Shown here: positions 1-64,000 of the stretch, piece by piece
How positions within the stretch are numbered: position 1 is the stretch's first letter
Layout: every line of letters starts with the position of its first letter
Sequence record: OP599913.1
Length of the DNA stretch: 64,000 nt
Strand: one strand, 5' to 3'
Notes under the pieces: model-generated
Databases searched by the model: none
The model's input: only the letters and a program-made list of their open reading frames with translations
Told to the model about the DNA's origin: nothing
Program-made: the position numbers and the translations under genes

Positions 1-1545
1 ACCAGCACCTGCCGAGCCCTCACCAGTACGGCTAACCTGATCAATGAACGGTTAATTACCGGTAACCGCTTGTTGTTAACCTACAACAAGACAATGGAAC
101 TGTTCGTCAGCCAACTCCAGTTCGCCGACCGTGATTTAATCCAAACGGTGATTGATGAGTACGGGATGGCGTACGCTACGGTCGATCAGGTCATGGACAT
201 GGTGAGACGGTGTACCGCGTACTACTGGGATAACCCTGTTAAACTCAGGGCTATTGAACAGTTCTTGAGGGATCTCACCCCCTTAGAACTGACCATTATC
301 CTCTGTACCCAGGATTTGAGAGGGCTGTATACCACCAACCCAGACCTGACGAAACGGTTCTTTAAGGAATGGTGCGATATCCCAGAGCTTCCGGAAGGGG
401 TTAAGGAAGAGGATCATCCTAAACCCTTGAATGGGGATTATTACATCCTGTGTTTAACCAAGCTCGGGGAAAAGTCCAGTAAAGCCCAAATCAACTTCTT
501 GAATGGTTATCACTTGGAGGTTGAGAAACGCTGGGGGAACTTCATTAGTGCGTTCCTCAAATCTTCTATCCCTCCCACCGACATTTACAGCGTCAAAGAG
601 TTGGTTCGTGAAAACGTAATGACCTCTGATACAGACGCCTGTATTTACAGTGTGGATCAACTGATTCAAGAGTTCTCGACTGACCCTACGGTTTCGTTGA
701 GGTTCAATGGCGTTCTAACCTTCTTCATCCGCAACATTGCGATCGACCAGCATGCTAAACTCAGTCGCAACATGAATGTGGCTAAGAAGTACGAGCGTCG
801 GTTGAATATGAAGAATGAGTACTTGTATGCGTCGTATGTGACGACCTCCATGTCGAAACACTACTTCGCGTTGCAACTCATGGTGGAAGGGGTCTTGAAT
901 AAGAAACCGAAGTTGGATTTGAAGGGGGTTCACTTACGAGGGGTTAAGATTGCGGAATTGGTGAGGAAGTTCACCGGGAAACTCATGCGGAAAATCTTGG
1001 ATGCATTGTACACCCGTGAGAAGCTGGATGCACCTAAGATTTTGAGGGAGGTGGCTGACATCGAGCGTCAGTTGTTTGCCAACCTGGAAGAAGGAGGTTG
1101 GGCGTGGTTAACGATTGAAGGGGTCAAGGACCCATCAGCCTATACAGACCCAGAGAGTAACGAACGGTACATCAACCATTTGTTCTGGGACGAAGTATTG
1201 GCTCCTAAGTATGGGGATACCCCCCCATTCCCGTATAAGGCCTACAAGATCAACCTGACCTTAACCGGTAAGAAGAAACTGGAGGACTTCTTTAACAGCA
1301 TCGAGGATCCGAATTATAAAGCCCTGTTGGTGGATAACCTTAAAGGACGAGATAAGCTGAGTTCCATCTATATCCCTACCGATCAGATAGATCAAATGGG
1401 TGGAATCCCTAAAGAGTTTATCCCGTTTATTGACAAACGCCGAATCGTTAGTCATAACCTAAAATCCATTTATGCGATTCTAGAAGCGTTAGGACTCTTT
1501 ATCTTAAATGCTAAGGTAACGAGGCTGGTTTCTGATGAACATTGA
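1..1545 (+). CDS. Family B DNA polymerase, C-terminal catalytic subunit of split polymerase (phiKZ gp50-like); 5' end outside window
   Basis: Frame open from base 1 (TSTCRALTSTANLINER...); motif-C-like VMTSDTDACIYS; precedes chimallin as in phiKZ. Confidence 0.85.
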   Translation, partial: TSTCRALTSTANLINERLITGNRLLLTYNKTMELFVSQLQFADRDLIQTVIDEYGMAYATVDQVMDMVRRCTAYYWDNPVKLRAIEQFLRDLTPLELTIILCTQDLRGLYTTNPDLTKRFFKEWCDIPELPEGVKEEDHPKPLNGDYYILCLTKLGEKSSKAQINFLNGYHLEVEKRWGNFISAFLKSSIPPTDIYSVKELVRENVMTSDTDACIYSVDQLIQEFSTDPTVSLRFNGVLTFFIRNIAIDQHAKLSRNMNVAKKYERRLNMKNEYLYASYVTTSMSKHYFALQLMVEGVLNKKPKLDLKGVHLRGVKIAELVRKFTGKLMRKILDALYTREKLDAPKILREVADIERQLFANLEEGGWAWLTIEGVKDPSAYTDPESNERYINHLFWDEVLAPKYGDTPPFPYKAYKINLTLTGKKKLEDFFNSIEDPNYKALLVDNLKGRDKLSSIYIPTDQIDQMGGIPKEFIPFIDKRRIVSHNLKSIYAILEALGLFILNAKVTRLVSDEH

Positions 1546-1590
1546 GGGTGGGTTTACGCTCAGAAACGAGGCGAATCAATAACACTGACA

Positions 1591-1637
1591 TACCGAGAGA
1601 GGAGGCCCTAAGCCTGCCTCTCTCGGTAGTTTTTATT
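1591..1637 (+). terminator. Intrinsic terminator between convergent genes
   Basis: 12-bp stem TACCGAGAGAGG/CCTCTCTCGGTA followed by GTTTTTATTT. Confidence 0.8.
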
Positions 1638-1700
1638 TAACTTTTTCAATAAGCTTATTGGGTAAGTCAATTTCTTGACCTCCCACAAGATGGCAGCGTA

Positions 1701-2801
1701 CTATTTCTTGAGGTTAATACGGTTTAGTGTATTCAACTCGTCTGCCAGTTCCAAGAACCATCCTTTGAAGTACGATTCAGGGATACGTTGGTAGTTATTC
1801 ACCCGTTTCAAATGACTTCGTTCCACCACACTGTTAATGTCAGCCGCGGGGTAATTCCCGTGGTTGCAAATACTCAAGTAGATGGAATACAGCTTCATTA
1901 AAGCCGGTTCCCAAACCCAACTGGTTTGCGTAAACAACGCATTCTTACCCGCCGGAATGTAGTTGAAGTAGGGCTGTTTATAAATCGACTCAAGGGTAAC
2001 GAGGAGATGTTCCAGGTTAAAGAGCCTACGCCCTGTTAACGCCTCTCCCAGGAAAGTCAGGTAGAGGTCCATTAGCCGTTGTTCACTGACCGTATTAAAC
2101 ACCACTTTGTCCGAGTTCATCACACTCTTCAGTGGCTGTTGGTGAACGAAGTGGTCGTAGAGGGTGTTAATGACCGTAAGTTGATTGTGAATCAACTGGG
2201 CGTTGGCTAAAGGGATCTGAGCAACAAATGCCCGTATACCCGTATCCCGCTCGTAGTCCATTTGCTGGTACGCCCACCACGCAACAGCCAGCTCCACCAA
2301 GTCCACACCTATAATGGCCAGGTCATTGATCTGTCCGTTAACCGTCTTATCTCGGTTCAGAGGGTGGGAATAACTTCGTTCGGTAACGGTGGAACACAAC
2401 GGTACCACAGGACACATGGATACAAAGTCAATAGGAGCACTGTATTGCTTGGTATTCTCAATCAGACACCAGTGTTCACGTACACTGTTCCGGTAGAACC
2501 CATTCGTGATTGCTTTACCCACATGACCCAACGAGGTAATATTAAACAACGTACATAATGAATACGCCCGGAACCTCGTATAACTGACCACGTAGGAGAG
2601 ATCCCAATCCTTATTGATGCTTAACTGTTGAAGTAATCCTACCAGGACGTGTTCGTTCTCAGTATGGAACGGCTGTGCCCTGACGTAGTGGAAAAAGGCT
2701 TTACGGTTAAACGCTGTTTGCCGTTGCAGGTTACCCAAGTCACCGAACCGTAACCGGGGATAAACCGTGTTAGACGGTTTAGGGAATGACAAGGTTAGCA
2801 T
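1701..2801 (-). CDS. Conserved phiKZ-like protein, probably virion structural (gp52-like by synteny)
   Basis: Long ORF; ATG at 2801 (MLTLSFPKP) preferred; sits between polymerase and chimallin. Confidence 0.6.
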   Translation of the reverse strand: MLTLSFPKPSNTVYPRLRFGDLGNLQRQTAFNRKAFFHYVRAQPFHTENEHVLVGLLQQLSINKDWDLSYVVSYTRFRAYSLCTLFNITSLGHVGKAITNGFYRNSVREHWCLIENTKQYSAPIDFVSMCPVVPLCSTVTERSYSHPLNRDKTVNGQINDLAIIGVDLVELAVAWWAYQQMDYERDTGIRAFVAQIPLANAQLIHNQLTVINTLYDHFVHQQPLKSVMNSDKVVFNTVSEQRLMDLYLTFLGEALTGRRLFNLEHLLVTLESIYKQPYFNYIPAGKNALFTQTSWVWEPALMKLYSIYLSICNHGNYPAADINSVVERSHLKRVNNYQRIPESYFKGWFLELADELNTLNRINLKK

Positions 2802-2963
2802 GTGAGTATTTTTCCAGTGATGAACTATTATATAGCACACCACGGTCTCCCGGTTCGTCCGGGAGTCGTTGGAGTGCAATTTCGAAAATGGTATGAGTTT
2901 GAACAAGTACCTATAGCATTTCAGCCTAAAAAGCCGGAATGTCACCAGGTGCTAGAATTTTTC

Positions 2964-2976
2964 AAACCCATATTAC
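2964..2976 (+). promoter_or_regulatory. Putative phage early promoter upstream of chimallin
   Basis: AAACCCATATTAC; same 13-mer family at 12992, 17959, 63239; resembles phiKZ early consensus TATATTAC. Confidence 0.6.
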
Positions 2977-3079
2977 CAGTGTGAATCGCCACAAGGATAT
3001 TTGTGTGTGTAGGCAAACACTACGCGATTCCGCTATAGCGAAGCAAACCCTTTCTTAAGAAAACGATGGAGTTTACCCC

Positions 3080-5092
3080 ATGGCTGTGAATAAAGGTCGT
3101 TCGTCCGAATCCACCACTCAGAACTCTTCCTGGACTGATGAAGAAGCCGGCGACAACGGTTTGAGCGCCAGCGTACGTCAAGACACCACCGGTCTGTCGG
3201 GCCTCTTCAGCCTGACCTCGATGACTTCGGACAACCGCAATATGGTGGAAGTCTCCGAAGTCGCCAAGATCCTCAAGGAACGTTTCACCCGTATTGCAGA
3301 GGCTACCACTCCGGAAGCTCAGCGCAACATCGTTCCGAACGTGGATGAAATGACCGCCGGCATCTCCAGCATCCTCCCGGGCCTGGTACTGCACAAAGTC
3401 ATCAACAACAAACTCTGGGTAATGGGCGTCCTGTTCTCCAACAAGGACCTGACCATTTCCTCGGAGCCGATCCGTATCAACACCCTCAACGGTATCCAAC
3501 AGCAAATCTCGGTGCCGCTGACCCCGACCAACTACGCCAACGAAGCGGTCATGAAGAACCTGGTGTCTTACTACACCCGTGTGGCGGAACAGCAAGGCGC
3601 GAAAGGGGTTGAAGTCATCAACATGGTCGTGGTTGACCTGGAGATGCTGAACCACCCGGAAGCCGGCGATCCCAAGGACCGTTCGGCCAAGCTGGCGGGT
3701 TACCTCACCAACCAGTGGGAAACCGGTGTTCTGGTCCGTGCGACCATCGAGATCGCCAGCGCTGGCGTTCCACTGCCGTCTCCGTTCGCGGATCCGAAGC
3801 ATCCCTTCGGTAAAGACGGTTGTGCGGAAGCGCGGGTTACTGCCATCCAGGAACGTGTTACCAAGGCGTTCACCCTGAGCGCTGCGAACATGGAAGTGGT
3901 GGCGGCTACCATCAGCGACCTCAACCGTAGTGGTGGTGTCTCTTCCCAGAACAACAGCAAGGAGATCGCACGCGCTACGGCTATCGTCAGCCTGGCAGGT
4001 ATCACCATGCAGGCTCACCAAGCCAACCTGGCTGCCAGCCGCGGTGCCGCTCAGCACAATGACCTGATCAATCAGTTCCTGAACCTGACCGGTGGTGTTT
4101 ACCCGCACGGCTACCGTCCGCTGCATCCGGTGATCACCATGGAAACCGCGTACGCCGGTGAGATGATGAACTTCAACCAGGGTCTGTTCCCGTTCTTCTT
4201 CGGGCTGTACCTGCTGATGACCACCAACACCGACTACGTCTTCTCTGAAGCACTGCGTAAGGTGAGTGTGGGTCAACGGGGTAACTTGAGTGCACTGGAA
4301 CCGCGTATCGACAGTCTGCTGGGTGGTGTGAACCCGCCGAACCGTCTGAAACTGAATGACAAAAACATCACGGATATCGATGTTGTTAACCAATGGATTC
4401 GTCAGAACGTTTCGCAACACGCGATCTTCCGTTCGAACATCGTCCTGAACGGTCCGGATTCCGCGATCAACAACTTCCTCAGCCGGCTGAGCCAGCAAAA
4501 CCGTTCTAAGGAAGTGGGGATTGTGGTATCGGTGATCGATGCGATGACCAAGAACAAGTTCTCTCAGATCATCGAGCAGAACCGTTCGGCACGCACCGGT
4601 TGGACCCCGGAAAAACCGGTTCTGCACCGCACCCCGATCCTGGTGGTCAACGGCTTGGCTGAAGCGCCCAATGGTAAGAAACTGAATACCTTGGAAGTGG
4701 ATGAAATGCTGCTGGGTCACTACAAAGGTGCGAACGGTGCTCAGGCGATGATGAACTACCTGGCAGTCATGTACGGTGTTACCAACGAAGACCCCAAAGC
4801 TCGTTGCCAGAAACTCAACCTGGAGCTGAACCAATCGCTGTTCAACGGCGCGGTTCACATCAACAGCTACTCGCAAGCGGCGGTCTGGGACCCGAACTTC
4901 ATGGCGGCCCTGGCGCAAGCTATGGAAAGCCTGGGTAGCATGAACGCAGCGAACTCCGCGGCCAGCTTCCGTCCGAATCAGGCTGTTTATGTACCGGGTG
5001 CAGGTCTGGCTACTACCGCCTTTGCAGGTGGTAGTTCCCTGTCCAACCCGAACCTCATGAACGCCTTCCTGGGTGGTTTTGCGTTCGGCTGA
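3080..5092 (+). CDS. chmA: Chimallin, major phage nuclear shell protein (phiKZ gp54-like)
   Basis: 670 aa, disordered N- and C-termini, strong codon bias, immediately upstream of nvRNAP beta-prime and followed by a terminator, the canonical chmA position. Confidence 0.85.
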   Translation: MAVNKGRSSESTTQNSSWTDEEAGDNGLSASVRQDTTGLSGLFSLTSMTSDNRNMVEVSEVAKILKERFTRIAEATTPEAQRNIVPNVDEMTAGISSILPGLVLHKVINNKLWVMGVLFSNKDLTISSEPIRINTLNGIQQQISVPLTPTNYANEAVMKNLVSYYTRVAEQQGAKGVEVINMVVVDLEMLNHPEAGDPKDRSAKLAGYLTNQWETGVLVRATIEIASAGVPLPSPFADPKHPFGKDGCAEARVTAIQERVTKAFTLSAANMEVVAATISDLNRSGGVSSQNNSKEIARATAIVSLAGITMQAHQANLAASRGAAQHNDLINQFLNLTGGVYPHGYRPLHPVITMETAYAGEMMNFNQGLFPFFFGLYLLMTTNTDYVFSEALRKVSVGQRGNLSALEPRIDSLLGGVNPPNRLKLNDKNITDIDVVNQWIRQNVSQHAIFRSNIVLNGPDSAINNFLSRLSQQNRSKEVGIVVSVIDAMTKNKFSQIIEQNRSARTGWTPEKPVLHRTPILVVNGLAEAPNGKKLNTLEVDEMLLGHYKGANGAQAMMNYLAVMYGVTNEDPKARCQKLNLELNQSLFNGAVHINSYSQAAVWDPNFMAALAQAMESLGSMNAANSAASFRPNQAVYVPGAGLATTAFAGGSSLSNPNLMNAFLGGFAFG

Positions 5093-5113
5093 TACGAGAG
5101 TGTGCTGAAACAG

Positions 5114-5150
5114 TAAAGGTTAGGGGGCTTTCGGGCTCCCTAACCTTTAT
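5114..5150 (+). terminator. Intrinsic terminator after chmA
   Basis: TAAAGGTTAGGG/CCCTAACCTTTA stem, T-rich tail. Confidence 0.75.
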
Positions 5151-5179
5151 TCCGCTTTTGTCTTTTTGGAGTTTATTCG

Positions 5180-6619
5180 ATGGAATTACCTGAACTGACT
5201 CCGAGCCTTTCGTTGGCCATTAAACGGTTAACGGAATACAGTGAAGAAGTGCTGGATCCCCTTAAGGACTTTGTTGGCTACGCCAGTAAGCTGGATTTTT
5301 CCTTGGAGGATGATCCTCGGTTCTCGATGCCGGCCTATCCCGATTTTGAAGACTACGACTACCTGCACGATACCAGCCGTCTTAAGCAAGTCTACCTGAA
5401 TGACTTCGATTTCAATCTGGAAGAAGACCGAGAAGCCCTCAGTCGGTTAACCCGGATGGAGTTTGAGGGTAATTCGTTTGATACCGTTGCGCGGTGTTTG
5501 TGTAAGGACGGCAAGGGACTCCGGGGTAACTACCTCCTGGGTACCGAACGGGTGTGTCCACGGTGTGGGAGTAAAGCAGAACTCTTCTTGGATCAAGGGG
5601 AAGACACCCGGATCTGGCTCAAATGCCCCGAAGGGGTGAAGAAGTTCGTTAACATCGGGTTCTTTACGACCTTCTTTAACAATATCAGCATAGGAAACCC
5701 GTCCCCCAAGATCAATGTACCGCGTTACTTCATTGATCCTCTGTATCGAACCAAGGTTAAGAAGCAACGGAATGGAACCCTCATTGCCATTAACCAGATG
5801 CTCGGTGACTTGGAGATCCACCATGTCGACCTGAACACGTTCTATGATCACTGTGATCGGATCATGGAATACATTCTGGTAGGTCCAGGTGAGCGCTGGT
5901 CGAAGTACCGGGGAGGGGAAGGTGCTGAGATCCTGGAACTGTATCATCGGTATAAACACATCGCGTTCTGTAATTACATGAAGGTACCCAGTCGGTACTG
6001 CATGGTGCTGGAACGGGTGGGTAAAGAAGTCCGGAGTTATGAGCATCAGCCTGAAACAGCGAAGCTCTATAACGCCATTGCGGATACCATGAAGTCCAGC
6101 AATTGTTATCAGCTCACTGAAAAGGACTTGCAACGCAATGTGGACATTGTGGGTAAGAACCTGGTGGCGTTAGCCGATCAATTCAGGAGTGTCAATAACC
6201 CCAAAGCCGTGTTTAATAAACACGGTATCAACCGTAAGCATGTGTGCGCAGGTCCGGTGCCATTAACGGGACGGTCGGTGATTACCTCTCAAACGGGTAT
6301 TATTAATCACTCCGAAGTGATTATGCCGTGGAAGATGGTCGTTACCATCCTGGAACAACCCATTACGAACCACCTCTATCGGTTAGGGCATACCCCCCGG
6401 AGTGCCCGTAAGCTGATCTATAACGCGGCCTATCGGATCGTTCCAGAAATCGATGCGTTCTTACGGCGTGCGGAGGAGAGTCGTAAAGTCCTGGTTCAAA
6501 TGGGGCGTAACCCCTCGATTGAGTACCTCAGTCGACGCACCAATTACCTGAGGGTGAACCGGGATCTGGAAGATGAGAGTATTAAGATCCCCATTACTTC
6601 AGTCGGTCCTTACAATGCT
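5180..6619 (+). CDS. rpoC: Non-virion RNA polymerase beta-prime N-terminal subunit, exon 1 (phiKZ gp55-like)
   Basis: Zn-binding RCLC...CPRC, GRSVI, GRNPS, ends ...GPYNA immediately before intron; spliced product 543 aa. Confidence 0.9.
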
Positions 6620-8039
6620 TAACAATGATTACCCTATTCCTCTACCAGGAGGAATTCGTGCAGATAGAAAGGATATACACAACTCCTATTGAACATCCAG
6701 AGGAAGTTGGTTTTTATAAACATCCAACATTGCCGATTTGGTTGTCTAAAGACGACGATCGGATCCTCACAGAAACAGGTTTCGTGGAACCAAGCATAGG
6801 TGGCGAATACAAGTACTACATTCGTCAGCACCTCCATGTGTTGAAGCTAGAGACATTTCTGGAGAAGCCCAGCTCAACTATCAAGTTGTGGGGGAATCAC
6901 AGGGATGGGGACAAGCGCAATAATCACCTGGATAACTTGGAGTGGTGTACTCCGTCAATGAATTTGATCCATGCGTTTAAGACTGGTCTCAGGTCGGATA
7001 ACCTTCCGGGGTTACTCACCGATCTAGAAACTGGTGAGGTCAAATCATTTACGAGTTTAAGGGAATGCGCTGCCTACTTAGGTATCAATCCTGGTACACT
7101 CACTGTTTACATGAAATCTGACAGAAAGTATCCGCTCAAGTTTAAGTACTCTGTGCGTCTAATATCGGAAGAGCCTAGCAAACTGACTGCTGACGACATT
7201 GGTAAAGTAAGGAAGGGTGGTCCCAAACCTTGCAAGATCGTCAATAAACTCACTGGCGAAATAAAACATCTGGCCTTTGAGAAAAGCATTCAGGAACTGT
7301 TCGGTTTATCCGAGAGACGTTATCAGCGTGCTTTGAGAGAACGCGGATACGAAGACTGGATTTTCGAAGAAGTGAAGACGTATGAAGAATACGTCGAGTG
7401 TTTAAAGGATGATAAGGCGAAGACTGTAAAGTCTAACCGACATCTTTCTTTAGTCAAGGAAAAACAGTTGGCTACAGCTAAGAAGATTGTGGTTACTAAC
7501 AATCTGACAGGCGAAATAACTGAATTCGACAATCTTAGTGACTTCTCAATGGAGAATGGTTTCATGATAAGCGAGATCAACCGCGCTTTGAAAACCAAAG
7601 ATTCATGGAGAGAATTCACATTTAAATATCTGGAATAGGGTAATTGTTAAAGGCTCACCAGGCACGAAAGTCCTGGATGAGAATCTCTTTAATTGCTGGA
7701 ACACCCACAAAAGTGAACCACCTTACGTAACCGTAAGGGGACGAAAGTCAGAAACAACGGTTCACCTGTCCTACGCTAACCAATAACGCTAAGGGATACT
7801 GACAAGGGGCAACCAGCAGCGAAGCCTGTTGTTATTCAACAGGAACGTTCAACGGCCATTCGATGACCCGTAATCTGATTACGGCGAGAAGTAGGGTAGC
7901 AAGCTAATGGCACCCGAAACAGGAGACATCCCCCCTCTGGTTAACAGAGCGGGTGAAGATATGGTCTGACCACCGTTTAAGAGACGGTGCAGGTGCTACA
8001 ACGTACCGGGTAATGAGTTGCGACATTACTGGACAAGTG
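6620..8039 (+). mobile_element. Group I self-splicing intron (1420 nt) carrying an HNH gene
   Basis: 5' exon ends in U (GCT), intron ends in G before GAT; core motifs AATTGCTGGAA (7691), AACCAGCAGC (7811), GTTCAACGGCCA (7847), AAGATATGGTCTGA (7956); P7 GGCCA/TGGTC; removal restores PYNADFDGD. Confidence 0.93.
6658..7638 (+). CDS. Intron-encoded HNH homing endonuclease with C-terminal NUMOD1-like repeats
   Basis: NHRDGDKRNNHLDNLEWCT motif; three T(D/N)xxTGE repeats; GTG 6658 follows AGGAGG (in-frame ATG at 6625 is the alternative). Confidence 0.88.
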   Translation: MQIERIYTTPIEHPEEVGFYKHPTLPIWLSKDDDRILTETGFVEPSIGGEYKYYIRQHLHVLKLETFLEKPSSTIKLWGNHRDGDKRNNHLDNLEWCTPSMNLIHAFKTGLRSDNLPGLLTDLETGEVKSFTSLRECAAYLGINPGTLTVYMKSDRKYPLKFKYSVRLISEEPSKLTADDIGKVRKGGPKPCKIVNKLTGEIKHLAFEKSIQELFGLSERRYQRALRERGYEDWIFEEVKTYEEYVECLKDDKAKTVKSNRHLSLVKEKQLATAKKIVVTNNLTGEITEFDNLSDFSMENGFMISEINRALKTKDSWREFTFKYLE

Positions 8040-8231
8040 GATTTTGATGGCGATTCCATGTATGCCATCTTCTTGATTGACTTGGAGTCTAAAGCGAAAG
8101 CCTACGGGGGATTAGGTCATCATCAGGTATTGGATAACAACGTTCCCTTCAAGATCAGCAAGTATGCGGGACAAACCGCTACCAACCTGATGAACTTCAA
8201 TACCCTCATGCTACAGAAACCGATTGAGTAA
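8040..8231 (+). CDS. rpoC: nvRNAP beta-prime N-terminal subunit, exon 2 (catalytic DFDGD)
   Basis: Begins GAT TTT GAT GGC GAT = DFDGD; 63 aa. Confidence 0.92.
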   Translation, partial: DFDGDSMYAIFLIDLESKAKAYGGLGHHQVLDNNVPFKISKYAGQTATNLMNFNTLMLQKPIE

Positions 8232-8240
8232 GGAGGTGAA

Positions 8241-8888
8241 GTGTCGATGCGAAGTGCTAATGCCTTCAGTCACGCGATCTCAGGCAGTTTTACCGAAGAG
8301 TCCATAGCCAAGTACGCCGACTACGTAAACAACTCTACAGCGCTCCTACAGAACGCTGGAGGCTGGTTGGGACAGCAAGCCAAGAAGACTCTGGATTGTT
8401 TTACCAGCTTCGTAAACTCCCGTGCGTGGGAAATGGGTAAACGGCTGTTGAATAAGAACGACGGGGAGTATGTAGGGCGGTATTCCATTGGCTACCTGGG
8501 GAGTATTGAAGCCCTCCAAGGTGCTGAGGGATATATGCGGGACTACATCATGGCAAATCCCGTCATGATGCAGCTGTACCTGGACGGTGAAATCGAAGGG
8601 TATGGGGGAGAGTTCAGCAAGTTCTGTTCAGGTGTTGGGGAGGAGAACCTCTTCTATCGCCGCAGTATGAATGGGTTGCTGAATTTGACTACCGTGGATG
8701 ATAAACCGCATCTACGACATACCCATTACCACGACAGCCTAGGCGGTAAGATCTCCTTCAGGGAACGGTGTGATGTCCAGAAGACCTGGGCGGCCATCGA
8801 TCACCATCGGGCTAAATCCCTGTTCGACCTCACCAGTCCTGCTGGGAATAAGCTGAAGAGCGCTGAAGAAGAAACCACCGAGGAGTAA
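8241..8888 (+). CDS. Conserved chimallivirus core protein of unknown function
   Basis: 215-aa ORF with AGGAGG RBS, terminator downstream. Confidence 0.6.
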   Translation: MSMRSANAFSHAISGSFTEESIAKYADYVNNSTALLQNAGGWLGQQAKKTLDCFTSFVNSRAWEMGKRLLNKNDGEYVGRYSIGYLGSIEALQGAEGYMRDYIMANPVMMQLYLDGEIEGYGGEFSKFCSGVGEENLFYRRSMNGLLNLTTVDDKPHLRHTHYHDSLGGKISFRERCDVQKTWAAIDHHRAKSLFDLTSPAGNKLKSAEEETTEE

Positions 8889-8894
8889 GGCCTC

Positions 8895-8930
8895 TAAACC
8901 AAGCAGGGGTGATTCCCTGCTTGGTTTATT
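8895..8930 (+). terminator. Intrinsic terminator
   Basis: 14-bp stem TAAACCAAGCAGGG/CCCTGCTTGGTTTA. Confidence 0.75.
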
Positions 8931-8987
8931 ATGACCTTTTATTTTGTCTTTCTATAGAGAGCCTTCTTTCTTTAGGGAGTTAACAGT

Positions 8988-9395
8988 ATGGCGCGGTTTT
9001 GTGTAGGGACAATGGACAGTAAGTTAGGGTGGGAGACTCAGTCTCCCGATACCGCTATTTCACGTCATGTGACCTATTGGTTTACCAGTCGGGAGAACCA
9101 AGGTAAACTGATTGGAGGGGTTCCTAGTTTCTACATGATCTTTAAAGACTTCGCTCAATACCCCGATCAAATGGTGGAACAAGTCCAGGACAAATTCAAG
9201 GCGTACCTGGAGGAATTGTTCGACGAAGTCATGGTAGGTGTAAGTCGACAAAATGTTACTGGGAGTGTCAATAATTACAGGCTCATACTGACCGCTCGTG
9301 TCGTAGTGGACAATATGAAGTATGACTTGGCGCAAACCATTCTGATCACCGGTGAACTGTACAAAGTTCTGGACTTAGAGAGACTTAAACGATGA
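8988..9395 (+). CDS. Hypothetical protein, possibly T4 gp25-like fold
   Basis: 135 aa with GGGAG RBS; helix then alternating beta pattern; fold is a guess. Confidence 0.45.
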   Translation: MARFCVGTMDSKLGWETQSPDTAISRHVTYWFTSRENQGKLIGGVPSFYMIFKDFAQYPDQMVEQVQDKFKAYLEELFDEVMVGVSRQNVTGSVNNYRLILTARVVVDNMKYDLAQTILITGELYKVLDLERLKR

Positions 9396-10225
9396 CTGAC
9401 AAACACAACGAAGACTTCCGGGGTAAAGTTCCTGATCATATCCAAGAGATGCACCTGGAGAATGACCTTGGTTGGTTGAAGGACTTGAAAGTCCACGAAC
9501 TGGATGGTAAACTCCTGCTGGGTGAGCCGGGAGAAGAACTCCCCTTTAACGTGAGTCATGTGATTGAAGAGAAGGAATTCGTTCAGAAATGGTTGATTCC
9601 CTTTGCGCTGGGGAATTCCACCGGAGTGAACTACTTCCCCTTCCAGGAATGGTGTTCCTTTACCTTTAACGGAACCCGGTCTGTATTGGTGGTCGCCCGG
9701 GATGCTGAAACCGGTAAATACGAACCGACCCTCTTGGTTCCGCCGATTATTTCCAACTCCCTGACTGCGGATGACCGGTACAAGCTCCGGATGGCCTCGC
9801 TGGCTATTTACAATATCAGTGAAGACAACCGCCAGAAAGAGAACCTGAACGCCAGCTTGAAGGTTGCGAATGCCTTGGCGGATAGCAAAATAGGTCTGGA
9901 AGCTAAACCCACGACCCTGACGGATTTGATTACCCCGACTTTCTTCGAGAAGTTCTCGATCGTTCCGGAAGTGGAGCGCAAGGTTTACTGGATTCGGGAT
10001 GTTATCCGGAAAGGAACTGAAACCAATCCCGATGACCTGACTCGTGCTCGCGCGCTGTTCTTTAAAGAACACAAAGGTGAGACTCTGACTCAGGATGAGT
10101 TGAAATTCCTAAACCAACTGAGTTTAGGGGATTATGAGATTGAAGACCGTCTGGCTGACGCACCGAGTGAACAGGCGGATAACGAATCGCCGGACGATCC
10201 CGACTTCGATCCGTTGGCGTGTTAA
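9392..10225 (+). CDS. Conserved hypothetical protein
   Basis: 277 aa, ATGA coupling, acidic tail ending DPLAC. Confidence 0.6.
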   Translation: MTDKHNEDFRGKVPDHIQEMHLENDLGWLKDLKVHELDGKLLLGEPGEELPFNVSHVIEEKEFVQKWLIPFALGNSTGVNYFPFQEWCSFTFNGTRSVLVVARDAETGKYEPTLLVPPIISNSLTADDRYKLRMASLAIYNISEDNRQKENLNASLKVANALADSKIGLEAKPTTLTDLITPTFFEKFSIVPEVERKVYWIRDVIRKGTETNPDDLTRARALFFKEHKGETLTQDELKFLNQLSLGDYEIEDRLADAPSEQADNESPDDPDFDPLAC

Positions 10226-10247
10226 GGTAGTAAGGGGTAGACTATTC

Positions 10248-11363
10248 ATGCGGATTCTTTGGACTTCCGACCACCATACGCTACACCAGACAACCCCCAC
10301 TACTCATGTACTGGGGAATATGTCGACGTTTTACTTTAAAGATCACGATCTGAACAATATCGATCTGTCGATCTTTGGTGGGGACCTCACAGAACGCATG
10401 GTAGAGGCCCCTAACCCTGATTTCATTAAACTTAAGGAATGGGCCAAGGTTTACCTGAACGCGTGCGACAAGGCCCATACAGCCGTTCTAGTACTGGAAG
10501 GAACCCACTCCCACGACAGGGGTCAGCCTAAACACTTGGAGACGCTGGCTCCCGAGGGAATGGATTTCCGGTATGTGGATGCTTTGTCCATTCAGTATTA
10601 CCCCCAATTCAACAATCTCAGTATTCTCTGTGTTCCTGACAACATGGGAACCCTGACACCTGATGAGATTTGGGACAAGACTGTCGCATTGCTCAATGAA
10701 CACAAACTGAAGCAAGTGGACTTGATTGTGTTTCATGGTGCGTGGGAGCATCAATTGCCGGTCCAGGTACGGCATAAAGCTCACCAGTTAGCCCGATGGG
10801 AAACCATTGTTAAGTACTTCATTCTGTCGGGGCATATCCATGTCCCCTCTGAAGTGGGTAAGATGCGGTGTTCGGGTTCCTTTGACCGTACAGCTCACGG
10901 GGAAGAACACCCGAAAGGGGGGTATTTGGTTGAGCTTGACCTGGAGAAGGAAACCGCTACTTCAACCTTCCAGGAAAACAAGAACGCTCTCCCGTATTTA
11001 ACCCTGAAAGTCAAGGAAGACATTACGACCGAACAATTGGTCTTGGACCTTCAGCAGTTCATCCGTCGGAAGAAACTCCCGTATCACAGCCAAATCCGGA
11101 TCATGGGTGGTGCAGCGGATATCGTTAAACCGGTTATTCGTATCTTTGAGAAAGAATTCCCCTACTTCGGCTTTAAAGCGGAGAATGCGAAAGCCAAAGA
11201 ACAGCATGTTCAAGACGACCTGTTCAGTAACCAAACGTACGATTACCCTCAGTTAACGAAAAAGAACTTGGCATCCGCCCTGTTACCTGAATGTCAAGGA
11301 GTCTTCGAGAAAGAAGGGATCTCTGATGAAGAAGCCTTGAAAGTCCTGGAGGAATTCCTATGA
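10248..11363 (+). CDS. sbcD: SbcD/Mre11-like metallophosphoesterase nuclease
   Basis: Motifs SDHH, GD, LEGTHSHD, VFHG, SGHIH, GSFDR; ATG 10248. Confidence 0.88.
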   Translation: MRILWTSDHHTLHQTTPTTHVLGNMSTFYFKDHDLNNIDLSIFGGDLTERMVEAPNPDFIKLKEWAKVYLNACDKAHTAVLVLEGTHSHDRGQPKHLETLAPEGMDFRYVDALSIQYYPQFNNLSILCVPDNMGTLTPDEIWDKTVALLNEHKLKQVDLIVFHGAWEHQLPVQVRHKAHQLARWETIVKYFILSGHIHVPSEVGKMRCSGSFDRTAHGEEHPKGGYLVELDLEKETATSTFQENKNALPYLTLKVKEDITTEQLVLDLQQFIRRKKLPYHSQIRIMGGAADIVKPVIRIFEKEFPYFGFKAENAKAKEQHVQDDLFSNQTYDYPQLTKKNLASALLPECQGVFEKEGISDEEALKVLEEFL

Positions 11364-12157
11364 GAAGTACAGGTGCTTTAGGAATGTCCGTAGGGACATC
11401 GTTGGCGTTTGAGAGTGATGCGGCTTCCCTAATACGTAATTCAGATACCGTCCTGCTGAACCTTATGACGCTAATACGGAATGCGTATGACGCGTATGAG
11501 ACCAAAGAGGAAAAGGATCAACTGACATCAGATCAACTGGTAGAGGCGGTTACCGGTGATCTGAAGATCCTGGCGAAATGGATGGAAGAGGCGCGTAAAA
11601 GTAAACCGGTTGAACTGGTGGTGTATTATCCCACCTATGTGGGTCTTAAGACTCGTTTCCGTCATGCGGATCTCAAACTCCCTACGACGAAGAATCAAAT
11701 CCGATACGATACCCTCTCGAAAGAGACGGCAAAGAAGCTGTATACGAAATACGAGAAACTGTTGTCTAAGACAGACGTCGGCATGCCTGAATTCAAAGGG
11801 CGGGGTATTGTATTGACGCACCACGTGGTGGACCTCGCGGTATCGAACAGTGTTGGGCGTTTAATACTGTTGGAGTCGTATACGGGTAAAACCAAACCCT
11901 TTACCCAGTGGTACACCAAACTGACGGGAGGAGAGGACCTGTTTTACATGCCATTTAACCGGTTCACTATCCAGATCTTTGGTGACCGTTCAACCAATTT
12001 CATGTCGTCCTCAACAGGGATTAAGGAGCTGGTGAAGAAACTGGCGTTGGATAATAAGTGGACATCCGCCACCACATTGGGACGAATCCGAAGTCATATC
12101 AACAACCTGCCACAAGGGGTAGACCGAGCCGGTCTACAGCTGATGCTGAACGGTTAG
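11360..12157 (+). CDS. Conserved phiKZ gp66-like protein, possible PIN/5'-3' nuclease fold
   Basis: ATGA coupling to SbcD; LTHHVVDL, LLESYTG, IQIFGD motifs. Confidence 0.55.
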   Translation: MRSTGALGMSVGTSLAFESDAASLIRNSDTVLLNLMTLIRNAYDAYETKEEKDQLTSDQLVEAVTGDLKILAKWMEEARKSKPVELVVYYPTYVGLKTRFRHADLKLPTTKNQIRYDTLSKETAKKLYTKYEKLLSKTDVGMPEFKGRGIVLTHHVVDLAVSNSVGRLILLESYTGKTKPFTQWYTKLTGGEDLFYMPFNRFTIQIFGDRSTNFMSSSTGIKELVKKLALDNKWTSATTLGRIRSHINNLPQGVDRAGLQLMLNG

Positions 12158-12226
12158 TATCCCATCTATTCTCACTGAAGATTCTATCTTTATTGGTTAG
12201 GAATTTCGAATTTAAGGTAACCTCTC

Positions 12227-12925
12227 ATGAGTGACAATCAACATCGCAAGTTTACCCCCCGTAAGAAAACCCTCCTGAATGACTGGAAACAGCCTCATCC
12301 AACGACCTTGGAACCTTTGCCGGGAGCGAAGTACCCGGCGCAGGGGATGTTCGAGTGCAAGAACAGTGGGGCGTTTCCCATTGTCTTCAAGATCAACGAC
12401 GGCATCTTTGAGAAAGGTTCCAACAGTAACCACAAAGAAGTCGAACTGAACTATTCGGATCGGGGTGCGCTCTTCGAAGCGATTATCGAGGCCTCGAATG
12501 ATGCGAACTTTGGGTTCCGTCAGATCCCGATTTCGAAGAAGCAGATGATCTTCTCGGGTGGCAGCGCGCGTCAATCGGAGAACCCGATTGTTCAAGCGAC
12601 CTTTACCATCATCCGGGATAAGAACGGTGTGATCCACCTGGGGTATACCAAAGGGGATTACAAAGTCCCGCTGGTCTTCCGAGGTTCCAACTTCACGACG
12701 GTATACGTCAAGAATGAAGCCGGTGAACGCGTTGAAGACCAGGGCCTGATGTCCCGTTGGGTAGCTCGGGCCTGGGTGCGTTTCCACCAGGATCTCCTGA
12801 ATGAGATCGAGCAGGCAGCCTGGGAGCCTCCGAAACCGCGTGACGGTGGGGCAAACAACAACCGACAGTCTTCCAATGACTCCGGTTCGACCACCCACGA
12901 TGACTTCGATGACGTGGAATTCTAA
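12227..12925 (+). CDS. Single-stranded nucleic acid-binding protein, ChmC-like (phiKZ gp67 position)
   Basis: Beta-rich core, disordered G/N/S linker and acidic tail DDFDDVEF; directly upstream of gp68-like gene. Confidence 0.6.
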   Translation: MSDNQHRKFTPRKKTLLNDWKQPHPTTLEPLPGAKYPAQGMFECKNSGAFPIVFKINDGIFEKGSNSNHKEVELNYSDRGALFEAIIEASNDANFGFRQIPISKKQMIFSGGSARQSENPIVQATFTIIRDKNGVIHLGYTKGDYKVPLVFRGSNFTTVYVKNEAGERVEDQGLMSRWVARAWVRFHQDLLNEIEQAAWEPPKPRDGGANNNRQSSNDSGSTTHDDFDDVEF

Positions 12926-12927
12926 TT

Positions 12928-12971
12928 AGACCAAGAAGGGTAGGAGGGGCAACCCCTCCTACCCGGTCTAT
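12928..12971 (+). terminator. Intrinsic terminator
   Basis: 12-bp stem GGGTAGGAGGGG/CCCCTCCTACCC. Confidence 0.75.
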
Positions 12972-12991
12972 TCGTTTGGTTAGAATATTTT

Positions 12992-13004
12992 AAACCTACA
13001 TTAT
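12992..13004 (+). promoter_or_regulatory. Putative phage early promoter
   Basis: AAACCTACATTAT, right after a terminator. Confidence 0.55.
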
Positions 13005-13042
13005 CTTCCCGTAATCCTGGACTATTCTGTTTGGAGTGAACC

Positions 13043-14596
13043 ATGTTTAACATCGAAGTTAAGCGGAAATCCAAGAAAACGATTAAAGCCATCATTGTTT
13101 CGTTGAATGAGAAGAGCCTCCGCTTTAACGGTGATGCAACAATCAAACTTGAACGGGTGATTAAAGAAAAGGATGCGAGTGATCCTAATCTCTTCAGTTG
13201 TTTCAACGAGTATGTAGAAAATATCTTCGATACGGATAAGAAGATTGAACTCTTTAAGTTGTATGAAAAGGCGTATCAGATTGCTGAAAGTCCCACGTAT
13301 AAGGACTACCGGGTTGAAATCGCTGAAATTAAACCGATTATCAATGCTATTCTAAACCTCATTGATATTCCCAAGTACTGTAGTTTCATCCAATATTCCG
13401 AACACATGGTCGTCCCTCCTGACCTGAGCGTTGCCTCCAGTAAAGGGGATTACCCAGAACAAACAACCATTACGGATTACGACTATAAAGAGTTGGTTAA
13501 GCTGACCTTTGTGATCCGTTCGGTTTATCCGATCATCTTCTCGTTAATTGCTCGCTTCGATGCGGCAATGGGAACAGGGTACAGTGAGCAGGTGTGTGGG
13601 AGTCTGATTAAAGATAACGCCCACATCGTTAACCTGTATGGGTGGAAGAAACTTCAGACCTATGTGAACTTTGCCTTTGGTAAACGGGGCATACCCCAGC
13701 AAGCAGACAGTATTGGGAGTGTGGAGTATTTCGTGGAGCGGGTGCTGTATGACACCCTCTTCTCCCGGCTGTGCTGTGCAGTGATCCCCGAGACCGAAGA
13801 AGGGAAACACTTGGCCACCGCCATTAACGCTTCAGTACGTCATCATGGATCGATTGGGGGAGGGTTTAAAGCCAAGGATGGTCGGGAAGGTGAGGATGAT
13901 AAGCGGTCCCTGTTGGAACGGTATCATATCAACGAAGAGATCAAGGCGGCAAATGAAACCGTAGACGCTGAGTATTTCAGTTTAGGGTTGTTTGACGAGA
14001 ATGACAATGAACGGTATGTGGATCGGTTCAAGATCCCGTGTCTGGGGCTGGGTATACAGAATCCCCAGCTGGTGGAACAGGTCTACGACAACATGCCCCC
14101 GAACTGGGACATCACGTTGGATAATCACGTCATCACGTTGCTTCAGCTGACGTTCGTCGATGCGATTTCTCCTATGATCTTCTGGAGTTGTGACGGGCAT
14201 CAACTGCGGGCAGCCATTGCCTTGGCTCAGGTCCGTTTGAGCGAACAAGGGTATCATTACCTTCCGTCGGTACTGGGAGCGAGTAATAATCCCGGAGGCA
14301 TGCGATCCCTTTCGGATGGTTTGCGGTTGAACACCGAAGATAAAGAATTCCTGGTCAGTATTTGTGACATCCAAAGTCGTAATGACGAAGGACGGTCCTT
14401 TAATGAAGCGGTGGAGGTCGCGACGGAGTTCTTGGAAACCTTTGGGAATGGGCAATGGAAATCGAACCTGGAATATGGGGTGTTGGATGATCCTGAAGTC
14501 TATCAACGGGTAGAACGTGCGGCCTTGTTCGACCTGGAGATTGATTTGGAAATCAAGAATGAGTTCATGCGGTTAGTTAGACAAGTCAATACCTGA
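13043..14596 (+). CDS. nvRNAP promoter-specificity (sigma-like) subunit, phiKZ gp68-like
   Basis: 517 aa, position in the gp67-68-69-70 block. Confidence 0.65.
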   Translation: MFNIEVKRKSKKTIKAIIVSLNEKSLRFNGDATIKLERVIKEKDASDPNLFSCFNEYVENIFDTDKKIELFKLYEKAYQIAESPTYKDYRVEIAEIKPIINAILNLIDIPKYCSFIQYSEHMVVPPDLSVASSKGDYPEQTTITDYDYKELVKLTFVIRSVYPIIFSLIARFDAAMGTGYSEQVCGSLIKDNAHIVNLYGWKKLQTYVNFAFGKRGIPQQADSIGSVEYFVERVLYDTLFSRLCCAVIPETEEGKHLATAINASVRHHGSIGGGFKAKDGREGEDDKRSLLERYHINEEIKAANETVDAEYFSLGLFDENDNERYVDRFKIPCLGLGIQNPQLVEQVYDNMPPNWDITLDNHVITLLQLTFVDAISPMIFWSCDGHQLRAAIALAQVRLSEQGYHYLPSVLGASNNPGGMRSLSDGLRLNTEDKEFLVSICDIQSRNDEGRSFNEAVEVATEFLETFGNGQWKSNLEYGVLDDPEVYQRVERAALFDLEIDLEIKNEFMRLVRQVNT

Positions 14597-14630
14597 AAGT
14601 ATCATCCGTAACTAGACAGAGGAAACAAAC

Positions 14631-16067
14631 ATGTCCGAAATGTTGGTGACATTGACCCGAGCCATCTTTGGCATGGGAAATAGCAACCACGATCACGTTC
14701 ATCGTCATAACCAACTCAACCTGGACAGTACTGAGGTGGATGATCTCATCATGGAACAAGTCAATGGAGGTGTCACCGCAGGTACCCTGAACCGCATTGC
14801 TGCCTCCAGCGGTAACTTGTCCCAGCGCCCTCAGGGTTACGTCTCCGTCGAAGAAGGCTTCGGTGTACGGCGGGGAATTGGACAACTCACGTTCGTTATT
14901 GAAAGCAATTCGAACTTCCATTCGGAAATGTGTGTGGTGGGGTATCTCTTTGGAGGCACTGCGTCGGAACAAGGTATCTCGGATGACACCATGTTCGTTC
15001 CGGTACGGACTTGGTCAACCTTGACGACCAACACCCATGACAGTCAAGGCTTCCCGATGACCAAGCGGATGATCGACAGTTCCCACCAGTTCCTCATGGG
15101 ATCGGTGGATCAGAACAAAGACCTGAAAGCCGTACGTCCGTTGGATGTTGGGAATGAAGCCTTGGGGTTTGCCGCCAGTGAAGAAGATGGTTCTGAGATG
15201 ATGTATTCCGGGACGGTGGGGAGCGACCTCAAGAACAACACCTTGATGTCGAAGACCCTCAACCTCAACCCCACGCATTATTCCCGGGAGTTGCTCAAAC
15301 TGGCCACCAATGCAGGGTTCCACTCCTCCAATGGCAGTTCGTTGGAAGTGGAACTGTCCAACGGATTGATCGGCGAATCGATTGGAGAGCTTTCTCCGCT
15401 CGAAAACCCTTTCATGCGGGCGATGATGCAATCCACCGGTCAGTACATGCTGGGTGGTTTCCAGGGATTCAGTATTGGGGAAATCTATCAGGTCTTCGAT
15501 AACCTGTTGGATGTCATGAACCTCAACCTGTTGAATCCCAGTTCCTTTGCAGAAGACAACACCTTGCTCACCAGCAGTGAATATGGCTCTGCGGGTAACC
15601 ATGAGGTGATTGCTACGGAACTGGCGATGATGTCGGTTCACTTGATGTTGCAGTGCGGTCTCTCCAGCCTACGGTTCTCCGCCACCAATAACCTCATGGA
15701 ATATAGCACGATCATGGATGATGGTGTGGGTGTCGCTTTCGTCATCGGTGAAGCCATGTCCATGTTGGACAATGACATGTTCGTGGAAAACCGGGTGGAG
15801 GACTTCAAGCGTCTGATCGCCCAACACTTCTTCTCGAAATACTCGGGTCCTCATGTTCATTTGAGAACCTTGATGAATATTGAGGTGGAGTGCTACATGT
15901 TTGGTGAGATCGTTATTACGATTGCGTTCAATGGGGAAGACAACGAGAAAACCTTCACCAACGCCACCTACTACATTAATCATACCAGTAGCAGCATTGC
16001 CGGTAATGAAAACGGCCTGTTGGAAGCCAAGAACTTCCTGACTGGTATTCGTGAATACTTCAGCTAA
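14631..16067 (+). CDS. Phage-nucleus protein import factor PicA/Imp1-like (phiKZ gp69 position)
   Basis: 478 aa; synteny after gp68-like gene; no motif-level proof. Confidence 0.55.
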   Translation: MSEMLVTLTRAIFGMGNSNHDHVHRHNQLNLDSTEVDDLIMEQVNGGVTAGTLNRIAASSGNLSQRPQGYVSVEEGFGVRRGIGQLTFVIESNSNFHSEMCVVGYLFGGTASEQGISDDTMFVPVRTWSTLTTNTHDSQGFPMTKRMIDSSHQFLMGSVDQNKDLKAVRPLDVGNEALGFAASEEDGSEMMYSGTVGSDLKNNTLMSKTLNLNPTHYSRELLKLATNAGFHSSNGSSLEVELSNGLIGESIGELSPLENPFMRAMMQSTGQYMLGGFQGFSIGEIYQVFDNLLDVMNLNLLNPSSFAEDNTLLTSSEYGSAGNHEVIATELAMMSVHLMLQCGLSSLRFSATNNLMEYSTIMDDGVGVAFVIGEAMSMLDNDMFVENRVEDFKRLIAQHFFSKYSGPHVHLRTLMNIEVECYMFGEIVITIAFNGEDNEKTFTNATYYINHTSSSIAGNENGLLEAKNFLTGIREYFS

Positions 16068-16081
16068 GAGGATAACCGCTC

Positions 16082-17518
16082 ATGCACGAAACCAATGAAC
16101 TGAACAAACTGTACGAAGCGATGTGTTTGTCGTGGGGGGCGCAGGTTAAGGAACAGGGACGACTCGTCTTTATGATCGATGGGGAAGAATTCCCACTCCG
16201 TATTGATGGGATGACCCTCCACCTGCCGCTGAGCGAAGTCCTGGACGGGAACTGTGTGGATAAGGTCTTCTTCCACCCTGCCTGTGAAAACATCGTGTCG
16301 AAAGAAACGGAAGTGTTCAAGATCATCCGGCGGATGACCTGTATGAAACTGCTGGATACCTTCCGTCGTATTCCGATGGTGTTGTTCACCGTCGCCGGCC
16401 ATAAGCCCAAGAGTACCTGGAACCAACGTATCCATGACATGCTGGAACCCCTTAAAGGTGCCAAGCGTGCGGTACGGGATGAACTCAATGCGTTGTTCAG
16501 CCGTATGCATGTGGAAGTGGAAGAGAATGGGTTGGATAACCGTTTCATTCACTTCAAGGTATCTAAGGGTGGCGGTACCAGCAAGACCACGGGTCAACGG
16601 ATCTATTACAAGACCCGCCCGGAGTTTCCGTTCTATACGGAAATCGTTCGTCGTCTGGCACGTTCAGATGGTCAATCGGATAACCAGACCATTGAAATCA
16701 ATAACCACACGGTCTCCAGAGCAGCACTTCGTCTGGCCGCCCATATCTTCCAGAACGTCCTCCCGGCGGTGAACAGTCCCAGTGACTATGAGTTTGAATC
16801 GACTTCCCCGGTGGCGTCTCGTCTAGTGTCCTACATGGGGTGCTATGCGGAAATCGCGGATCAATTGAATAAGATCCAGAATACCTTCCGATCTGATTTC
16901 GATAAAGTCGGGTTGTACCCGATTGATCTGAGCTGGACGGAACGCCTGGAAGAACTGCCAGATATCTATCGTCAAGTCCCGGTACTGGATTACAACAGCC
17001 ACAACACCCATGATGAAGTCCAGCATCAAGCAGTGAGTCGGAATGACATGGGTGGTCTGCTGTCGGTTACCAGTACCAACCAACAGGGTGTTTCTCAACA
17101 TCAATCTCAACAGCAGCACGTTGCCGGAATGAACGGGGACTATGACGTATCACCTCCGCAGATGCAAGCGGGTGACCGGTATGTCCGTACTGAGATCGAT
17201 TATGTCGGTCAGCGTGTCCTCCACCATGCGGTTAACCAAACCACCAATAACCCGGTCGTCTACATCTGTAGTCGTAAAGGGAACTTCCTGCAACGCTCTG
17301 AAACCAACATGATGCTTCAGCAAATGGGTATGTTGGGTGGGATGGGTGGTATGATGGGTGGAACGATGCTGGCCAATGGGATGGTTCAACTGCCGAACGG
17401 TATGATCGTGAATCCGCAGATGATGGGGGGTGTTTCGATGCCTACACCTACCGCCGCGCCGAGTGTATATCCGGATGCTGGTATGGGGTTTGACCTGGGA
17501 GCCCCAGGTATCTTCTAA
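16082..17518 (+). CDS. Conserved core protein (phiKZ gp70-like) with Met/Gly/Gln low-complexity tail
   Basis: 478 aa, GAGGA RBS, synteny. Confidence 0.6.
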   Translation: MHETNELNKLYEAMCLSWGAQVKEQGRLVFMIDGEEFPLRIDGMTLHLPLSEVLDGNCVDKVFFHPACENIVSKETEVFKIIRRMTCMKLLDTFRRIPMVLFTVAGHKPKSTWNQRIHDMLEPLKGAKRAVRDELNALFSRMHVEVEENGLDNRFIHFKVSKGGGTSKTTGQRIYYKTRPEFPFYTEIVRRLARSDGQSDNQTIEINNHTVSRAALRLAAHIFQNVLPAVNSPSDYEFESTSPVASRLVSYMGCYAEIADQLNKIQNTFRSDFDKVGLYPIDLSWTERLEELPDIYRQVPVLDYNSHNTHDEVQHQAVSRNDMGGLLSVTSTNQQGVSQHQSQQQHVAGMNGDYDVSPPQMQAGDRYVRTEIDYVGQRVLHHAVNQTTNNPVVYICSRKGNFLQRSETNMMLQQMGMLGGMGGMMGGTMLANGMVQLPNGMIVNPQMMGGVSMPTPTAAPSVYPDAGMGFDLGAPGIF

Positions 17519-17534
17519 GCAACCATAACCTTAC

Positions 17535-17572
17535 CAGTACCTAGCGGGATGTCCCGCTAGGTACTGTATTTT
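17535..17572. terminator. Bidirectional terminator
   Basis: 15-bp stem CAGTACCTAGCGGGA/TCCCGCTAGGTACTG between convergent genes. Confidence 0.8.
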
Positions 17573-17593
17573 CTCTATTTTATTCCAGTATTT

Positions 17594-17923
17594 TTACGCT
17601 TGGGTCGTATTACTACGTGCAACGGCCTGGGTCAAATGGGCCTCGTCAATTATCTTGTAACTTTGCATGCCCGCACAATCCATAAAGGGATCTTCAATCC
17701 CATTCAGATAGGCAGTGACCCACAGCATATGGTTTTCAACCCCTTGAACCCTCAAGAATCGATAGAAGTCATACCGATAAGCGTACAGTTGTGCGTGAGA
17801 GACGATTGGAATCTCCTGGGTTTGACGGAGGAGTATTTCCCGTTCGGACCGCACCAAGACTTTGAACCGTTCAGTAAAGAAGAAATCACGTCCTTCACTG
17901 AAGTTAACAATAGACAGTGGCAT
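17594..17923 (-). CDS. Small conserved protein, possibly baseplate wedge/LysM-like
   Basis: 109 aa, AAGGA RBS on minus strand; WVTAYLNGI pattern. Confidence 0.5.
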   Translation of the reverse strand: MPLSIVNFSEGRDFFFTERFKVLVRSEREILLRQTQEIPIVSHAQLYAYRYDFYRFLRVQGVENHMLWVTAYLNGIEDPFMDCAGMQSYKIIDEAHLTQAVARSNTTQA

Positions 17924-17958
17924 GGAGAAGATCCTTATCGATGCAGCTAACCATTTTT

Positions 17959-17971
17959 GAACCTATATTAT
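17959..17971 (+). promoter_or_regulatory. Putative phage early promoter upstream of tnpB
   Basis: GAACCTATATTAT, 30 nt before the ATG. Confidence 0.55.
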
Positions 17972-18001
17972 TTCTGTGACCCAACATAAGGAATTATCCC
18001 A

Positions 18002-19144
18002 ATGGAATACTTAACGACCCAACGAAGTCGATTGTATCCCAACCTGGATACTCGTCTGGTATTAAACAAAACCATAGGGTGTTCACGTTTCATATGGAAC
18101 GCTCTACTGGGTAATCATAAGGAAGAATACGGTCTTTGGGTAGAGGATCCAGAAACTCATCCTAAACCGAGTTGTTCTTTAAGTTCCTTTAATCAAAAGC
18201 TGAATGAGCTTAAAGTTGAATACCCCTGGTTAAATGAGGTCAGTTCTGTTGCTTTACAACAAACAGTTCTTCATTTAACCAAGGCTTTTAGTGAGTTCTT
18301 CCAGGGTATTCATGGTTATCCAAAATTTAAATCTAAACGAGATCCCGGTGGATTTAACCTCAGTAGTGCAGCGGGAACTTTAGCCAAGGACGGCAAGATT
18401 CGAATCCCCAAGATAAAGGGATACACCACCTGTCGACCTAAGCTCCCGTTGGATCAGGAAATTAGGAACTACAGCATTGTCAAAGACCGAGTTGGGAATT
18501 ACTTTGTCAATTGCTTAGTAACTAAACCTTGTCTACCGAATACGGCTAAAGGTCAAGGACTGGTGGGGGTTGATCTGGGGATTAAATCCTTAGCGGTGGC
18601 GAAGCGGTCTACAGGTGAAATCTTTACCTTGGAGAATCCTCGAACCTACATGAAGTACCACCGTAGACGTGTACGACTTCAACGGCGATTAGCCAAGAAA
18701 CAGAAAGGGAGTCAAAACCGTAATAAAGCTAGAATTAAACTGGCCAAACTAGAACGTAAGGTCGGCAATATTCGCAAGAACACCCTGGATACCTTCACCT
18801 CTAAACTGATTAGCGAAAACCAAGTAATCAGTATTGAGGATTTGAATGTTAAAGGGATGCTGAAAAACAGCCGGTTGGCTAAGCATATCCAAGACTGTGG
18901 ATTTAGCACCCTCCGGAGGATGTTGGAACACAAGGCTAAACGGTATGAATCACCGGTTATTATTAGCCTGGTCCATCGATTTTACCCCAGCACCCAGTGT
19001 TGTTCAGCGTGTGGTATTAAACGTGAGATCAAACTGACCCTTAATGACCGGGAATGGACCTGCGCTGAATGCGGGACCTCTCACGACAGAGACATCAATG
19101 CTGCAACGAATATCCTGTATGAAGGACTTCGGTTAGTGGTCTGA
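18002..19144 (+). CDS. tnpB: TnpB RNA-guided endonuclease (IS200/IS605-type), no tnpA
   Basis: N-terminal RLYP...G..RFIWN; RuvC-I GVDLG, RuvC-II IEDL, Zn finger CSACG...CAECG, RuvC-III DRDINAA all intact. Confidence 0.93.
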   Translation: MEYLTTQRSRLYPNLDTRLVLNKTIGCSRFIWNALLGNHKEEYGLWVEDPETHPKPSCSLSSFNQKLNELKVEYPWLNEVSSVALQQTVLHLTKAFSEFFQGIHGYPKFKSKRDPGGFNLSSAAGTLAKDGKIRIPKIKGYTTCRPKLPLDQEIRNYSIVKDRVGNYFVNCLVTKPCLPNTAKGQGLVGVDLGIKSLAVAKRSTGEIFTLENPRTYMKYHRRRVRLQRRLAKKQKGSQNRNKARIKLAKLERKVGNIRKNTLDTFTSKLISENQVISIEDLNVKGMLKNSRLAKHIQDCGFSTLRRMLEHKAKRYESPVIISLVHRFYPSTQCCSACGIKREIKLTLNDREWTCAECGTSHDRDINAATNILYEGLRLVV

Positions 19145-19149
19145 TAGAA

Positions 19150-19310
19150 AATTTACTCTTTGGAGTAACTACCGAAGCCTACTCGGGATGTTAAGCCTGT
19201 GGAGCATCAGTGCGGTTAAGCTGAGCAATGAAGCAGGAAGTTTGAGGTTAAAACATTGGGATAAAGACAGTTTTAACTCTTTATTGAAAAGACTGCTGTT
19301 GACTGTAATG
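19150..19310 (+). ncRNA. Putative omega-RNA (scaffold plus guide) of TnpB; boundaries approximate
   Basis: ACTACCGAA...GCCTGTGGAG (19195)...TGAAGCAGGAAG (19229) typical of TnpB 3' RNAs, then stem GAGGTTAAAAC/GTTTTAACTC. Confidence 0.65.
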
Positions 19311-19318
19311 GAGCCGTT

Positions 19319-21625
19319 ATGAGTAAAGAAAAATTGAATCAGGACCTGAAAGGTGTAAGTAGTGAGATCCGTGCCGCATTGGGTACAGAGGATCCGGTTC
19401 TTACCCCTGACAGTGCAGCGGGTCAATTCCTCCAGGAAGTCCGTTACAAGTATCCCTGTGGGGAGAATCAAATCCATCCTGCGTTAGTGGGTGTCAGCAG
19501 TAACCTGATTCTCTTCCCGCACGAAGCCTCCGCGGGTCGTCTCTATATGGCGGGTAACATGATCCCTAAATCCGTGCCGACCGAAGGAGCGGGTGAACGG
19601 ATGATGGTAACCGGGTACGAATTTGAGGAACATTACGGTGGAACGGCTCGTAAGGTCGAAGCCCCTGCGAATATGCTGGTGGAAGAGATCTTCTTCGTTC
19701 AGAGTCTGGTTCCGGGTAAGGATACGGATGACTGGAATTCGATTTACGTGGTCTTTAAGAACGACGAACAGAACGCCTACGACCTTCTGGAGCTACCTCG
19801 GTATAATACCCATAACCACTACGTTGGGTTCGAATATAAATACGATAAAGAGAAACTCCGTAAGCTCCGTAAAGGTGCCACTTTCGCTAAAGGGACCGTC
19901 TTCGCTAAGAGTCCCCGTATCAGTGAGAATGGGGAATGGTGTTTTGCAATGCCGACCTTGGTAGCCGCCTATTCGGACCAAAGGACTGAAGAGGATGGCG
20001 TGCTTATCACCCGTTCCTATGCGGAACGTTCGGCCTGTATGTTCAAGCACGAGTTCAGCTATGAATGGAATGAGGATGAATGGATTCCTCTGATGCTGTA
20101 CGGAACGGACGAGAACCCCCAACCGCTTCCTGAGTCGGGTGATAACATTCGTGAGGATGGGATCGTCATGGGCTTCCGTCGCCGCATCAAAGAGAACGCG
20201 CTGGTTTCCCTGACCAAGAAGTCCCTACGAGAACCGGATCTTGTGTACGACAAGTTGTTTTACGCACCTGTGGATGCGGTTGTGATGTCAGTCACTGTTC
20301 GGTCGGATCGGATGAAGAACCGGTCCAATAACCGGGGTACGGATTACATCGAACAACACCACAATGCCATGCTGGACCGCTATGAGAAACGCCAGAATGA
20401 AATGTGGAACAATGTGATCCGGTGGTACGAAGGGAAGATCGCTGCCAACCGCGGGGAAGACATCCCCATTACCTTTAACCTCGATACATTCATTCGGAAC
20501 GCGTATGGTAACTATACCCGCAATGGGTTGGGTCGTATTAACCCGTTGGCCCGAGTGGAACGGTGGGATAAGCTGAAAGATTGGAACGTGACCATCGAAC
20601 TGAAGGAACGGGTTAAAGGTCGTGTTAAATTCAAGTACGCGGGTTTGAACGGTGACAAAGGGGTGTGTGTACGAGTCATTGAAGACGACGAAGCCCCAAC
20701 CTATCCGGACGGGACTCGGGCGGAGTTCATTAAAGATAACGTACCAGCGTTCCGTCGCCAGATCTTTTCGTTGCTTATGGAACTGAGTATCAACTATGTG
20801 AACATGAACGTTCAACGGGAAGTCAGACACCTACGGCTACAAGGGGATTATGAAGGCGCTTTCCAGGCGTTGATGACGTTCTATGAAACCGGTTTCCCTG
20901 AATTCAGTGAATTGGTTGCTCATGCGTTGGTTACGGAGGAGGAGAAACGTGAGCACGTCGACGATGTCTGTCGCCGGAAGATTTCCGTGCATGTGGTCAG
21001 TAACACGAAGTTGTATGGCGTGAACCTGATCAACGCCCTGCGTCGTCAATACCCGTATAAGCCGCAGAAAGCCATTATCGTGAACGCACTGGGGGAACGG
21101 GTGGAAACCGAGAACCCTATCCTTATCAGCTGTCAGGACATTATGCTTCTGGATAAGTTTGGTACGGACATGAGTGCGCAGAGTATGCCGAAGGCTAACC
21201 TCTTTGGTATGCCAGCGAAGATGAACGAAGGCAGTAAATACGCCACCCCCATGAAAGACAGTAATAACAAGAATACCGGTGAAACCGAAGGCCGGTTGCA
21301 AGTCAGTCACGCGGGCGGGCAGGAAATGATCAAGCAACTGGCTCTGGCGTATTCCCCCGAGAACCAGAAGAAAGCCTCCCAACGGGTTATTCGTGCGGAT
21401 GATCCGTTTGAGATTCCTCGGTTGATTAAACCGGAGGAGTATTTGGGGAATCGGGCGTTGAAAATGGCGGTGGGAATGTTGTCGGATTCGGGTTATCGGC
21501 TGCGGGCTGAACTGCCCAGTGATCGTCGGGAATATCCAACCTTTAACATGGATGAAATCCCAGGGTTAGATGACGAGACCTTGAAGCAGCTTCAGTCATC
21601 CGAGAAACCCACTCAAGAACCTTAA
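19319..21625 (+). CDS. rpoB: nvRNAP beta subunit, C-terminal part (phiKZ gp71-73-like), uninterrupted
   Basis: EEDGVLIT, REDGIVMG, KYAGLNGDKGV (RHGxKG equivalent), GETE. Confidence 0.88.
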   Translation: MSKEKLNQDLKGVSSEIRAALGTEDPVLTPDSAAGQFLQEVRYKYPCGENQIHPALVGVSSNLILFPHEASAGRLYMAGNMIPKSVPTEGAGERMMVTGYEFEEHYGGTARKVEAPANMLVEEIFFVQSLVPGKDTDDWNSIYVVFKNDEQNAYDLLELPRYNTHNHYVGFEYKYDKEKLRKLRKGATFAKGTVFAKSPRISENGEWCFAMPTLVAAYSDQRTEEDGVLITRSYAERSACMFKHEFSYEWNEDEWIPLMLYGTDENPQPLPESGDNIREDGIVMGFRRRIKENALVSLTKKSLREPDLVYDKLFYAPVDAVVMSVTVRSDRMKNRSNNRGTDYIEQHHNAMLDRYEKRQNEMWNNVIRWYEGKIAANRGEDIPITFNLDTFIRNAYGNYTRNGLGRINPLARVERWDKLKDWNVTIELKERVKGRVKFKYAGLNGDKGVCVRVIEDDEAPTYPDGTRAEFIKDNVPAFRRQIFSLLMELSINYVNMNVQREVRHLRLQGDYEGAFQALMTFYETGFPEFSELVAHALVTEEEKREHVDDVCRRKISVHVVSNTKLYGVNLINALRRQYPYKPQKAIIVNALGERVETENPILISCQDIMLLDKFGTDMSAQSMPKANLFGMPAKMNEGSKYATPMKDSNNKNTGETEGRLQVSHAGGQEMIKQLALAYSPENQKKASQRVIRADDPFEIPRLIKPEEYLGNRALKMAVGMLSDSGYRLRAELPSDRREYPTFNMDEIPGLDDETLKQLQSSEKPTQEP

Positions 21626-21664
21626 CCCCATGATAGACTCACGGTATGGAGAGGAATGTAACTC

Positions 21665-24600
21665 ATGGTAATGAAGATCAAACTCCGTGAATGGGCTAAT
21701 TTACCAGAAGAAACTGTTCTCCGTTGGTTAAATACCCGCCGGTGGGTGGAGGTTACGGATGACCTGGACCAGGTCGCTTTAACGGATACCTACGCCCTGA
21801 TCATTACCTGGCATGGAATGATCATCCACCGACATTATAACGATGTTCCCTATTCCATTAAGGAGATGGTACCCAGTAATAAGGTGGAAGGGGCTGAAGA
21901 CACCGTCTATAACGATGGAACCAACGCGACGCCTATTAACCAGTTCTTAAAGGTCATTCTTCCTACGATTATTGACCCGGTGGAAGTGGACGGGATTAAA
22001 CGGCTTATTCATATCTGGCAGAATAAGCTGAATAACCTGCTGGTGGTGATGAGTGAACGTTACGTTATTTCAGCCACCGCTGAATCCGTAGCGGAGTTCA
22101 TGGAAGATGAAGGGATCTCTGGAATACGGGACCGTGTCCTGAGCAAGGAGATTTCAATTGATGAGGGTGAGCGGGAGTTTGCGGATTATGTCCGGACCTC
22201 TCATTCCATTGCCAACAACACCCTCACCCTGCTGTCGCGTACGGGCGGGGTGGCCATTAACCAGGCGTATCAGAAGACGATCATCCGGGGTAAGGTCTTT
22301 GACCTGAACAACTCGATCATGCCGAATGCGATTACGGTTCCGTATGCGCATGGGATTACCAACCTGGCTGATATGCTGGGTGAACGGAATGCAGCGGGTA
22401 AAGCCGGAGTTTTGTCTTCAAAGATAAAAATCCCTGGTGGATGGAAGACCATGGGTAACATCCGGGTGGGTGATGAAGTCGTTACACCCGATGGAGGTAC
22501 CGCTAAGGTGCTGGCAGTTCACCCACAAGGTGTAACCAAGGTTGTACGGGTGCACTTCAAAGACGGTCGATATACTGACGTTAGTCCAGATCACCTGTGG
22601 AAGGTTAGACGTCATCATTGGTGCAACGATAAAGCCATGGCTAAACTCACTCGGGAGGAAGTGGAAGAACGTGTATGGCGAGTCATCACCACCAATGAGT
22701 TGAAAGACTATATTGGTCTGTCAACTAAGGTATACGTCCAACTGATTGAACCTGAAAGAAATGCCGATAAACCCTTCAAAATTCACCCGTATGTGCTCGG
22801 TGTCTTGTTGGGGGATGGATGCATTAGTCAAAAGGCTGTGGATATCACCAAACCTTATCAACAGCTATTCGATAAGGTCCAATCGCTATTGCCAGAACAT
22901 TTGGAGTGTGTTTGGCGGAGCAATGGTGATAAAGAACCTAAAACGTTCGGGATCCGTTTTAAAGATCGTCGGTCCGAACAGCACATCAACTGGCATATCC
23001 GTGATGGCCTGAAGGAACTGGGCTTGTATGGAATGCGGTCGTGGGGAAAAGTCATTCCCGAAGAATATCTTCACGGATCGGCTAAACAACGTTTGGAGCT
23101 CCTCCAAGGACTGTTGGACACAGACGGAACTGTGGACAAACACAAATCGGTTAGCTTTAGCTCTTCGTCTAAGTTACTCTCCCTCGGAGTGCAATACTTG
23201 GTCAGAAGCCTAGGGGGGATGGCACGTCTCCAAGAACGTACTCCCCACTACACCCACAATGGAGAAAAAAGGGAAGGTCGTACGGACTATCGGGTTTATA
23301 TCCGATACCCTCGACCAGAAGAACTCTTCACCCTAGACCACAAACGGGAACGTGCGGTCTCGCACCAGCATACGGAAACCCTGAGACTGCAAGTAACTCA
23401 TATTGAAGAACGTCCTGATGAGGAGACACAATGCATTACGATCGATCATCCTGATCATCTGTACATTACAGACGACTTCATTGTCACCCACAACAGCTTG
23501 ACCAATAACGGCAAGGCCCTGAAATCATCGGAATGGTTCCACCGGAAGGTGCATATCCTGTCCGCTGTGGTAGCGGATATCGATCATTTCACGGACTGTG
23601 GAACGACCACTACAGTGCCGATCCGAATTCCCAATATGCAAGCGGCAATGGCACTGTTGGGTAAATTCAGGGTAACCGATACAGGAGAATTAGAACTCAT
23701 TGATCAAACCACGGTGTGGTCAATTAAGCCAGGGGAGTGGGTTAATATTCGTAGTGTGGCCTTCTGTAATCACTACAATAGTGCTTCACCCTGCCGGGTA
23801 TGCTACGGGATGATGGCGAGCTCTATCCCGTATAACGTGATGATGAAGAAAGGGGCTGATGTCGGGATGTGGTGTACCACCTCGATCTGTAACCCCATCG
23901 GTCAGGGAATGCTCTCCACCAAGCATTTCATTCGGAATGCAACGACCCGTAAGTTCGTTCCTGCGACTAAGGATAAGAACGTTATCTATTCCAATGGTGA
24001 CGATATTTTCCTGACTAAGGAGCTCTGCGCACCAGGCACTGAATTGGTGCTCAAAGCCGATATTGTGAACATCCTCTCGGATATCCGTTCCTTGGATGTT
24101 CTGGACAACTTGAGCCTGGATAAACTCCCGTACTTCTCTGAAGTCACATTCCGCTATGAAGTCGAAGACATCATGATGGGGGGTAAGACCCTCCAGCAGC
24201 ACGCGGCCTGTACCTCGGTGTCGTCTCGGAATGCCCGGTTCTCGTTGGAGTTCCTGAACTATCTCCTGAGTAAAGGTTGGGCGAACGAAGGTAAGAAACA
24301 TATTACCGTTGATTTGAGTGAATGGAATACGCTCAGTCCTATCTTCACACTGCCGTATGTTCGTGAAGACTTGGACATGCACAGGGCTCGGGTAGAGAAC
24401 TTCATCACGTTCAATAAACGCAATAACGCCTGGAGACAGCAGATCGTTACACCCCGTCTCTTTGGTGAAGTCTTAGCGGAATACTGGGGGTTGATCAACC
24501 AGGAAACGAAAGGAATTAACATCATCCATCCTGAGGTCTTACTCTATTCCACGTTGTGTCGGGATCCCATGCGCGGGGATTATTCCCTGGCGAATGGTAA

Positions 24601-24769
24601 TGGACCTAAGTATTTCGTGAACTTCCAGGAGTGTATCAAAGGCAGAGGGGCGGGTATGCTAATGATCTACGAGAACCAGCAAAATGTGCTGAGCGATCCT
24701 AAGACATTCCGTGTGGTAAACCGTCAGGGGAGTCCGCTGGAGTGCTTCTTTAGCTTAGCGGTGAGTTGA
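21665..24769 (+). CDS. rpoC: nvRNAP beta-prime C-terminal subunit (phiKZ gp74-like) with intein
   Basis: Bridge-helix-like AAGK|SLTNNGKALKSSEWFHRK, Zn site C...CNH...CRVCYG, QGMLSTKH. Confidence 0.88.
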   Translation: MVMKIKLREWANLPEETVLRWLNTRRWVEVTDDLDQVALTDTYALIITWHGMIIHRHYNDVPYSIKEMVPSNKVEGAEDTVYNDGTNATPINQFLKVILPTIIDPVEVDGIKRLIHIWQNKLNNLLVVMSERYVISATAESVAEFMEDEGISGIRDRVLSKEISIDEGEREFADYVRTSHSIANNTLTLLSRTGGVAINQAYQKTIIRGKVFDLNNSIMPNAITVPYAHGITNLADMLGERNAAGKAGVLSSKIKIPGGWKTMGNIRVGDEVVTPDGGTAKVLAVHPQGVTKVVRVHFKDGRYTDVSPDHLWKVRRHHWCNDKAMAKLTREEVEERVWRVITTNELKDYIGLSTKVYVQLIEPERNADKPFKIHPYVLGVLLGDGCISQKAVDITKPYQQLFDKVQSLLPEHLECVWRSNGDKEPKTFGIRFKDRRSEQHINWHIRDGLKELGLYGMRSWGKVIPEEYLHGSAKQRLELLQGLLDTDGTVDKHKSVSFSSSSKLLSLGVQYLVRSLGGMARLQERTPHYTHNGEKREGRTDYRVYIRYPRPEELFTLDHKRERAVSHQHTETLRLQVTHIEERPDEETQCITIDHPDHLYITDDFIVTHNSLTNNGKALKSSEWFHRKVHILSAVVADIDHFTDCGTTTTVPIRIPNMQAAMALLGKFRVTDTGELELIDQTTVWSIKPGEWVNIRSVAFCNHYNSASPCRVCYGMMASSIPYNVMMKKGADVGMWCTTSICNPIGQGMLSTKHFIRNATTRKFVPATKDKNVIYSNGDDIFLTKELCAPGTELVLKADIVNILSDIRSLDVLDNLSLDKLPYFSEVTFRYEVEDIMMGGKTLQQHAACTSVSSRNARFSLEFLNYLLSKGWANEGKKHITVDLSEWNTLSPIFTLPYVREDLDMHRARVENFITFNKRNNAWRQQIVTPRLFGEVLAEYWGLINQETKGINIIHPEVLLYSTLCRDPMRGDYSLANGNGPKYFVNFQECIKGRGAGMLMIYENQQNVLSDPKTFRVVNRQGSPLECFFSLAVS
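22403..23494 (+). mobile_element. Class 3 intein (364 aa) with LAGLIDADG endonuclease
   Basis: Starts Ala; DHLW, TQCI, VTHN|S give W-C-T signature; LGVLLGDG and LQGLLDTDG motifs. Confidence 0.9.
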
Positions 24770-24838
24770 GTGGGTGACCCCGTTCGTTAGTGTGGACCTC
24801 TTAAGGGGGTCCTCGGAATCCCCCTTAAGAGGTTGATT

Positions 24839-27121
24839 ATGCGAGCAACAGCAACTATCAGCAAAGCGAATCATTACTTCAGAATCAACGGGTTCTATGA
24901 GGAATTCGCGGTTCGGGTAATTCTACCGTTTTGTAAACTGAATCTCTGCAAGATGGCTAAGAAGCCAATACCGGGTACCCGGAAGCAGGCGTGGTTTGTT
25001 CAACACGTCTTTGCTCGGTCGAATTATGACAAGAGTGAATACCGGCTACCCATTGAAACCCTTAAAGAGTTTGTGGAATTTGCAGGCTACAGGGGGTATA
25101 AAGAATCCCGCCTGAAGATTCAGGATGAACCGGAGATCGAAGGCAAGGATGTTGTATTCGAATTCAATCCAGGGTTTGATCAGTTCAGGGAGGGCCAAGG
25201 TGAATGGATCGACTACATGCTGAGCGATGGGCACCTGAAGGTCAATAACGCCTCTACGGGCTTTGGGAAGATGCAACCGCTGTACGCGAAGATCAAAGTC
25301 CCGGGTGGTTGGAAGACCATGGGGGAGATGACCATCGGTACCGAGGTCATTGCAGCGGATGGTACGGTCACTCAGGTGACCGGTGTTTACCCGCATGGTA
25401 AACAACCCATCTACCGTTTGCACTTCGAAGACGGGCGTTATACCGACGCGGGACTGGATCACCTGTGGAAAGTGTTTACAGAGGAGACTCAGGCATGGAC
25501 AGTCGTTGATACCCGTTCCGTACAGACCCTGTTGGCGAAAGAGCCAGAAGGGGTATTTATCCCTCTGTGTGAGCCTGAAGACGGTCCAGAGAAGCCCTTT
25601 GTACCGGACCAATTGGAAGGTTCCCGCCAACAACGGCTGGAATACTTACGGCGACTCATGGATGAGAAAGGGTATGTGCGTGATGACGGTAGCCTGTCCT
25701 TTTCCAGTGAGGATGAGGTGGAAAGTACTACGGTTCAATACCTGGTCAGGAGTCTAGGGGGTATTGCCCGAAAGGTACCGTCTACAGGACTGTACCGCCG
25801 TAGGCAATACCGGGTGTATATCAAGTACCCTCGTCCCGAGGAACTCTTTACCTTAGCGAATAAGGGTGGTGACCTGGCATCAAAGTCGGGTAACCAGTCC
25901 CTTAAACTCCGGGTGAGTCGTATTGAATTCATTGGGGAACACGAAGCCCAGTGTATCTCTGTAGCGCACCCGGATCGTCTGTACATCACGGACGACTTCA
26001 TTGTCACTCACAACACCTATATGGCCATCCACAGCATGGTGAAGATTGGTAAACGGACGTTAATCACCATGCAACCCCGTTACCAGATCAACTGGATACG
26101 GGAACTCAACAAGATCGTTAAACTCATTCCAGGGGATCTCTTAATCTGGGAGAATACCCTGGAATCGTTGTATGAGTGTTTAGAAGACGGGAAGTTTGAT
26201 CCTAAGATCATTATTATTCCGATGTCTCGTATTGAGGTCTTCCTCCGTAAGGGGAAAGAGACCCGAGACGGGTTACATATGGATGATTTGATCAAACGGA
26301 TCAATCCGGGATTAAGGATCATTGATGAAGGGCATGAAGCGATTCATCAGATCTTCTTGTCCTTAATGTTTGGGAATATCAAGAAACTCTTCCTGCTCTC
26401 AGCCACCTTGAAAGCAGACGATCCCTTTACGAACAAGATGTACCAGTACTTGTTCCCTAAGCGGCTACGGTTAAAGGAGGCAGAACCCGAGCATTACATC
26501 GATGTAGTGGCGTACCTGTATCGCCTCAACACCCGTCGTTATCATCTCAAGACGGATCAGTTTGGGGCGTATAACGATAAGACGTTTGAAAAGAGCATCT
26601 TAAAGTCGGGTGTACTCCTGGCATTCTACTTTAAACTGGTTAATAAGGCCTTTAAGGAGTATTACCTCAATGTGAGGCGTGAGGGAACGAAGTGCTTGTT
26701 CTTCTTCTCCAGGGTCAATATGTGCGATGCCATGTTGGAACTGTTCAGGAAAGAATATCCCGGTTGGGATTTCGAAACTTTTACTGGGGATGATTCCAAG
26801 CTGAAAGATAAGAAAGACAAGTACTTAAAGCACGAGATCATCATTACGACTCCGAACAGTTGTGGGACAGGTAAGGATATCGGGGGGTTGGTAACGGTGA
26901 TCTGCGCCCACACGGTTGCGTCGACTCAGGCTAATAAGCAGATCATTGGACGACTCAGGGCGTTGTCGGGTAAGTTCAATAATGAGATCGACCCTGCCTT
27001 TGTGTTCCTGGTGTGTTTGGACTTAGCGAAGCACGTGGAATACTTGGGCAAACGGGAACAGGTGTTCTTTGAGAAACAGAAGACCTTCAAGCGTATCAAT
27101 TCGGAATGCTCCCTGGACTGA
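24839..27121 (+). CDS. SF2 (UvsW-like) helicase with intein (phiKZ gp75-like)
   Basis: Walker A STGFGK|T, Walker B IIDEGHE, LSAT, QIIGRLR. Confidence 0.9.
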   Translation: MRATATISKANHYFRINGFYEEFAVRVILPFCKLNLCKMAKKPIPGTRKQAWFVQHVFARSNYDKSEYRLPIETLKEFVEFAGYRGYKESRLKIQDEPEIEGKDVVFEFNPGFDQFREGQGEWIDYMLSDGHLKVNNASTGFGKMQPLYAKIKVPGGWKTMGEMTIGTEVIAADGTVTQVTGVYPHGKQPIYRLHFEDGRYTDAGLDHLWKVFTEETQAWTVVDTRSVQTLLAKEPEGVFIPLCEPEDGPEKPFVPDQLEGSRQQRLEYLRRLMDEKGYVRDDGSLSFSSEDEVESTTVQYLVRSLGGIARKVPSTGLYRRRQYRVYIKYPRPEELFTLANKGGDLASKSGNQSLKLRVSRIEFIGEHEAQCISVAHPDRLYITDDFIVTHNTYMAIHSMVKIGKRTLITMQPRYQINWIRELNKIVKLIPGDLLIWENTLESLYECLEDGKFDPKIIIIPMSRIEVFLRKGKETRDGLHMDDLIKRINPGLRIIDEGHEAIHQIFLSLMFGNIKKLFLLSATLKADDPFTNKMYQYLFPKRLRLKEAEPEHYIDVVAYLYRLNTRRYHLKTDQFGAYNDKTFEKSILKSGVLLAFYFKLVNKAFKEYYLNVRREGTKCLFFFSRVNMCDAMLELFRKEYPGWDFETFTGDDSKLKDKKDKYLKHEIIITTPNSCGTGKDIGGLVTVICAHTVASTQANKQIIGRLRALSGKFNNEIDPAFVFLVCLDLAKHVEYLGKREQVFFEKQKTFKRINSECSLD
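25271..26014 (+). mobile_element. Class 3 intein (248 aa), Met-start, degenerate endonuclease
   Basis: MQPL...DHLW...AQCI...VTHN|T; first LAGLIDADG motif missing, second reads RRLMDEKG. Confidence 0.9.
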
Positions 27122-27161
27122 GGTCCCAGGGAGGTTCCCTTTATGTCGGGGTACTGCGACT

Positions 27162-27587
27162 ATGCCGCTATTCAAACGTCAGCCCATGCTGATCATTTCA
27201 TGCCCTAATATCGGACAGATCAGCTGGGTAGCCACTCAGTTGGTCGAGGATTCCCTTTACCACATCTTTGCGGATGGTTCACTCGTTGAAGATGACATTC
27301 TAGAAGAATGGTTAGAAACCGAAACCGAAGGCATCCTTTTTGATGAAGAGGGGGGTGTTAAAATGTCCCCCCTACTGCACGAGCAGGAATATTGGAACCT
27401 GGTTAAGGATCCTCACGCCATGACCGTGTTTTACACGGACGAAGCCCTCGGCATTCTGAATCACCTTTTCCAGTTAAATAAGGACAAGCTCGCAGAGGTG
27501 TCAAATACGCTCTCTGTTGAACGTTACTGGGTAATCCGACACCTACCTAACCATTGGCTCATAAAACTCTATGGTGACCCTAAATGA
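27162..27587 (+). CDS. Hypothetical protein
   Basis: ORF after helicase hairpin; ATG 27162. Confidence 0.55.
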   Translation: MPLFKRQPMLIISCPNIGQISWVATQLVEDSLYHIFADGSLVEDDILEEWLETETEGILFDEEGGVKMSPLLHEQEYWNLVKDPHAMTVFYTDEALGILNHLFQLNKDKLAEVSNTLSVERYWVIRHLPNHWLIKLYGDPK

Positions 27588-27964
27588 CCTATTCCTGCAA
27601 CCCTCACAGCCGTACTGTTAAGTCCCAGAACGTCAGAACCCCCGGAATGGAGTCTCTGCGTCAGAAATTCATCCTGAAGATTCTGGTAACCGAACGAGTT
27701 CGATGCTTCATGGATGAAGTGAACTTTGATATGTCAGGTGAATTTATCCGTAAGTTCATTACAGTGCCTCCGGAATATACCGAGCCTGAAACCATCGAAC
27801 AGTACATCCAAACCGAAGTCCTGGACATCATGGAAGCGTTTAAGCAGTATGAGGAGAATGCGGTGTACCAGGAGGACCTAAAAGCCCTGTTGCCGTATAA
27901 AGGTCATCGGTGGCATCTGGTGTCTTCAACAGACTCCGGAGTACTTATTACAGTCGAGGCATAG
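27584..27964 (+). CDS. Hypothetical protein
   Basis: ATGA coupling; C-terminal similarity in pattern to neighbours (W.L......VLI). Confidence 0.55.
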   Translation: MTYSCNPHSRTVKSQNVRTPGMESLRQKFILKILVTERVRCFMDEVNFDMSGEFIRKFITVPPEYTEPETIEQYIQTEVLDIMEAFKQYEENAVYQEDLKALLPYKGHRWHLVSSTDSGVLITVEA

Positions 27965-27969
27965 GGTGT

Positions 27970-28449
27970 ATGAAGTCTGTTATCATAAACCTCGATCCTG
28001 ATACCCGAGCGGAGCTGTATGCGGATGTTTCCAATACACTCATGGATTTCATCCTGATAGAAGCCTTAACGATCGCTTTAAAGGACTATTCGTCATCCGT
28101 AGAAACGCTCCAAGACGCTATAGCCGATCCTGAATACTACAAAAACGATCCGGATACGAACATTGAACAGTCAATTGAATTACTGCTCGATGTACTGAAA
28201 GAGCTAGACCGACAGGATGGAGAAGATGTCGAGTCTCCCTTTTACGACGTGTCCAGTTATTCGGATTGGCTCAGGGATAAACTGTGTTTAGCCATTAGCT
28301 CCATAACAGATGCTAATAGCCCCTTGGATTTCATGATGTTGAATGACGTCCTCACTCTTCCTGAACTCAGTAAACAGTTCAACTTCCAAGGGAAACACCT
28401 GAATAACCGTGTTGTCATGTTGCTAACTGGAGTCGATGACCATCTCTAG
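27970..28449 (+). CDS. Hypothetical acidic protein
   Basis: ATG 27970, terminator downstream. Confidence 0.55.
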   Translation: MKSVIINLDPDTRAELYADVSNTLMDFILIEALTIALKDYSSSVETLQDAIADPEYYKNDPDTNIEQSIELLLDVLKELDRQDGEDVESPFYDVSSYSDWLRDKLCLAISSITDANSPLDFMMLNDVLTLPELSKQFNFQGKHLNNRVVMLLTGVDDHL

Positions 28450-28461
28450 ACAGTACGCGTA

Positions 28462-28510
28462 TACTACCTCCCTTCCTTGCGGAAGGGAGGTAGTAGTCGT
28501 TTATTTATTT
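28462..28510. terminator. Bidirectional terminator
   Basis: 15-bp stem TACTACCTCCCTTCC/GGAAGGGAGGTAGTA, TTTATTT tail. Confidence 0.8.
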
Positions 28511-28547
28511 ATTTCAATGCCACTTCAAGATCCAGGAGATTGGTCTT
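28509..28547 (-). pseudogene. Orphaned duplicate of the 3' end of the virion RNAP beta-prime gene
   Basis: Minus strand reads KTNLLDLEVALK-stop versus KTNLLDLETALK-stop at 29930-29968; in-frame TAG 6 codons upstream of the K, no start. Confidence 0.85.
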
Positions 28548-28885
28548 GTATTCTAAGAAAAGACAAACCTAAATCATTAAAGTGAATAACCGCCAATCGG
28601 TGTTTCGATGTCTATCTCCGGCTCACAACCCTTCCACAAAGGCCACTCATTCAAACGCGTAGCTTATTAATCCTACCTCCCGCCCTTAACCGGGTGGTGG
28701 GGTTAGTATTCACCTTTATTTTAGTTAAAATCCTTATTATCTCTAAAACGCTCTGTAATGCGTTCTAAGAGGTTTTAATAAAACCCTAGGGTAGTGTTAC
28801 CTTACCTCTGTTTAACGCTTATACGCGTTAATAGACCCTTTAAAGAGGGTATTACCCTATTACCTTTCCATAAGGAACCTTTCTA

Positions 28886-29863
28886 ATGACGATTAACACC
28901 CTTACCGACCTCTTTACCCCCGAGGAACTGAGCACCTACCAACAACATCCCTTCCCGTACAACCTCCCCCTCCTTAAAACAGCTCTGGATAAGAAACTTC
29001 AAGAAGATCCTACTTACGAAGTCTTTATTCCTCTCTACTACCGTAAGCAAGATAAACGAGTCAAGGATGACAACGCCCTTAAGGAAATCAAACTCCATTA
29101 CCTCCTGATTAGCAATAAAGGTAAGATCCTCTCCTGCAATAACCCTGAAAAGGAATACCGAGAGATTCCTACCAGTGTACACCCAGGTGGTTACACCAAT
29201 GCCTTTATTGCTGTACAGGGCAAGAATAACAGTGTAGCCCTTCATAGAGCCTTAGGGTGTACCTTCATTCCCGTATCGGAAGAACTCCTTGAACAGGGGT
29301 ACCACCCTAAGGACTTGGAAGTCAATCACATTGATGGAGATAAACAGAATTGGGATCTCGATAACCTTGAGTGGTGTACCACTAAGCAAAACATCAATCA
29401 CGCTGTTGAAACGGGACTTATGGCATCAGGTAAGGAACATCAGGATACCAAGCCTGTTAAGGGGAAAGTGATCAGAGGGAACCATATTGGTTACGAGTTT
29501 GTACTCTTTGGAGGAAGTAACTTAGAAGAGTACGGGTTTGACCAAGCAGCGGTCAGTAATGCGGCTAATGGGAATCTGAAGTCGCATGGGAACTGTGAGT
29601 GGTGCTTCGCTACGGAGGAGGACATCCAGAACCTTCCCCACACTATCCCTGAGGAGATCACCAAGGATCTGAAGGATGTTTCCCCTTGGATCAAGTACCG
29701 GTTTATTGGAACGAATCTAAAGACCGGTGAGACGATCGTTATTCACAGCCCAGCGGAGGCTAAGGAGAAAGGGTTTAACATCAATGGAATCAGGAACAAC
29801 CTTTGTGGGATTAGTCGTTCCAGTGGAGGGTATTCCTGGACTCAAGAACTCTTAACACCATAA
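28886..29863 (+). CDS. Free-standing NUMOD4-HNH homing endonuclease (I-HmuI-like)
   Basis: ISNKGKI, LHRALGCTF, EVNHIDGDKQNWDLDNLEWCT; C-terminal DNA-binding repeats; AAGGA RBS. Confidence 0.9.
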   Translation: MTINTLTDLFTPEELSTYQQHPFPYNLPLLKTALDKKLQEDPTYEVFIPLYYRKQDKRVKDDNALKEIKLHYLLISNKGKILSCNNPEKEYREIPTSVHPGGYTNAFIAVQGKNNSVALHRALGCTFIPVSEELLEQGYHPKDLEVNHIDGDKQNWDLDNLEWCTTKQNINHAVETGLMASGKEHQDTKPVKGKVIRGNHIGYEFVLFGGSNLEEYGFDQAAVSNAANGNLKSHGNCEWCFATEEDIQNLPHTIPEEITKDLKDVSPWIKYRFIGTNLKTGETIVIHSPAEAKEKGFNINGIRNNLCGISRSSGGYSWTQELLTP

Positions 29864-29877
29864 CCGAAATACCCCCC

Positions 29878-29909
29878 CCCCTTCCTCTCCGATTAGGGAG
29901 AGGAAGGGG
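29878..29909. terminator. Bidirectional terminator between HNH and RNAP genes
   Basis: 13-bp stem CCCCTTCCTCTCC/GGAGAGGAAGGGG. Confidence 0.75.
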
Positions 29910-29929
29910 TTTAGGGTGTTATTTTCAGT

Positions 29930-31231
29930 TTATTTAAGCGCTGTTTCCAAATCCAACAGGTTCGTTTTACTACCTGCAGTGTGATGGGCCTTCATGCGCT
30001 GCAATAAAAATGCAGTAGGAATCAAGACCACTTCGGAGCTGAGACGATGCCCTAAAGCCCCTAGACCTTCCCCACAACAGGTCTTACAATAGTAACCGTC
30101 CTTTAGGGTACAGAACTGAGGGACTCTGGCCTGCACGGGCTTATTAACGTAACGATCCAGGTTTTCAGCGGTGAGCTGTACCAGGACTTTCCCATCCTGG
30201 ATCCACGTTCCTACCCAGTACCCTTTATTGGTTGGCAGGATCGTAACAGTTTCTGTCACCGGGGTACCGCAATCCACGATATCCTCGTTAACGGCCGTGC
30301 GGCCTATTAGACGCAACGTTTCCTTAACCCTAGCCCCACCTTCACCGGTGGACATAGAACGGCTGTAAGAGCCCTCTACGGCCGTATTAATGTAGTCCGC
30401 CAAGAAGTTCGGATCCCAGCCCTCTGCCAGGGAGTTAGGGAGTAGTACCCAGCCGTCTCCTGAAGCATTGGGTTCAATACCGAAGGAAATGAACATCCGT
30501 TTACGCGAGTTGTCAATAAACTTCTTTGCAATAAAGAACTTGCGGCTAGGACCAGACATCACGATCTTCATGTCCAGCGCCACACACTGATCAATAATCG
30601 AGGTGGCAACAACCGGATCATTGAGTTCGTCTTTATGCTCTTTAAAGAGACGATCCCTGAGTTTAATGACTTCAGGACTCACCGTTAGGGCGTCTACACC
30701 ACCCGGTTTAATGAAGTGAGACCCTAACCCTTCCAGGAACTGGCAGTTATGGGAGAACTTCAAACACTGGTCTACACTGGCTTTCCCTTCAGGTACCGCT
30801 TCCCCCGGTGGGGGATTATCCACCATGAGAGTACTCAAGATCTTCAAGATAACGGGTTTAGTGAACTCCCGGTTAAGGTAGGGTTGGGTCTTCCCGAAGC
30901 ATTCCCAGAAGAGAATAACGTTGAAGAGTAAGAGTCCAAAGGTAGTCGTGACCGCTTTACCTTGCAACACGGGATGGAAGTCTCCCGGGAGTTCCAGGAT
31001 TTCATCCATGTAGAACAGGGGTTCATTCACCTCCCCATTCACGGTATGGGTAGAACCCTCTACCACGACATTGAACCGATTATCTCCCACAAAGACAGCA
31101 TAGGGGTATTTCTTGAACTGTCCAGAGGAGTCTTCGTCTTCAAACTGGATCGTGATAATCGATTGAATAGCCGCCTTTTCGTTATAGGCTCGGTTATTCA
31201 GGAAGAGTTTAAGGTAGTCGAGTTTAGTCAT
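29930..31231 (-). CDS. rpoC: Virion RNA polymerase beta-prime middle subunit (phiKZ gp80-like)
   Basis: GSYSRSMSTGEGG bridge-helix region, DCGT, RVPQFC...CKTCCG Zn site, trigger-loop-like RMKAHH. Confidence 0.85.
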   Translation of the reverse strand: MTKLDYLKLFLNNRAYNEKAAIQSIITIQFEDEDSSGQFKKYPYAVFVGDNRFNVVVEGSTHTVNGEVNEPLFYMDEILELPGDFHPVLQGKAVTTTFGLLLFNVILFWECFGKTQPYLNREFTKPVILKILSTLMVDNPPPGEAVPEGKASVDQCLKFSHNCQFLEGLGSHFIKPGGVDALTVSPEVIKLRDRLFKEHKDELNDPVVATSIIDQCVALDMKIVMSGPSRKFFIAKKFIDNSRKRMFISFGIEPNASGDGWVLLPNSLAEGWDPNFLADYINTAVEGSYSRSMSTGEGGARVKETLRLIGRTAVNEDIVDCGTPVTETVTILPTNKGYWVGTWIQDGKVLVQLTAENLDRYVNKPVQARVPQFCTLKDGYYCKTCCGEGLGALGHRLSSEVVLIPTAFLLQRMKAHHTAGSKTNLLDLETALK

Positions 31232-32127
31232 GGGAGTTCCACTCGCTGAATAAGGTCTTCAATACGGGTCAATGTCAGAGGGTCTTCAATGACCGAATAG
31301 AGGTATTGGGTCATCTTATCCTTAAGCCATTCGTTATTGATTTCAGACACCAGGAAGAACCCAATGACCTCCTTGGCATACTGAAGGGTGCTGTCTTCCG
31401 TTTGTTGGGCCAGGAGAACCTCCAGGTTACGGCTGTAGAAGCTCAGGAAGCTCTTTACACTCCCTCCCAGTTGCCCGTTCTTCTTAACGTGCTCAAAAGC
31501 CAGAGTTCCTTCAATAAGGGTTGCATTCGCACGAATACGCTGTTCAATAGGGGTAGGAACGTTCTCAATCTCCTCGGGGTTAAAGAGAGCGTCCTTAATG
31601 GCTTTAAGGGTGACTTCAGAAACATCCTCAATAAAGGTTTCGTATTCTGACAGGTCGAGGTCTTCACCCAGGTAGAGTTGCATCACCAGGAACAGTCGGT
31701 TCACAGGGGGGATGTCATACGCCTCCAAGACGTGTTTAAGACCAATCAGGTCTTCATACTCCTGCAACTCCATAAAGAACGACAACAACCGAGTTAAAGC
31801 AGGGAGGTTGTCTTCACCCAGGAAATCATGATTGAAAACGAACCCTAGCTGTTCCAGCACATCGATTATATTGGTCGTTAGGATCAAATACACCTGATGC
31901 TTCTTAGCCGGGATATCCAAGGCTTCATTAATCAACAGATCAGTCAGTTGACTGGGCATCAAGGACTCAGGTTGACTGAGCATAATTAAATTAAACGATT
32001 CGTCCAATTCTTTAGCCTGATTGGCGGGTATGGCGTTCCGGAGTTCTGACCAGAGACCCCCTACCAGGGTGTCAGCCAGGTACACGCCCTCTTCCAGGGT
32101 AACAGATTCTTCATGCTCAATAATCAT
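31228..32127 (-). CDS. Hypothetical protein coupled to vRNAP gene
   Basis: 4-nt overlap; ATG 32127 preferred. Confidence 0.6.
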   Translation of the reverse strand: MIIEHEESVTLEEGVYLADTLVGGLWSELRNAIPANQAKELDESFNLIMLSQPESLMPSQLTDLLINEALDIPAKKHQVYLILTTNIIDVLEQLGFVFNHDFLGEDNLPALTRLLSFFMELQEYEDLIGLKHVLEAYDIPPVNRLFLVMQLYLGEDLDLSEYETFIEDVSEVTLKAIKDALFNPEEIENVPTPIEQRIRANATLIEGTLAFEHVKKNGQLGGSVKSFLSFYSRNLEVLLAQQTEDSTLQYAKEVIGFFLVSEINNEWLKDKMTQYLYSVIEDPLTLTRIEDLIQRVELP

Positions 32128-32172
32128 TGGGTTAACTCTCGTAAAGTGCGTTTCCAAAGGGAATCATAGCAT

Positions 32173-33042
32173 ATGTCGACTAAACAGCAACAGCGTCGGG
32201 TTAAGAAACTCAATAAGCGCAAGCAAGTGAGTAAGCAAAAACAACGGGCTAAGAACATCCAGGACGCTTACCTCCGGCAGGACTTTGGTAAAGGCTACCA
32301 GGGGGAGGCCCTGAGTAAAGATGCCTTGTACGATAAGGTCAGGGGTGAAAACAAAGCCTTCTCGGTGCGCGACCTTATTAACAACCGTCAACGTCTGGCG
32401 GAGTTGGCTGAACAGATGAAACTGACGGGTGATGAGGACATCCCTCAGCTCTTCAGTGGGGAAGAACTCCTCAATGCCATCAACGACATGATTACCGTCA
32501 CCATTAAGCTCCACAGTGGGGTGATCGTGTACAACCGTCTGGTTGAAGAACACCGCTTCGATATCAGTGAGGACGACCGTACCTTACTGGAGAACTACGA
32601 ACGCAAAGTGGTAGAGTTTGCGGAAGATGTCTCAGTCGTCACGACCCTGCATGAAGCGGGTCAACAACCCGAGGATTACTTTGAAGTCGTCCTTAACCTG
32701 GCTGATGTCATGGCAGCCCTCAGTGAGGAGTTTGGGGAACCGGTTCTGGCCATCATTACCCAACAGGGTGATCTGATCGAAGCCTATGCCGTTGAACACA
32801 AACCTGAAGGCCTGTCTGTCTACGATTACATGTGTCAACTTCACAGTGAACGTATTACGGTTATCCAACAGCTGTACGGTGAGAGCCGGCTGAATGACGT
32901 CTTTAACGAATTGCACACCCTGGAGCAGGAACTCCCAGATTCCCCTGAAGAGATCCCGGGTGATAACCTCCCCTTCCCTGAGAAGGAAGAGGTCGGTGAA
33001 TTCATCGCTATTTCCAACGATCCTGTCATTAACCCCCAGTAA
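32173..33042 (+). CDS. Hypothetical protein, basic N-terminus, acidic C-terminus
   Basis: 289-aa ORF divergent from vRNAP operon. Confidence 0.6.
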   Translation: MSTKQQQRRVKKLNKRKQVSKQKQRAKNIQDAYLRQDFGKGYQGEALSKDALYDKVRGENKAFSVRDLINNRQRLAELAEQMKLTGDEDIPQLFSGEELLNAINDMITVTIKLHSGVIVYNRLVEEHRFDISEDDRTLLENYERKVVEFAEDVSVVTTLHEAGQQPEDYFEVVLNLADVMAALSEEFGEPVLAIITQQGDLIEAYAVEHKPEGLSVYDYMCQLHSERITVIQQLYGESRLNDVFNELHTLEQELPDSPEEIPGDNLPFPEKEEVGEFIAISNDPVINPQ

Positions 33043-33054
33043 GGGACTGTTTGT

Positions 33055-34779
33055 ATGTCTGAGAATGTAACCCCGAACGAAAACCCTGAACTGACTCCCC
33101 CTTCGGAGTTGAGCAAAGCCGTTGAACAAACGATTCCCAAAACGGAGCCTTCCAGCCACTTTGGCTTCATGGATACCCACACGCCTCAGAATACACCCAT
33201 GAAGGAGGTGGTGGAACCGCTCAACCCCATTACCAAAGAACTGGTTGAAGACGATCGAGCTAAGGGGTTCACCAGTATCTTCCTGGGGGTTGGTAAAGAA
33301 GAGAATGAGAAAGCAGCTGAACTGATTACCAACTGGAGTGCGTGGAACACGTTCAAAGAATTGAATAAGGTAGGGGAGGTTTCCCCAACAGTCTTTGCAT
33401 CGGCTAAGCAAGACTGGGATGCCTTTGTTCAAGAGAACTACCCGGATGTGAATCCCAATGAGTTGGAGAAGACCGCTAGTGATCTGTTCAAGTTCATGAA
33501 CAGTCTTCAGGAGAACCTCCAACTTCGTACCCGCATGGTGCGGGAAGAGAATATTACCAACGCCTCGCGCCGGTGTGATAAACTCACCACGACCGATATC
33601 GTGGGTAAGACCCCGTCAGTGAATAAGAAAGGGTTGAGTATTGCAGATCGCATGATTCGGTCGACCATTCGTTCGTCGGGGGGTGTATACCAGTATAACC
33701 AACTGCTGCGTAATTCGTTCCTGAGTATTACGTGGGAGCGTCCTCAGAAGCTGGAAGTCGCCGATCTCATCAACAACATTAACCGCCGTATTCGGGGGTA
33801 TGTACGACGGGTCGGTGGGAACGCCATGGCGTTGTCTTACATTGCGGGGTATATTGAGATCTGGGATTGGTTGAAGCCCCGTTTGGTCAGCAGCAGTGTC
33901 AAAGGCCTGGCGGATTTCGATGACCTCAGCAAGGTGATCCGTATTACGGACATGCCGGTGATCTGTGCAGGTCTCTTGGCGTCGATCACGGATGACGGGG
34001 TCCAAATGGACCTCCGCTGCATGAACCCCAGCTGTGACTGGTATCAGTTCGATCTCATCGATCCGACTAAGTTGGTGCAGCGCCGTCCGTCGATTGAAAC
34101 CGATGAAGAAGCCGCTTTCTTTGGTAATATCTTCAGTGGGCGTGAACAACACACCGTTGATGAAATCCTCAAGATGATCGAACAGTCCACCTACGGGATG
34201 GACAATCGGTACGTGTACAACGAGGATCAATCCATTCGTCTGAAAGTAGGACCTCCCAGTCTGTCGGATGCCTTCGCTACCTTCGACTATTTCGTAGGGC
34301 GGGTGGATAAGCAGTTGGCGGATATTAGCAACAAGGTCAACACGGAACAAGACCTGGAAGAGCAACATCTCCTTCTGCTTAACAGCTTGAGTGGAGCGGA
34401 GTACATGCACTGGGTGGAAGAGTTCGCTATTATGCCACCTCCGGGCGAAGACAGCGAACCCCAGGTCATTAAACGAGCCAAGGAAGACCCTAACGAGTTC
34501 AATAAAGGTCTTATGGACTCCCTGCTGACCGATGAGGTGATGAATAAGAACTTGGTGTTGTTCGTCTACAATAAGGCGCCTTATCTGACCCGGACCTTTA
34601 TTGGTGTCCGTAACTTCGTGTGTCCGAAGTGCGGTACGGAGTCGGATGCTCACCAAGAAGATCGTAAACTCGGGTATACCCCGATCGATGCCTTTATGAG
34701 TTTTTTTATCCATTCCCAGCTGATGTTGATGAATCTGGCGATGGAGCGTCAAAAGGTAAACAACGAAGCCCTCTCCTGA
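33055..34779 (+). CDS. Putative tail/baseplate assembly chaperone (short, unshifted form)
   Basis: 574 aa; RCMNPSC and CPKCG Zn pairs; ...MSFF at U7 site. Confidence 0.55.
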   Translation: MSENVTPNENPELTPPSELSKAVEQTIPKTEPSSHFGFMDTHTPQNTPMKEVVEPLNPITKELVEDDRAKGFTSIFLGVGKEENEKAAELITNWSAWNTFKELNKVGEVSPTVFASAKQDWDAFVQENYPDVNPNELEKTASDLFKFMNSLQENLQLRTRMVREENITNASRRCDKLTTTDIVGKTPSVNKKGLSIADRMIRSTIRSSGGVYQYNQLLRNSFLSITWERPQKLEVADLINNINRRIRGYVRRVGGNAMALSYIAGYIEIWDWLKPRLVSSSVKGLADFDDLSKVIRITDMPVICAGLLASITDDGVQMDLRCMNPSCDWYQFDLIDPTKLVQRRPSIETDEEAAFFGNIFSGREQHTVDEILKMIEQSTYGMDNRYVYNEDQSIRLKVGPPSLSDAFATFDYFVGRVDKQLADISNKVNTEQDLEEQHLLLLNSLSGAEYMHWVEEFAIMPPPGEDSEPQVIKRAKEDPNEFNKGLMDSLLTDEVMNKNLVLFVYNKAPYLTRTFIGVRNFVCPKCGTESDAHQEDRKLGYTPIDAFMSFFIHSQLMLMNLAMERQKVNNEALS

Positions 34780-35249
34780 TTGGCGGTAAAGCGATTCACA
34801 ATCCGGAGTTCTCGGCGGTTTACTTAAACCTCCAGAAGCAAGATCTCAGTGGTCTCAAGGAAGAGACTATCCTGTTGAACAACCAAGCGTTGCATGACAT
34901 CAACATGGGATATGTCTCACCCCGTAATCTCCCCCCTCACCAATCGATTAAGTTCTTTCCGTCTGAAGTCAGGTATTACCACCCCTTCTCGTATGAGAGC
35001 ATAGGAGAGTATTACGGGACTTTTCGGCTGGATGAATACCTGCCCTTAAGGGATTACTTGGAATTGCCCGCTAACTGTGCAGACACGTTGATTAAGGCCG
35101 TTCAAAAGGGACGGGAAAAACGGTTGGTAATGGAGAAAGAGCATCTGAAGGAAGAGGAAGAGAAACAGGCGAAGAATGGGGGTAAACGAACCGCCTCGGA
35201 GTCGGTTTCTATGGATGCATTACTGGATCAATTGTCTAAACTTCGTTAA
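34707..35249 (+). CDS. Putative -1 frameshift extension of the 33055 ORF
   Basis: Frame open from 34668 to 35249 with no ATG/GTG/TTG until 34875; reached by -1 slip at T TTT TTT (34701-34707). Confidence 0.65.
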   Translation, partial: YPFPADVDESGDGASKGKQRSPLLIGGKAIHNPEFSAVYLNLQKQDLSGLKEETILLNNQALHDINMGYVSPRNLPPHQSIKFFPSEVRYYHPFSYESIGEYYGTFRLDEYLPLRDYLELPANCADTLIKAVQKGREKRLVMEKEHLKEEEEKQAKNGGKRTASESVSMDALLDQLSKLR

Positions 35250-35258
35250 GAGAATAGG

Positions 35259-35290
35259 TAACCTGGGGGCTTAGAGCCCCCAGGTTATCT
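35259..35290 (+). terminator. Intrinsic terminator
   Basis: 13-bp stem TAACCTGGGGGCT/AGCCCCCAGGTTA. Confidence 0.75.
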
Positions 35291-35351
35291 TATGACATAC
35301 ATGGTGACACCTCGTCTCTATACCACTGTCCAACTGAAAAGGGCCCTCCTA

Positions 35352-35960
35352 ATGTCCAACGATTACAAAGCACCTGAGGTCGATGACCTCGGTAAGAAAG
35401 AAGAAAGTCCGAAGACCCAACCTACGCCTTCCATCCCCAATACGGTGGCTAAGGCCCAGGGTGCTAAATTCGAACCCGTACCTCTCCGTATTGGCATTGG
35501 CCAAATGGTCAATGGCAAAGGTAATGCGGTCACGGATATCATGAAAGAACGGATTGACCGTCACCTGACCTACCTGGCCGGTAAGAAAGGCTTCACCAGT
35601 GATAGTGAACGGGAGGATGAACAAACCTCCTTTATCGAGATCATTGGTTCTACGCTGACCCTTCCGTTTCCCCAGTACGTCATCGTTACTGACTACCTGT
35701 TGACGGTTATCCGGGAGAACCGGGAAATCTTTGCCAACGGTACGGCATTCCGCTTTACCTACAAACTCCGTAAGGAGTACCCGATGGAGAACGTTAAACT
35801 CTATCACACCTACATGACCTTCCTGACGTTCATCGCGGGTAACTGGGAAGCTCGTCATCGTCTTAACCGCATCATTGATCTGGGAACGGCTATCCGTGAT
35901 CTTCCTCGTAAGGGCAAAGAGAACGTCACCCAGTACTTCAATAAGCTGCAAAACGTTTAA
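35352..35960 (+). CDS. Conserved hypothetical protein, probably virion
   Basis: ATG 35352 preferred; helical protein. Confidence 0.55.
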   Translation: MSNDYKAPEVDDLGKKEESPKTQPTPSIPNTVAKAQGAKFEPVPLRIGIGQMVNGKGNAVTDIMKERIDRHLTYLAGKKGFTSDSEREDEQTSFIEIIGSTLTLPFPQYVIVTDYLLTVIRENREIFANGTAFRFTYKLRKEYPMENVKLYHTYMTFLTFIAGNWEARHRLNRIIDLGTAIRDLPRKGKENVTQYFNKLQNV

Positions 35961-35986
35961 TTTCCCTTAGACTCTTTATCCAAGGA

Positions 35987-37072
35987 ATGCTTCCAATGGA
36001 CAGTGTTGTACTTACCGAAGAAGATGGTAACGGTTATGAAATCCCGGATCTCCCTCACATCGGGATTGTGTATGATGCGCTCAACGATACCCTGGATCAA
36101 GTGGATCGGGGCGTTGCAGGCACGGAAAGCCTGACTGCCTCCCAACAGTACCTGGTAGGCGTACTCGTCGCGAACCGACCCGGTTACTCGGTGGCCGGTA
36201 ACGAAGGCTTTATGGCCAATATCGGCGCAGGCCTTAAAGCCGCGTATGAGTACGTGGTGAAGATGTTCAAGAGCCTCTGGGACTTCTTCTTTAAGCGTGA
36301 TGTCTCTCAGAAGACCTCGGATGCTAAGAAGGAGATTGATGATCTCCAGACAAAACTGGAGGTGGTTCAGACCGGGGGTAAGACGGAAGCGGAAACCCAG
36401 GAAGCCCTGCACTCCATGAAGGCCCAGGTTAAGGAACAGGCCCAATCTGGCTTTAAGATCGACGGGGTAGACGCAGAAGAATGGGTGGAGAAACAGGCGA
36501 AGACTTCTGCTACCCACGAAGAGAAGAAAGCCGCGGTTAAGACCCTGGCTCGAGAGCTTCCCAAGGTCAACACTCGGGGTAAGAAACGCCTCCAAGGTGT
36601 CATTGAGCGGATGATCAAAACCCAGCAATATTTGGTCAGTGTGATTGATATTGCTGAAAAAGAAGCCCGAGAAACCCTGAATGAAAACCTGATGCGGGTA
36701 ACGGACTCCATGAAACTCCTCCGCACCAATGTTCATCAGTCTACCGAGCAGCTGAGTCGAGTGAAAGACGTCAAAGACCTGACGGCTGTACACAACGTCA
36801 TGAACGGTGTTATTAAAGAGATCGATACCTTTAAGAATGCTGCTCAGGCCGTGCAGAGTGTTCGCGGCAAAATGGCTGACAAGATTAAGATCGTTGAACA
36901 GCAATTGGCCGAGGTGGCTAAAGGTGGAGGTGACACCAAAGCGACTCAAGCAGCGCTGGATGAACTCCGCAAGATCATGAACTTCCTGGTTAAATGTGGT
37001 AAATGCATTACCAACATCATTGAAGACAGTGTGAAGCTCCAGAAAGCCTTTAATGGTGTCTTCGGGCTGTAA
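35987..37072 (+). CDS. Head/inner-body-type protein with G-x-E processing site
   Basis: AGTES and AGNE|GF followed by amphipathic helix ending LWDFF. Confidence 0.65.
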   Translation: MLPMDSVVLTEEDGNGYEIPDLPHIGIVYDALNDTLDQVDRGVAGTESLTASQQYLVGVLVANRPGYSVAGNEGFMANIGAGLKAAYEYVVKMFKSLWDFFFKRDVSQKTSDAKKEIDDLQTKLEVVQTGGKTEAETQEALHSMKAQVKEQAQSGFKIDGVDAEEWVEKQAKTSATHEEKKAAVKTLARELPKVNTRGKKRLQGVIERMIKTQQYLVSVIDIAEKEARETLNENLMRVTDSMKLLRTNVHQSTEQLSRVKDVKDLTAVHNVMNGVIKEIDTFKNAAQAVQSVRGKMADKIKIVEQQLAEVAKGGGDTKATQAALDELRKIMNFLVKCGKCITNIIEDSVKLQKAFNGVFGL

Positions 37073-37082
37073 CCCTGGTTAC

Positions 37083-37124
37083 CCTTACTACCCCTCTCCC
37101 CGTGAAGGGAGAGGGGTAGTAAGG
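37083..37124. terminator. Bidirectional terminator
   Basis: 18-bp stem CCTTACTACCCCTCTCCC/GGGAGAGGGGTAGTAAGG. Confidence 0.8.
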
Positions 37125-37128
37125 TCTA

Positions 37129-38934
37129 TTATGCGGTGTCTCGCACAGGTTCTTCCGTATCGATGTTAATACGAGATTTACGGTTACGAGCGTTCGCTTG
37201 CATTTCCTTAAGCAGTTCCTCTCGACCTGTTTCCACCATTAACCGTTCAAACTCATCCTTCAATTGATCTAATTGAGGGAATCTAAACAAATCGTGGCAT
37301 AATCCAATAGCGTTCGCTTCTGCACTGCTCGCAAAGTTCACCCCAATCTGCCTGAACTTATTGCCGTCAGCTCCTTGAATCCGAAACACTTCCATTTGTG
37401 TGGTACGATTCCCGACGTTCAATGCCAAGGTCGCGTGAGGGTACGCGCCTTCAACATCGATATCGGATGAATCTGTACGCCCGGTACTATACACATCAGC
37501 GAGTCCGTGGAAGAGCGGAGCACCGACATCCGCATTCTTCTCGGTATCGAGTAACGCAATCCAGTTTGACAACGGAGGCAGTTTATCAATAATGGATTGA
37601 TCACGTTTACGAGGGGTACTCCCCCACACAAACCCATACCGGCGTGCAAAGAAACTCAAGGTGTCACTGACCAACTTGGGTTGAGAGACGTAGTTAAAAT
37701 ATTCTGAATACTTCAACAACATAGGAAGTGACAATGACAAGTCATTGGTCTTCTCATTGATCTCTTCAATAACGAAGTCATCCCCAATGTTGTACATGCA
37801 ATACAGATACGGCCATTTCCGTTGCATGTAACGGTGCCACTGGGGTGTGCCCGGTCGGATATGAGCACCTTCTTCGGTATACAGTTTACCCGGTACGTTC
37901 ACATGCTTCGCTGCTCCTTCTAACGAAACATCAGGAAGTTTACCTTCAGACGGTTGACGCTTAATACAGAAGAACGACATCGCGTCTAACCATTGCCAAG
38001 TGGCCATAGTTCGCACGGTAGGCCATTTCTCTTGAGGTTCCAACGGCATTTTAGAACCGTCTTCCTTGACTTTGTGGGTTCTCCCTAAGTCCAGCTTGTA
38101 ATACCGAAATTCATTAGGAATACTGGGATCGCTGTACACATCCTCCAATCGATACCCTTCATTCCTAAGGGCTTCCTCATTCTTGGTCATGTCGTATTCA
38201 GCATTCCAACTGGCAACCCAGTCCGGTTGCCATTCGTGCATCTTGTTAATACACGCCATCACCACTTGACCTGGGGTATCAAAGAGTTCGTATTGAACCA
38301 CACACTGACGCCGTTTAAGGTGTTCACTCAACCACTTGCCTTCAGCGTCTTTAAGGCGTTTAAGAATCGTGGCGTCATCCGGTTCTTTAAACCAACTCCG
38401 TACGGCTGCAAAATACGCCTTACGCTTCATGGTAACCGACGCCATCATAACGGGGTTACCGGGAGCATCCATGTCGGTTTCAACGTCGTACGCCGCTACG
38501 GTAAAAGGTTCCTTCTCCTGATATTCTCCATACTTCTTAAAGAACTGGTGTTTAATGTGCACCGGAGGGGTTTGGTCTAAGCCGAAGACATAAGGGCTTT
38601 CTTTAGCTTCCTCTAGACTGGCTTTATAATCCGCTCGCCCATAGAGCTGTTTAATCACATTAAAAGCAATCTGTGCACGGGGAGCCTTGTACTCCCGACA
38701 CCAGGATTCTTCGATGTAATCTTTATGCTGTTTGTACTTCCGTTTGTTCTCTTTAACAATGTAGTACGGTTGCTTATAATCCTTAATCGAAATAAACGAT
38801 TGACTTCGACCACCATCTTCATGAATATTGGTGATCTTAACACACGTTAAATCACTGCCCCTGTTGAACCTGCTGACCGAGTAATTACTGTGTTTGCAGA
38901 CTTTAGCGACAATGGGTGAAGTATTCTCGACCAT
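37129..38934 (-). CDS. Family B DNA polymerase N-terminal subunit: 3'-5' exonuclease plus motif A (phiKZ gp82-like)
   Basis: ExoI YDVETD, ExoII WNAEYD, ExoIII YNIGD, motif A DIDVEGAYP. Confidence 0.85.
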   Translation of the reverse strand: MVENTSPIVAKVCKHSNYSVSRFNRGSDLTCVKITNIHEDGGRSQSFISIKDYKQPYYIVKENKRKYKQHKDYIEESWCREYKAPRAQIAFNVIKQLYGRADYKASLEEAKESPYVFGLDQTPPVHIKHQFFKKYGEYQEKEPFTVAAYDVETDMDAPGNPVMMASVTMKRKAYFAAVRSWFKEPDDATILKRLKDAEGKWLSEHLKRRQCVVQYELFDTPGQVVMACINKMHEWQPDWVASWNAEYDMTKNEEALRNEGYRLEDVYSDPSIPNEFRYYKLDLGRTHKVKEDGSKMPLEPQEKWPTVRTMATWQWLDAMSFFCIKRQPSEGKLPDVSLEGAAKHVNVPGKLYTEEGAHIRPGTPQWHRYMQRKWPYLYCMYNIGDDFVIEEINEKTNDLSLSLPMLLKYSEYFNYVSQPKLVSDTLSFFARRYGFVWGSTPRKRDQSIIDKLPPLSNWIALLDTEKNADVGAPLFHGLADVYSTGRTDSSDIDVEGAYPHATLALNVGNRTTQMEVFRIQGADGNKFRQIGVNFASSAEANAIGLCHDLFRFPQLDQLKDEFERLMVETGREELLKEMQANARNRKSRINIDTEEPVRDTA

Positions 38935-39018
38935 TCCTTAACCCTGCATTTTATGATTGCTTTGGAGACTATACCAATAGGGGTATAGGTCGGTATTTAC
39001 CGTAGGAGTAACCCGTTA

Positions 39019-40380
39019 ATGTTGGACATGAGTTTTATTACCCGAAAGGTAGCGGGTACGGAGTTCATTGAGTTCCAGAATGCTACCTTTAAAGACGAAT
39101 TAACCGCTTGCTTGGATCAGTACATTACGATTACTGATAAGCGTGTGGTATTATCCCCTGACTGCCAAGTGGACGTACTGGGACTCATTAAGAAACACAC
39201 TGGCTTTAGCAACATAAAGCTGGAGTTGAACGACAGTGGTAACCTGTACATCGACGCGGGGTATTTCTCCCCGAACCATGTTCTGAACAACACGGGTACT
39301 GATGTGTTGATTCCAGCCTCTAAGACTACCCTGTATCGGTGGTTTGTGGAGAACAAGAACAAGATCTTTAAAGGAGGTGTTGATTACCGCTCTGGTAAAG
39401 TGACCGGTTCGTTCCAAGACGTTCCCTTGACTATTGGGATCAACGTCAACCTGCATCAGTTCTTCCCGTTGGATAAGATCACCAAATGGAAAGTCTCCAT
39501 GGGAGGTGCGCTAGCAGGCGGTATCGCTCACGAACTGGGACATGCCTTTGGGGGGTGTGCGCTCCTGCTGACTCACCTGGAAGACAACCTGGTAGCCCGA
39601 GCAGGCTTGGATCAGTATCGTAAAGCCACCAAAGCAGAAGAACGGGTGATTATCCTGAAAGACACCGCTGCTATTCTGGATGTCCCAGAAGCCAAGTTGG
39701 AGGAACTGAAGAGCTTCGCCAACCAAGAAGATGGAGAGAACTACCTCCTCTACTACACCAAACTGCTCTCTCAACGGAACAGTCGTCGGTCACTGTCTGT
39801 TGGGGTTCCTGAGATGACCAGTGAAGTGATTGCGGATATGTACGCCATTCGCATGGGCTTCAGTAAGGAAGTGATCGCTGGGATCAGTGCTTTGGTAGAC
39901 CGCGGTGTCTTTACCATTGCGACAGAGACCTTCCTGTTCGGTGCCGTTGCAACCCTCTTCTTGTTTTGGCCTACAGCCGCTGTCACCATCATTGTTACCG
40001 GGGGAACCTCGGCGCTGGGGGGTATGTTGTGGGGTGTCTTTGCCCTCAGTTCGGCCTTCGCGTATTTCCAAGCCGGGTATTCCGGGGTCTACAATTCCGA
40101 CCACCGGCGTATGGAAGATGCTCTGCGTCAATTGATTGCTAAACTGAAAGCCAGTAAAACCGTTCCCGGTGAGGAACGGGTGCGTTTGATCGACGACATC
40201 ACCAAAGCCCTGGAAGCGGTTAAGAAACTTAAACCCTGGTACGACAACACCGTCCTCTATCGCTTTATTGGTTGGATTTTCTCAGGCAGCGATTTCCGTA
40301 AGCAAGAAATCGAACACTTTACTCAATCCCTTAATAACCATGAACTGGCAGTCTTGTCCAGTCAACTGAAAACGCTCTAA
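39019..40380 (+). CDS. Virion head protein with zinc-metalloprotease motifs and membrane segment (gp84-like position)
   Basis: AHELGH, EVIADMYA, hydrophobic stretch, N-terminal AGTE site. Confidence 0.65.
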   Translation: MLDMSFITRKVAGTEFIEFQNATFKDELTACLDQYITITDKRVVLSPDCQVDVLGLIKKHTGFSNIKLELNDSGNLYIDAGYFSPNHVLNNTGTDVLIPASKTTLYRWFVENKNKIFKGGVDYRSGKVTGSFQDVPLTIGINVNLHQFFPLDKITKWKVSMGGALAGGIAHELGHAFGGCALLLTHLEDNLVARAGLDQYRKATKAEERVIILKDTAAILDVPEAKLEELKSFANQEDGENYLLYYTKLLSQRNSRRSLSVGVPEMTSEVIADMYAIRMGFSKEVIAGISALVDRGVFTIATETFLFGAVATLFLFWPTAAVTIIVTGGTSALGGMLWGVFALSSAFAYFQAGYSGVYNSDHRRMEDALRQLIAKLKASKTVPGEERVRLIDDITKALEAVKKLKPWYDNTVLYRFIGWIFSGSDFRKQEIEHFTQSLNNHELAVLSSQLKTL

Positions 40381-40390
40381 GGAGTTTATA

Positions 40391-40837
40391 ATGTCTCACC
40401 TCGCCCATGTAAACGATTACCGGGGTTACCTGACCAGTCAAGGGGTTACCTGCCCGTATGCGTTGAACACAGCCTGCCAGGAAGCCTACATCCGCGCCAT
40501 TCTCAAACGCCATGCTCGTTCCCAGGACAGTTTCACCCTGGCAGAAGACGAAGAGAATAGCATCTGGGTGCAGCTCGATAAGTGGAATTCAGTGTATCCG
40601 ATCAATGCTTCCTTCATTGTGGAATCGGTTAAACTCCGTTTGACCCGTATTCGCGGCTGTCTGATGAAAGAAGGTAAAACGCCCGGTAATGCGGAATTCG
40701 ATGTGTATCTGGATGTGAAACGCACCTGTCCCGAGTCGGGTGACACCACGGTGGATAAACTCGATGCCACGGACAATGATCTGTTCTGTGAGCTGGTTCA
40801 TTTCCTCTACAATGAATTGGTGAAAGGCAATGAGTAA
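40391..40837 (+). CDS. Virion structural protein (gp85-like position)
   Basis: AAGGAG RBS, synteny. Confidence 0.55.
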   Translation: MSHLAHVNDYRGYLTSQGVTCPYALNTACQEAYIRAILKRHARSQDSFTLAEDEENSIWVQLDKWNSVYPINASFIVESVKLRLTRIRGCLMKEGKTPGNAEFDVYLDVKRTCPESGDTTVDKLDATDNDLFCELVHFLYNELVKGNE

Positions 40838-42347
40838 TCCAGTGAGTTCGTATTTCCAATTGAGTGATCCGGTTGACGGCGTGCTCCCAGGTGATGATAA
40901 ACAACTCATTGACCTGGATGAGTACTACGAAGAAACCGGTCAACCCGTGGTGGATGCGATGGTCCAAGGGAGTGAGAGCCTCGCGCTCAATCGCTTCTCT
41001 CGGGACATTGCTATCCAACTCAAACTGAAGAATGCGTACGAAATGGATCCTTTCCCAACGGAACGTAATGCCGTGATGGGAGCGGAAGGGTTTATCTCTA
41101 CCATTACGGAAGGGTTCAAGAAGTTCATTGAAGGGATCATCAAGTACATCAAGATGGCCTTTAAATGGGTTATGGAACACATTAAAGGTCTCCTGGGCTT
41201 CCGTAAGAGCGCGCGTATTAACCAGGCGATTAACGACTCCTTTGAGAACCTCCGGGAGGAGTTCCGTCAGACCTTGAACGGTCTGGGCTTCCCAAGTGCG
41301 AATTACAACCTGGAGAAGTTCATTGGGGAGTTCCCTAATGCCACCGACCGCATTGGTCAACTGACGATCCTCCGTACAAAGTTCGAAACCGATGAAGAGA
41401 GTATCGAGGCCCTTCGTAAAGTCTTCCCACTCTTCGAACAAATCATTGGTAAACTAACGGAGGCTTCTGACAAGGCAATACGTGCGTCTGAAAACCTTAA
41501 AAGGACCATCCGTAACGAATACAACGCTACCCGGGGTCGAGCTCACCTCCGAGAGTACGTAGACGGTGCGAACTCCCCTGAGGTTAACCGAGTCCAGAAA
41601 GCGGTGTTGGAAACCCTGACCTTCGTTAAACCGGATGGTTTAGTAGAACAGATCGGTCAGCTCCTGGAAACCCTTTACAAGGTGAAGTTCAATAACGAAG
41701 CGTTGAATGAAGGGTTCCATACCGTCCGAGAGACCCTTAAAGAGAACATTCAGGCTCAACGGGTGAAGTTGACCCGGGTGAACACTCCGGTGATCATGGA
41801 CCTCGTTCAGCAGCTCAACGCAGCGTATATGACGATCTCGGATAAGGCGATCGACATGTCTCGGATTCGTCTGAGTGAGTTGGGTAATCTGGTTGATGTA
41901 ACCGATGCCGAGAAGGTCAAGAGCATTGCGGGATACTACCAAGTCCCTGGACTCCTCAGTGATTACCAGGGCGTGGCGGTTGCCATGCGTAACTTCAGCC
42001 AATATTGCCAATCTGTAACCAGTCAGCTGTTGGCGGTTGAAAACCAAGTAGCAGCGTTGGTGGGTTGGTATCACCGTTCTCACATGTGGTATTACCATGG
42101 TCTGCTGGATGACATTGAAAAGCTTCGTGAAATCAATATCCAAGCTCGCGAGGCGGGGCACTCTCCTGTGGCGAATGCGGAGGGTTATCCGACATTGGCG
42201 TTGGATTTTATTCCGGAAGCGGATGCAAAGACCTTCCTGGAGAAGATGAGTGGGACGATGAAAATCGTGATTGAAAACGACATTGGTGAGCTTCGTTCCA
42301 AGTACAATGCCTTGGCACGACAAACTGGATGGGGGAGACCCGTATGA
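40830..42347 (+). CDS. Head protein with G-x-E processing site (gp86-like position)
   Basis: QGSES, MGAE|GF then amphipathic helix. Confidence 0.65.
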   Translation: MSNPVSSYFQLSDPVDGVLPGDDKQLIDLDEYYEETGQPVVDAMVQGSESLALNRFSRDIAIQLKLKNAYEMDPFPTERNAVMGAEGFISTITEGFKKFIEGIIKYIKMAFKWVMEHIKGLLGFRKSARINQAINDSFENLREEFRQTLNGLGFPSANYNLEKFIGEFPNATDRIGQLTILRTKFETDEESIEALRKVFPLFEQIIGKLTEASDKAIRASENLKRTIRNEYNATRGRAHLREYVDGANSPEVNRVQKAVLETLTFVKPDGLVEQIGQLLETLYKVKFNNEALNEGFHTVRETLKENIQAQRVKLTRVNTPVIMDLVQQLNAAYMTISDKAIDMSRIRLSELGNLVDVTDAEKVKSIAGYYQVPGLLSDYQGVAVAMRNFSQYCQSVTSQLLAVENQVAALVGWYHRSHMWYYHGLLDDIEKLREINIQAREAGHSPVANAEGYPTLALDFIPEADAKTFLEKMSGTMKIVIENDIGELRSKYNALARQTGWGRPV

Positions 42348-43075
42348 GTAGGGAAGTGTGTGAACTGGGTATTAAAGCCCTGCACGAACTGGAATTGATC
42401 CGTAAGACCAGTGAGGACGACCTCGCTCTGCTGAAAGAAGGGATAGGACCTGAAGCCGCTTACGCCATCATTGACCGGTACTGGTCGGGTGAACAGGCGG
42501 AAAAAATGAAGGTTCGTGTTACGGCTCAGTTCCCTAAGGACAACGGGGGTATTATCCTCTGCACGTCGTTGGGTGAACAGGCTGGTTATATCCTGGCTCT
42601 GGGGGCTACCAAGGCCTTCTTTGCGGTGGCGTTCCCCAGGATCGGGGGTCGACTGGAACAGGTGTTCTCGTCTATTAACCGAGCGGACCTGAATGATCCC
42701 GTTGCTCTGGAGAAGTACAACGAACTCCGTAAGGAACCGGCCCGGTTCTTTGAATACTTCGCTAACGGGTTTTTCGAAGGGAAAGAGAAGGTTGCGGACG
42801 GTGAGATTACCGGTTGGACTCAACTGCGTGATCACGCCCGTTGTGTGGATGACGGAGATTACCTCTTCCTGGATGACTATGACTTCGAATTGAAGCAGGT
42901 CAAGGAGAACTTCTACCAGTATTACCTCTCACCCTCTTCGATCAAAGAGCAATCTCTGGCCGGTATCGATTACTACACCCAACAAGTTGGTGTTCGGGTG
43001 CGGTTGGCTAAGTTGTTCTCGTGTTTCTTGGACGAGTTGATTGAAGGTAATCTTCCCTCTAAAGACACCGAGTAA
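42344..43075 (+). CDS. Hypothetical protein
   Basis: ATGA coupling, GGAG RBS. Confidence 0.55.
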   Translation: MSREVCELGIKALHELELIRKTSEDDLALLKEGIGPEAAYAIIDRYWSGEQAEKMKVRVTAQFPKDNGGIILCTSLGEQAGYILALGATKAFFAVAFPRIGGRLEQVFSSINRADLNDPVALEKYNELRKEPARFFEYFANGFFEGKEKVADGEITGWTQLRDHARCVDDGDYLFLDDYDFELKQVKENFYQYYLSPSSIKEQSLAGIDYYTQQVGVRVRLAKLFSCFLDELIEGNLPSKDTE

Positions 43076-43083
43076 TGTAAAGG

Positions 43084-43123
43084 TAACTCTACCCACTCCC
43101 CGCTAAGGGAGTGGGTAGAGTTA
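43084..43123. terminator. Bidirectional terminator
   Basis: 17-bp stem TAACTCTACCCACTCCC/GGGAGTGGGTAGAGTTA. Confidence 0.8.
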
Positions 43124-43129
43124 AACGTT

Positions 43130-46060
43130 TTAAATGGTGGTCGTCATTCTGACATCATGGGGTTGGAAGATGATATCAATGGCTTCCTGAATCGATACCA
43201 GTCCATCGCTGGTTAAGGCGAGCCGTTTACGGATGCTGAAACCAGTGAGGTCATCCAAGTTACTGATGACATCCACGGTACTGTCACCTGCAAACGCGCT
43301 CAACTTAACACTCACCACCTCTTCACTCACATTCTCCTTTAAGGCTTCTGCAAGGTCTAAGGTACTGACCGTTGTCTTATCAAACAACGCCATATTGAGC
43401 TGGCGAGGGGTGCTCTCCTCCAAGGCGGCGCGGAGGTTGGGGTTACGGTAGCCATTTTCCGTGAGGTAGTAGGTAACCGAGAACGCCAGATCCTGCCGAA
43501 GGGTGGATTCATAGTTACTGTTGATCACCACCCGCTGATACCCCAGCTTACTCCGAGGTTGGTAGAACAGGTCGGTCTGGTCAATCGCTTCCGAGCTAAA
43601 GGCCAGCATGTCTTGGTTAATACCGTTGACAAAGAAGTCCTTTGTGTATTGAGCAAATTGGATATCGTATTCGTCTTTGCTGAACTGATAGTTCGCATCG
43701 AAGGCAATGAAGTCCCAATAGTACTTCAGCTTACGGGGTTCCAACTCAACCGGAACACCATTCTCGTAAACGATATCAATCCCCCTCCGGTACAACAACC
43801 GCATTGTACCATCCGGGTTATAGACGATGTCACCCGCCTTATGTTCGATCACTGGTTTCCCTTCACTGTCGAACACAATCTGTCCATTCTCCCGTTTCAC
43901 CTGGGTAGACTCATACCGTTCCGGAACATCCGCTTCGTAGTGCTTGTACTGGGCTTCACCCACCAGGGGACGAATCCGACTGTACAGGTTACCCAACCGA
44001 CGACCGAACTCAACTTTGTAATGGGTTTCAATCACCCCCACCATCGGGATATCAAAGATGGTCTCATCAATCTTGTCATCGATTTGAGACTGAGTCACCT
44101 CTTTATCCCCCGCGCGGGTAAAGATAAAGGTAACATCTGTGGTCAGTTCACTGCCGGTCTTACTCTGCTGACTTCCAAATTGCCAGAAGTTAGTAAAGTA
44201 CAAGACGTCCGCCACATCCACATCAAACTGGGTGTTTAAGGTGAACTCCCAGACCCGTTCCTTATTGGGCAACACGCCTACCAGTTTACCCGCTACACTG
44301 GCCAGACTGTTACTGTCCAGCGGGTTAATGGACAGTTGGATCCCTACACTGGTATTCGGCAGTTCCTTATACGAATCCCCCGATTGAGTCACCAAGGTAA
44401 TGAGATACCCGGTTTCTCGGTGTTCAATGGTGATTTGCCCCACTCCCAGTTCCAGACCCAATGCCGCGTTGTCGTCCACAAAGGTTTGATACCGAATCAT
44501 CGGAGAGTCCAAATGATAGGTCCTGAGGACGGCTTGCTTGTTCGTGGTATCCAGTACGTAGTAGAAGGGAGTATAGACCAGGGTATTCTCCGCCATCATG
44601 TCCACCTGCTGTTCAGGGGTCATGTTGAAGTAGGCATCCCGAGTCAACTTGTTCACCAGAACACTGGTGGGTTTATTGATGTTGAACAACACATTGTGAG
44701 GAATAGTTACCCGTTCCCCGTTGTCCAATACCACCCCGCTAGCCACCAGGTCTTCGACTGACGCCAAATAGCTTCCCACGTAACACGCCATCGGCGCGTA
44801 GAAGCCTTTGTTATCCTGAATAGGCAATTCCTTCGTTAATGCAAAGGAACGCTTCGTCATGTAGTCAATGACCTTAACCGAACTGTACCCGCGGTTCTCT
44901 GCCGCTCCTTTCAGGTTGTTTTCAGTGATCGGGAGGGTGCGTTGTTGACGACCATCAATTACCCGTTGTTTAATTTCCGTAAAGGGAATAGGATCTGTAC
45001 CACCCGAGACAATCGCATCCATCTTCCAGGCAATACCTCCCGCATTCACCAGAGGGACTGAATAGGGATCCAACTTATCAGACCCATACCGATAGTCCCG
45101 ATAGGCGGGTTTAATGTCCATCGGGGACACCGTGGTAAGGTCTTTGGTTAAGGCCCCTTTGGTGGTATACGTGTAGATGTTGATAATACCCCGACCAATG
45201 TCATTCCCTGACGTGATGTACACATCTGGGATCTCATACGAGAACCGTTTATTCACGGTATCGATACTGAGGGCTAGGGTTACATTCAACGGATCAAAGA
45301 CATCTTGGTCGTAGGACACCCGGATCTCTTTCAGTTCCCCATTCCGTTGCAACATCGCACGAACCCCATACAGGTTGTCCGTGTACTCAATAATCCCCCG
45401 ACAGCCAGAGGCTTCGTTAGACGTGAGGTTCTCTGTGGCCTTACAGCTCAATTGAGCCACGGGAATCGATACCATCACATACCGACGGTTATCAACTTGT
45501 TTGAAGGTACGGTCCAAGAGGTTCGTGGAAATAGGAATAAAGGGGTTAGGCGAACTGTCGTCGTAAACGATCTTCCACCCATTCCGTTCGTTGTACTGGA
45601 TCCGTATCCCATTGACGACCCAGAAGTCATATCCGTTGACATTCAAGATGGTATCCTTGGGTACGAGGATCTCTTTATAGACCACGGTGTTCTTACCGAC
45701 GGTTTGCCGACGATCCACAGCAATCTTCAAGAAGTTCTCAATATCCATGGTGAGAATCATCACTGAAGTCGAGGGATTCGCAAACAACCCAAACCGCTCT
45801 TCATCCGACATGTTCATGCTCAGCTCACTGACATTCCGAGCGTGCAGCAGGAACTTACGGCTGTTGACATCCAACAGGCGGTTAATGAAGCCGTGCGAGG
45901 TACCTAGGATCAAATCCATGGCCAGGACAAAGGGGTGACTCTTACTGTTGAGTTTAACGGTCCCATTGAACCAGTTATTCTCGATCTCATTCACAACGAG
46001 GTTAATACCCCGAATGGGGTTGTTTGCAATACGTTCCAATTCATCTTGACTAATAGCCAT
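43130..46060 (-). CDS. Baseplate wedge protein, T4 gp6/baseplate J-like (gp87-like position)
   Basis: 976 aa; TTKG...SGGTDPIPFTEIKQR...PITENNL resembles the gp6 family pattern. Confidence 0.6.
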   Translation of the reverse strand: MAISQDELERIANNPIRGINLVVNEIENNWFNGTVKLNSKSHPFVLAMDLILGTSHGFINRLLDVNSRKFLLHARNVSELSMNMSDEERFGLFANPSTSVMILTMDIENFLKIAVDRRQTVGKNTVVYKEILVPKDTILNVNGYDFWVVNGIRIQYNERNGWKIVYDDSSPNPFIPISTNLLDRTFKQVDNRRYVMVSIPVAQLSCKATENLTSNEASGCRGIIEYTDNLYGVRAMLQRNGELKEIRVSYDQDVFDPLNVTLALSIDTVNKRFSYEIPDVYITSGNDIGRGIINIYTYTTKGALTKDLTTVSPMDIKPAYRDYRYGSDKLDPYSVPLVNAGGIAWKMDAIVSGGTDPIPFTEIKQRVIDGRQQRTLPITENNLKGAAENRGYSSVKVIDYMTKRSFALTKELPIQDNKGFYAPMACYVGSYLASVEDLVASGVVLDNGERVTIPHNVLFNINKPTSVLVNKLTRDAYFNMTPEQQVDMMAENTLVYTPFYYVLDTTNKQAVLRTYHLDSPMIRYQTFVDDNAALGLELGVGQITIEHRETGYLITLVTQSGDSYKELPNTSVGIQLSINPLDSNSLASVAGKLVGVLPNKERVWEFTLNTQFDVDVADVLYFTNFWQFGSQQSKTGSELTTDVTFIFTRAGDKEVTQSQIDDKIDETIFDIPMVGVIETHYKVEFGRRLGNLYSRIRPLVGEAQYKHYEADVPERYESTQVKRENGQIVFDSEGKPVIEHKAGDIVYNPDGTMRLLYRRGIDIVYENGVPVELEPRKLKYYWDFIAFDANYQFSKDEYDIQFAQYTKDFFVNGINQDMLAFSSEAIDQTDLFYQPRSKLGYQRVVINSNYESTLRQDLAFSVTYYLTENGYRNPNLRAALEESTPRQLNMALFDKTTVSTLDLAEALKENVSEEVVSVKLSAFAGDSTVDVISNLDDLTGFSIRKRLALTSDGLVSIQEAIDIIFQPHDVRMTTTI

Positions 46061-47133
46061 TAGCGTTTACCCCACAATTCCAGTTCCATGGTCGCCAGGT
46101 TAATCCAGGGATACGAGCCGTAACCCGACAAGTACCGTTCCCTGAACGGAAGTTTGTAGTAATACTGATTCCTGACCCGAGGGTGCAGGTTAGGGTTGAC
46201 CCTCAACGTAGTACGGTTAAAGGCATCCGCAATTTGGATATTGTTAAACCGGAATCCCTGACAATCAAAGGAGATATCCAGTTCATCAACCCCTTGACCC
46301 CTCAGACTGTTCTGAGTACGGTCAATGGTACTGTACGCCCCCGACGGGAAGGTCGTAGGCCACCCACCCCCACAGCAGAAGATCCATTCGATATTCCGCA
46401 TGTTCTTGTTCATGATGAGGTGGTAAATACGGGTGGTGTAGTCCTTATAGTTCTGGAACAACGCATTGGGGTACGGTTCCATCCCTTCATCCCCGAGGGT
46501 CACCGCTTCAATGTAGTGAACCCACACTTCGTACATATACGCCAATACGTTGTGTTTAATGCCGTGATAGGTTTGTCTCAGGGTATAGTCGTAGTTGACT
46601 TTCAAGACCCCATCGACCCACGCATACACTTCTTTACGGAACCCAGGTTCACTTTTGCCCGACGGTAACGAAAGATCAGGAAACCCTGAACTGACTTTAA
46701 GAAAGTTCGTTGCGGGAGGTATCCAGGGGTTCAAGGGATCCAGGGGAGTAACATCATTCGCATTCGCCGCTCCCCAAACCGGATCCAGTAACCCTTTTAC
46801 GTACGCATTCAAACTGTTCCGTTGAGGACGGTACAAGGAGACCAATTGGGGATGAAGGATTACATTCTCATCCGACAGATTCAGCATGGGACGCGACATA
46901 AACGCTAATCCTATGGTGTCGTCTGGGATGGGCGCTAACTGATTGCCAGGCCCTAGAATACGAAATCCACGTAACAGGTTTGTCAAGGCGTTATCAAAAC
47001 CAGGACCGCCATTCTCACGGAACGCGTAATTCCACCATTCCAGGATGGTTTCTTTCGTGACTTCTCTGCCAGGTGGCGTATTCCCAGGTGTTCTGTCCAA
47101 CCAAGCGTCGTAATTATTCGGGTCTTCGGCCAT
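46060..47133 (-). CDS. Tail tube-like/tube initiator protein (gp88-like position)
   Basis: 357 aa; FPDL...WPTTFP...DELDISF pattern. Confidence 0.5.
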   Translation of the reverse strand: MAEDPNNYDAWLDRTPGNTPPGREVTKETILEWWNYAFRENGGPGFDNALTNLLRGFRILGPGNQLAPIPDDTIGLAFMSRPMLNLSDENVILHPQLVSLYRPQRNSLNAYVKGLLDPVWGAANANDVTPLDPLNPWIPPATNFLKVSSGFPDLSLPSGKSEPGFRKEVYAWVDGVLKVNYDYTLRQTYHGIKHNVLAYMYEVWVHYIEAVTLGDEGMEPYPNALFQNYKDYTTRIYHLIMNKNMRNIEWIFCCGGGWPTTFPSGAYSTIDRTQNSLRGQGVDELDISFDCQGFRFNNIQIADAFNRTTLRVNPNLHPRVRNQYYYKLPFRERYLSGYGSYPWINLATMELELWGKR

Positions 47134-47166
47134 TGTTTATTACCTTAAAGTGATCAGGGGTTTATC

Positions 47167-48261
47167 ATGATAGGACAAGTATTGTCTCTAGGGTCCTTCT
47201 TCTTGGACATCGCCAAGCAGCTGTATCCTGAGAGCAAGGATATCGCCTCGGCGGCCCAAGTAACGGACCGGGCCAAACATTCATACAATGTGATTTCCAC
47301 GAGCTCGGTACAACGTAGTGCAGCTCGCACTATTTTGAATCCGATGGTCGCCATTGAGGGGACTCTCATCCACCAGGAATACACCCCGGATCTCATGACG
47401 GTGGTGACCCTACGGGATATTACCGCAACATTGACTCACCTCGCGTTGCAGAATTCCGTAGAAGTGGGGGTTAAGGTAGAGAACCTCATCGGGAGCATCA
47501 GTCCCAACCGCGGTGGGATGATGAGTCTCTTCTCGGGACTTGAAGCGATGGATAACAACATCAAACCCAAAGACCCGGCTACCCCGAACCAAGTTCAAGT
47601 CAATAGCAAGACCTACAGTGAACTGATGGAGTTCACCCCCCTGGCGGTGGGTAAAGTGGTGAACGCCACGCTCTACGGAGCGAATGGTAACAAGATCGAA
47701 GTTCCCCTCACTATCCGTCAGATCCCGATTCCGGTGACCCATGAGAACCTGGTGACCCTCTTCTCTGCCGCTAAACCCGATGAAGGGTTGAAGATGCGAT
47801 GGATCATGAAGAAGAGTGGCGAGATCACCACGCCTCAGTGGTTTGATGGTAGCGACATCGTTAAAGCCCGTTTTAAAGCGAAGATGGGTGATACCTCTGG
47901 GTATTACAAGGAAGCCATGAAGCGGGATACCCAGAATAAGCTGGAAGCGATTCGCACGGGTATCATTAGCATGAACTCCATGGCGAACACGGTCATCATC
48001 ACTCAAGATACGGCGACTCAGCTCGAACTGGAAATCGGTCGTAAGTTTGCGGACCCGGTTAGCCGTGAAAAAATCTTCGAGAGTATTTCGGCGAATACCC
48101 TCGTTATCGTGAATGATGACCGGGGTATTTTCACGTTCTACACCGATGGTCAAACCATGCCGGAAGTTTACACACGTCGAGACTTGTCCGTTAAGTCCAA
48201 GAAAGAAGGCTCTGCGAACACGCTACAAGATCTCGTTAAATTGCTCAACGGGGGTCTCTAA
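47167..48261 (+). CDS. Inner head protein (gp89-like position)
   Basis: SGLEA site; start of head protein cluster. Confidence 0.6.
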   Translation: MIGQVLSLGSFFLDIAKQLYPESKDIASAAQVTDRAKHSYNVISTSSVQRSAARTILNPMVAIEGTLIHQEYTPDLMTVVTLRDITATLTHLALQNSVEVGVKVENLIGSISPNRGGMMSLFSGLEAMDNNIKPKDPATPNQVQVNSKTYSELMEFTPLAVGKVVNATLYGANGNKIEVPLTIRQIPIPVTHENLVTLFSAAKPDEGLKMRWIMKKSGEITTPQWFDGSDIVKARFKAKMGDTSGYYKEAMKRDTQNKLEAIRTGIISMNSMANTVIITQDTATQLELEIGRKFADPVSREKIFESISANTLVIVNDDRGIFTFYTDGQTMPEVYTRRDLSVKSKKEGSANTLQDLVKLLNGGL

Positions 48262-49145
48262 TGAATATCTTTGAATACGTGAAGGGTGTTAAGACGTTCA
48301 AGAAGAACGAACTGATAACCAAGCTCACTACCCTCACGGTGGCCAGTAACGACCTGATTTCGAACCTCGAACGAATGGTGGCGAATAAGGTGGATTTGAG
48401 CCATGAAATCAATCAGTGGGTGATTACCAAGAGTATTGTTCGCGAACTGGACAATAACGGGTACCGGGGTGTAGGCTTGGTGGGTGCTACCCGGGGATCG
48501 TGTGAAACGATTGTCAGTTTGGTCCCCGGGCTGACGAAACGGGTGAATGGGTATAAAGACGAAGTCTGGGACGGTAAGCTCCTGACCTTGCGTCAAGTCA
48601 ATATCCTGAACCTGATGGAACACGTGGAGTATTGGTTGAAATACACCAATATGGTCTACAGTGTTCTGCTGGACTTGAACAATCAGTCAGTCACCACCCC
48701 TGAGAAGGCCTTGGATAAGGCTGACTTGAAACTGGTGAATGGGACCCTGGAGTTCTACAAGTCGGTTACCTTGGACCTCCTGAAAGGCTCTCGCCGTCTC
48801 CTGGAGGGTCTGGATGATCTTCCGGATGTGGAAGTCAATGAAACCTCGTTGGCTGTTCTGGAAGCCACTGATCCTAAAGCCGCTCCGGATTACCTGAAGC
48901 GAGGCTTTGGGGTCCATTTGCTGAATCCGAAGTATTGGATCAGTTTGGCGAACATGAACCTGAACATTGCACGTATCGAGAAGATGCGTCGGGACAACGA
49001 ACTCTTCGCCATGAAGATCTCGAAAGCCGTGAACATGAAGAACGGTGTCAACGATGCTGAAATCGATCGTCAGATCGAGGTGCTTCAGGACGAGATCATC
49101 AAGAACGTTAACGCCATCGAAACCATCGAGAGACGCTATGAATAG
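48261..49145 (+). CDS. Inner head protein (gp90-like position)
   Basis: TAATG coupling; coiled-coil C-terminus. Confidence 0.6.
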   Translation: MNIFEYVKGVKTFKKNELITKLTTLTVASNDLISNLERMVANKVDLSHEINQWVITKSIVRELDNNGYRGVGLVGATRGSCETIVSLVPGLTKRVNGYKDEVWDGKLLTLRQVNILNLMEHVEYWLKYTNMVYSVLLDLNNQSVTTPEKALDKADLKLVNGTLEFYKSVTLDLLKGSRRLLEGLDDLPDVEVNETSLAVLEATDPKAAPDYLKRGFGVHLLNPKYWISLANMNLNIARIEKMRRDNELFAMKISKAVNMKNGVNDAEIDRQIEVLQDEIIKNVNAIETIERRYE

Positions 49146-49650
49146 TTTTCGTCGCTCCCCCAATGGGTTTGTGAACGCAAAGCTGACGGATGCGGAGATG
49201 ACGGAGGCTTTTACTAACCTCAATCTCCTCCGGAAGGATGCGTACAGTGATTTCGAATTGGTCATCAAAGGTCATGTGGCCATTGAAACCATTCGGGATG
49301 TCACTCGATTGGTGGGTCCCAGTTTCCGTCAGTTTATGGAAGCCAACTACGACAGTGGCCGTGGACCTATTGCAGGATTGATCAAAGACATTGTTCATTA
49401 CCTCAATGGGCGTATGGGTCACCACTCGCTGATTACGTCACTTCGTATTGAGGAGCGTAAACTCCTGAGTGCGTCTAAAGTGCGTAAAGCGACCTACCGC
49501 CAAACCCAAACCACGGGCAGTCCGCTTCCGCTCCTGGAAGACGGTTACATCGTCCACGATTACGATCTCTATCGCCTAATGTCCGGTATCAGTCCTTCCA
49601 ATGTAGGGCGGACTTTGTTGCTACTGGGCGGTGAGAATTACTACAGCTGA
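49138..49650 (+). CDS. Virion protein (gp91-like position)
   Basis: ATG 49138 overlapping upstream stop. Confidence 0.55.
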   Translation: MNSFRRSPNGFVNAKLTDAEMTEAFTNLNLLRKDAYSDFELVIKGHVAIETIRDVTRLVGPSFRQFMEANYDSGRGPIAGLIKDIVHYLNGRMGHHSLITSLRIEERKLLSASKVRKATYRQTQTTGSPLPLLEDGYIVHDYDLYRLMSGISPSNVGRTLLLLGGENYYS

Positions 49651-49672
49651 CCCTTAGGTGGAGAAGAGTGCA

Positions 49673-50968
49673 ATGAATGATGATGAAAAGACGTTGGCTG
49701 CTGAAATGGCTGCGGTCAGTGTAGTCAAATCCCAGGAGATCGTGGAAGCCGCCCGTTCCACGGCGGAACTGTCGGAGTACCAAAACAGCCTCGACGATCT
49801 GTTCGATCGTGTGATTGAAGTCCAACGCACGTTGAACACCCTGGAAGCTCACGAGGTGACGCCGGAGTTGGCTGAACAGCTCGATAAAGACCTGATTGCC
49901 GCAGAAGCCCTCCCAGAGGCCGTAGAAGGGGCGGAAGCCTTGGGGCTTACCCTTCTCCCTAAGGCATACCTTGCAACGCGTCTAGCGGGCTGTGAGAGCT
50001 TCCTGAGCGACTTCTTTAAGAGCTCCCGGGAAGTAGTCAGTTTGATTGGAACCTTCTTCCGGGATTCGTACGTTCTCTTTATGGAATCCCAGGAGAGTCT
50101 GAGTAAGCAGATTGACCTTCTGGAAACCCGGTTGTCCTCTGTCGAGAAGTTTGGGAGTCAAGGTACCTTTATCCTGGGTCACCGTCTCTTTAACCGGTTT
50201 AAGATCAACGGTAAAGTGGATGAGAACTGGTCCGGTAACCTGACCAAGCTCAATCAAACCCTGTCGGGTCTGAGTAATAACTACTACCTCAACAGCAAGA
50301 ATGCGTTGGCGGCATCGTTCAGTTACTTCGGTGGGTTTGCGGGTCTGACCCAAGTGGAGGTTGATGAACGCCTCTGCATGATGCCGGTGAGTCTGCCATC
50401 AACGCCGTTTAAGGAATGTACTTATCCGGATAAACGCCGTTCGGGACCTAACGTGGTGGCTAAACGGTCGGTCGAGCTGATGGGTGGTGCATACTTCTAC
50501 GATGTTCGCAGTACTGTTAAACCGGTGATCCTGAAGAACCCTGAAGACATTCAAGACTTTGTGATCCGTTACACTGAAATTGATCACACCGGTTTCGATA
50601 ACAACGAAGAGTATACCCTTCGGGATGTTGGGGCTGAAGTGAAGGCGTTGTCGAGTGAAGACATTAAGACCGTCATCAAACTCCTGCGTCAGCTCTTGAA
50701 AGACTGGGGTAAGGTCTTTGAGATGGCGGAGACCTACCGGGTAACGGATTCGGATTACAACGACATCATTAAAGGTTTCCTGGAAGCCGATATCAGTGAT
50801 GAAGCGAAGACGGTGCTGTCGAAGACGTTCGCTAAAGTCGTTCGTAAGAACCAAACCGAGCTCTTGGGTATTCGCGCTGAGGTCTCGAACTATCTCACCC
50901 TGATTGTTAACGGGATGGTGTCTATCTGTAACGATTCCATTGGGCTTTACGAAGAAAGCCTGGACTAA
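49673..50968 (+). CDS. Internal head protein, phiKZ_IP-like family
   Basis: Acidic propeptide, EGAE and AGCE|SF sites. Confidence 0.65.
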   Translation: MNDDEKTLAAEMAAVSVVKSQEIVEAARSTAELSEYQNSLDDLFDRVIEVQRTLNTLEAHEVTPELAEQLDKDLIAAEALPEAVEGAEALGLTLLPKAYLATRLAGCESFLSDFFKSSREVVSLIGTFFRDSYVLFMESQESLSKQIDLLETRLSSVEKFGSQGTFILGHRLFNRFKINGKVDENWSGNLTKLNQTLSGLSNNYYLNSKNALAASFSYFGGFAGLTQVEVDERLCMMPVSLPSTPFKECTYPDKRRSGPNVVAKRSVELMGGAYFYDVRSTVKPVILKNPEDIQDFVIRYTEIDHTGFDNNEEYTLRDVGAEVKALSSEDIKTVIKLLRQLLKDWGKVFEMAETYRVTDSDYNDIIKGFLEADISDEAKTVLSKTFAKVVRKNQTELLGIRAEVSNYLTLIVNGMVSICNDSIGLYEESLD

Positions 50969-50981
50969 GCGGGGTGAGGGT

Positions 50982-51995
50982 ATGAGCGCGGGTTATAAAA
51001 GCCAATACGTTGATGCCCTCGAACAACACCAGGACCTGATGCAGGCTCACTCAGAACTCCTTGAGTTGGGCAGTATCATGGGAATGGATGATGTCGAGGG
51101 CAGTGAGGCGTTGAAAGAAGCCGCCATGGACAGCTTGTCTTCGGTAGGTCGGGGTTTGTTCAGTGTGAGTAAATGGGTCGGGGGTAAAGCGATTGATGGC
51201 TTTATTCGTGGTATGACGTCCGCAGGTAATCAACTGAACAAGAGTTTCAATGACAACCAAGGACTTATTAAAAATGTCCTTAAAGACGCTGGTAAGGTGG
51301 CTGACAAAGATATTCAGGTTACTGGCAAGAAGATTGGACTGATTACCGCGACCGGTAATCCTGACCGTATTCTCCACGACATGGATCTTCTGGTTAAGGA
51401 CCTCGAAGTCGTTGAACAACACGCCAAAGACCTGATGGGGTTCTTGGACCGTGAATTGGTGACCTTGAAGCAATTGAAATCGGCTAAGAAGTCCGAAGAC
51501 ATTCACAAGGTCATTGATGCGTTCAATGAGTTGGAATACCCGGTTATGAAGTTCGCCGACCGGTTGGATAAGGCGTATAAGTCTGAGGTGCTACCGGGTG
51601 GTCGTTTCTTCCTCTTCAAACAGGAAGAAGACGATAAACCTGCGGTGTATTCCATTGGGGGTGAACCGCATGAAGGGGAAGGGGTGACCCTGAACCTGTC
51701 TAAAACCGAGGTCACTGACATCCTGAATAAACTCGGGAAGGTCAATGCGTTGCACTTGCGGGTTAAGGCATCGTATGAGAGTTATCTCGGATTCATCAAA
51801 TCTTGGGCTGAAATGGTCAAAGGTGTTGATGGTAACTTGAGTCAATTGGATCAAGTGAGTAAGACGGTAATAGGCGAAGCTGAGAAGCTGATGGCCGGGA
51901 ACATGGGGGCTCTCGCATTTTATAGCGGATTCACTCCTCGTGTGGTCGGTTATACCGATAAGTACATTCATGGTGTACTTGGGGTATTCGCTTGA
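50982..51995 (+). CDS. Internal head protein, phiKZ_IP-like family
   Basis: EGSE|A site; C-terminal helix shared in pattern with neighbours. Confidence 0.65.
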   Translation: MSAGYKSQYVDALEQHQDLMQAHSELLELGSIMGMDDVEGSEALKEAAMDSLSSVGRGLFSVSKWVGGKAIDGFIRGMTSAGNQLNKSFNDNQGLIKNVLKDAGKVADKDIQVTGKKIGLITATGNPDRILHDMDLLVKDLEVVEQHAKDLMGFLDRELVTLKQLKSAKKSEDIHKVIDAFNELEYPVMKFADRLDKAYKSEVLPGGRFFLFKQEEDDKPAVYSIGGEPHEGEGVTLNLSKTEVTDILNKLGKVNALHLRVKASYESYLGFIKSWAEMVKGVDGNLSQLDQVSKTVIGEAEKLMAGNMGALAFYSGFTPRVVGYTDKYIHGVLGVFA

Positions 51996-52047
51996 TTTGT
52001 TTATAAACAATCATTCCATTTCGTTAACGAAACAAAGGAAACAACTC

Positions 52048-53304
52048 ATGAGTATTCTCGATCGCTACACTGGCATGGAAGAGCTTCTGGAAAACGGCGC
52101 GGACAACCTCGAAGGTGGTGTGACCGAAGCCGCTGTCGAAGAAGTTCGTGCTGACATCGCCGAGGTTGTGGCAGAGGTAGAACAGGTCGCGGCTGAAGTC
52201 GAAGAACTGCGCGATGACCTGGAAGAGCACGAAGAAGTCGTCGAAGAACTGGCTGAAGAAGTCGAAGGCCTGGAAAGCATGCTGAGCTCGGGTCAGTTCA
52301 GCTCCGTTGGTTTCGCTCACAGCTACAACAAGGCCCTGCGCCTGAACGCCAAGCTGGGTGGCCAATCCTTCGAACGCCTGGGTGCGGAATCCATCTCCGA
52401 CGCTGCCACCGCCAAGATCGCTTCGGTGACCGGCGTTGAAGCCTTCATGGACACCGTGAAGAATGCCGGTAAGAAAGCCGCCGAGTTCATCAAGGCGATC
52501 TTCAACACCGTCATCAACTTCTTCGTGGGTCTGTTCAGCACCGCTGCCGGTATCGACCGTCGTCGTGCTCAGCTCGCCGACAAACTCGGTAAAGCCGACA
52601 AGCTGAAAGAGAAAATCAAGCTGGGCAAATGGAACGTCGGTATCGACTACGCCAAGAACGGCGCGGACATCCTGGACAAAGGTCCGTTTACCAAAGTCCT
52701 GAGCGAATCCCTGCCGGCCTTCATCGACATCGGCAAGAACCTCGACGGCGTCAACGCCTCCCAGTTCAAGACTGCGTACAACAGCCTGGTCGCTGACGTC
52801 AAAGCCGTTGTGAAAGAAACCGGTGGCAATGCCGCTGAGAAAGGTTCCGGTGACAAGCGTCAAGTCCTGGCTGCACGTGCCGGCTTCGGCATCTACCTGA
52901 CCTACGAAGAGAAGGTCGATACCGACGAAGACGTCCTGGCTGCCGCGCGTTCCGTCAAGCTGTCCTTCGGCAAGAACAAGGAAGCCGCCGAGTTCGCCAA
53001 AGGCGAAGTGGCTGTCAAGGCAACCAAAGCACAACTGGAAAGCCTGCTGAAAACTGTGAGCGCTACTGTATTCGTTCTGAAAGACAGCAAGATCAGCCAG
53101 AAGTTCTCCAAGGCTGAGCGTGACCGTGTCGTCGGCACCCTGAACGCCAAAGGTGGTGACAAAGACGCCAAGGCGGGCACCGACAAGGCGATCAAACTGG
53201 TGCGCGCGCTGTACAGCACCGGTGCAAGCCTGACCCAGTCGGTCAACCGTCTGCTGGCTTACCAAGCCAAGCAATCGCTGGATCTGGTTGCGGCTCACCT
53301 GTAA
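52048..53304 (+). CDS. Abundant internal head (inner body) protein, phiKZ gp93-like family
   Basis: Glu-rich propeptide, TGME/EGLE/LGAE/TGVE|AF sites, strongest codon bias in the right half, own terminator. Confidence 0.7.
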   Translation: MSILDRYTGMEELLENGADNLEGGVTEAAVEEVRADIAEVVAEVEQVAAEVEELRDDLEEHEEVVEELAEEVEGLESMLSSGQFSSVGFAHSYNKALRLNAKLGGQSFERLGAESISDAATAKIASVTGVEAFMDTVKNAGKKAAEFIKAIFNTVINFFVGLFSTAAGIDRRRAQLADKLGKADKLKEKIKLGKWNVGIDYAKNGADILDKGPFTKVLSESLPAFIDIGKNLDGVNASQFKTAYNSLVADVKAVVKETGGNAAEKGSGDKRQVLAARAGFGIYLTYEEKVDTDEDVLAAARSVKLSFGKNKEAAEFAKGEVAVKATKAQLESLLKTVSATVFVLKDSKISQKFSKAERDRVVGTLNAKGGDKDAKAGTDKAIKLVRALYSTGASLTQSVNRLLAYQAKQSLDLVAAHL

Positions 53305-53335
53305 GGTCGAGCGTTAGGATCTATTCCTAGAGGTA

Positions 53336-53372
53336 CTACAGGTAGGGGGATCTCCCCCTACCTGTAGCCTTT
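53336..53372 (+). terminator. Intrinsic terminator
   Basis: 15-bp stem CTACAGGTAGGGGGA/TCCCCCTACCTGTAG. Confidence 0.75.
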
Positions 53373-53431
53373 ATGTCGCAATACTGTAATTTCGATGCTA
53401 TGTACTCAACTTGACTATTAGGTTGTTAACG

Positions 53432-54478
53432 ATGAACACGCATCCTGTAGCACCCCTCCGATACGTGAATTCACCGACGGTGTATGAAGAGTATGAGGAG
53501 GATAGGGAGGGTTATGATCTAGTCAACGACGAAACGACTATGGTTGCACTCTCCAGAGAGAACGATAAGATCAGTGGATTAGAAAGTGTCTACAACTACG
53601 TTCTCCACCGACATCAGAATCGGTTGACTGCTTCGACCGGTACTGAGGGGTTTATTGATTCCGTTAAACACGGTATCAGTAAACTCATTCAAGTGGTTAA
53701 GGATTTCTTTAAGTGGATCTGGAGTTTCTTTGGGACCAAAGGGAAAGCCCTGAAAGACAAAGGAGATGAACTGGAGGTCGCTCTTAAAGCCAATGGTGTA
53801 CGGGAGGATGACATTCCGTATCCCAAAGCTGCCTTTTATATCTTCCCTAAAACGAGCAGGTTACCGTCGAATGTGGGGTGGGTAGGTACCGTCATCGGGG
53901 ATATTGAGGGTGGGATTAAGACGATTGAACGGTACAGTTCAAGTGTGGGGAACTTCTGTAAGGAATTGGGTCGTCTGATTGACCATTCGAAATACGCAGA
54001 ATTCACCACCAAACAGAGTGCCTTCTACCAAGAGGTTAAGGGTCTGTTAGGGGTGAATGCGAACCAGGAAGCCACACTGGTGTTTAAAGATGACCTGGTC
54101 GTGGGTAAGAACACCGTGGACGTGACGATTAACCTGACGCGGGAACTGGGTGTCTTGTCGAATGATCGAGTGAAGAACGCGACCTTTAAGACCAATGTCT
54201 CGCAGGTGCGTGAACTCCTGGTCAAGCACAATCACCTAACAGAATCCCTCAAGGACATGAACACCAAGGTCCATTCATTGGAGAATGACTTTGTAACGGC
54301 GTTAATGGCAAGTTTGGACGTTAAAGAGGCGTCTCCTGAAGCTCAGACTGTCATTAAGGAGATGAAAGCCGTGATTCGTAAAGCCATGGCGAGTCTTAAA
54401 GTCATGGAGACAGAAGTGTATCGGAGTGCTAACGCTGTTTACGCGGTGTTGGAAGCCGCTGTGAAGAGAAGGAGCTAA
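53432..54478 (+). CDS. Internal head protein paralog
   Basis: SGLES, TGTE|GF then KDFFKWIWSFF. Confidence 0.65.
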   Translation: MNTHPVAPLRYVNSPTVYEEYEEDREGYDLVNDETTMVALSRENDKISGLESVYNYVLHRHQNRLTASTGTEGFIDSVKHGISKLIQVVKDFFKWIWSFFGTKGKALKDKGDELEVALKANGVREDDIPYPKAAFYIFPKTSRLPSNVGWVGTVIGDIEGGIKTIERYSSSVGNFCKELGRLIDHSKYAEFTTKQSAFYQEVKGLLGVNANQEATLVFKDDLVVGKNTVDVTINLTRELGVLSNDRVKNATFKTNVSQVRELLVKHNHLTESLKDMNTKVHSLENDFVTALMASLDVKEASPEAQTVIKEMKAVIRKAMASLKVMETEVYRSANAVYAVLEAAVKRRS

Positions 54479-54483
54479 AGGCC

Positions 54484-54969
54484 ATGCAGCTTAGCTTATT
54501 GAATCAATCTGTTGTGGTGAAAGCCGCGCTGGGTGATTACACGGACATTAACCCTCGGTTTGGGATTACCACGAGGATTAATGATGAAGTGTTCAAATAC
54601 GCCCCTCATGGAGAACTGCGTCAGAGTGTCCTGATCGAACGCTTGGATCTTGGAGAATTCCTGAAGGGGATTCCCCAGGACATTAGCCAGGTGACGTATA
54701 AGGAGACCCCTGAGATCGTTGTGAGTCTTCTCCAGGAAAAGCTGGGGGTGAACCCAGAGGAACAGGAACCGATTGTTCAACCCAGCACCCCTCTCGTCCT
54801 CAAGGAGGATGATCCTCATACCACGTACTTTGAACTCTGGCGGAGTTTTGTAGGGCTACCCGGCCTCTACCGTCACGAAGTCGACTTGGGCCTGGTTAAC
54901 GACACTCTCATAATTGACGCACGTTACTCGACGATTTACAAGGGTAATGTCACCGTTAAGGTTAAGTAA
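54484..54969 (+). CDS. Virion structural protein
   Basis: 161 aa; C-terminal S.IYKG motif echoes SILWKG in the 56383 ORF. Confidence 0.5.
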   Translation: MQLSLLNQSVVVKAALGDYTDINPRFGITTRINDEVFKYAPHGELRQSVLIERLDLGEFLKGIPQDISQVTYKETPEIVVSLLQEKLGVNPEEQEPIVQPSTPLVLKEDDPHTTYFELWRSFVGLPGLYRHEVDLGLVNDTLIIDARYSTIYKGNVTVKVK

Positions 54970-54973
54970 GGGG

Positions 54974-56386
54974 ATGATGATGAACGCAGCCTATCGTTTA
55001 GGTTTGCTGGGGATGATCCTGGGGGAAGTGGATAAGGACGTTCTCTCCGAGGAGAAGACCCCCGAATTGGTTAACTACCTGGAAAAACATGGGGTTAGTC
55101 AATTAACTGAAGAACACATCATGGGCCAAATTGTCAGCACACTGAATATCATCAGTCGTGAGTTTGACTATTACGACGCCAGTGAGTTGAAAGTGAATAC
55201 TGTCCTGGACCGTTACCTGAAGGAAACCCTGAGCAGTATTGAGAATGGAATCTATCAATTCCCTCGGGATATTTCCATGCTGATTTGTTCGTTGGGGAAT
55301 AAGGGTGGGGCGTTTACGGAGACGGAAGGAGTAGGCGAACTGATCAGCACGGGTAAAGGGTTGGTCAATTACCTGCTGGAACAGGATGAGGATAGTCTGA
55401 AGCGTACTCCTGCTGAAGTGTATTCCGCTACCGCGCGTAAACTGGAATACATTGACAAGATTCTGAGTTTGGTGGATATCTTTGTAACCTCTCGTCAGGG
55501 GCTGTTGGCGGGCTTAGAAGAGTATGCGCCGATGGACTACACCTACCTCCATCCGATTGAGGTCAATCATTGGGGGGTTCCTGGGTTGGAGTGTGCGGGA
55601 GGTGATACCTGTGAATGCGGGTGTGTGCTCGACCACCCATTGCATGTTCTCCAGGGTCTGGAAGATTACCTGGATGGTATTCAAAGCACCGACCGTGATT
55701 ATTTCATGACTGTTGCTGAAATGAACGGGGTTAAACTCCGTTCCATTGAAGGGAGTGAGGGTCAAGTCTTTGACTCCATTAAAGCGGTTGCTCGGAACGC
55801 CTACCAAGCGGCTTTGAGTGGCTGGGAACAACTGAAAGCCTGGTACGAGTCGTCTGAGAAAGAGAAAGCCGACAACGATGCCGTAGCAAAGACTGGGGAG
55901 GACAATAAGAAAGCGGTCCAATCCATGCCCACCAAGAATGTCACCATCAACGACAAGGCACGTGAGGGGATTAAGACCCTAGCGGAGAAGGTGGATGTCT
56001 CTGGGGCAATGTCTCAGGTTGTGAATCGGCTTCGGACACCCACGGACGTAGGGGGTGTAATCGATGGACTGTTGGGTCTTCTTAAGAAAGAAGAAGTCAA
56101 CGGTGAGAAACTCCGGGCTGATAAGAAAGCGGTTGATACCACCCTGGCCGAATTGAGGAAAGCCTCTCAGCAGACCAGTGGGAATGATGAAGACAAAGAA
56201 GCGGTTAGTGCGGCTAAGGCAGCAGTACAGGAAACGGTTAAAGCTGCTAAAGAAGCCGTTGCGGAGGCCAAGAAGAAGATTGGTGAGCACGATAAGTTGG
56301 TTAAAGGTCTTCGTAAAGCCATTAAAGGTATTACACCCCACATCTTTATTAAAGAGGGTGGGAACACTGGGGGTACGAACACATGA
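54974..56386 (+). CDS. Head protein with long propeptide
   Basis: AGLE, PGLE, QGLE, EGSE|G sites; Lys/Ala-rich helical C-terminus. Confidence 0.6.
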   Translation: MMMNAAYRLGLLGMILGEVDKDVLSEEKTPELVNYLEKHGVSQLTEEHIMGQIVSTLNIISREFDYYDASELKVNTVLDRYLKETLSSIENGIYQFPRDISMLICSLGNKGGAFTETEGVGELISTGKGLVNYLLEQDEDSLKRTPAEVYSATARKLEYIDKILSLVDIFVTSRQGLLAGLEEYAPMDYTYLHPIEVNHWGVPGLECAGGDTCECGCVLDHPLHVLQGLEDYLDGIQSTDRDYFMTVAEMNGVKLRSIEGSEGQVFDSIKAVARNAYQAALSGWEQLKAWYESSEKEKADNDAVAKTGEDNKKAVQSMPTKNVTINDKAREGIKTLAEKVDVSGAMSQVVNRLRTPTDVGGVIDGLLGLLKKEEVNGEKLRADKKAVDTTLAELRKASQQTSGNDEDKEAVSAAKAAVQETVKAAKEAVAEAKKKIGEHDKLVKGLRKAIKGITPHIFIKEGGNTGGTNT

Positions 56387-57138
56387 AGACACTCCATCCA
56401 CGTGTCTTGGAACAGATCCAAACACAGCTGCCCAAAGACAGCGTTATCCTGGGTACTCAACCTGGAGATGAAGACGTCGGGTATGTGGTGGTTCAGTTGA
56501 ATAACGACGAAACCATACTCCCTATTCCAAAGAAGGATATTGGGGATTACATGGGGGTCAGTATTCCTGAACTCCCGGTGGCTGACCAAGAACCGTTGGC
56601 TCAGGTGTTTAAACGGCTCAGTAACACGTTTAAACTCTTCCTCGTGGAAGGGGTGGACTATACGGTTCCAGAAGGGAAAGTAGACCTGCCCAAGAATGCA
56701 CCTTCTCCTTTCCAGATGGTCACCCTGGAGATCGCTCCGACCAGTATCCTGTGGAAAGGGCGCCTGGTCCTTAAACTGCTCAATAAAGCCCGCTTAGGGC
56801 CTTCAGGGATTCTTAAAGTCACCGACTTGGATACCCCTCGTCTCCAGATGGCGTTAAGTTCTAAAATCTTCCAGGGGAATGGGAACCTCTTTACGGGGAA
56901 CCGGTCTCGGTTGTCTGACACCTTCTGTCAGCAGGTGGTGGATTACCTGAACGCCGTTAAGATCCAGTCAGTTACGGTGGATCGGTTGAAAGGGGGTGAA
57001 CTGATCGATAACGTTTCGGATTGTTTCTCAGGGTTGGTAATCATTAAGCTTGAGGAGGGTCCTCATCTCTTTATTCGGTACCGTTCCGAGGGGGAAGAAG
57101 ATCCCCAACCATCGCCCGGTGACGTAGACCCGGAATAA
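56383..57138 (+). CDS. Virion structural protein
   Basis: ATGA coupling; beta-rich. Confidence 0.5.
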   Translation: MKTLHPRVLEQIQTQLPKDSVILGTQPGDEDVGYVVVQLNNDETILPIPKKDIGDYMGVSIPELPVADQEPLAQVFKRLSNTFKLFLVEGVDYTVPEGKVDLPKNAPSPFQMVTLEIAPTSILWKGRLVLKLLNKARLGPSGILKVTDLDTPRLQMALSSKIFQGNGNLFTGNRSRLSDTFCQQVVDYLNAVKIQSVTVDRLKGGELIDNVSDCFSGLVIIKLEEGPHLFIRYRSEGEEDPQPSPGDVDPE

Positions 57139-57197
57139 CCAACGTCTGGTACTGGGGAGGGAGAAGGGGGGAACCCCTCTCCCTCCTAGACCGTATC

Positions 57198-58706
57198 GTG
57201 CAGGCAGTGAATATGCTTAAAACATTTGTTGAATGCGAAGAAAATTACGACGCTTATTTGCGTCCTGCGATTTATGATTCCATTAAGGCTGTATTGAACT
57301 TCTACGGGTTAGACTCCGCCACCGCCATTTACTACAACGGTGAGAATGAGATTGCGAAGACCGTAGGGAGCAATATGAGTGACGGTCCTCATGCAGATCG
57401 GTACACGGATGGAATTTTCAGGAACAAGATCTTTATTGTTCCTGAGGTGAACCGTAGTGAAGCTTGGACGAACCGTCGTCAGATGGTAGAACGACCCGTA
57501 CTGTACAACAAGGAACCGGGTATCCTGTTGTGCCCTACGTTTGAGAACAAACGGATTGATGTCAAAGTCGTGTCGATGTTCAACTCGGAGAACACCGCTC
57601 GGCAGATGAAAGACCGTATGAACCGGCTCAAGGAGAACCAAGTCGTTGACTTCACCTTCTCCCCAACGACTCATATGGTCATTAATCCTCCTATTCTGGA
57701 ATTCCTGGAGGTGATTTACGACCTCTTGAAGAAGAACAACCCGTCGGTACCCGACCCGTCTGAATGGCTGGGTGAGATGTGGCAATTTCCGGTGCGTGTG
57801 ATCAGTAACGTAGCGGGTAACCACAAACGGGTAGTTATCCCGCTTAAACAGAACCGAGTTGGTATTCAGTTCTCCGAACCCTTTGTAGCGAAGACGAATA
57901 AGAGCGCGACTTATGGTCGGTGGGAAGTGGAGTTTACGTACAGCTTCTTCTTCAATGATTTCATTGGGTGGGAGTTTGAGTATCCCCTGAACATTTATCA
58001 GGATGAAATACCCAGTCAGTATATTCCGAGAGTCCAACCTCAACATGAATTACCGGAGTTCATTAAAGCCGCTCCTGAAGTAGAAGCCGGTCGGGAGATT
58101 ATGTTCCCGGAAGGGTTCAGACACACCCCCTTCTATTTGAAGCTGCCTAAGCATGACCCTTGGGCGTGGCCGAACTTTGATTGGATGCAACCGGTGATCC
58201 AAGCACGGCTTAAAGTCGAGGATGAACCCACTCAGGTACTTTGTAACCTGTTTGATATTCCTGACTTTGTTTGGTATGACAATGCCAAGGCGTATTTACT
58301 TCGTCGTCATGCAGTTGCTTTCCAGCATTTTGAAACCCCTTTTCTGATTCAAGTCTTTGAAAATGACCAGTTAATTGCCCCTGAACACCTGACCCTGGAT
58401 GAGAAGGGGTCTATAACGCTCCACAGCAGGCCTGTTTTAAACAAAACGTATCGAGTAGTGGTAACCCTCGACTATGCGATAAGAGACTATTCTGACGCAT
58501 TCTGGAGCGATTTAATCGATCATCCTGAAGACTGGGGTATTTTGCCTCAAATCTTTGATTGGTTCGATTTCAGTGAAGTACCTGAACCGTGGTACTTACA
58601 CATCAACTACCTCCGGAAACACATCCATAAGGGATGGGGTCGTTGGACCGAGCGCTTTAACCGATATGAGATGGGCTTTGGCTTGTGGGCCTACCGGAAC
58701 GATTAA
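57198..58706 (+). CDS. Neck/tail-completion structural protein (gp98-like position)
   Basis: 502 aa; synteny only. Confidence 0.5.
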   Translation: MQAVNMLKTFVECEENYDAYLRPAIYDSIKAVLNFYGLDSATAIYYNGENEIAKTVGSNMSDGPHADRYTDGIFRNKIFIVPEVNRSEAWTNRRQMVERPVLYNKEPGILLCPTFENKRIDVKVVSMFNSENTARQMKDRMNRLKENQVVDFTFSPTTHMVINPPILEFLEVIYDLLKKNNPSVPDPSEWLGEMWQFPVRVISNVAGNHKRVVIPLKQNRVGIQFSEPFVAKTNKSATYGRWEVEFTYSFFFNDFIGWEFEYPLNIYQDEIPSQYIPRVQPQHELPEFIKAAPEVEAGREIMFPEGFRHTPFYLKLPKHDPWAWPNFDWMQPVIQARLKVEDEPTQVLCNLFDIPDFVWYDNAKAYLLRRHAVAFQHFETPFLIQVFENDQLIAPEHLTLDEKGSITLHSRPVLNKTYRVVVTLDYAIRDYSDAFWSDLIDHPEDWGILPQIFDWFDFSEVPEPWYLHINYLRKHIHKGWGRWTERFNRYEMGFGLWAYRND

Positions 58707-58721
58707 GAAGGAAATGAAACC

Positions 58722-60017
58722 ATGTCTCTGGATATTAACCCTATCGGAAGGGATATTCCGATTGAACCTGAAACGCCCCGGATCTACAGTGAGACGTATC
58801 GGCATTCCATTGTGGATTCCGTTTGGCAACCCGAACAGAGCCTGCTCTCTGAAGTTGAAGGACGTCCTCGTCTCTGTCAGTACTTCCGTCAATTCCTGAA
58901 TCCAGGTGAAGAACCAAAACCCTTCTACCCTGGAAACACCGATACGTACCAGAGTTACGTGCGTATTGACCGGTTACCCCTCAAGATCGATGGGGATGAG
59001 ACCTTTAACTTTGATCCTCAGACCGGTGAATCCACCAAGATCTTTAACTTCTGGTTTACCACCGATGCCAACCCTATTCGCCATGATGTGTTTATTGTGG
59101 ACATTGGGGATGGTCGAGCAGGGCTCTTTGCGTGTACGGAACAACCGGAGATCCGTAATTTCACCGCAAATAAGGTGTACTTCGTTACCGCGGTATTGAG
59201 GGGTATCCTCGACCAGGAGACGGATGCCATTCTCCAAGGACGGGTGGTCCAACACCGGGTGTATTCCAAAGATTCTGTACTCCATGGAGGAGCTTCCCTG
59301 ATTACTAAAGGGGAAGAGGAAGTTGGACAGAAACTCTTCCAGTGGAATCAAACCATCGCGAGTCATATCCTGAAACGGTTCTACTGGAACCCTGAACGGA
59401 CCATCGTGTTCGATAAGAAGGGGACCAATGAGAAGGATAAGGTGTATGACCCTTATCTGGTGAACTTCCTGACTGCGTTCATTACCCCGGATATGCGGCA
59501 GAACTACCCGCCCATTAACCAGTTCTCGGTTCAGTACGGGGGATTGGAGTACAGTCGGTGGGGAACGAACAACATTTGGGAAGTGTTGTTGAGGGGGGAT
59601 TTGAATCTCTTGAAGGTGTGCGACAACAAAGCCGCCTTGGTGGAAGTAACCCGGTTAATGAACAGCCGGTTGTATGGTAACCTGTCGTCGAGTAAGATCC
59701 GGTGGTTCGTGACCACCAACCCTAAGGACTTCATTGCGTATCGGGTTCATTTCAATATGGACGGATATCCCATTGTTATTCCCGGGAAGCAAGAGGACAT
59801 CACGTACCTCTTTAGTCAAGGTTTCTACCAAGGGAAACCCGAAGGCGCCTTTGAGAGCCTCCTGTACCGAACCCTTACCACGAAAGTCACGGATCATAAA
59901 GAACTCTTAGCCTATTGCGAAGGGTACTTTGATAAGGAACCGGTGGAACAACTGTACGAAGGGGCTATTCTGCTGATGTTGCTGAAGTACGCACGTAAAT
60001 TTGGAGGTCCACTGTGA
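58722..60017 (+). CDS. Neck protein (gp99-like position)
   Basis: 431 aa; AAGGA RBS; synteny. Confidence 0.5.
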   Translation: MSLDINPIGRDIPIEPETPRIYSETYRHSIVDSVWQPEQSLLSEVEGRPRLCQYFRQFLNPGEEPKPFYPGNTDTYQSYVRIDRLPLKIDGDETFNFDPQTGESTKIFNFWFTTDANPIRHDVFIVDIGDGRAGLFACTEQPEIRNFTANKVYFVTAVLRGILDQETDAILQGRVVQHRVYSKDSVLHGGASLITKGEEEVGQKLFQWNQTIASHILKRFYWNPERTIVFDKKGTNEKDKVYDPYLVNFLTAFITPDMRQNYPPINQFSVQYGGLEYSRWGTNNIWEVLLRGDLNLLKVCDNKAALVEVTRLMNSRLYGNLSSSKIRWFVTTNPKDFIAYRVHFNMDGYPIVIPGKQEDITYLFSQGFYQGKPEGAFESLLYRTLTTKVTDHKELLAYCEGYFDKEPVEQLYEGAILLMLLKYARKFGGPL

Positions 60018-60748
60018 GCATGCCCTTAAGTCGGTATAACACCATACGCACCCGACTAATCGAACTCTACAACATTCTGAATAACCGGTCCTTCGATGTG
60101 TGGGTAACGCCCGCAATGCTCATGAGTTTGGAAGAACTCCGGGATCGGGAAGAATACTCCCAGGAGGGGTTCGTTGGAGATCCGAATTACTACAACGAAT
60201 ACCAAGTTCGACGGATGAATGTTCCCAGGATCATTGATATCTTGCCTAACTTGTCCAGCGAGAAGGATTTGGGATTCAGGGAACCTCAGATTGTGATTCC
60301 ATTGATCTACGAATCCATCCAGGAATACATTTGCCTCTGGTGCGAACTTTTTAAGAAAGCTCCGGAGTTTCCAACACCCTCCATTGATGAACTCCGTAAA
60401 CTGGAACTCCTGGCGTATACCCTCTTTAACTTCTACAAACGGATTAAACCGTACTTGGATAAGAAGAAGCTACGGGAACTGGGGGGTGATGTTCAGGAGA
60501 TTGATAAACGGAACCTAATGCAGTTGTCAGCGCTGTTTAGCATCAACGCCATGGGAACACCTAAAGCAGAGATCAGTTTCGTCAGTCATTTGGATGAACT
60601 CTTCGGGGATGAGACGTTGAACCCGGGTCTCTCACTCAGCGAACAGCCGTATATCACGAACAAAGCTGTAGCGGACAGTTTAGCCGCACAGGATACACCT
60701 GAAGATCTCGGTCCTTGGCTGTTCAATAAACCAACAGGAATACTGTGA
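60014..60748 (+). CDS. Conserved hypothetical protein (gp100-like position)
   Basis: GTGA coupling, GGAGG RBS. Confidence 0.5.
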   Translation: MSMPLSRYNTIRTRLIELYNILNNRSFDVWVTPAMLMSLEELRDREEYSQEGFVGDPNYYNEYQVRRMNVPRIIDILPNLSSEKDLGFREPQIVIPLIYESIQEYICLWCELFKKAPEFPTPSIDELRKLELLAYTLFNFYKRIKPYLDKKKLRELGGDVQEIDKRNLMQLSALFSINAMGTPKAEISFVSHLDELFGDETLNPGLSLSEQPYITNKAVADSLAAQDTPEDLGPWLFNKPTGIL

Positions 60749-62088
60749 GTATGGAATTACCACGTCCATTAGCTAACTTAATCGCCTTAGCAAACTCGGT
60801 GAATACACAACGGTCGGATAAGAAGATCCGACTGTTTGCAACGATCATTACCCCGGTGGAACAGATTGAACTGATTATCCCCACGGGGATGGCTCGGTTG
60901 TCGATGTATTCAGCGAACTGTTCCGATGACTGGCGTATTCAGGGCAACTTGCAACCCGGGGTTTACCTGAACCGAATCCTGCCCTATAAGGACAATCTCT
61001 TTATTGAAGTGGTCGAACGTCAAGGCCTTCATCAAACCATGAGTCGGTTCCGGTGTATCCCCTTGAGTGACTCGAACCCTGAGATGGCCGGTAACAGTGT
61101 CCATTTGGCTCACCTGGAAGGTAAGGACAGTATTAACCTGATAACGGTTAAGTTCCAGATGATTGAACTGGGGTACGCTTTGCTGAAGAATGAGATGGTG
61201 TCTGACAAGCACTTAATGACCACCTTGGATGATGCGCTCCACTACCAACTCACCAAATACGGTAAGCAACTTCAGTTGACGGGTAAGGATGCCTTTAGAG
61301 GGGTGGACATTGAGCGGCCTATTGATAACCCTCGGGTCTTTAAGTTGATCGATATACCGTCTGCGGTGCCTTTACCCCAGTTAGGGATGTGGATGCAGAC
61401 CCATGAGGAGTTTGGGATCTATACCAAAGGCTTTGGGATGTATTACCAGAAAGGCCTTTGGATGATTTATCCCCTCTTCAAGATCGGTCGGTATGAGAAC
61501 GGTAAACGGGTACTGAGTATTTATCGACTACCACCTGATGTAGTCCCTACCCTCCACGCCACGTACTTCACCCAAGACCGGGTTACAACGATCCTGGCAA
61601 CCGGTACAGGTCGCCATGTAGATGGGGCCGACATTGACCGTCAGAATGAGGGTACGGGTAAACGTCTGATCAGTTCGGATGCGGTCATGGGTGAAGTGGG
61701 CAACTACTACGCCAAGGGACAGTCAGCGTCTACCCGTCCCGATTCCCTCTCCGAATACCAAACCGCTAAGCGGAGCAGTGGGGAGGAGATTATACCCTTT
61801 GAACCGACTCCTACCAATAACCTCTGTAAGCACTTATCCGTGAATGCTTACAATGATGGGTCATTGGAAACGATCCAGTGGAATAACTCGAACAGGGACT
61901 TACTAGAACCGGGTATGCCTGTACGGTTCTTCTTTATGAGTGGGGATGATCGCTTGAAGTACAAGGAGGGTACTTTGATTGGTGCTCGTACTGAACTCAT
62001 GAAGGATACGGAAAGCCCAGATATTATCTTTAGGGAACATTCTGCTTTAACCCTCTTCTTGAATGATAAGGTGTTTGATGCTCCTTAG
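60745..62088 (+). CDS. Baseplate hub-like protein (gp101-like position)
   Basis: 447 aa; C-terminal LLEPGMPV...Y.EG pattern typical of gp27-like hubs. Confidence 0.5.
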   Translation: MSMELPRPLANLIALANSVNTQRSDKKIRLFATIITPVEQIELIIPTGMARLSMYSANCSDDWRIQGNLQPGVYLNRILPYKDNLFIEVVERQGLHQTMSRFRCIPLSDSNPEMAGNSVHLAHLEGKDSINLITVKFQMIELGYALLKNEMVSDKHLMTTLDDALHYQLTKYGKQLQLTGKDAFRGVDIERPIDNPRVFKLIDIPSAVPLPQLGMWMQTHEEFGIYTKGFGMYYQKGLWMIYPLFKIGRYENGKRVLSIYRLPPDVVPTLHATYFTQDRVTTILATGTGRHVDGADIDRQNEGTGKRLISSDAVMGEVGNYYAKGQSASTRPDSLSEYQTAKRSSGEEIIPFEPTPTNNLCKHLSVNAYNDGSLETIQWNNSNRDLLEPGMPVRFFFMSGDDRLKYKEGTLIGARTELMKDTESPDIIFREHSALTLFLNDKVFDAP

Positions 62089-62444
62089 GTAATTTATCAC
62101 TTAATGTATTTATTGTATTGTAAACTGGCTGACAAGCGGGTGGGGAAAGGGGTTTATTTCCTAATAAAGAGTGGAGTAGTTACGGAGTAACTACGACTTC
62201 CTTGTTCTATCTTTTGATCTTTCTCTATTCTCTTTAGATCTTTCTTTTGATCTATACGGAATACAGAGAGAGAAGAGAAAGGGAAGAGAGGGAATACCCC
62301 CTTATACCCCCGGAAGGGGGATGAGGAAAAAGGAGAGAGAACCGTAGGTTAATCAGTATTCCAACACGTTCTGATTAATACATTCAGCAAGCAGAGCTGA
62401 GAAGATTGCTCTGCCGTTACCGATTCACTACCGGAGTAAATACC

Positions 62445-62690
62445 ATGACTGGGGATTTCGACCATTTCAGTAACCGTCAACTGGCAGACTTACTGGCAGG
62501 TTACCATTTGTACGGCACTACGCGGACGAGCGAGATACCCGGGCCTGTAATGCTCAAACTCATCCGAAAACGCCTCCGGGCAACTGAACCTCTACCTGAT
62601 ATCATTCCCTGTCTCGACGACGGCAAAGACGAACGTGTGCTCGGTCTGCTTGGTGAACGCATCACGGTTAAAGGAAAAGAAAAACAATGA
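62445..62690 (+). CDS. Hypothetical protein
   Basis: GGAG RBS, ATG 62445. Confidence 0.45.
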   Translation: MTGDFDHFSNRQLADLLAGYHLYGTTRTSEIPGPVMLKLIRKRLRATEPLPDIIPCLDDGKDERVLGLLGERITVKGKEKQ

Positions 62691-63127
62691 CGCATCGTGG
62701 GGTTAATGAAATTAAGAATACATTTGATCTCTTACACGTGAGTGTAGAGGATCAAACGAATGCGGGGATATTGATACGGTTATTGGAAAGGGAGGCGAAG
62801 ATTACCTTTGCTAAGGCGGATGCGTTGTTTGTGATGCTGGTAAGGCGTCTAGCAGCGCTTAGGCGAGGCGATCAGGTAGAAAGGAGTACGGTAGAGGCGG
62901 GTAAGGACAATCGGCTCTATTGGAAGCTTACAGAAGCGTACAGAGTACTTCAAGATAAACCCCCTACCGATCCTCCGTTGTGTAAAGTCCCTGACGGATT
63001 GGAAGATGTCTTCTTAGCCTTTACGAAGACAGAACCGTTGTATCAAGAAGGCCCCGGGTATTACGGGGCGGTGTATGCAGGTGACCGCTTGCTGACTGCA
63101 CCTCCTCCTGTAGACTTTGAGTCATGA
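62687..63127 (+). CDS. Hypothetical protein
   Basis: ATGA coupling. Confidence 0.5.
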   Translation: MTHRGVNEIKNTFDLLHVSVEDQTNAGILIRLLEREAKITFAKADALFVMLVRRLAALRRGDQVERSTVEAGKDNRLYWKLTEAYRVLQDKPPTDPPLCKVPDGLEDVFLAFTKTEPLYQEGPGYYGAVYAGDRLLTAPPPVDFES

Positions 63128-63173
63128 AAACAGTAAATGTTTACTGGTATACCCACTTACTACCCCATTACTG

Positions 63174-63210
63174 ACCTCCCTACCTAAGCTGAGCTTAGGT
63201 AGGGGGTGTT
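63174..63210 (+). terminator. Intrinsic terminator
   Basis: CCCTACCTAAGC/GCTTAGGTAGGG stem. Confidence 0.7.
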
Positions 63211-63238
63211 ATACCGCATTTAAGCTAAAGGGGAACTC

Positions 63239-63251
63239 AAACCTATATTAC
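63239..63251 (+). promoter_or_regulatory. Putative phage early promoter
   Basis: AAACCTATATTAC after terminator. Confidence 0.6.
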
Positions 63252-63293
63252 CGTCGTGATTATACCCAATGGATCATTTAGGAGATTCGGTTT

Positions 63294-64000
63294 ATGCATT
63301 ACCAAGTGGTGTTTGAACAAGACCTATTGGGTAAGACCCATACACACGACACCGGTCTGTTCATTAACGGTGAATCCAAACGGTTTTTTACCACGTTGTT
63401 GGATCATAACGAGTCGGTGTTGTACGACGTGTATGCCGGACACCTGGTGATTATCCGTGAAACCAGCGAGGGGGAAGTGGAGGAATACCTAAGCGATCGG
63501 TCGTATGATTACCAGACGTTACCGTTGTTGGTGGTGATTGCGTGCTATAAGCACAATAAGCGGGTGGTGAAGATGGGACGGAGTACCCATACCCTGATGT
63601 TCCACGACAACAAGGACGGGCGGTTTGAAGCCGTATTAGAAGCTGGTAAAGTCACCCTCCACGATAAAGAGGGGTTAGTCTTTACCCAAGACGGGGATTT
63701 TTACCTGTCTCTACCGGAAGAACACGTGGCGAATGTCATGCTGGAACGGTTGAATCACAGCTTGAAGTTCTTTGACGAGAAATACAAGGTTCGGTTTAAA
63801 ATAGGACGGAACTATGTGTATTTCCCGTTAACGGAAGTCTTTGCAGACCCTGAGGTCCGGAATATCCGACTGCGGTTGGATAACCTAACGATTACTCAAC
63901 AGAGCTGGGATCGTCTCAGGGAGCAACTCATGAACCTGTTGGAAGACTACACCCAACCGACTCGAACTGTTCGCATGGATCTACCTATCAAGGGGGCGTA
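63294..64000 (+). CDS. Hypothetical protein running to window edge (not in ORF track)
   Basis: AGGAG RBS, ATG 63294, open for 235 codons, window ends in TA. Confidence 0.65.
   Translation, partial: MHYQVVFEQDLLGKTHTHDTGLFINGESKRFFTTLLDHNESVLYDVYAGHLVIIRETSEGEVEEYLSDRSYDYQTLPLLVVIACYKHNKRVVKMGRSTHTLMFHDNKDGRFEAVLEAGKVTLHDKEGLVFTQDGDFYLSLPEEHVANVMLERLNHSLKFFDEKYKVRFKIGRNYVYFPLTEVFADPEVRNIRLRLDNLTITQQSWDRLREQLMNLLEDYTQPTRTVRMDLPIKGA

Follow-up and report, generated by a model that had tools for sequence, protein, structure and literature searches.

The end of the virion RNA polymerase beta'-like subunit gene of an EL-like Pseudomonas jumbo phage was quite probably replaced by a free-standing homing-endonuclease cassette, and not by an intron, as judged from the sequence. 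The stretch analysed is 64,000 nt of OP599913.1, and this whole stretch is called the window. It is collinear with phage EL at 97.5% identity over the 49 kb compared, and the sole large indel there is an insert of about 1.42 kb, which contains a foreign polymerase end (58 nt), a terminator, a convergent HNH gene, and then stranded copies of the gene end. Comparison of the alleles shows that the cassette brings with it a terminator and the final 58-84 nt of the polymerase gene in a donor version, and that the recipient's own gene end stays behind beyond the HNH gene, untranslated. The locus has the following features:

29930..31231, minus strand: virion RNA polymerase beta'-like subunit gene (EL gp44), an ORF matching PHROG 2962 (E 4e-143)
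29930..29987, minus strand: foreign, putatively co-converted tract, covering the final 58 nt of the polymerase gene, with trigger-loop-like codons and copy A
29930-29968, minus strand: copy A, KTNLLDLETALK and stop (nt aaaacgaacctgttggatttggaaacagcgcttaaataa), the actual end of the 433-codon ORF
29878..29909: cassette terminator hairpin, common to the convergent polymerase and HNH genes and absent from EL
28886..29863, plus strand: free-standing HNH endonuclease gene, 325 aa, I-HmuI-like (Pfam HNH_3, E 1.7e-9; PHROG HNH families)
28775..28885, plus strand: HNH upstream region, part of the cassette, common to GXNNE2 and Logan contigs
28764..28774, minus strand: copy B, an 11-nt partial end (aacctcttaga) identical to EL codons N-L-L-D(ga)
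28548..28763: 216-bp spacer, in this phage alone among those searched
28509-28547, minus strand: copy C, KTNLLDLEVALK and stop (nt aagaccaatctcctggatcttgaagtggcattgaaataa), a stranded untranslated end of 12 codons and stop
28462..28495: native terminator of the locus, which directly follows the gene in EL

The polymerase protein is 98% identical to EL gp44, and homologs annotated as virion-associated RNAP beta' occur in OBP, N1M2, and ZPAH34. Its match in phiKZ adjoins PHIKZ079, and the window gene is a probable ortholog of phiKZ gp80, a vRNAP subunit (PMC10612078). No match to this subunit was found in the PDB by sequence. With copy A, the ORF has 433 codons and its own stop, and the length is the same in EL, L006, L007, L009, and L021. 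The HNH gene lies on the plus strand just past the stop codon of the polymerase gene and is convergent with it. Its product has an HNH_3 domain (PF13392; 37.6 bits, cut-off 24.8) at residues 136-169, and the motif NHIDGDKQNWDLDNLEW aligns with that of I-HmuI, which is also the nearest solved structure by sequence (1U3E; E 2e-4 over about 125 residues). I-HmuI is the intron-encoded nickase of the SPO1 DNA polymerase intron, whereas the window gene is free-standing. A C-terminal module of NUMOD/IENR type gave no Pfam match in the window protein and weak PHROG matches at residues 271-320; the L009 ortholog matched PF22083 (NUMOD-like tail) weakly, with 18.3 bits at a cut-off of 27. Such phages use their own polymerases, and a sigma-70 scan of the locus identified no HNH promoter, the counts being at the level of shuffles. 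The HNH upstream region is near-identical in GXNNE2 and L037-L040 up to ttattaaaa.

Four EL-like genomes (EL, phiRU, HHBS8_1, and HHBS47_1) represent the naive state, with no HNH gene, a single gene end, and the terminator directly after it. The first-pass annotation had named both copies in relatives without the HNH gene as evidence against it, and 4/4 of these genomes are single-ended. The cassette is polymorphic among phages about 97% identical, with these four genomes empty and several occupied. The occupied state with a short remnant is found in GXNNE2, GXNNA8, and Logan contigs L037-L040, and that with three end copies in the window. In vB_PQ1 (a poor assembly) the HNH gene is truncated. 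In MIZ-Pa99 it is lost, and a hybrid of A-type and old end remains, one base short.

Alignment to these relatives, proposed earlier as the way to find the ancestral copy, identified copy A, the one in frame, as foreign. Over its final 58 nt the window gene has 18 differences from EL, almost all synonymous, compared with 2-4 per 100 nt over the remainder. The breakpoint had been placed right after MKAHHTAGS; this was not so, as the foreign tract starts at gene nt 1245 (window 29987), within synonymously changed MKAHHTAGS codons, and the recoding already spans the trigger-loop-like codons. Its left boundary is at gene nt 1245 in the window, 1242 in MIZ-Pa99, and 1219 in GXNNE2, and a sharp foreign tract with shifting left boundaries is typical of co-conversion. 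A donor with an A-type end was not found, the best end similarity being 77% over 66 nt, and exact probes for copies A and C had no match in IMG/VR.

The coordinates, minus strand, and distance (1421 bp) that the first-pass annotation gave for copies A and C were exact, as were the 11/12 residues and 26/39 bases that they share. Shuffling the downstream 1.6 kb 2000 times gave no peptide match better than 7/12, so the resemblance is not due to chance. Seven codons upstream of copy C is an in-frame stop, and no start codon follows it before the copy, so copy C is not translated by itself. Its differences from EL fall within the first nine codons, while the final 12-18 nt (the last four codons are 12 nt) and everything downstream are EL-like. 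As these nine codons differ almost purely synonymously, copy C is a formerly working allele and not the end of EL; the same recoded copy is present in vB_PQ1. The terminator reported after copy C was found as a strong hairpin. The structural idea, a cassette with a recoded end and its own terminator that stranded the old end, is supported, and its three computational checks all came out in its favour, although copy C is not simply the old end of EL; the cleavage resistance and the role as a weapon that were added to it are conjectural. Right junctions cluster: that of copy C is at gene nt 1264, and copy B and the short remnant share one at 1270. In GXNNE2 and the Logan contigs the remnant runs from the copy B junction through to the stop codon.

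The HNH gene and the repeated ends could alternatively be ancestral and lost in EL-type genomes, or be a local duplication or assembly artefact unrelated to homing. HNH relatives occupy the locus in many distant relatives, an old association, and loss by recombination between the repeats does happen, as in MIZ-Pa99. However, such loss leaves A-type codons behind in MIZ-Pa99, and neither A-type nor C-type codons are present in EL, phiRU, HHBS8_1, and HHBS47_1. The copies differ at 13/39 bases with a synonymous bias, which fits neither a fresh duplication nor a target-site duplication, and the same structure was seen in genomes sequenced independently and in metagenome contigs. These explanations are considered very unlikely.

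An intron was also considered, i.e., a group I or other self-splicing intron with an antisense HNH gene, in which copy A would be exon-like intron sequence and the polymerase would be spliced to the distal copy. In chimalliviruses, introns of vRNAP genes can encode HNH endonucleases (PhiPA3 gp210, PMC11620839), and the distal copy has the orientation of the gene and is followed by the native terminator. Nevertheless, the ORF closed by copy A has precisely the ancestral length, 433 codons, and a terminator hairpin follows that copy. Rfam scans gave no match in 28000-30500 (E<=1) and chance-level matches only in 28480-28900 (E<=10), and a manual search found no U/G-type splice junction that restores the reading frame. 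The remnant in GXNNE2 and the Logan contigs is 10 codons long with no spacer, so there is no common intron core, and the folding of the window spacer is unremarkable (z = -1.8 and -2.7 on the two strands). A group I intron was rejected because no covariance-model core was found and the host ORF is uninterrupted, and an intron of any kind is hardly credible here. The proposal of a replacement without splicing agrees with the ancestral length reached with copy A and with the absence of ribozymes from both Rfam scans.

This architecture is not confined to the window. When HNH genes between direct repeats at the protein level were surveyed, as suggested in the first-pass annotation, four further independent cases in jumbo phages emerged. 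The survey was small; with the window counted, 5 of about 25 lineages that have related HNH genes showed the pattern. L042 and L046 have the pattern at the same polymerase gene, and their stranded copies take in trigger-loop-like codons. Aeromonas phage ZPAH34 has it at a helicase/terminase-like gene, and the surroundings of its stranded copy are the native downstream sequence of AerS_266, a phage without the HNH gene. For Klebsiella phage phiKp_32, 68/69 nt of the stranded copy are identical to the real gene end of Miami, which is likewise HNH-less. The HNH gene is convergent with its target gene in the window, L042, L046, and phiKp_32, and on the same strand in ZPAH34 only. In all five cases, which involve three different genes, the foreign end is in frame and the native end is displaced.

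Relatives of the HNH protein (46-58% identity) mostly lie convergent behind the same 432-434-residue polymerase gene; the L009 ortholog is 52% identical and in the same position. A peptide scan of IMG/VR gave one distant match only, and a metagenome scan gave three loci, one of them useful. The nuclease could be a resident, domesticated one (e.g., for transcription termination, DNA processing, or defence), with the repeated ends as scars of illegitimate recombination and no role in mobility. Its synteny is kept over the long term, including shortened forms of 167-188 residues in L010-L014 and L021, and the stranded copy is absent at the majority of loci with related HNH genes, so that the duplication may be an occasional scar and not a built-in feature. 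Against domestication are the presence/absence polymorphism at 97% genome identity, the variable co-conversion tracts, the truncation and loss in close relatives, and the five independent cases with the foreign end in frame. This explanation is regarded as unlikely.

In the mechanism proposed for the cassette, the nuclease would nick or cut HNH-less alleles in or just past the trigger-loop-like codons, at about gene nt 1233-1270, and the left side of the break would be repaired by homologous copying from an HNH-carrying genome. Such repair necessarily co-converts the sequence between the cut and the HNH gene, which would give the replacement end. Saturated with synonymous differences, this end is presumably resistant to cutting. 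When the unit was founded, the right side would have been joined, without homology, at or near the break, so that the old end survived from about the break point onward. Later, the stranded end and the native downstream DNA could act as a right homology arm directly beside the cut, and the unit would then home like an intron with no need of splicing. Recombination between the repeated ends would remove the cassette, with a recoded hybrid allele as the product. A broader reading, held only tentatively and thought somewhat doubtful, is that this HNH clade, in nucleus-forming jumbo phages, homes regularly by end replacement and has been selected to do so. The strategy would combine a cut within the codons of a catalytic motif, an immune substitute end, and a weapon of interference, with the stranded native end kept because it is the right homology arm. 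If so, the unit could enter essential coding sequence without intron or intein, and where related phages occupy one cell and one phage nucleus the cassette would be a weapon of interference.

The principle has a precedent, as the architecture has been known in fungal mitochondria since 1994 (Paquin et al., as cited in PMC3630166). Mobile endonuclease ORFs (mORFs) that make hybrid genes were described in Allomyces macrogynus atp6 (Paquin, Laforest and Lang 1994, as cited in PMC3630166), in Glomus atp6, atp9, cox2, and nad3 (PMC3630166), and in Endoconidiophora cob and atp6 (PMC6279837). As at the phage locus, an essential gene is invaded in its 3' part by the endonuclease ORF, a foreign C-terminal piece is in frame, the native piece is displaced downstream, no splicing takes place, and the two copies are similar as protein and diverged as DNA. 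In the window, copy A is foreign and in frame and EL-like sequence resumes inside copy C; among the phages, the displaced native end of the mORF type is clearest in phiKp_32. The fungal mORFs are LAGLIDADG or GIY-YIG endonucleases of organelle genomes, mostly encoded on the strand of the host gene and often in its phase, whereas the window cassette has an I-HmuI-like HNH gene and its own terminator and lies in a lytic jumbo phage, with naive, occupied, degenerate, and lost states all seen in the population. The HNH gene is convergent with its target in 4/5 cases.

Free-standing endonucleases of T-even phages, SegF, SegG, and MobE, spread by intronless homing (Belle et al. 2002, as cited in PMC12908238; for MobE also PMC2790892). 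They resemble the window HNH in the intergenic position beside a conserved gene that is cut, and in spread by break repair with obligatory co-conversion of flanking gene sequence; cutting and spread are presumed for the window. To our knowledge, T-even intronless homing depends on homology on both sides, and it is not known to leave a duplicated gene end. Unlike there, the right junction in the window is inside the target gene and a stranded end remains. The HNH nicking endonuclease gp210 of PhiPA3, encoded in an intron, targets gp178, a vRNAP gene of phiKZ; silent recoding protects the target, and a competitive advantage in co-infection was demonstrated (PMC11620839). Both gp210 and the window HNH, the latter a putative nuclease of its site, are chimallivirus HNH endonucleases associated with a conserved position in a virion RNA polymerase gene, but gp210 is in a self-splicing intron of a different vRNAP subunit gene, while the present cassette is intronless.

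By the usual account, homing endonucleases in conserved coding sequence need a self-splicing intron or an intein (review PMC12908238). In the literature covered, which is incomplete, no description from phages of an end duplication around a homing endonuclease was found. Carrying a spare gene end would be a third route in phages beside intron and intein. End replacement affects the virion RNA polymerase at its trigger-loop-like region in no fewer than three lineages, as well as two further genes elsewhere, and it may account for short patches of saturated synonymous change at gene ends of otherwise near-identical phages. Its signature, an HNH gene between protein-level direct repeats, could map likely cut sites without experiments. 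The Pseudomonas phages, with natural naive, occupied, degenerate, and scarred alleles, offer a tractable system for homing and phage-phage interference.

The window form is 234 bp longer than the common form with a short remnant, and the extra length is probably due to a second recombination event. The 216-bp spacer together with the 11-nt copy B is more than any single event accounts for. Three elements are associated with the spacer:

28743-28768: hairpin motif, overlapping copy B
28668-28708, plus strand: terminator-like hairpin
28764-28770 and 28552-28558: 7-bp direct repeat TCTTAGA flanking the spacer

A blastn search of 50,697 phage records with the spacer returned its own phage only, plus a short hairpin match, and the spacer is not repeated elsewhere in the window. 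A single exact probe had no match in IMG/VR, and a 19-mer probe of 596 Gb of cellular genomes had 10 matches, about the chance expectation, none beyond 26 nt. The spacer matched no Rfam family, and a tRNA or tmRNA was rejected, as the search found neither. Its origin as a diverged gene end, terminator, and end of the next gene was also rejected; the alignments were weakly above shuffles (z = 1.6-5.6), mostly through the terminator hairpin. In the native terminator the loop (28477-28480) is flipped relative to EL, and the loop of the cassette terminator (29891-29896) reads ctaatc, the reverse complement of gattag in GXNNE2.

The window covers the final 64 kb of Pseudomonas phage IR-QUMS-PaBa1-GHS-2021, which belongs to the EL-like, nucleus-forming jumbo phages. 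Its polymerase gene corresponds to EL gp44 and is a member of PHROG 2962; OBP, N1M2, and ZPAH34 have homologs that carry the annotation virion-associated RNA polymerase beta' subunit. The phiKZ match adjoins PHIKZ079 and is therefore most likely gp80, a vRNAP subunit (PMC10612078). The gene end and the HNH cassette behind it are arranged as follows.

29930-31231, minus: polymerase ORF, 433 codons, ending in ...MKAHHTAGSKTNLLDLETALK-stop
29930-29968, minus: copy A, final 39 nt of the polymerase ORF
29878-29909: hairpin common to the polymerase gene and the HNH ORF
28886-29863, plus: HNH ORF (Pfam HNH_3), convergent with the polymerase gene
28764-28774: copy B, a third, partial copy of 11 nt (aacctcttaga)
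28509-28547, minus: copy C, second end-like segment, reading KTNLLDLEVALK-stop
28462-28495: hairpin with a 15-bp stem after copy C

The first-pass annotation had reported a repeat of the gene end beyond the HNH gene and a terminator after the distal copy, and both were confirmed. Copy B and the position of the HNH ORF on the opposite strand, with the hairpin in common, had escaped it. Copies A and C are identical in 11/12 residues and 26/39 bases, and shuffling the 1.6 kb between them 2000 times gave no peptide match better than 7/12. Copy C is no ORF of its own, because an in-frame stop lies seven codons upstream and a start codon is absent.

The window and EL are collinear over 49 kb with 97.4-97.6% identity, and the only large indel in this region is 1416 bp at 28530-29945. 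EL, phiRU, HHBS8_1, and HHBS47_1, aligned as relatives without the HNH, have a single gene end, ...HHTAGSRTNLLDLEMALK-stop, with the terminator immediately after it. The body of the polymerase gene has 2-4 differences from EL per 100 nt, but the 58 nt from nt 1245 on contain 18, almost all of them in the third position of a codon. This diverged tract begins at nt 1219 in GXNNE2, nt 1242 in MIZ-Pa99, and nt 1245 in the window; it is foreign, with variable left ends such as co-conversion yields. The empty site and the foreign tract bear out the earlier structural reading, in which an HNH cassette brought a replacement end and stranded the old one. The recoding does not start at the breakpoint proposed right after MKAHHTAGS, as these codons already lie within the synonymously recoded stretch. 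We take this motif to resemble the trigger loop motif of bacterial beta', and its codons are called trigger-loop-like here.

An intron was rejected: the ORF with copy A has the ancestral 433 codons, a length also found in EL and in the comparison sequences L006, L007, L009, and L021. Rfam scans gave no match at E<=1 in 28000-30500 and only chance-level matches at E<=10 in 28480-28900, and no splice junction with 5' U and 3' G that restores the reading frame could be read from the sequence. In GXNNE2 and in four metagenome contigs, this cassette comes with a remnant of only 10 codons and without the spacer, so no shared RNA core is possible. The complete ORF and the Rfam result agree with end replacement free of splicing, as first proposed.

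Five states of the locus were found in EL-like phages.

Naive, site empty: EL, phiRU, HHBS8_1, HHBS47_1
Occupied, short remnant NLLDLEVALK-stop from gene nt 1270: GXNNE2, GXNNA8, Logan contigs L037-L040
Occupied, three end copies: window
Degenerate: vB_PQ1
HNH lost: MIZ-Pa99

Together, these genomes appear to display a homing cycle within one phage group. In the Logan contigs, the HNH is 99% identical to that of the window and copy A is identical. The poorly assembled vB_PQ1 keeps copy A and the terminator, with the HNH reduced to its last ~210 nt and fused to a copy-C-type remnant. In MIZ-Pa99, the HNH is absent and A-type codons are joined to the old end (...ttggatttggag followed by tggcattgaaataa). 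This hybrid end (L016 1650-1672) reads LEWH-stop, not LEVALK, and lacks one base relative to the in-frame product, through either a sequencing error or a real frameshift that is tolerated in the last residues. Where the cassette is lost via the repeats, recoded codons thus stay behind as a scar. EL-type ends lack such codons, a point in favour of EL being naive and not a secondary loser. The short remnant occurs in both cassette sublineages, with the window-like HNH and with the 91%-identical GXNNE2 HNH, and is probably the older form; the extra 234 bp of the window (28530-28763) are probably secondary. HHBS8_1, naive at the polymerase site, has another HNH (L026 2339-3391, 27% identical) after a tail-fibre-region gene, with no flanking duplication detected around it.

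Copy C has 12 base differences from EL within its first nine codons. Since 7/9 of these retain the residue (the two replacements are R to K and M to V), copy C diverged while serving as coding sequence in another allele; the nearest gene end is that of L007 (33/39). No homolog of the 216-bp spacer between copies C and B was detected in phage records, in the window, or with exact probes of IMG/VR and cellular genomes, and neither terminal inverted repeats nor coding capacity were seen in it. Our best guess, held with low confidence, is that this extra layer is a second recombination with another stranded-end cassette. Further features of the spacer are:

28668-28708, plus: terminator-like hairpin
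28764-28770 and 28552-28558: 7-bp direct repeat TCTTAGA around most of the spacer
28743-28768: 26-nt hairpin motif ttagaacgcattacagagcgttttag at the left end
L005 2510-2535, L004 2001-2055, L015 3305-3330: counterparts of this motif

The TCTTAGA repeat looks like a target-site duplication. Identical copies of the hairpin motif occur in one 371 kb IMG/VR contig and in Erwinia jumbo phage Kaldavass, in which a T-run and additional G-C pairs make the motif a terminator; T5-like phages have a similar sequence in an unannotated region near gene A2.

The enzyme has an intact HNH_3 motif. Among solved proteins, the nickase I-HmuI is nearest in sequence (1U3E, E 2e-4), and the C-terminal third gives only weak DNA-binding-module signals. 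In many uncultured relatives, HNH proteins with 46-58% identity occupy the same convergent position behind this polymerase gene, there of 432-434 residues. In Klebsiella phage N1M2, the vRNAP beta' gene and a related HNH gene are convergent. Shortened forms of 167-188 residues without the C-terminal half (L010-L014 and L021) persist at this locus in several lineages and may represent endonucleases in decay, or else proteins that are domesticated or work in two pieces. In L047 and L048 (~3472-4300), a 43%-identical HNH follows a divergent DNA polymerase gene, and a ~780 bp length difference of one contig from the other, located between this HNH and the next gene, is a further polymorphic insertion.

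Loci with related HNH genes were scanned for protein-level direct repeats across the HNH, with shuffle controls, a search suggested by the first-pass annotation, and four further cases were found.

L042, polymerase gene: in-frame proximal end KAAHIAGSKTNLLDLEVVLK-stop; stranded distal copy KAAHVAGSKTNILDLDVALK-stop, then A-run and terminator
L046, polymerase gene: in-frame proximal end MKAQHQAGGAVVTLDLATAIKT-stop; stranded distal copy MKAQHQAGGSVVYLDLVTAIRA-stop
Aeromonas phage ZPAH34, helicase/terminase-like gene: proximal end RKRKGIFTKKMKTFEPIDSGVTV-stop, then hairpin and same-strand HNH; stranded distal copy RKRKGIFTKKMKVFEPIDSGVTV-stop
Klebsiella phage phiKp_32, small gene convergent with HNH: in-frame end foreign from nt 303/378

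The DNA beyond the stranded copy of ZPAH34 matches the HNH-less phage AerS_266, and the stranded copy of phiKp_32 is identical in 68/69 nt to the true gene end of the HNH-less phage Miami. With the EL group, end replacement arose in five independent cases among ~25 lineages examined; the remaining lineages have no remnant end.

Because the stranded copies start at codons 412-413 (L046, L042), 422 (copy C), and 424 (short remnant), we infer that the DNA is broken within the trigger-loop-like codons or immediately behind them. On the left side, homologous repair would obligatorily co-convert the gene end that separates the cut from the HNH. The right side would, in the founding event between lineages, be joined at the broken end without homology, preserving the recipient's own end from the break onward; this stranded end and the native flank could then act as the right homology arm when the cassette later homes into naive relatives. 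Speculatively, one-sided events of this kind would be favoured by a nickase whose action gives one-ended breaks at replication forks.

The locus is a real feature, correctly read in its structure by the first-pass annotation; the cleavage resistance of the recoded end and the use of the cassette as a weapon, also put forward there, are hypothetical. The same architecture is known from mobile-ORF hybrid genes of fungal mitochondria, in which the C-terminus is foreign and in frame and the native one is displaced (PMC3630166; PMC6279837; Paquin et al. 1994, as cited in PMC3630166). The cassette also extends the way in which Seg and Mob enzymes of T4 home without an intron (PMC2790892; Belle et al. 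2002, as cited in PMC12908238). PhiPA3 gp210 is a parallel: this HNH nickase is aimed at a vRNAP gene, its target is shielded by silent recoding, and it confers a competitive advantage (PMC11620839), but it is intron-borne and the vRNAP gene is a different one. No phage account of end replacement was found in the literature searched, and in phages the cassette represents a new form of an architecture already known from fungal mitochondria.

A hot spot for mobile elements in relatives is the helicase/terminase-like gene, located three genes from the cassette (window 24833-27121; L039 1-976; L036 1-1214; L028 1683-3215). One Logan variant has 856 vs 760 residues and a LAGLIDADG_3 match, and therefore probably carries an intein. 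DOD-type homing endonuclease is the annotation of the ortholog in AerS_266, and the one in ZPAH34 bears the HNH end replacement. The 'transposase' annotation of EL gp37 falls by homology at ~17999-19141 of the window, upstream of the genes for two large RNA polymerase subunits. The loops of both terminators flanking the cassette are reverse complements of those in relatives, with identical stems: ctaatc in the window vs gattag in GXNNE2 and vB_PQ1 for the cassette terminator (29891-29896), and gcaa vs ttgc in EL and GXNNE2 for the native one (28477-28480). This looks like hairpin flip-flop, e.g., by template switching at palindromes.

Follow-up and report, generated by a model that had tools for sequence, protein, structure and literature searches.

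Comparison of 33 phage lineages indicates that gene 47 of Pseudomonas phage EL very probably makes a second, 731-aa protein by -1 ribosomal slippage at the heptamer U_UUU_UUU. The window analysed (64,000 nt from record OP599913.1) is a Pseudomonas phage EL-like genome. According to the proposed mechanism, translation of gene 47 would bring ribosomes to the heptamer (34701-34707) with a Phe tRNA in both the P and the A site, and a fraction of them would move back by one nucleotide. The remainder would terminate 23 codons further on and release a 574-aa protein. Those that slip would read 180 codons in the -1 frame, through a 95-nt gap and all of annotated gene 48, to give the 731-aa protein. 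This longer form would share its first 551 residues with the short one and would then continue through a weakly conserved linker into a conserved domain of ~110 aa, ending in a charged tail. We infer that it is the ribosome rather than RNA polymerase that slips, and that the two products are made in some ratio and are both needed. A programmed -1 shift at the U-run, joining the 574-aa ORF to the downstream ORF, had been proposed in an earlier note made from the sequence alone; the frame relation, the heptamer, the UUU codons and a linker free of stops and starts, each followed through the 33 lineages, now strongly support it.

The features of the locus are given in Table 1. The heptamer spans the third base of Ser549 and the codons for Phe550 and Phe551, is read in the zero frame as AGT TTT TTT ATC, and is followed by the zero-frame stop 23 codons later. 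Both the coordinates and the phase of this U-run near the end of the 574-aa ORF are as the earlier note gave them. From 34668 onwards the -1 frame contains no ATG, GTG or TTG ahead of TTG 34875. After a shift it would be read from 34707 to 35246 (180 codons), and 551 residues through the second Phe plus 180 in the -1 frame add up to 731 aa, in agreement with the size previously predicted for the fusion. The other details described for this frame (where it opens, the missing starts before 34875, the crossing of the gap and the end at 35249) were likewise confirmed in the sequence. The hairpin beyond it looks like the terminator that the note placed there and would mark the end of the unit.

Table 1. 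Coordinates of the features of the gp47/gp48 locus (positions within the window)
Feature	Position	Strand	Remarks
Zero-frame ORF, EL ORF047 (gp47)	33055..34779	+	Predicted short product, 574 aa
Cys322 and Cys327 codons	34018..34035	+	First half of putative four-Cys zinc site
CPKC knuckle (Cys523, Cys526)	34621..34632	+	Second half of putative zinc site; 24 codons before slip site
Open -1 frame	34668..35249	+	Opens after TAA 34665-34667; stop 35247-35249
Slippery heptamer T_TTT_TTT	34701..34707	+	X_XXY_YYZ phase of ORF 33055-34779
Apparent 95-nt intergenic gap	34780..34874	+	Coding in -1 frame only; linker of the predicted long product
Annotated EL ORF048 (gp48)	34875..35249	+	TTG start, 124 aa, PHROG 19747
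Perfect 13-bp GC-rich hairpin	35259..35287	.	Just 3' of the -1 stop

The region 33055-35300 matches ten Pseudomonas phage EL-like records at 97.9-100% identity (megablast). The slip region (67 nt) is equal in length in all ten of these GenBank records and identical in nine. In the EL-like annotation ORF047 and ORF048 are both labelled 'hypothetical protein'. The profile of PHROG 4585 matches EL gp47 over residues 9-571 (E = 4e-158) and is also matched by all 16 members of one of our alignments of the family (A2). Additionally, a note in the PhiPA3 record equates PhiPA3 gp074, phiKZ gp077, 201phi2-1 gp136 and EL gp047. On these matches EL gp47 is a member of the phiKZ gp77 / PhiPA3 gp074 / 201phi2-1 gp136 family (PHROG 4585).

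The zero-frame protein and the -1 piece were used separately as tblastn queries, and the two frames were searched, aligned and folded as separate sequences throughout. Homologues at 24-36% identity were found in RisingSun/Joad, FishSpeaker, the Klebsiella Miami group, OBP, Vibrio and Aeromonas phages and others. A weak match in pEa_SNUABM_54 was used as a bridge; its protein matches 247 records of the phage collection by tblastn, and these include Phikzvirus, PhiPA3, SPN3US, Ralstonia RSL2/RSF1, Xanthomonas and Burkholderia phages, PCH45 and Bacillus phage AgentSmith. Judged by these similarities, a gp77-family gene is present in every major phiKZ-like phage group sampled. Twenty-two annotated lineages and 14 IMG/VR loci made up the comparative set, which gave 33 lineages for the statistics. 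Protein identity among these lineages, which include EL, OBP, RisingSun, phiKZ-like PA7, PhiPA3, SPN3US, RSL2, PCH45 and a Bacillus phage, falls as low as 13-36%, and synonymous sites are saturated at this divergence.

In 22/22 annotated lineages the downstream ORF lies one frame back (-1) from the upstream ORF, although its annotated start may be anything from 8 to 218 nt away from the upstream stop. There is an in-phase U_UUU_UUN at the homologous Phe-Phe codons in 31 of the 33 lineages and N_UUU_UUU in the other two; conservation of the slippery site and of the overlap in homologues had been named in the earlier note as a check, and the site is kept in phase in these 31 with a -1 offset throughout. 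The heptamers are TTTTTTT (18 lineages), TTTTTTC (11), TTTTTTG (1), TTTTTTA (1), GTTTTTT (1, PhiPA3) and CTTTTTT (1, L027). The Phe-Phe codons stand 17-46 codons ahead of the zero-frame stop, and the first of them is TTT in all 33 lineages, even in genes that elsewhere use TTT and TTC in ratios of 0/25, 0/18 or 1/24. A naive product of probabilities for TTT at this position in every lineage is 1e-25, a figure that is overstated because it treats the lineages as independent. The codon before Phe-Phe varies (AAT, GCT, ACT, GTT, AGT and GGT, encoding six amino acids) and ends in T in 31/33 lineages (1e-18, again overstated, as shared ancestry is ignored).

We looked for stimulators of frameshifting around the site. 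RNAalifold predicted no pairs in 15 EL-clade sequences and only 8 invariant pairs, none with covariation, in nine OBP-clade sequences. An imperfect stem 3' of the slip site, pointed out in the earlier note (34709-34713 with 34741-34745 and 34716-34719 with 34735-34738), was rejected. In EL it is the minimum-free-energy structure, yet it is no more stable than shuffled sequence (z = +0.50), and it is not conserved: across 15 relatives it pairs in 46.7% of cells compared with a shuffle mean of 47.0%. The contexts of the lineages inspected show no Shine-Dalgarno-like motif 5' of the slip site, and no Rfam family threshold was reached in 34400-35400. Two stretches are strongly conserved, one of about 20 nt just past the heptamer and one of about 11 nt at the zero-frame stop, but this need not mean an RNA signal because both frames code there. 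Stimulators of frameshifting are common but not obligatory.

The same 731-aa protein would result if the phage or host RNA polymerase stuttered on the T-run and put an extra U into some mRNAs. The predicted protein is the same by either mechanism, the site is a homopolymer, PhiPA3 and L027 still retain six U's without the first one, and no stimulatory RNA structure was found with RNAalifold in the EL and OBP clades, all of which would fit such stuttering. The run of T's is short, however: six in 12 of the 33 lineages, seven in 19 and eight in two, whereas bacterial polymerases slip efficiently on longer runs, typically of 8-9 or more. A polymerase would have no need of the X_XXY_YYZ phase that is kept in 31/33 lineages, a phase that follows in part from conservation of Phe-Phe. 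Because of the heptamer phase and the short run lengths, slippage by the ribosome is favoured, and we consider polymerase stuttering distinctly unlikely.

In every one of the 33 lineages, 154-190 codons follow the slip site in the -1 frame. Summed over the lineages, 1,663 codons separate the slip site from the first possible start, and not one of them is a stop (P about 1e-42 by composition, overstated because the lineages are treated as independent); over the stretch past the zero-frame stop the other two frames contain 291 and 468 stops. In the part that follows the zero-frame stop and precedes any start, codon positions 1, 2 and 3 carry 414, 342 and 527 differences, and the -1 stretch ahead of any start thus shows a coding pattern. 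Matches to the -1 frame found by tblastn in RisingSun, FishSpeaker and the Miami group begin at residue 1 past the slip site, and the -1 pieces of 21 lineages align (alignment A3) across a conserved domain of ~110 aa and a charged tail. A word-index search with the -1 piece as sole query returned the EL protein only.

These data bear on the reading that is written into the databases, in which there are two separate genes, gene 48 has its own start at TTG 34875, and the overlap, the open -1 frame and the U-run would be relics or chance. Two CDS are annotated in every GenBank record examined, and in EL there is a purine-rich stretch 5' of TTG 34875. Against two genes, no start position is conserved: the first ATG, GTG or TTG is scattered from alignment column 22 to column 131. 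Four lineages (PA7, pEa_SNUABM_54, AgentSmith and Special G) have it within the conserved domain, which independent initiation would therefore truncate there. Two independent genes would also leave the stop-free stretch before the start (33/33 lineages), the survival of the frame relation through many length changes and the retention of the heptamer against codon preference without a reason. Taken together, the comparative results leave little room for two independent genes, which we regard as highly unlikely, and some independent initiation of gene 48 at TTG 34875 may take place in EL. It is barely credible that an assembly or sequencing error in the homopolymer has split one continuous 731-aa ORF, since, error-prone as homopolymers are and heavily fragmented as the EL-like record vB_PQ1 is, ten independently sequenced EL-like records agree in the length of the slip region and the same -1 offset is found in 33/33 lineages, none of which has a stop in the linker or the two parts in one frame.

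A -1 ribosomal shift at the heptamer is a mechanism of known type; what appears new is this instance, with its gene family and its retention throughout the phiKZ-like phages. The earlier note knew of no description in phiKZ-like phages, and this agrees with our searches of the full-text literature on phiKZ-like, jumbo and nucleus-forming phages (subscription journals lie outside this coverage), in which no published description of a gp47/gp48 frameshift was found. The gp47 homologue is not mentioned in the text of the PCH45 Tn-seq paper, and the literature found under 'gp77', 'gp136' and 'gp39/40' follows the numbering of other phages and is irrelevant here. None of the genome records examined has a joined CDS for gp47/gp48. 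These records show two unrelated hypothetical genes where one recoded, two-product gene most likely stands, and in several of them, phiKZ-like PA7 among them, the small ORF as annotated contains only part of a domain. An in-phase U_UUU_UUN at Phe-Phe codons, 17-46 codons before the stop of a gp77 homologue, could serve as an annotation rule.

Retention of the recoding signal in phages from Pseudomonas to Bacillus, at protein identities of 13-36%, marks both products as important and makes a strong case for studying this core gene, a member of the gp77 family. Shifts to -1 that yield two products with a common N-terminal part are known from Escherichia coli dnaX (tau/gamma) and the T7 capsid proteins 10A/10B. 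As in those systems, the ratio of the EL products would be set by the rate of frameshifting. The dnaX and T7 sites have known stimulators, whereas none was found at the EL site, and the shifted product of dnaX is the shorter one, whereas that of EL would be the longer. The gene could be used to study how a U-run supports efficient -1 shifting when no stimulator can be recognised, in a phage known to bind the ribosomes of the cells it infects.

The zero-frame protein contains four conserved cysteines. Alignment A1 has C322, C327, C523, P524 and C526 invariant, and in alignment A2 the conservation of C322 and C327 is 90% or more; the pattern suggests a zinc site made up of C322, C327, C523 and C526. 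Pfam searches with gp47, the -1 piece and their relatives gave no match. In PHROGs the upstream protein matches 4585 and 8054 and the downstream piece 19747, none of which has a functional name. An AF2 model of gp47 was obtained with a pLDDT of 70.9 and a pTM of 0.69; the model of the 180-aa -1 piece, in which the first 60 residues are disordered and helices follow, had a pLDDT of 48, which is too low for a fold search. The PDB gave no match to gp47 either by sequence or by the fold of the model. In a Foldseek search of BFVD with the gp47 model, members of the family come first (E = 3e-32 to 7e-7). After them come proteins called 'Baseplate hub assembly protein, bacteriophage T4-like' (E = 1e-4 with a target-normalised TM-score of 0.46), 'Baseplate hub assembly chaperone' and 'Baseplate hub subunit'; as a set these matches have E = 1e-4 to 6e-2 and target-normalised TM-scores of 0.46-0.52, with a model of pLDDT 71.

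Our working guess, and the weakest link in this account, is that gp47 may be a tail baseplate hub assembly factor related in fold to T4 gp26/gp51 (Pfam PF12322). The predicted fold of EL gp47 weakly resembles BFVD proteins so named, and CPxC motifs are present in the T4 proteins and in EL gp47. T4 gene 26 also has two products, 26 and the nested 26' (T4 record), but the second is made from an internal start and not by a frameshift. The T4 proteins are 208-249 aa long, in contrast with the 574 aa of gp47. PF12322, against which T4 gp26 and gp51 score 216 and 178 bits, does not match any of 16 family members at E <= 1, and in a profile comparison of A1 with T4 gp51/gp26 (hhalign) the 9 aligned columns covered the CPxC knuckle only. 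Local hhalign probabilities of 99% between A2 and the T4 proteins were discarded as an artefact, as reversed templates score alike. The OBP, N1M2, ZPAH34 and SXP01 records mark the upstream neighbour as a virion structural protein and do not so mark the gp47/gp48 pair, which fits a non-structural assembly factor only weakly.

The earlier note had called the pair a long and a short chaperone and had likened it to the tail chaperone frameshifts of lambda G/GT and P2 E/E'. The label 'chaperone' is not established, and what points to it is a weak predicted-fold likeness to hub assembly proteins of the T4 gp26/gp51 type and nothing else. The parallel with lambda and P2 holds for the layout: as in those pairs, the -1 shift proposed for EL is placed at a heptamer towards the 3' end of the upstream ORF, its extension would take in an apparent small gene that follows, and the arrangement is conserved where the sequence is not; a role in tail assembly may be a further point in common. 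It fails for size, sequence family and position. The short product of EL has 574 aa compared with about 100-150 aa, neither Pfam nor PHROGs links EL gp47/gp48 to chaperone families, and the EL gene does not lie between the tube and tape-measure genes but beside genes for virion RNA polymerase. That the gene stands away from any tape-measure gene had been stated previously and is borne out by the annotated records, in which the neighbours of gp47-family genes are genes for the virion RNA-polymerase beta-subunit, structural proteins, helicases and hypothetical proteins; in the PhiPA3 record gp074 adjoins the virion RNA-polymerase beta-subunit gene.

It is possible, though on the whole we think it unlikely, that gp47/gp48 is the missing frameshifted tail-assembly chaperone of the phiKZ-like phages and at the same time an evolutionary relative of T4 gp26/gp51. 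If this were true, the hub-assembly proteins of T4 would be tied to the frameshifted chaperone pairs of most other tailed phages. Such pairs would then also go back to the ancestry of the contractile-tail jumbo phages, and the gene would here have moved away from the tape-measure gene.

The -1 ORF remains open and conserved in two lineages, PhiPA3 and an IMG/VR contig (L027), despite a non-canonical heptamer in each, and imperfect P-site re-pairing is therefore expected at those two sites. The zero-frame tail past the slip site is 46 codons long in the PCH45 locus (L023:2239-2380), compared with 13-26 codons in the other lineages, and the overlap of the zero and -1 frames is correspondingly longer.

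There are two stretches in alignments A4 and A6 where the nucleotides are near-invariant within clades (window coordinates): 34708-34727, directly 3' of the heptamer, and 34765-34775, at the zero-frame stop. These stretches may carry an extra RNA signal on top of the coding constraint, but because both frames are coding there, the conservation is not decisive for such a signal. The OBP clade has a purine-rich AGAGGA approximately 12 nt upstream of the zero-frame stop.

The gp47 homologue of HHBS8_1 (L002) is split into two annotated CDS. Compared with the query, this record lacks 1 nt across the region; there is a single break, which lies 5' of the slip site, and the slip site itself is intact. 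The vB_PQ1 record (L059) has 488 CDS in 184 kb, with many genes fragmented, so that its assembly seems to contain numerous errors.

In T4, gene 26 (L038:3803-4429) is annotated with a second product, 26', nested within it. T4 genes 26 and 51 both belong to Pfam family PF12322, whose fold the predicted structure of gp47 appears to resemble weakly.

The order of the genes flanking the recoded pair (window 29930-33042 and 35292-37072) is kept across the EL/OBP-type lineages. In the phiKZ-type lineages, the gene for a virion RNA-polymerase beta subunit adjoins the block that holds the pair. A simple scan finds the hairpin that follows ORF048 to be terminator-like on the minus strand only.

Variant heptamers, hairpin and neighbouring genes of the probably recoded pair
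Feature	Position	Strand	Remarks
Heptamer G_TTT_TTT	L018:3721-3727 (PhiPA3)		Preceding codon GTG
Heptamer C_TTT_TTT	L027:3153-3159 (IMG/VR contig)		Preceding codon CAC
Perfect 13-bp GC-rich palindromic hairpin	35259-35287 (window)		Between ORF048 and ORF049
Neighbour 1, ~295 aa		minus	EL/OBP-type order; virion structural by annotation in four of those records
Neighbour 2, ~250 aa		plus	EL/OBP-type order; followed by the recoded pair
Neighbour after the pair, ~180-220 aa			EL/OBP-type order
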